Source: Candidatus Iainarchaeum sp. (GTDB lineage Archaea; Iainarchaeota; Iainarchaeia; Iainarchaeales; DTGL01). From it: a stretch of DNA of 15,165 nt. The stretch is taken from positions 1 through 15,165 of the forward strand of contig JAVYME010000027.1 in the NCBI GenBank assembly GCA_038736825.1, given 5' to 3'. Below, in pieces: positions 1-15,165 of the stretch (positions within the stretch are counted from its first letter, which is position 1; every line of letters starts with the position of its first letter). The notes beneath the pieces are model-generated. The model searched no databases. It saw nothing but the letters and a program-made list of their open reading frames with translations, and had not been told where the DNA came from. The translations under genes were made by a program, and so were the position numbers.

Positions 1-938
1 GGTTAAGGGATTTTTTTGCCACTATTTTTTTTGTTTCGCTTGGATTGCAGATAAGTTTTGCTTTCACTAGCCTTCCTTTTGCAGTGTTGCTGTTAATGTT
101 TTTGGTATTGTATTTTGTCAATCCAGCACTGTACTTTTTAATTTCAATTCTTTTTGGGCTTAAGCCGAAAAGCGCTCTTTTTGTGGGGCTCGCTTTAGGG
201 CAGGCTAGCGAGTTTTCCTTCATTTTGGCAAACCAAGGCTTCAAGTTGGGCCAGCTTTCCCCTGAAATCTTTTCTGCCAGCATTCTTGCCATAACAATTT
301 CAATGGCTTCAACTCCCTATTTAATGGAGAAAAGCGATTCTTTGTATTCCTTTTTTTCAAAGAGTGTAAAGCCCTTTTTGCCAAAAAAGCTTGGATCAAA
401 ACTGGGGCGAAGGGAAAAAAGCCTTGACTTTCTTCCGAAAAGTTTTTGTGAAGATCACTTGGTAATTGTTGGTTCTGGGCTTTTGGGAAAACAGCTGATT
501 TCTGCTCTGAAAAAAAGGCACAAGATTGTGGTTGTAGACCATGATGCAGAAATAGCTCAAGCCAATGCGAGCAAGGTTCCAACAATTTATGGAGAGGCGG
601 AAAGCGATGAAATTCTTGAAAAGGCTTGTCCTTCAAAGGCTAAAGCAGTTATTTCAACCATTCCAGACACAAAAGCAGCCTGTCTTGTCATAAAAAAAGC
701 CAAAAAGGCAAACCCTAAAATTTTGGCAATTGCAAAAGCAAAAAATTTTACTAGCGCTCTAGAATTGTATAAAAGCGGAGCCGATTATGTGTTGTTGCCA
801 GAGGTTGTGAGCGCTAATGTTTTATTAAAACAGCTTTCCGGCTTCCTTGAAACCGGAAACATTAGCAGAATATCCAACCTTGAAGACGATTTCAGAAAAT
901 ATTTGGAAGAAAAAGCCAGAGAAGAGCAAGGAGCTTAA
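1..938 (+). CDS. Cation:proton antiporter (CPA2/Kef-type), 3' part: last TM helices plus TrkA-N/RCK domain; 5' end cut by window edge
   Basis: Frame 3 is open from base 3 (LRDFFATIFFVSLGLQISF...), so the TTG at 45 in the ORF track is not the real start. Hydrophobic helices are followed by a Rossmann GxGxxG segment (HLVIVGSGLLGKQLISALKKRHKIVVVDHD) typical of TrkA-N/RCK. TAA stop at 936-938. Confidence 0.85.
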   Translation, partial: LRDFFATIFFVSLGLQISFAFTSLPFAVLLLMFLVLYFVNPALYFLISILFGLKPKSALFVGLALGQASEFSFILANQGFKLGQLSPEIFSASILAITISMASTPYLMEKSDSLYSFFSKSVKPFLPKKLGSKLGRREKSLDFLPKSFCEDHLVIVGSGLLGKQLISALKKRHKIVVVDHDAEIAQANASKVPTIYGEAESDEILEKACPSKAKAVISTIPDTKAACLVIKKAKKANPKILAIAKAKNFTSALELYKSGADYVLLPEVVSANVLLKQLSGFLETGNISRISNLEDDFRKYLEEKAREEQGA

Positions 939-944
939 GGCTGG

Positions 945-953
945 TTTTTTTTT
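945..953 (+). terminator. Oligo-T tract (T9) just after the antiporter stop; archaeal-style termination signal
   Basis: T9 run begins 7 nt after the TAA at 936-938. The next gene is convergent. Confidence 0.45.
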
Positions 954-1109
954 ACTTTTCTAAATTACTTGAAACGGAAACAGGAACTGAAAAAAGTAGG
1001 GCTGAAGCAGTGAAAGAATTTGAGGAAATGTGTTTGGATTTACTGAGAGTGGGTAATGCAAAAGCCCCACTAAAACTTAAGAAACAGTTTTTTTTGCTTT
1101 TGAGCTAAT

Positions 1110-1658
1110 TCAATGGCTTACAAGCGTAATTTCTGTTTTAGCTTTAGCCAATTCAAGTCCATTGAATTCAACTGAAGTGAACAAATCGTAGGGGCCTGGA
1201 AATACTCCGCCACAGCCAGCAGTGCAATATGGTGTTGTTTCGACAAATTCTATTGTGTTTTGCCCTTCACTTAAATCGACAACTTTTTCGCTTTCAATAT
1301 AGTTTTTAGAGTAGGGTTTTATTCCCCAAATTTTGATTTTTGCATTTTTAAGGCTTTCTGAAACGCTTGCTGTGACAGTTATGGTTGCTTTTTCATTGGA
1401 TCCGTATTGGTTTTTGTCTGTTGAAATGGAAACCGATGCTTGTGGTTTTTTTTGTGGTGTTGCAGTTATTGTTTCTTTAGGCGAAGTTGTGGGTTGAGGG
1501 GTTTGAGTTGCGGTAGTTTGTGTTGGAGAAGGCGTTTGTAGTGGCGTGTTGCTTGGGATTGTATTGCTTTTGGGGTTATTGGAAGCGTTTTCGTTTTGAA
1601 TGCAGCCACTCAAAATCAGCGCGAGTGCAATTAATGCAATTAAAGCCTGCAATTTCAT
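1110..1658 (-). CDS. Secreted lipoprotein-like protein: signal peptide with lipobox, Thr/Pro/Gln linker, C-terminal beta-rich domain
   Basis: Internal ATG at 1656-1658 gives MKLQALIALIALALILSGC (hydrophobic core plus L-S-G-C lipobox). The 43 codons upstream in the track ORF are not protein-like. The linker PSNTPLQTPSPTQTTATQTPQPTTSP is followed by alternating beta-type sequence containing CTAGCGG. Confidence 0.7.
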   Translation of the reverse strand: MKLQALIALIALALILSGCIQNENASNNPKSNTIPSNTPLQTPSPTQTTATQTPQPTTSPKETITATPQKKPQASVSISTDKNQYGSNEKATITVTASVSESLKNAKIKIWGIKPYSKNYIESEKVVDLSEGQNTIEFVETTPYCTAGCGGVFPGPYDLFTSVEFNGLELAKAKTEITLVSH

Positions 1659-1955
1659 GGAAAGACTATACTTGAAAGAATATTTAACTATTTGCATATT
1701 TGAATAAATTTTTTTAACCACGAGTGTTTTGGGCTTTAAAATTTGCTTGGCAAAATAGTTGCAGTATTTGTTTTGAATGGCTTGCAATCAATCAAACACT
1801 AAATTTTGGTTAATGGCTGTATTTTCAATAACAACAGTGGGCGATTGCTTTCTTTAAATTGTTCCGGGCAAAGAAGAAATCAAAAAATGGCTTTCAAACC
1901 GTTAATTTTTAAGCACCAATGCTAAAGCATAGTTTAAGCAACAATAAAAAATATT

Positions 1956-3167
1956 TTGAGAAAGCTTGGTGTTTTCTTGTCTGAAAAACTGAAAAAGAAC
2001 GTTTTGGTTTTAGGGCTTGTCAGCCTTTTGACTGACATTTCCAGCGAAATGATTTTTTCCATACTGCCGGTTTTCATGTCAAGCGTTTTAATGCTTGACA
2101 AGGCAGTTATTGGCTTGATTGAAGGAATAGCCGAATCAAGTGCAAGTGTTTTCAAGCTTTTGTCAGCAAAAGCGGAAAAATTTTTAGGCAAAAAGAAAAC
2201 CGTCATACTGTTTGGATACGGGCTTTCAACTGTTGTAAAACCATTGTTCGCTTTTGCAACAAACTGGTGGCAGCTTCTCTTGTTTCGGTTTGGGGACAGA
2301 GCCGGAAAAGGCTTGAGGGGCCCTGCAAGAGATTCCATAATTGCTGACTCTTCCGCGCAGCAAACAAGAGGTTTTTCCTTTGGATTCCACAGAACAATGG
2401 ACACCATTGGTGCAATAATAGGTCCCTTGCTTGCTTTTTTAATCCTCTCCCTTCTCAGCCAAAACTTCAGGCTTGTTTTTTTGTTATCCTTCATTCCGGC
2501 ATTTTTAGCAGTTTTAATAATATTGTTTTTTGTCAAAGAGGAAAAAAACCCAGTCAAAGATAACATTAAAGAAAAAACACTCCAAAACACGGAATACAAG
2601 TGGTTCCTTTTATCAGCCTCTGTTTTTGCACTGGGAAACCTGAGCTTTGCATTCCTCTTAATAAGAATACAAGATCTTGGCCTGCCAGTTGCCTTTATCC
2701 CGTTAGCCTACCTTTTTTTCAACATCTCTTATGCTTTCTTTGCAATTCCTTTCGGAAAACTGGCTGACAAAATAGGCAGAATTAAAGCCCTTGCCTTGTC
2801 CTTTGCCCTGTTTTCGCTCACATTCACTGGCTTTGCCCTGGCTAAAGAGGCATGGATTGCAATAATTTTACTAGCAGTATACGGAATTGCCACAGCTGGC
2901 ACTGAAACAGTGCAAAGAACAATTGCCTCGGAAATCGTTCCAAAACAAAAAAGAACTGGTTCTCTTGGAACCTATCAAGGAATAACTGGACTGCTATTGC
3001 TGCCTGCAAGCATTATAGCCGGAATCCTTTGGAGTTTAGCTGGCGCTGAAACCGCATTTGCCTTCAGCGCCATAACAAGCATTTCAGCGCTTGCGCCCCT
3101 TTACAAAATACAAAAAAATTTCCTGAAACCGCAAAGAAGAACAACCAAAAAGGAAAAAAAGGTTTGA
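1956..3167 (+). CDS. MFS transporter (12-TM type)
   Basis: Multiple hydrophobic helices, the N-terminal LGLVSLLTDISSEMIFSILPVF segment, and an MFS loop motif GDRAGKGLRGPARDS. The start is uncertain. TTG 1956 has no SD, whereas in-frame TTG 1977 is preceded by GGTG (1968-1971) with a 5-nt spacer. Confidence 0.85.
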   Translation: MRKLGVFLSEKLKKNVLVLGLVSLLTDISSEMIFSILPVFMSSVLMLDKAVIGLIEGIAESSASVFKLLSAKAEKFLGKKKTVILFGYGLSTVVKPLFAFATNWWQLLLFRFGDRAGKGLRGPARDSIIADSSAQQTRGFSFGFHRTMDTIGAIIGPLLAFLILSLLSQNFRLVFLLSFIPAFLAVLIILFFVKEEKNPVKDNIKEKTLQNTEYKWFLLSASVFALGNLSFAFLLIRIQDLGLPVAFIPLAYLFFNISYAFFAIPFGKLADKIGRIKALALSFALFSLTFTGFALAKEAWIAIILLAVYGIATAGTETVQRTIASEIVPKQKRTGSLGTYQGITGLLLLPASIIAGILWSLAGAETAFAFSAITSISALAPLYKIQKNFLKPQRRTTKKEKKV

Positions 3168-3208
3168 ATGGAAATAAAATGCGCTTGCTAAAAACAAATA
3201 TTTGGGCA

Positions 3209-3358
3209 TTAATCTTTCTTTGATTTTGGAAAGCCATTGCGGTCTATCACAAACTTGTGGTTTGGATCGCGCGTGCAAACATAAACTCCGTTGGATGTCT
3301 CCTTCAAAGGCACAGTAATAAAGTTTTTTCCATAACATTGTGGGCAAAAATACGCCAT
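3209..3358 (-). CDS. Small zinc-ribbon-like protein, 49 aa (below the ORF-track size cutoff)
   Basis: Hand translation gives MAYFCPQCYGKNFITVPLKETSNGVYVCTRDPNHKFVIDRNGFPKSKKD, with a TAA stop at 3209-3211. It has CxxC plus CxxxxxH ligand spacing. GAGGTG (3365-3370) sits 6 nt upstream of the ATG at 3356-3358. This ORF competes with the 92-aa track ORF in another frame, which overlaps the MFS 3' end. Confidence 0.5.
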   Translation of the reverse strand: MAYFCPQCYGKNFITVPLKETSNGVYVCTRDPNHKFVIDRNGFPKSKKD

Positions 3359-3398
3359 TCATACCACCTCGCTCTTACAAAAGTAGAAGCTATCAGCC

Positions 3399-3422
3399 AA
3401 AAAGGCGCTTTAGCTGTAAAGC
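3399..3422 (-). terminator. Hairpin plus T5 on the minus strand (GCUUUA-CAGC-UAAAGC then GCC-UUUUU); possible end of the NTase operon transcript
   Basis: 6-bp stem 3407-3412/3417-3422 with a 4-nt loop. A5 on the plus strand at 3399-3403 is T5 on the minus strand. A second GGCG/CGCC hairpin lies at 3425-3440. Confidence 0.35.
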
Positions 3423-3601
3423 AAGGCGAGCTTCACCGCCATTTAACCAATACTACAAATCTGCTTAAAAAACAATTCATAACGAGGCAAATAGCGCCGA
3501 AAAGTTCAATGCCTTTTCCTTTCTAGGGAAATCGGCCAAGTTTGTTCCAACAGTATGTGCTGTGAGGTTTTATTTAAGGATTTTGATTTGATCCTGTATG
3601 A

Positions 3602-4117
3602 TCAGAATAGTTCTTCGAGGACTTTTTCTAGGTTGTTTTTGTATTTTTCCTCGCTGCCGACCACTTCGACTTTTTCAGCCCTTTTCCTGACTTGTTCTTT
3701 TGAGAGCTTTGCTTTTTTTATGCATGCTTGGATGTCCTGCCAGTCCCTTTCACTAAGCCTTGCAATCTTTGAGACAATGATGTCCAAGGGCGACAATGCA
3801 AGCAATTCAATATACTCGAATTTTTTCCGGACAGGAATCGCTTTTTCAGCGTAATCTTCCGGCAATTGCTGCGAGAAGACCAGGCCGTTTGAGAAAAGGT
3901 CTATTCTGTAACCTGAAGCGAGGTTCTTGATTGCTTTTGCAATTGTTTCGCGGTCTTTTCCGCTTACATCCAAGTCGATGTCGATTGTCGAGTTTTTCAG
4001 GCCTAACAAGGTCATTGCTGTTCCGCCTACCGCGACAACCCTGATTTTCCTGTTCAGTTCCTTGTCCAGTTCTTCCAATAACTCGAACAATTTTTGTTTT
4101 CCGATTTCAGATGACAT
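3602..4117 (-). CDS. Minimal nucleotidyltransferase (Pol-beta superfamily; DUF2204/DUF6036-like), 171 aa
   Basis: VAVGGTAMTLLGLKNSTIDIDLDV matches GG-x13-DxD, followed by a later acidic strand GYRIDLF and a helical tail SPLDIIVSKIARLSERDWQDIQ. GAGGT (4124-4128) lies 6 nt before the ATG at 4115-4117. The gene overlaps the upstream gene by 11 nt. Confidence 0.75.
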   Translation of the reverse strand: MSSEIGKQKLFELLEELDKELNRKIRVVAVGGTAMTLLGLKNSTIDIDLDVSGKDRETIAKAIKNLASGYRIDLFSNGLVFSQQLPEDYAEKAIPVRKKFEYIELLALSPLDIIVSKIARLSERDWQDIQACIKKAKLSKEQVRKRAEKVEVVGSEEKYKNNLEKVLEELF

Positions 4118-5234
4118 TATACAACCTCATTTTTTCCTTTAAAGCATTCAAGTCAACTTTTTTGCCTTCAATGCCGCTTTTTTTTATTAGTTTGATTGCT
4201 TTTTCTGTTTCCTTTAATGGCTTGATTTTGTTGAATGCTTCAAGTAATCCGAGCAGTTCTGGCAGTTTTCCATATCTTGCGCACATGAATGCCAGCAAGC
4301 GGTAATTGGGCTTCCTGCCGGCTTTGTTGTCGAAAGCTTTTGAAATAATTACCGGAATCGCTTCCTTTCTCCTTGCATCGCCTTGCAATAATATTGCCAT
4401 GGCAATGCTTTCAATTGCAATGTTTTCGCTTGACTGCAGTTTTTCCCCGAATTCAGTGTAACCAAACCGGCTAAGGTTGTAGAAAAGCTCTTTTTCGCTA
4501 GCTTTCGCTGGCTTGAACTCCTCACTTTCCGCCTTTACAGTGATTCCTTGGTCCATTGCGCGCCTTATTGAAAGCCAGAAAGCCTGCGGCGAATAAAACG
4601 CTGTTTTGTCTGAAAGCATTTCCTTCAACGCGTTTTTGCCCTGTTCTTTCAATAGTTCGAAGAACTCGTTTTCCCTTAAAACCAAAAAATCCGCTTTCAG
4701 GTTATGTCTTTTCTGAAGCAATTGCATTGTAGAATAAATGAGCTCTATTTCGTTTTGGATTGCCTTTTCGCCTTCCTCTTTTGAATCCCATTGTTTTTCT
4801 GTTTCAGTCAAAAGAGGCTCCCTTAAAAGGAACAAAAATTCGGCCTTGTTCAACTTTGCGTTTCTCGCAGGCCTCATGATTGAAATGGATTCAATGAAAT
4901 AAAACCCGCGAGAAAAAGTGCTTTCCATTGCAAACAAAAACGCCTGCATTTCTGGGTTTTTTTCCAAAAACTTCCTTTTTTTGGCAAACTCCATCTCGCT
5001 CAACAAGTCAAAGGTTGCAGGGTTTTCAAGGTTAAGGCTTACAAGCGAGGCCTTTCCTGCAATCTCTAGGTTCAATATTTTGTTTCGCGCGAGTTCCTGC
5101 GTCTTCTCGTAAATGTTCTTATAAGTGGCTTTGCCTGATCTTTCCTTTACTCTCTCTTTGAGGCTGCTTATGGAGGTATTGTTGCCCAGGCTGCTTGCAA
5201 GTGCATCCAGTATTCTGAAATTCAATTCATCCAT
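4107..5234 (-). CDS. 375-aa protein: N-terminal winged helix-turn-helix, central degenerate NTase-like region, helical C-terminal domain; function unknown
   Basis: The long ORF has protein-like composition. The N-terminus MDELNFRILDALASS...SISSLKERV...YKNIYEKTQELARNKILNLEIAGKASLVSLNL reads as a wHTH. GGTG lies 5 nt upstream of the ATG at 5232-5234. TGA stop at 4107-4109. Confidence 0.75.
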   Translation of the reverse strand: MDELNFRILDALASSLGNNTSISSLKERVKERSGKATYKNIYEKTQELARNKILNLEIAGKASLVSLNLENPATFDLLSEMEFAKKRKFLEKNPEMQAFLFAMESTFSRGFYFIESISIMRPARNAKLNKAEFLFLLREPLLTETEKQWDSKEEGEKAIQNEIELIYSTMQLLQKRHNLKADFLVLRENEFFELLKEQGKNALKEMLSDKTAFYSPQAFWLSIRRAMDQGITVKAESEEFKPAKASEKELFYNLSRFGYTEFGEKLQSSENIAIESIAMAILLQGDARRKEAIPVIISKAFDNKAGRKPNYRLLAFMCARYGKLPELLGLLEAFNKIKPLKETEKAIKLIKKSGIEGKKVDLNALKEKMRLYNVI

Positions 5235-5246
5235 AAAAACACCAAT

Positions 5247-5286
5247 TATATCATTAAAGATATAATATTATATCTTTAAGGATATA
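5247..5286. promoter_or_regulatory. Palindromic operator-like element in the promoter region of the wHTH/NTase operon
   Basis: Perfect 26-nt palindrome TTAAAGATATAAT|ATTATATCTTTAA at 5254-5279. The arms extend imperfectly to 5247-5286 with one mismatched pair. It lies 20-45 nt upstream of the ATG at 5234 and is embedded in TATA-like sequence. Confidence 0.55.
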
Positions 5287-5416
5287 TTTAAAAAAGAATC
5301 TTTTAAATAAACCCGCAAAGCTTTGGAGTTGCCAAAGTTTAAAATTAGGGCATGCAAAATATTGCTTGTGTTTTTACCCTTTAGTTCACTTGCCTTTCTC
5401 GCCGCTGTTCAGCCAG

Positions 5417-5668
5417 TTAAGGAAGGACTTCAAGAAGAGCTTTTCTAGGTCTTTCCTTGCAAACTCGCCCCCTCCAGTCTTTTTTTAGCCTTCTTATTAT
5501 CGTGCACGGGCTGGTGGAGTTCCTTATCCCCCTAGCTTTGCTTAGTCCGCAGAGAAATTGAAGTGATTGTATTGCCGTACGAGTTTTCAGTTTTTTTGCA
5601 GAACTGTTTTCGGTTTTAACGCGCTGAGCTGTATCTTCAAGCGTTTTGCCAAATTCATGCAGTTTTTT
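5417..5668 (-). pseudogene. Start-less 83-codon open frame resembling an HTH (transposase/resolvase N-terminal-like) remnant
   Basis: Hand translation gives KKLHEFGKTLEDTAQRVKTENSSAKKLKTRTAIQSLQFLCGLSKARGIRNSTSPCTIIRRLKKDWRGRVCKERPRKALLEVLP*. The frame has no ATG, GTG or TTG. An ATG at 5656-5658 in another frame runs 23 codons and stops just after an A7 run (5591-5597). No catalytic domain follows. Confidence 0.3.
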
Positions 5669-5733
5669 TCACAGCCCTGCCTTCCTAAACCGAAGCACTT
5701 TTAAAAAGGCGAGGTAGCGATCCCCGAATTCCA

Positions 5734-5850
5734 TGCACGGGAGCGGATTCGAACCGCTGAACGCACTAAGCGGCCAGCTGTTTTCAGCCGAAGCCTGTGC
5801 AGGCCGAAGCCTCCTAAAGCTGGTGGGTTTGGCCACTTCCCTACCCGTGC
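5734..5850 (-). tRNA. tRNA-Leu (anticodon UAG) with a 33-nt intron at the canonical 37/38 position; no encoded CCA
   Basis: Hand fold: acceptor GCACGGG/CCCGTGC plus discriminator A. D arm GGG-AAGTGGCCAAA-CCC. Anticodon stem CCAGC/GCTGG with loop TT-TAG-G[intron]A. Long variable arm CCGCTTAGTGCGTTC (class II tRNA). T arm AGCGG-TTCGAAT-CCGCT. Confidence 0.85.
5780..5812 (-). other. tRNA intron (AGGCUUCGGCCUGCACAGGCUUCGGCUGAAAAC)
   Basis: This is the sequence between G37 and A38 of the anticodon loop. Loop UUU can pair with intron AAA. The 3-nt bulges GG|A and AC|A fit a relaxed bulge-helix-bulge arrangement. Confidence 0.7.
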
Positions 5851-5873
5851 GATGTAAATAATATGTGCGCTCT

Positions 5874-5889
5874 GGTTTTTTTAAAATAG
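5874..5889 (-). promoter_or_regulatory. TATA-like box upstream of tRNA-Leu
   Basis: The minus strand reads CTATTTTAAAAAAACC, centred about 30 nt upstream of the mature tRNA 5' end. Confidence 0.35.
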
Positions 5890-5901
5890 TTTTTTTTGTG
5901 T

Positions 5902-6555
5902 TTATTCTTTGGATGCAATTATTCTGCCAATTATTTCTGCAGCTTCATCGCAGGAGTCTGCTATTGCTTCCAGTTTTTTTACTGATTCGTGCCAGATATA
6001 GTATTGTTGCAGGGAAAGACTCAGGCTTGAATGCACAAAGTCTTCGCAGTGTTTTCTCCTGATTTCGTCAACTTTTTCTTCTGTCACATGGACTTCGTTC
6101 AATTGCTGTAATAGTTCTTCTGAAATGCAAGGCATGCTTTCCAGGACTTTTGCCAGAGCTTCCAGTGTTTCAACACTGGCTTTGCATATTTCCTGTAAGC
6201 CCTTGTTCAAGCTGTCCGGCAATCTTATTCCGCGAGACATTCTTGCTCTGTATGCAGTGGCTTCTATTGCCTTTGAGGTTTTGGAAAGCGCTTGGTTTAA
6301 TAAAAGCAAGTCCTGTCTGCTTTGAGAGTGACCGACATTTAGGATTTTTTCATTTAGTTTGGCGCTGTTTTTGCTGCACTCCTTTTGAATTTCAAGGGTT
6401 TTTTGGACAAGACTGTCGTGCTTTTTTCCCCTTAACTCCAAAATGGCTTTTTCCAAGAGTGCAGCGCTTTCAACCATTTTTTTTAGGTTTGCAAGCATTT
6501 CCTTGTAGATTTCGTCCTCTTGCATGTTGAAATAGAAAATTCTGCCAACCCTCAT
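5902..6555 (-). CDS. PhoU-like / DUF47-family helical protein (two three-helix repeats)
   Basis: All-helical sequence with repeated E..D-type segments (EIQKECSKNSAKLNEKIL; VHVTEEKVDEIRRKHCEDF). The C-terminal KKLEAIADSCDEAAEIIGRIIASKE resembles the DUF47/PhoU end motif. The ATG at 6553-6555 overlaps the upstream gene's TGA (ATGA). Confidence 0.6.
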   Translation of the reverse strand: MRVGRIFYFNMQEDEIYKEMLANLKKMVESAALLEKAILELRGKKHDSLVQKTLEIQKECSKNSAKLNEKILNVGHSQSRQDLLLLNQALSKTSKAIEATAYRARMSRGIRLPDSLNKGLQEICKASVETLEALAKVLESMPCISEELLQQLNEVHVTEEKVDEIRRKHCEDFVHSSLSLSLQQYYIWHESVKKLEAIADSCDEAAEIIGRIIASKE

Positions 6556-7751
6556 TTTTTTCTCCCACCATTCTTAAAGTCAGATTTCTTTAAATGGGTT
6601 TCCATTTCCCTTTTGACTTTTTTTAGTTGTATTGCCAGCAGGGGAGGCACAGCCAGTGTTGTCACAAACACCATCGCGGTTATTGCTGCAACAATTTCAA
6701 GGCCAAGCCCGTACGATGCACCTATGCTGGCAATCACGAGAGCAACCTCTGCTCTTGGAGTCATTGCAATGCCAATTGCAAGCGATTCATTCTTGGAAAA
6801 GCCGGAATAAAGCGCCGCCAGGCCACAACCAGCTGTTTTGCCAATAAAAGCCAATATAATCAATCCAATGGTGAAGGCAAGCATTGCATGAGAGAAAAGG
6901 GTTTCAAGCTGTAAGGCCATTCCTGCGGTAACAAAAAAGACGGGAATGAAAAATGATTCTCCGAAAACAGAAACGCTTTCAAGAAGGTCTTTGGAATAAC
7001 GGGATTGGCCGAGCACGAGGCCCCCAAGGAAAGCCCCTACCACCAGTTCAAGACCGATTTCTTTTGCCACAAGACTGTAACAAAGCGCTACAATTACACC
7101 CAGCAAGAGCAGGTTTTCAGGGCGAAAAGAAAACCTTTTTGCAAGGCGCTGGAAGGCTTTCATTACAATTGAAAGGGAAAATGCAAAAAGCAAGAGTGAG
7201 GCTATTACAAGAAACACTGTTTCACTCAAATGAACTTCCCCGCTTTTCACAATTCCGCCAAGAACTGCCAAGGCGATTATGCCGTAAATGTCATCTATTA
7301 CGGCGGCTCCCATTATGGTTGTGCCCATCCTTGTTCTAAGCATTTCTTTTTCGCTTAAAATTTCAGCATTTATGCCTATGGATGTTGCTATGAGGGCAGT
7401 TCCAGCAAAGAGCGCTTCAAACTGAGAAAAACCCATTAATAATGCAAAGCCATAACCCAAAAAGAAAGGCAGTAAAGCGCCTGCAGTTGTTATTACAAGG
7501 CTTTGCCTTCCAAGGCGCTTGACTTCTTCAAAATCAAGCGCAAGACCAGAGGAAAACAATAAAATTATCACGCCGATTTGGGAAATTAGCGCTATTGGTT
7601 GCAAAACCACTGAAAAGAACAGGTTTCCAAGTATCAGGCCTGCCAGCAGTTCGCCCAAAACAAGCGGTTGATCGAATTTCTTGCAGGCAAGCCTTCCAGC
7701 AAGTGAAGCCACTAAAACTACTAAAAGGAATTCAAGTGATGCTTCAACCAT
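6552..7751 (-). CDS. Cation:proton antiporter (CPA2, Na+/H+ exchanger family), membrane domain only, no RCK domain
   Basis: About 12 hydrophobic helices with a typical N-terminus LLVVLVASLAGRLACKKFDQPLVLGELLAGLILG. The ATG at 7749-7751 (MVEASLEF...) is preferred over the track's TTG at 7817, whose extra 22 residues are not protein-like. Confidence 0.85.
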   Translation of the reverse strand: MVEASLEFLLVVLVASLAGRLACKKFDQPLVLGELLAGLILGNLFFSVVLQPIALISQIGVIILLFSSGLALDFEEVKRLGRQSLVITTAGALLPFFLGYGFALLMGFSQFEALFAGTALIATSIGINAEILSEKEMLRTRMGTTIMGAAVIDDIYGIIALAVLGGIVKSGEVHLSETVFLVIASLLLFAFSLSIVMKAFQRLAKRFSFRPENLLLLGVIVALCYSLVAKEIGLELVVGAFLGGLVLGQSRYSKDLLESVSVFGESFFIPVFFVTAGMALQLETLFSHAMLAFTIGLIILAFIGKTAGCGLAALYSGFSKNESLAIGIAMTPRAEVALVIASIGASYGLGLEIVAAITAMVFVTTLAVPPLLAIQLKKVKREMETHLKKSDFKNGGRKK

Positions 7752-7851
7752 AAAGGTCAGTTCAAACAAAAAACAGGGAAAGGTTTTTACGCTGTTCTTT
7801 GGCTGCAAGCGCACCAATAGATTTTTTTATTTGTGGCAAGTATTTTTTATT

Positions 7852-8883
7852 ATGGCGAGAATAATTAATCCAAGGCGCACTTCCTTTGATTTGCCAGAAG
7901 ATTTCAAGCCTTACTCTGACAAGTATTTCCTTCGCTCTAAAGAACTCCTTGAACGAGAGGGATTGAATCCCTGCGTTAAATACCAGGTTTTTTTTCAAAA
8001 AGGACCTGGAATTGTGTGCGGCATAGATGAAGCGATTGCAATAATCCGCAAATATGCTGGTCCAGAGATTAAAATTCGCGCTTTATATGACGGCGAACCA
8101 TATTCTGCAAAGGAAACAGTAATGGAAATAGAGGGCAAAGTGCAAGAATTGATTGCTTTGGAAACAATGTATTTGGGCGTTTTAAGCGCTGGCACAACCA
8201 TTGCTTCATCAATAAACGAAATTTGTTCTATTGCAAAAGGAAAAGAAGTGTATTATTTTGGTGCAAGGCATTGGCGTTTTGATTCTGACAAAGAACTATC
8301 CTATGCTGCATGGGTTGGCGGTGCAAGCGGAGTGAGCACTGACATTGGAGCGTCTGCTTTTGGAGAAAAAGGAATGGGCACAATCCCACACGCCCTCGTT
8401 CTGGTTTTTGAAGACACTGTTAAAACAGCGGAAAAATTCGAACAACAGTTTGGAAGACAATCAAGAGTGATTGCACTAATAGACACTTTTAACAAAGAAA
8501 TAACAGATTCGCTTCGCACTGCAAAAGCCTTGGGTGAAAAATTGCACGGAGTGCGAATTGACACTTGCTGGGAAAACACCGGCGAAGGAACAAGAAAAGG
8601 AAAAGGCGTTACAGTGGAATTAGCCAGAAAAGTGCGCAAGGCATTGAACGAAAACGGGTTTGAGCACGTTAAAATTTTCCTCTCCTCTGGCTTCAATGCA
8701 AAAAAAACCAGAGAATTCATGAAAGCAGAAAAAAAACACGGCAGATTTTTTGACGCCATTGGCACAGGCTCTGTTTTTGACTTCCGGTTCGCCACTGCAG
8801 ACATTGTTGAAAAAAACGGAAAACCCTGCTTTAAAACAGGCAGGCCTCCAAAACCAAACCAAAGACTGCACTTGGTTGAATGA
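7852..8883 (+). CDS. pncB: Nicotinate phosphoribosyltransferase, archaeal (Thermoplasma-type) NAPRTase
   Basis: Motifs GTIPHAL, LIDTF, VRIDT, IFLSSGF, IGTGS and DIVEKNGKPCFKTGR align with the type II PRTase/NAPRTase family. The ATG at 7852 (MARIINPRR) is preferred, because the track's 57 upstream codons overlap the divergent antiporter gene. Confidence 0.85.
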   Translation: MARIINPRRTSFDLPEDFKPYSDKYFLRSKELLEREGLNPCVKYQVFFQKGPGIVCGIDEAIAIIRKYAGPEIKIRALYDGEPYSAKETVMEIEGKVQELIALETMYLGVLSAGTTIASSINEICSIAKGKEVYYFGARHWRFDSDKELSYAAWVGGASGVSTDIGASAFGEKGMGTIPHALVLVFEDTVKTAEKFEQQFGRQSRVIALIDTFNKEITDSLRTAKALGEKLHGVRIDTCWENTGEGTRKGKGVTVELARKVRKALNENGFEHVKIFLSSGFNAKKTREFMKAEKKHGRFFDAIGTGSVFDFRFATADIVEKNGKPCFKTGRPPKPNQRLHLVE

Positions 8884-9443
8884 AGGGATTGCCGGTGGAT
8901 TGCGCAATTATTGTTGTTGACATGCAAAACGATTTTGCCAAAAAAACCGGAGCGCTTTACGTTCCAAAAGGCGAAAAAACAATTCCAGTCATCAAAGAAC
9001 TGCTTAAAACAGCACAGTCAAAAAAAGCCCTGGTTGTTTTCACAATGGACTGGCATGAAAAAAACGACCCAGAGTTTTCCAGAGACAATTGGCCAAAGCA
9101 TTGCGTGAAAAACACGAGAGGCGCAAAAATAGTCAGTGAACTAAAGCCTTTCCTTAAAAACGCAAAAATTGTCAAAACAAATTTTTACGACAAATTCCAA
9201 GGCTCAAAACTTGAAGCCTTTTTGAAAAAAAAGCGCGTTAAAAAACTCTTTTTTTGCGGTCTTGCAACAGAATACTGTGTGAAATTTACAGCGCTAACTG
9301 CAAAAAAACTCGGCTTTGAAGTATTTATAGTAAGGAATGCCATCAAGCCAGTGAATTGCCATTGTGGTCGTGCAGTGCTCCGCGAGTTGTCTGGCAAAGG
9401 AATAAGGATTATTTTTTTAAAAAGTGCGAAAAACTCAATCTGA
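8880..9443 (+). CDS. pncA: Nicotinamidase/pyrazinamidase (isochorismatase-like hydrolase)
   Basis: IVVDMQNDF, DWH...WPKHCVKNTRGA and the catalytic Cys context GLATEYCV. ATGA overlap with the pncB stop at 8880-8883. Confidence 0.85.
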   Translation: MKGLPVDCAIIVVDMQNDFAKKTGALYVPKGEKTIPVIKELLKTAQSKKALVVFTMDWHEKNDPEFSRDNWPKHCVKNTRGAKIVSELKPFLKNAKIVKTNFYDKFQGSKLEAFLKKKRVKKLFFCGLATEYCVKFTALTAKKLGFEVFIVRNAIKPVNCHCGRAVLRELSGKGIRIIFLKSAKNSI

Positions 9444-9450
9444 AAAGCGC

Positions 9451-9455
9451 TTTTT
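9451..9455 (+). terminator. Short oligo-T (T5) directly after pncA
   Basis: T5 lies 8 nt after the TGA at 9441-9443, within the AAAAGCGCTTTT palindrome. Confidence 0.3.
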
Positions 9456-9470
9456 GTTGCTGGAGGAACT

Positions 9471-9513
9471 GAAATCGGTTAAAAAAAAGGGAAAGGCTTA
9501 AATAACCGATTTC
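9471..9513. repeat. Perfect 11-bp inverted repeat (GAAATCGGTTA ... TAACCGATTTC) with a 21-nt spacer
   Basis: Arms at 9471-9481 and 9503-9513, in the intergenic region between pncA and the surface-protein gene. Confidence 0.6.
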
Positions 9514-9610
9514 TTTAAATTATTGCTGTAGGAACTGTTTTATTATAGGGCTTTTTTGTCTTTGCTTCAAGCATTCCTTTCATTTTTTGTGTTTTAGTGG
9601 AGGTTTTTTT

Positions 9611-10819
9611 ATGAAGAAATTTTTAACTTGCTTATTTTTTTTTGGTTTTTTTGCTTTTGCCAGCGCAATTGTTCCAGCATATTATACTTTAAAGGTTGAT
9701 TCTTCCTCTTTCAAGCCTTCCATTGTTTATGCTGGCAACGAGGTTGCAATTGCAGTAAATGTCAGGAATATCAGCAATTCTGTGAAGATTTCTGATGTCA
9801 ATTTGCAGCTTTTGACTGGAACAAATTTTGAGCCTATTGAGACAGAGCTTTATTCTCAAGAGATTTTGGCCAATCAAACCAAAACCTTTGTTTTCAGGGT
9901 TAGGGCGAAAGACGGAATTGCCGCTGGCAATTATGTGCTTTCCCTGAAAATGCAGTACTTGAATGTTGGAGAAATAGTCAGCGATTATGCAACTATTTCA
10001 GTGCCTGTTTCAGAAATATACCGTGTTTCAATTGACAGCTTGAGGGTTTCAGATTATTACCCCCACATTGGCGAGGAGGTTTCAGTTAAAGCCAGAATAA
10101 AGAACACTGGCTCCATAGAGGCAAGGAATGTTGTTGTGGATTTTTCGCTTATAGGCGCAACCGATTTTGGAAAATTCATTGTTTTGTCTGAAACCAAGCG
10201 GGATTTGGGTTCAATTCAGCCAGGCAAGGATGTTGAAGTGGAATTCAAGCTTAAGCCAAGCCAGAAAATAGAGCCAGGGGTTTATTCTTTTAAGGTTGCA
10301 TGCAGTTGCCTTAATTGTGACAGCATTGTAGAGCAAAAATTCGCTCTTCACGTTTACGGTTACCCTGAACTGATAGTTTCAGGCATAGATTATTCCATAA
10401 AAGGCAAGGATACAAAAAACCTTGTTCAAGGCGAAACCTTTTCGCTTTCAGTGCAATTGGACAACTTGGGCAAAGAGGATGCGAAAAAGGTTGAAATAGA
10501 GGTTGTAGTGGATGAATCCATTGTCGGGCAAAGGAAAGCCTATGTTGGCAGCATTGAGTCTGATGACTCCAGTGCAGGCATTTTTGACTTTTTTGTGGCA
10601 GAAAACGCCAAAGTCGGCTATCACGAATTGCAAATAATAATCTCTTATATTGACGAGCTCGGAAAGCTTCAAAAAATCGAGGAAAAATATTCCTTGTATG
10701 TTTCCAAAATGCCAGAGCCCAGCCCTTACATTCCCTTTGTTTTCATAATAGTCATTCTTTTACTGGTTTATTTAATTATAAGAATGGTTTTAAGGCAGCT
10801 TGCAATAAGAAAGCTGTGA
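9611..10819 (+). CDS. Cell-surface protein: signal peptide, three CARDB/COG1361-like beta-sandwich domains, C-terminal TM anchor
   Basis: The ATG at 9611 is preceded by GGAGGT (9598-9603). Signal peptide MKKFLTCLFFFGFFAFASA. Three repeats of roughly 100 aa share the pattern ...G(E/N)EV.....V.N.G....N(V/L)..........(PG/AG.Y). The C-terminal helix is PYIPFVFIIVILLLVYLIIRMV. Confidence 0.75.
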   Translation: MKKFLTCLFFFGFFAFASAIVPAYYTLKVDSSSFKPSIVYAGNEVAIAVNVRNISNSVKISDVNLQLLTGTNFEPIETELYSQEILANQTKTFVFRVRAKDGIAAGNYVLSLKMQYLNVGEIVSDYATISVPVSEIYRVSIDSLRVSDYYPHIGEEVSVKARIKNTGSIEARNVVVDFSLIGATDFGKFIVLSETKRDLGSIQPGKDVEVEFKLKPSQKIEPGVYSFKVACSCLNCDSIVEQKFALHVYGYPELIVSGIDYSIKGKDTKNLVQGETFSLSVQLDNLGKEDAKKVEIEVVVDESIVGQRKAYVGSIESDDSSAGIFDFFVAENAKVGYHELQIIISYIDELGKLQKIEEKYSLYVSKMPEPSPYIPFVFIIVILLLVYLIIRMVLRQLAIRKL

Positions 10820-10843
10820 GACCTGCTTGAGGGCTTGGTTTGA

Positions 10844-11992
10844 ATGATAAAGCTTTCATTCCTCAACCTTTTCAGGCGCAAGAGCCGCACTTTCCTTTCA
10901 GTTTTGGGCATAGCAATAGGTGTTGCTGCAATAATCGGCATGATGTCAGTAGTGGATGGCGTCAAAGGCGAATACGAGGGCCTTATTGGCAGCATTCAAG
11001 GGGTTTGGGTTTGGGAAAAGGATGCAGTGGATAATTCCCTTTCAAGGATTGATGCTTCATATCAAAGCCAAATAGAGTCAATGCAGGGCGTCAGAGTGGT
11101 TGTGCCAGAATTATGGCTTATTCCCACAAGCATTGATGGAAAAACTGTCAGGCTTGCAGGCAGTGGCTCTATAATGAGCCCTCCAGCCATATATGCTGCA
11201 GACCTTACAGCATACAACAAGTTGCGCAACAATATTTGGATTGGCGAGCTTTCAGAGGGCAGCATGCTGGAACCAGGCGATTCTGGCTATGTTGTTGTGG
11301 GAAAAGGCCTAAAGGAGGACAGGCACAAATTTCTTGGTTCCACAATAAGAGTGAATGACAAAAAGTTTAAAGTGAAAGGAATTCTTAAAACAGAGTCGGA
11401 TTCTTTCAAAAACTTGATTTTTATGAGCATAGAGGATGCAAGGCAGATTTCTGGCACTCCGCCAAACATAGTGCACACTTTTTTTGTTGAACTTCAAAAT
11501 CCTTCAGAGGACCAGGCAATGGCAAAAAAAATGGAGTTCAGGCTGGGTGACAAGCTTGACTTCATGACAACTTCAGACCTTTCAAGTCTTTTTTCCGATG
11601 TCCTTGGCTCTTTCAACATTGTTGCCGTGCTTGTGGGCGGTCTGGCAGCGCTTGTTGCCGGAGTCGGAATAATCAACACTATTTTGATGAGCGTTCTTGA
11701 AAGAACAAAGGAAATTGGTTCAATGATGGCTGCCGGCTGGACAGGCGGCAATGTCATGAGAATGGTTTTATATGAGTCTGTTTTCATGGGAGTGCTTGGC
11801 GGCATTGCAGGAATCTTGCTTGGCTTTTGGGTTTCAATGGTTGCAAAAAGCTATGGATTGCCTTCAATAGTCACAGGGCAGGTTGTTGCAGGCTCTTTTG
11901 TTTTTGCAGTATTGCTGGGGCTTATTGCTGGAATTTATCCAGCATGGAGGGCAAGCAAAATGGATCCAGTGGAGGCAATAAGGAGCGGTTAA
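10844..11992 (+). CDS. ABC transporter permease, MacB/FtsX family (N-terminal TM, large extracytoplasmic domain, 3 C-terminal TMs)
   Basis: MIKLSFLNLFRRKSRTFLSVLGIAIGVAAII N-terminus and C-terminal FtsX-type region ILMSVLERTKEIGSMMAAGW...YPAWRASKMDPVEAIR. Confidence 0.85.
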   Translation: MIKLSFLNLFRRKSRTFLSVLGIAIGVAAIIGMMSVVDGVKGEYEGLIGSIQGVWVWEKDAVDNSLSRIDASYQSQIESMQGVRVVVPELWLIPTSIDGKTVRLAGSGSIMSPPAIYAADLTAYNKLRNNIWIGELSEGSMLEPGDSGYVVVGKGLKEDRHKFLGSTIRVNDKKFKVKGILKTESDSFKNLIFMSIEDARQISGTPPNIVHTFFVELQNPSEDQAMAKKMEFRLGDKLDFMTTSDLSSLFSDVLGSFNIVAVLVGGLAALVAGVGIINTILMSVLERTKEIGSMMAAGWTGGNVMRMVLYESVFMGVLGGIAGILLGFWVSMVAKSYGLPSIVTGQVVAGSFVFAVLLGLIAGIYPAWRASKMDPVEAIRSG

Positions 11993-12016
11993 AAATTTGC
12001 ATTTGGAGAGAAAAAA

Positions 12017-12751
12017 ATGGCGAGTCTTATAGAAGCAAGGAATGTCACCAAAAAATACAGAATGGACAAAGTGATAGTGGAAGCATTGCGCGGAGTCTCA
12101 ATAAAAATAGAAAAAGGCGATTTTATTGTGATTGTTGGGCCAAGCGGTTCAGGAAAAAGCACTTTGCTGCACATTTTGGGCGCGCTTGACAGGCCAACAA
12201 CGGGACAGGTTTTAATTGAAGGCAAAGATATTTCCAAACTGGATGACTGGAGCCTTGCAATGATTAGAAGAAAAAAAATCGGTTTTGTCTTCCAATCCTT
12301 TAACCTGATTCCCACCTTGAATGCGCTTGAAAACGTTTTAATTCCATTAGAGCCAGCCAATGTGGACATGACAGAGGGCATAAAAAGGGCAAAGAGCCTT
12401 CTTGAATTGTTGGACATGAAAGACAGAATGCTGCACAAGCCAGGCGAGTTAAGCGGAGGGCAAAGGCAGCGGGTTTCAATTGCTCGCGCCCTCATAAACG
12501 ATCCAGAAATCATACTGGCTGACGAGCCCACAGGAAACCTTGACACTGCCACTGGAAGAAAGGTTGTAGAGGCAATGCTGCACTGGAACAGGGATAGCGA
12601 CAAAACCTTTGTGCTTGTCACCCACGATCCAAGCCTTTTGGATTTCGCCACAAGAAAAGTGTACATAAGAGACGGACTGATAAATATTCAAGAAAACAAT
12701 AAGCCGAAAAAAAGCGCTTTTGGCTTTAAGGGAACTGAAAAAGGTGCTTGA
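12017..12751 (+). CDS. ABC transporter ATP-binding protein (MacB/LolD-type)
   Basis: Walker A GPSGSGKST, Q-loop FQSFNL, signature LSGGQRQRVSIARAL, Walker B ILADEPTGNLD, H-loop LVTHD. GGAGAG lies upstream of the ATG at 12017. Confidence 0.95.
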   Translation: MASLIEARNVTKKYRMDKVIVEALRGVSIKIEKGDFIVIVGPSGSGKSTLLHILGALDRPTTGQVLIEGKDISKLDDWSLAMIRRKKIGFVFQSFNLIPTLNALENVLIPLEPANVDMTEGIKRAKSLLELLDMKDRMLHKPGELSGGQRQRVSIARALINDPEIILADEPTGNLDTATGRKVVEAMLHWNRDSDKTFVLVTHDPSLLDFATRKVYIRDGLINIQENNKPKKSAFGFKGTEKGA

Positions 12752-13894
12752 ATGATAAAACTGGCGTTTTACAATCTTTTTCGCAGGAAAAGCCGCACTT
12801 TCCTTTCAATCTTAATGATTGCAGTCGGAGTTCTTTCCATAATATCGCTTGTTTCAATTGTTGACGGTCTTTTTGCGGACGTGCAGAGTGCAGTAGGACA
12901 ACTTCAAGGCATAATGGTTTTCCAAAAAGGCGGCATGGGGCCGATGTCCTCGCAATTGGATGAAGACTATAAGGGAAAGCTTGAAAGCGTGTATGGAGTC
13001 AAAAAAGCAGAGCCTGCAATAATGGCACTGGCAAAATCAATTGAGGGAAAAGGCATTGGCACTGACTACATGAACATGGTGCGCCTTATTGGAACCGATT
13101 TTTCGCAAGAGGTGAAAGAGCAGTCGGTTTCAGGGGTTACTGGCGAAATAGTTTCAGGAAGAGGCATCAAGCCCGGTGAAAGAGGCAAAGTTGTTATTGG
13201 AACAGAGGTTCAGGAAAAATACAACAAGTTTCCAGGCAACAACATTAAAATCAATGGAGAAAAATTCCAGGTTGTCGGGGTTTACAGGACTGGTTCAAAA
13301 ATGTCTAATTTGGCAATACTCATGAACTTAGACGACTTGCGCGATCTCATCGGTTTTCCTTCCAAAAAAGTGGCGTATTTTTCTGTTTCAGTTGACAATC
13401 CAGAGGAAATAGACCGAGTGGTAAAACTGTTAAAGTTCAAGTATGGGGAAAAACTCCAAATAGCCAACACAGCCCAGTTTTCTGAATCCATTGCTTCCGC
13501 GCTTGGCAATGTGAGAAGCATGGTTTTTGCAGTTGCTGCAATTGCGGCAATAGTTGCAGCTGTCGGCATAATCAACACAATGCTGATGAGCATAATGGAA
13601 AGGTTTAAGGAAATCGGTGCTTTGAAAGCAACCGGCTGGACAAATTATAATGTAATGGTGATGGTTTTGTACGAGTCAGCCTTTATTGGGGTTTTGGGGG
13701 GCATTTTGGGCTGCATTTTTGGAATTGCTGCCAGTGAACCGCTTTCAGAGATTGCTGGTTTTTCTGTTCTTGTATCGCCAGCGCTTCTCTTGGAGGCTTT
13801 TGCTTTTGCTGTCTGCATTGGAATAGTGGCTGGGCTTTATCCTGCCTGGAAGGCAAGCCGGTTTGATCCAGTGCAAGCGCTTGCAATGGAGTGA
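12752..13894 (+). CDS. Second MacB/FtsX-family ABC permease (paralog of 10844-11992)
   Basis: MIKLAFYNLFRRKSRTFLSILMIAVGV N-terminus and C-terminal MLMSIMERFKEIGALKATGW...YPAWKASRFDPVQALA. The ATG immediately follows the ATPase TGA. Confidence 0.85.
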   Translation: MIKLAFYNLFRRKSRTFLSILMIAVGVLSIISLVSIVDGLFADVQSAVGQLQGIMVFQKGGMGPMSSQLDEDYKGKLESVYGVKKAEPAIMALAKSIEGKGIGTDYMNMVRLIGTDFSQEVKEQSVSGVTGEIVSGRGIKPGERGKVVIGTEVQEKYNKFPGNNIKINGEKFQVVGVYRTGSKMSNLAILMNLDDLRDLIGFPSKKVAYFSVSVDNPEEIDRVVKLLKFKYGEKLQIANTAQFSESIASALGNVRSMVFAVAAIAAIVAAVGIINTMLMSIMERFKEIGALKATGWTNYNVMVMVLYESAFIGVLGGILGCIFGIAASEPLSEIAGFSVLVSPALLLEAFAFAVCIGIVAGLYPAWKASRFDPVQALAME

Positions 13895-13898
13895 AAAA

Positions 13899-14411
13899 CT
13901 ATTTTTTTTCCACTAATTCTTTCAGGCTTTTTCTAGGCGCCCTAAAAGGTTTTTCTGCAGCATAACCTATTGGAATGATTGATATTGGTGCCATGTTTTC
14001 TTCCAAATTCAAGGCTTTTGAAACCTCTTCTTCATCAAACGCGCCAACCCATACTGATGCCAAACCAAGAGCTGTTGCTGCAAGCTGGGCATAGCTTGCG
14101 GCAATGGTTGCATCTTGTATTGAGTAAAGGCTGCCGCGAGCACCATATCTTTGCTCTGATTTCTCAGGCAAAGAACAAAAAACAAGCAGTAAGGGCGCTT
14201 GCACTAAAAATTTTTGGCCAAACGCTGCAAAGGAAAGCTTTTCCTTTAATTCTTTTTTTTCAACTACGACTATTTTGTAAGCTTGCAGGTTGCCTGCGCT
14301 TGGAGCAGAATTTGCGGTTTCAAGTATTTTTTGCAGTTTTTCTTTTTCAACTGTCTTTTCTTGGAATTTTCTGACAGAATGCCTTTGCAGAACAGTTTCA
14401 AAAAAATCCAT
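13899..14411 (-). CDS. Nitroreductase-family FMN oxidoreductase
   Basis: The N-terminal RHSVRKF...ILETANSAPSAGNLQAYKIVVV is the classic nitroreductase signature. The gene lies 8 nt downstream of the P-type ATPase gene on the same strand. Confidence 0.8.
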   Translation of the reverse strand: MDFFETVLQRHSVRKFQEKTVEKEKLQKILETANSAPSAGNLQAYKIVVVEKKELKEKLSFAAFGQKFLVQAPLLLVFCSLPEKSEQRYGARGSLYSIQDATIAASYAQLAATALGLASVWVGAFDEEEVSKALNLEENMAPISIIPIGYAAEKPFRAPRKSLKELVEKK

Positions 14412-14419
14412 TTTTTTCC

Positions 14420-15165
14420 CTATTTTTCTCTTTTTCCAAAAATTTTGTCCTCTGCTTTCATTATAATCAGGGTAAGGATGATGAATACAATTGCGCCTAT
14501 TGCTATTCCGTCAAGTTCTTCTATTGTGAGAGGAACCACCCTGAAAAACTTGTTTAGCGGGGAATATATTACGCCGAGCTGGAGTGCAATTGATGCAAAC
14601 AATGCAATCCAAAGCCATTTGTTGCTGAAAATCTTTGTTCTAAAGGAAGCCCTCACAGTTTGAACTCTCACCATTTCAAATACAACGAAACAGGTAAATG
14701 CCGCGGTTTGCGCCCTTGCCATTTTTGCAGCAGTTTCTGTTTCAACAGAATTAAAGAATTCCAGCAAGAAAACCCCTATTATTACTGCAGCCATTGCAAT
14801 GCCAACTGTTAAAATAGAGAAAACCATTCTTTTGTCTATAATGCCTTCATCTTTTTTTCTCGGCTTTCTTTTCATTACAAATTCTGATTTTGGATCCAAA
14901 CCCATTGCGATTGCCGGCAAACCGTCCGTTAAAAGATTGATCCATAAAAGTTGTGCTGCTGTAAGGATTACTGCGCCCGGCCCAAAACTGATTGCCAGCG
15001 AGAGAAGCGTGAAAATGAAAACCGCCAGGACTTCTGCAGTGTTGGATGAAAGCAGGTAGTTGACAAATTTTTTAATGTTGTCAAATATTCCCCTTCCTTC
15101 TGCAACTGCGTCCCTTATTGTCACAAAATTGTCATCCAATAGCACTAAATCGCTTGTTTCCTTTG
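14420..15165 (-). CDS. P-type cation-transporting ATPase (type II-like), C-terminal membrane domain; 5' end beyond window
   Basis: The frame stays open to the window edge (KETSDLVLLDDNFVTIRDAVAEGRGIFDNIKKF...). The conserved segment AQLLWINLLTDGLPAIAMGLDP is followed by TM helices. Confidence 0.85.
   Translation of the reverse strand, partial: KETSDLVLLDDNFVTIRDAVAEGRGIFDNIKKFVNYLLSSNTAEVLAVFIFTLLSLAISFGPGAVILTAAQLLWINLLTDGLPAIAMGLDPKSEFVMKRKPRKKDEGIIDKRMVFSILTVGIAMAAVIIGVFLLEFFNSVETETAAKMARAQTAAFTCFVVFEMVRVQTVRASFRTKIFSNKWLWIALFASIALQLGVIYSPLNKFFRVVPLTIEELDGIAIGAIVFIILTLIIMKAEDKIFGKREK

Follow-up and report, generated by a model that had tools for sequence, protein, structure and literature searches.

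The DNA analysed here is a 15,165-nucleotide stretch of a contig of Candidatus Iainarchaeum sp. (the window). It contains two minus-strand genes, one for a large protein with an N-terminal winged helix, referred to below as the partner, and one for a minimal nucleotidyltransferase (NTase) of the DUF6036 family (Table 1). The minus strand of the partner gene ends in AAT GTC ATC TGA at 4107 and the ATG of the NTase gene is at 4117, so the reading frames overlap by 11 nt, as claimed in the first-pass annotation. That annotation also placed a GAGGT Shine-Dalgarno sequence for the downstream gene inside the upstream gene. It was found there, embedded in the conserved C-terminal codons of the partner (K-M-R-L-Y-N). 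The junction ATGAGGyTnTAyAATGyCAyTTGA is kept across loci. The length of the overlap hardly varies beyond 11, 14 or 17 nt. Among non-redundant loci from a scan that started from the partner, 39 have 11 nt, 13 have 14 nt and 3 have 17 nt, and the same three lengths occur in most of the metagenome loci from a scan that started from the NTase. The stop/start overlap with its embedded Shine-Dalgarno sequence is read as translational coupling of the partner and the NTase.

Table 1. Features of the two-gene module and its upstream region (window coordinates).
Feature	Positions	Strand	Length	Details
DUF6036 minimal NTase gene	3602..4117	-	171 aa	ORF
Partner gene	4107..5234	-	375 aa	ORF
Partner/NTase overlap	4107..4117	-	11 nt	ATGTCATCTGA
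NTase Shine-Dalgarno	4124..4128	-		GAGGT, 6 nt 5' of NTase ATG
Operator-like inverted repeat	5244..5289	.	46 nt	23+23-nt arms, 91% complementary
Perfect palindrome	5254-5279		26 nt	TTAAAGATATAATATTATATCTTTAA; core of the 5244-5289 repeat, 19 nt 5' of partner ATG
Intron-containing tRNA gene	5734..5850	-		500 nt upstream of module; Rfam RF00005, ARAGORN -i

The NTase belongs to the Pfam family DUF6036 (PF19502; 67.5 bits, E 1.5e-18, cut-off 23.6). Residues 9-161 cover model positions 2-149 of 164, and the model is matched by all 49 aligned NTase homologues. DUF6036 is a named, uncharacterised Pfam NTase family; full-text searches on both of its names returned no literature. There was no match to the Pfam models NTP_transf_2 or Polbeta at E<=1. 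The intact Pol-beta signature that was initially read from the sequence is present as G31-G32, 13 residues, D46-I-D48-L-D50 and a later Y70-R-I-D73-L-F. In the 49 homologues G31, G32, D46 and D73 are invariant and D48 and T44 are conserved in at least 90%. A 12-sequence alignment of archaeal, bacterial-plasmid and cyanophage proteins leaves G31, G32, T44, D46, D48, D73, D112, K117, R120, D125, D128 and R146 invariant. Judged from these alignments, the catalytic residues of the NTase are all intact.

Comparison with toxin NTases adds to this picture. AbiEii proteins have four motifs, namely hG[GS], a basic residue followed by DhD, a Lys...Arg pair in the C-terminal lobe (K173-R180) and a late Asp (PMC3985639). 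The corresponding residues of the DUF6036 protein are G31-G32, K41...D46-I-D48, K117-x6-R124 (with R120 in addition) and D125 and D128. Each is invariant or conserved in at least 90%, and K117-x6-R124 has the spacing of K173-R180, although the match of motifs III and IV is one of position and spacing and not a significant alignment. In MenT toxins the auto-phosphorylation site is a Ser or Thr two residues before the first catalytic Asp, T39-x-D41 in MenT1 and S78-x-D80 in MenT3 (PMC11375011). Thr44 is likewise two residues before the catalytic Asp46, so that T44-I-D46 has the phospho-acceptor arrangement of T39 and S78. The Lys of the helical lobe and the late Asp are also shared with MenT1 (K137 and D152 in MenT1, K117 and D125/D128 here).

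The AF2 model of the NTase (pLDDT 96) has ANT(2'')-Ia, TM1012, MenT1 and LnuA as Foldseek neighbours, with TM-scores of 0.46-0.59. The highest scores are those of ANT(2'')-Ia (0.54-0.59) and LnuA (0.55), slightly above that of MenT1 (8an4_A; E 1.5e-2, probability 0.99, TM 0.51/0.46, rmsd 6.3 A). In sequence searches the Pfam AbiEii model (DUF1814, PF08843) gives 18.3 bits and E 0.0024, below its cut-off of 22.5, and is matched by only one of the 49 family members at E<=0.01. The PADLOC AbiEii model gives E 1.5e-5, in the N-terminal core only (residues 9-93). The NTase had been described as far shorter than AbiEii proteins of the DUF1814 type. This is correct (171 aa versus roughly 240-300 aa), but its length is less odd than was implied because MenT1, a structural neighbour, has about 195 aa. 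Since the catalytic motifs are invariant across domains, the motifs of AbiEii and MenT are matched, MenT1 is among the nearest folds and the PADLOC AbiEii model matches the core of the protein, the DUF6036 enzyme is probably an active Pol-beta-type nucleotidyltransferase.

The partner was modelled by AF2 with a pLDDT of 93.3 and a pTM of 0.91. Its winged helix-turn-helix (residues ~1-70) is followed by two long helices (72-107) and by a middle domain of the alpha/beta type (~114-228). The C-terminal domain (~240-375) is helical and contains two conserved motifs, NLxRFGYxEFG and IE...DARRxEAIPxxLAK. The residues Y38, G60, N125, W220, G258, Y259, E275, R288 and K299 are invariant. A winged helix of about 70 residues had been proposed before, and residues 1-70 of the model fit PDB winged helices of the MarR, Fur and ArsR types at 1.4-2 A rmsd; the HVO_A0114 wHTH model is matched weakly by 15 of 56 family members. 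Beyond the winged helix no family could be named in the first-pass annotation, and the searches agree. Nothing was matched in Pfam, NCBIfam, PADLOC or PDB sequences, where both the single sequence and a 56-sequence profile returned only noise from the PDB. Ten divergent members have no Pfam domain except weak wHTH matches, and no AbiEi match. A large protein search with a profile built from the C-terminal 276 residues of 21 sequences retrieved family members only, with no annotated remote relatives. Foldseek with the full model against the PDB and BFVD gave almost only winged-helix matches (residues 1-100), none with E<0.017, and residues 100-375 are therefore unplaced. At rank 2 of the BFVD matches is an NTase-domain protein, a weak hint over 335 aligned columns (probability 0.57). 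The partner was also considered as a dead paralogue of the NTase, but the profile-profile comparison of the two proteins was not significant (probability 0.3%).

Two known kinds of regulator or toxin were looked for in the partner. The AbiEi models (Pfam AbiEi_1-4 and PADLOC AbiEi) are matched by none of 56 members at E<=0.1. No HEPN or nuclease model is matched. As noted at the outset, the partner does not have the Rx4-6H motif of HEPN proteins: its single His, H177 in KRHNL, has no Arg 5-7 residues before it, and no His is invariant in the family. The profile searches thus place neither gene in an already characterised pair, and leave the NTase in an unstudied DUF and the partner unassigned beyond its winged helix; the first-pass reading withstands this check. 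Typical antitoxins are much smaller than the partner, and for two thirds of the partner no relative can be recognised. For this reason it may do more than repress and neutralise.

The perfect palindrome reported at the start of the operon was confirmed, and is part of a longer operator-like repeat with four (A/T)GATATAAT-type half-sites. For a leaderless transcript, this repeat would be located where the archaeal TATA/BRE would lie. Similar repeats are found at other loci. When the 120 nt upstream of each of 64 loci are scanned for their best inverted repeat, its arms average 8.5 nt, versus 5.3 nt in shuffled sequences, and arms of at least 8 nt are found in 72% of the 64 loci versus 4% of shuffles. 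The half-sites vary between loci (ACTATAAT, ACCATAAT, AGATATAAT), and both arms change together. Autoregulation is suggested because the partner has an N-terminal winged helix and the conserved upstream repeats have co-changing arms. The partner, probably dimeric, would bind the palindromic array of half-sites through its winged helix, and binding over the promoter would repress the operon.

The pair is kept in about 140 archaeal loci from DPANN, Nitrososphaeria, Bathyarchaeia and others. Co-occurrence of the two genes across archaeal and DPANN genomes had been named as a check, and it was observed from both directions. In the scan from the partner, which used one genome per species and loci with room downstream, an intact DUF6036 gene is directly downstream in 50 of 62 loci. 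In the metagenome scan from the NTase, the partner is directly upstream in 75 of 75 assessable loci. Even the partners that have diverged furthest, to 24-25% identity, keep the pairing. More than 100 independent archaeal loci show the pair together with its overlap and its upstream inverted repeat, and the arrangement is therefore more than chance.

Loss of the two genes is one-sided. In 10 of 62 genomes (16%) the partner is full-length while the NTase is missing or shortened to under 60%. The opposite, an intact NTase whose partner is missing or shortened to under 60%, occurs in 0 of 50 loci (Fisher p = 0.002, in a comparison that spans two different collections). Some of the NTase truncations could be assembly errors, and two frameshifted cases were left out. 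The partner keeps all nine invariant residues in 11 loci, the ten above and L004, where an IS element adjoins a 52-aa remnant of the NTase. The orphan partners could be served by a second NTase copy elsewhere or could be regulators in their own right. Because the NTase is the gene that is lost or truncated and the partner is not, the NTase would be the harmful component.

The roles could also be reversed, in the manner of type VII HEPN/MNT systems, with the NTase as an antidote that nucleotidylates a harmful partner, for example at the invariant Tyr259 of the FGY loop. HepT/MntA sets the precedent, with the small NTase as antitoxin and polyadenylylation of a toxin Tyr (PMC7641770). The invariant G258-Y259, E275, R288 and K299 in the C-terminal domain of the partner agree with such a modification, and the presence of this domain beside other DUF6036 subfamilies in other gene orders would fit a substrate and its enzyme. 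However, the partner is the first gene, has a DNA-binding domain and sits behind an operator, and it has neither an Rx4-6H motif nor a conserved His, nor a match to a HEPN or nuclease model. The NTase has no MNT family match, and MenT1, ANT and Lnu, not MNT proteins, are its neighbours in fold. In addition, a toxin without its antidote should not persist, yet intact partners without the NTase are present in 10 of 62 genomes. Reversed roles are improbable on this evidence.

The C-terminal domain of the partner is not confined to this family. The 216-aa partner found with another DUF6036 subfamily also has it (hhalign 96.8%, E 2.5e-10), and it accompanies further DUF6036 subfamilies in other gene orders, which include pairs with the NTase first. 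DUF6036 genes on bacterial plasmids and in a cyanophage have a small, tightly linked ORF upstream. Those on one bacterial plasmid and in the cyanophage were compared with the archaeal partner as possible relatives and are unrelated to it, and tblastn of the partner gave no match in plasmids.

The surroundings of the module were described in the first-pass annotation as a tRNA-flanking accessory islet. The tRNA gene is present. It was missed by default ARAGORN and by the Rfam gathering mode on the whole window, and was found by Rfam in E-value mode (44.2 bits versus a cut-off of 29) and by ARAGORN with introns allowed. It marks the border between the conserved neighbourhood and a variable side. 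A relative (L072) has the same tRNA, PhoU_div, Na/H exchanger and NAPRT neighbours with the module inverted, the closest relative (79% identity) has lost the NTase and has no flanks in common with the window, and in L003 the module lies among transposases. The module thus moves between genomic contexts as a unit, with a patchy, mobile distribution. The islet description holds for the flanking tRNA and for the inverted or different placement in relatives, but not for the other marks of an islet: around the module there are no att-like direct repeats of the tRNA 3' end, no GC-content anomaly and no integrase. The neighbours in the window are housekeeping genes (transporters and NAD salvage) and not a defence island, and the term defence-like module has no direct support.

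These neighbours would also suit a pair that is not a toxin-antitoxin (TA) system at all. The NTase could modify a small molecule, as in resistance or detoxification of the ANT(2'')-Ia/Lnu type, with a ligand-sensing transcription factor upstream. The top Foldseek TM-scores are to enzymes of this type and of the same size, and ANT(2'')-Ia, LnuA and the uncharacterised TM1012 share the two-lobed fold. The layout of the partner, a wHTH followed by long helices and globular domains, resembles TrmB-type ligand-responsive regulators (5bqt, with poor superposition), and loss of such an enzyme would also be tolerated. Sequence identity to the three proteins is 12-14%, they do not occur in overlapping pairs with a DNA-binding protein, and the substrates of ANT(2'')-Ia and LnuA are antibiotics. 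On the other hand, the strict 11/14/17-nt overlap with an embedded Shine-Dalgarno sequence across phyla is unusual for a regulator and its target. The C-terminal domain travels with DUF6036 even in the 216-aa partner and in NTase-first pairs, and therefore a protein-protein relation is indicated over regulator-promoter logic. The invariant T-x-D-x-D has the MenT phospho-acceptor arrangement, the module moves as a unit, and orphan regulators with all their invariant residues would have nothing to regulate. A small-molecule enzyme is thus considered unlikely.

Among the known systems that come closest is AbiE (AbiEi/AbiEii, COG5340 and DUF1814). It is also a regulator-first, NTase-second overlapping bicistron, its first protein also has an N-terminal winged helix and a C-terminal domain, and its promoter has inverted repeats. 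An archaeal example is PygAT of Pyrococcus yayanosii. AbiE occurs in archaea and on mobile DNA (PMC3985639; PMC11375011). There are also differences. The NTase is DUF6036 and not DUF1814, the partner has three regions after the winged helix and matches no AbiEi model, and the half-sites of the operator are adjacent, whereas AbiE has two inverted repeats 27 nt apart. MenAT of Mycobacterium tuberculosis has in MenT1 a small NTase toxin that is a structural neighbour (8an4), but the MenT proteins have no significant sequence match to the NTase, and MenA1 is small and has no DNA-binding role, unlike the large wHTH partner. HEPN/MNT (HepT/MntA) systems are likewise two-gene modules with a minimal Pol-beta NTase and are abundant in archaea. 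However, their NTase is the upstream antitoxin and their partner is a HEPN RNase with Rx4-6H, whereas here the NTase is downstream, is the component that is lost, and has a winged-helix partner. Membership in this class was ruled out by the missing Rx4-6H, the gene order and the NTase family. The earlier suggestion that the pair follows regulator-first AbiE logic and fits neither canon is borne out by the layout, the overlap and the inverted repeats on one side and by the missed AbiEii cut-off and the absence of AbiEi and HEPN matches on the other.

It is thought, with slightly better than even confidence, that the two genes are a self-repressed, translationally coupled TA-like module with the organisation of AbiE/MenAT, in which the NTase is the toxin and the partner is both repressor and antidote. 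The module is built from families that are not described in a TA role and looks like an undescribed AbiE/MenAT relative. By analogy with MenT, the target of the NTase would most likely be an RNA, to which it would add nucleotides, for instance at tRNA 3' ends. While the winged helix acts at the promoter, the C-terminal domain of the partner would deal with the NTase protein, and the partner may keep the NTase harmless by binding it and/or by inducing self-phosphorylation of the invariant Thr44. The analysis shows the conserved pairing, the coupling, the operator with co-varying arms, the intact catalytic motifs, the one-sided loss of genes and the variable placement in genomes; we infer the toxicity, the target, the neutralisation, the direct contact between the proteins and the phosphorylation mechanism. 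The missed AbiEii cut-off, the best TM-scores to small-molecule NTases, the large and mostly unassigned partner and the housekeeping neighbours count against the TA-like reading.

The C-terminal domain and the coupling of the genes have also been considered without toxicity. The NTase and the C-terminal domain of the partner could form a two-subunit enzyme, or the NTase could reversibly modify the partner to tune DNA binding. Stoichiometric coupling and co-evolution of both genes, a cognate C-terminal domain common to several subfamilies and the weak BFVD resemblance of the partner body to an NTase-domain protein are all in line with this. However, an obligate two-subunit enzyme would not be expected to lose its catalytic subunit in 16% of genomes while the second subunit stays fully conserved, and selfish or defence modules fit the patchy, mobile distribution, which includes plasmids and a phage, better. 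This is the least probable of the alternatives.

A bolder version of the TA-like reading, also unlikely, is that the partner is a new kind of antidote, in which a winged helix is joined to an NTase-like body that has no catalytic activity. The C-terminal 'FGY...IE...ARRxEAIP' domain would then be the universal cognate module of DUF6036. It could control the NTase by mimicry or heterodimerisation that triggers self-phosphorylation of Thr44, or through nucleotidylation of its invariant Tyr259, in which case binding to the promoter would report on the activity of the enzyme. If true, neutralisation would follow a new logic, and a new protein family would span DPANN and the ecologically dominant ammonia-oxidising archaea.

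NTase toxins such as AbiEii and MenT are an emerging class. Their tRNA acceptor-end targets and antitoxin-induced self-phosphorylation have recently been worked out, almost entirely in bacteria. If the TA-like reading is true, the module has a minimal 170-aa NTase toxin in which no catalytic or phospho-acceptor residue is missing, and the DNA-binding protein that goes with it is large and unclassified. Its hosts are hard to study genetically and ecologically important, among them Nitrosopumilus, Nitrosotalea, Nitrososphaera, Bathyarchaeia and DPANN lineages whose genomes are tiny. Studies of archaeal autoregulation would gain a defined operator sequence from the module, and current defence and TA finders (PADLOC, Pfam-based) a profile that they lack. 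The module would also give a testable function to DUF6036 and to an unnamed partner family of about 500 clusters. Close homologues in this family number 114, and an exhaustive profile search extended it to 511 clusters at 50% identity, of which the best 150 are all partner-family members.

The overlapping genes of the pair lie on a contig of 15,165 nt from a metagenome-assembled genome of Candidatus Diapherotrites (Iainarchaeia, DPANN), and in the database record (QXK06_04740) the winged-helix partner is a 'hypothetical protein' and the NTase a 'DUF6036 family nucleotidyltransferase'. The first-pass annotation had described two overlapping minus-strand ORFs, a GAGGT within the upstream gene, a perfect palindrome at the operon start, an NTase signature (G31-G32, 13 residues, D46-I-D48 and a later D73), a partner with a single His and no Rx4-6H motif, and a flanking tRNA. 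All of these details are confirmed, and the coordinates are collected in the table.

Features of the module, its surroundings and related loci (window positions unless a protein or locus is named)
Feature	Location	Strand	Details
Partner ORF	4107-5234	-	375 aa, ORF call
NTase ORF	3602-4117	-	171 aa, ORF call
Gene overlap ATGTCATCTGA	4107-4117	-	11 nt; NTase start inside the partner's final codons AAT GTC ATC TGA
GAGGT	4124-4128	-	6 nt 5' of NTase ATG
Perfect 26-nt palindrome	5254-5279		ends 19 nt before partner ATG
23+23-nt inverted repeat	5244-5289		palindrome is its core; four half-sites of type (A/T)GATATAAT
Intron-containing tRNA	5734-5850	-	Rfam E-value mode, 44.2 bits; ARAGORN with introns (-i)
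Fluoride riboswitch aptamer RF01734	3377-3449	-	40.2 bits, cut-off 34; 153 nt downstream of NTase stop
ORF downstream of riboswitch	3084-3362	-	92 aa, no Pfam match
MFS transporter gene	1956-3167	+	
Winged helix	partner residues 1-70		predicted model
Two long helices	partner residues 72-107		predicted model
Alpha/beta domain	partner residues ~114-228		predicted model
Helical domain	partner residues ~240-375		predicted model
NTase at L008, L052, L057			no trace left
NTase remnants at L042, L062, L067, L038, L035, L014			41-87 aa
NTase remnant at L058			96 aa
Alternative DUF6036 pairings	L155 2354-3495; L158 3001-4361; L159 322-1549		
Cupriavidus plasmid pRK1-2	L160 2610-3513		DUF6036 after tightly linked small ORF
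Acidovorax plasmid	L161 2608-3744		DUF6036 after tightly linked small ORF
Dolichospermum phage Dfl-JY45 (cyanophage)	L162 2615-3501		DUF6036 after tightly linked small ORF
TrmB-like wHTH gene region	L001/L016 8047-9220		Micrarchaeia JAVZHX010000002.1
Second partner-profile match	L031 5101-5775; L126 5035-5709	-	weak, E about 9e-11
Closest partner relative	L008 6001-9694		Ca. Iainarchaeum JAPLVS010000034.1
Related Iainarchaeon	L072 2881-4516, 5129-8513		metagenome Ga0190313_1001742

The NTase clearly belongs to Pfam DUF6036 (PF19502, 67.5 bits, cut-off 23.6). This is a name without a function, and no study of DUF6036, PF19502 or the related DUF2204 was found by full-text literature search. DUF1814 membership was rejected, the Pfam AbiEii match being sub-threshold (18.3 bits vs 22.5); the PADLOC AbiEii model matches the catalytic core with an E-value of 1.5e-5. 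A 2026 survey of archaeal immunity reported that AbiE is enriched in DPANN, detecting it via the AbiEii module, and in Pfam the AbiEii model, the survey's marker, misses this NTase. The predicted structure has a Pol-beta core and a helical lobe (pLDDT 96), and its closest solved structures are ANT(2'')-Ia, TM1012, MenT1 (8an4) and LnuA (TM 0.46-0.59). Across 12 aligned DUF6036 proteins, drawn from DPANN, Thaumarchaeota, GC-rich archaea, bacterial plasmids and a cyanophage, no variation is seen at G31, G32, T44, D46, D48, D73, F81, D88, D112, K117, R120, D125, D128 and R146. AbiEii toxicity needs four motifs, hG[GS], a basic residue then DhD, K-x6-R and a late Asp (PMC3985639), and all four are matched by these residues. 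In MenT1 (T39-x-D41) and MenT3 (S78-x-D80) the Ser/Thr is the site of antitoxin-induced self-phosphorylation (PMC11375011), and the same arrangement recurs here as T44-x-D46. Because of these two correspondences, the NTase looks like a catalytically competent, miniature enzyme of the AbiEii/MenT kind.

The partner, in contrast to the NTase, is assigned to no family by Pfam, NCBIfam or PADLOC, and nor are 56 aligned and ten divergent members; the sole signal in these collections is from weak winged-helix models (HVO_A0114 in 15/56). The Pfam and PADLOC searches suggested in the first-pass annotation thus place neither protein in a characterised pair. Nine residues are invariant in the family (Y38, G60, N125, W220, G258, Y259, E275, R288 and K299), which comprises 511 clusters at 50% identity (E<=1e-3). 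The predicted model is of high quality (pLDDT 93.3, pTM 0.91), and its matches in PDB and BFVD cover the winged helix only, with the exception of one long alignment of low confidence (prob 0.57), in which the match is a 'polymerase nucleotidyl transferase domain' protein of a phage. This alignment is a hint, not evidence, that the partner body may be NTase-like; two thirds of the partner lacks a structural assignment.

The pairing recurs widely, as had been asked of the two genes if they form a unit. A partner-first scan of one genome per species gave 64 loci, all archaeal, from Iainarchaeia, Micrarchaeota, Aenigmatarchaeota, Bathyarchaeia, many Nitrososphaeria, Methanomethylicota and Euryarchaeota. 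Of the 62 loci whose sequence extends far enough downstream, 50 have an intact DUF6036 gene directly 3' of the partner. An NTase-first scan of metagenomes gave 80 loci, with the partner directly upstream in 75/75 assessable cases. The DUF6036 neighbour is retained even beside partners at 24-25% identity. The distribution is broad, including ecologically important archaea, and the comparative evidence is strong. Among non-redundant partner-first loci the overlap is 11 nt (n=39), 14 nt (n=13) or 17 nt (n=3). Since the junction ATGAGGyTnTAyAATGyCAyTTGA is conserved across these loci, the codons for the partner's conserved C-terminal K-M-R-L-Y-N serve also as the ribosome-binding site of the NTase.

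For the 64 loci, the best inverted repeat in the 120 nt preceding the partner was compared with shuffles: the mean arm was 8.5 nt vs 5.3 nt, and arms of at least 8 nt were found in 72% of loci vs 4% of shuffles. The half-sites (ACTATAAT, ACCATAAT, AGATATAAT) vary jointly on both arms, and the repeat typically ends 10-45 nt from the partner ATG. This pattern would be the trace expected of a dimeric winged-helix autorepressor binding an archaeal promoter.

On balance, the pair is probably a toxin-antitoxin-like module, autoregulated and of the AbiE/MenAT kind. The partner would repress the promoter via the palindromic operator, and translational coupling would set the ratio of partner to NTase. 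The NTase would be active and harmful when unchecked, most plausibly adding nucleotides to the 3' ends of tRNA or other RNA. The C-terminal domain of the partner may neutralise it by binding and/or by induced self-phosphorylation of T44; in AbiEi, regulation is the task of the N-terminal domain and neutralisation that of the C-terminal one, and a parallel is proposed here. The suggestion that the pair follows AbiE-like logic and fits neither canon is borne out: layout and motifs are like those of AbiE/MenAT, but neither gene belongs to AbiE by sequence (AbiEii is under the cut-off and no AbiEi model matched), and each testable defining feature of HEPN/MNT is absent. The general principle is known; what is new is two protein families undescribed in such a role.

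Gene loss in the pair is one-sided. The NTase is missing or below 60% of its length beside a full-length partner in 10/62 genomes, including the cultured Nitrosotalea sp. TS (L035); two more disrupted loci are frameshifts, possibly sequencing errors, and are not among the ten. At a further locus, L004, an IS element adjoins a 52-aa NTase remnant. The partners of these 11 loci keep 9/9 invariant residues and score like paired ones (465 vs 460 bits). Loss of the partner, or its reduction below 60%, was seen in 0/50 NTase-first loci whose upstream sequence is 1.2 kb or longer, four of which have partner profile coverage slightly short at one end. The difference (Fisher p = 0.002) is only indicative because the two sets were drawn from different collections. 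It fits an NTase that is harmful without its partner, as an indication and not a proof, and is hard to reconcile with a partner that is a toxin needing the NTase. Role reversal in the manner of HEPN/MNT, with Tyr259, an invariant residue of the partner, as acceptor, is quite unlikely, given that orphan partners persist, the gene order is wrong, the partner has no HEPN motif and the NTase type differs.

Other DUF6036 subfamilies bear on how the two proteins of the proposed toxin-antitoxin-like module may interact. One NTase from Nanoarchaeia is preceded by a 216-aa protein whose residues 62-170 align with the partner C-terminal domain (hhalign 96.8%, E 2.5e-10). In two further subfamilies the NTase comes first, and the 212-252-aa protein that follows carries at its N-terminus a GY/IE/R..AIP pattern as in that domain (74%, E 2.8e-5; the other case is weak). 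On plasmids and a phage the linked upstream ORFs are of 96-97 aa and have no Pfam family. Because each of these settings pairs DUF6036 with a linked ORF, DUF6036 always belongs to a unit of two genes. What accompanies the NTase from unit to unit is the partner's C-terminal domain and not the winged helix, which suggests a protein-protein relation of this domain with the NTase. A pairing of a small-molecule NTase with its own ligand-sensing regulator would agree with the fold matches to ANT/Lnu, but it is unlikely in view of the translational coupling, the partner domain accompanying the NTase in other architectures and the mobility of the module. That the proteins form a two-subunit enzyme, or that the partner is a modification-controlled transcription factor, is very unlikely.

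Of the 96-97-aa ORFs, those from Cupriavidus and the phage were compared with the archaeal partner, and neither is related to it. The Cupriavidus plasmid carries an IscB RNA-guided endonuclease and a DUF6884 gene just downstream of DUF6036. At L001/L016 a 296-aa TrmB-like wHTH gene lies ~2 kb downstream of the module; the short ORF after it matches the DUF6036 profile weakly (E 3e-6), and the two may be a second, different wHTH-plus-NTase pair. In the Bathyarchaeia-type loci L031 and L126, the second partner match is on the opposite strand ~0.5 kb downstream of the NTase and could be a partial or divergent extra copy.

The module had been placed in an accessory islet beside a tRNA, a description that is supported in part. 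The tRNA is present, although neither ARAGORN at default settings nor Rfam in gathering mode detects it in the whole window; it is doubtful whether the isotype given by ARAGORN, Pro(agg) with a long extra arm, is right. The genes around the module are of the housekeeping type (a TrkA/Na-H exchanger fragment, MFS transporter, PhoU_div protein, Na/H exchanger, nicotinate phosphoribosyltransferase-like protein, isochorismatase, CARDB surface protein and ABC transporters), and no GC anomaly, att-like repeat or integrase was found around the module in the window. The module does move between genomic contexts. L008, with the closest partner relative (79% identity), has only the partner gene in common with the window, and similarity stops ~37 nt inside the NTase gene, the remainder of which is gone. 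At L003 the module lies amid several transposases. L072 has the tRNA-PhoU_div-Na/H exchanger-NAPRT neighbours of the window, but its module is flipped with respect to the tRNA, and the flank on the far side is not related, which suggests an insertion or inversion hot spot 3' of this tRNA.

An AAA_14/DUF4143 ATPase and a 321-aa unknown protein stand in the place of the NTase at L008, and an AAA_14/DUF4143 gene is also near the module at L001. No fluoride-related gene lies downstream of the riboswitch in the window; the lone ORF there runs into the 3' end of the MFS transporter gene, with which it is convergent.
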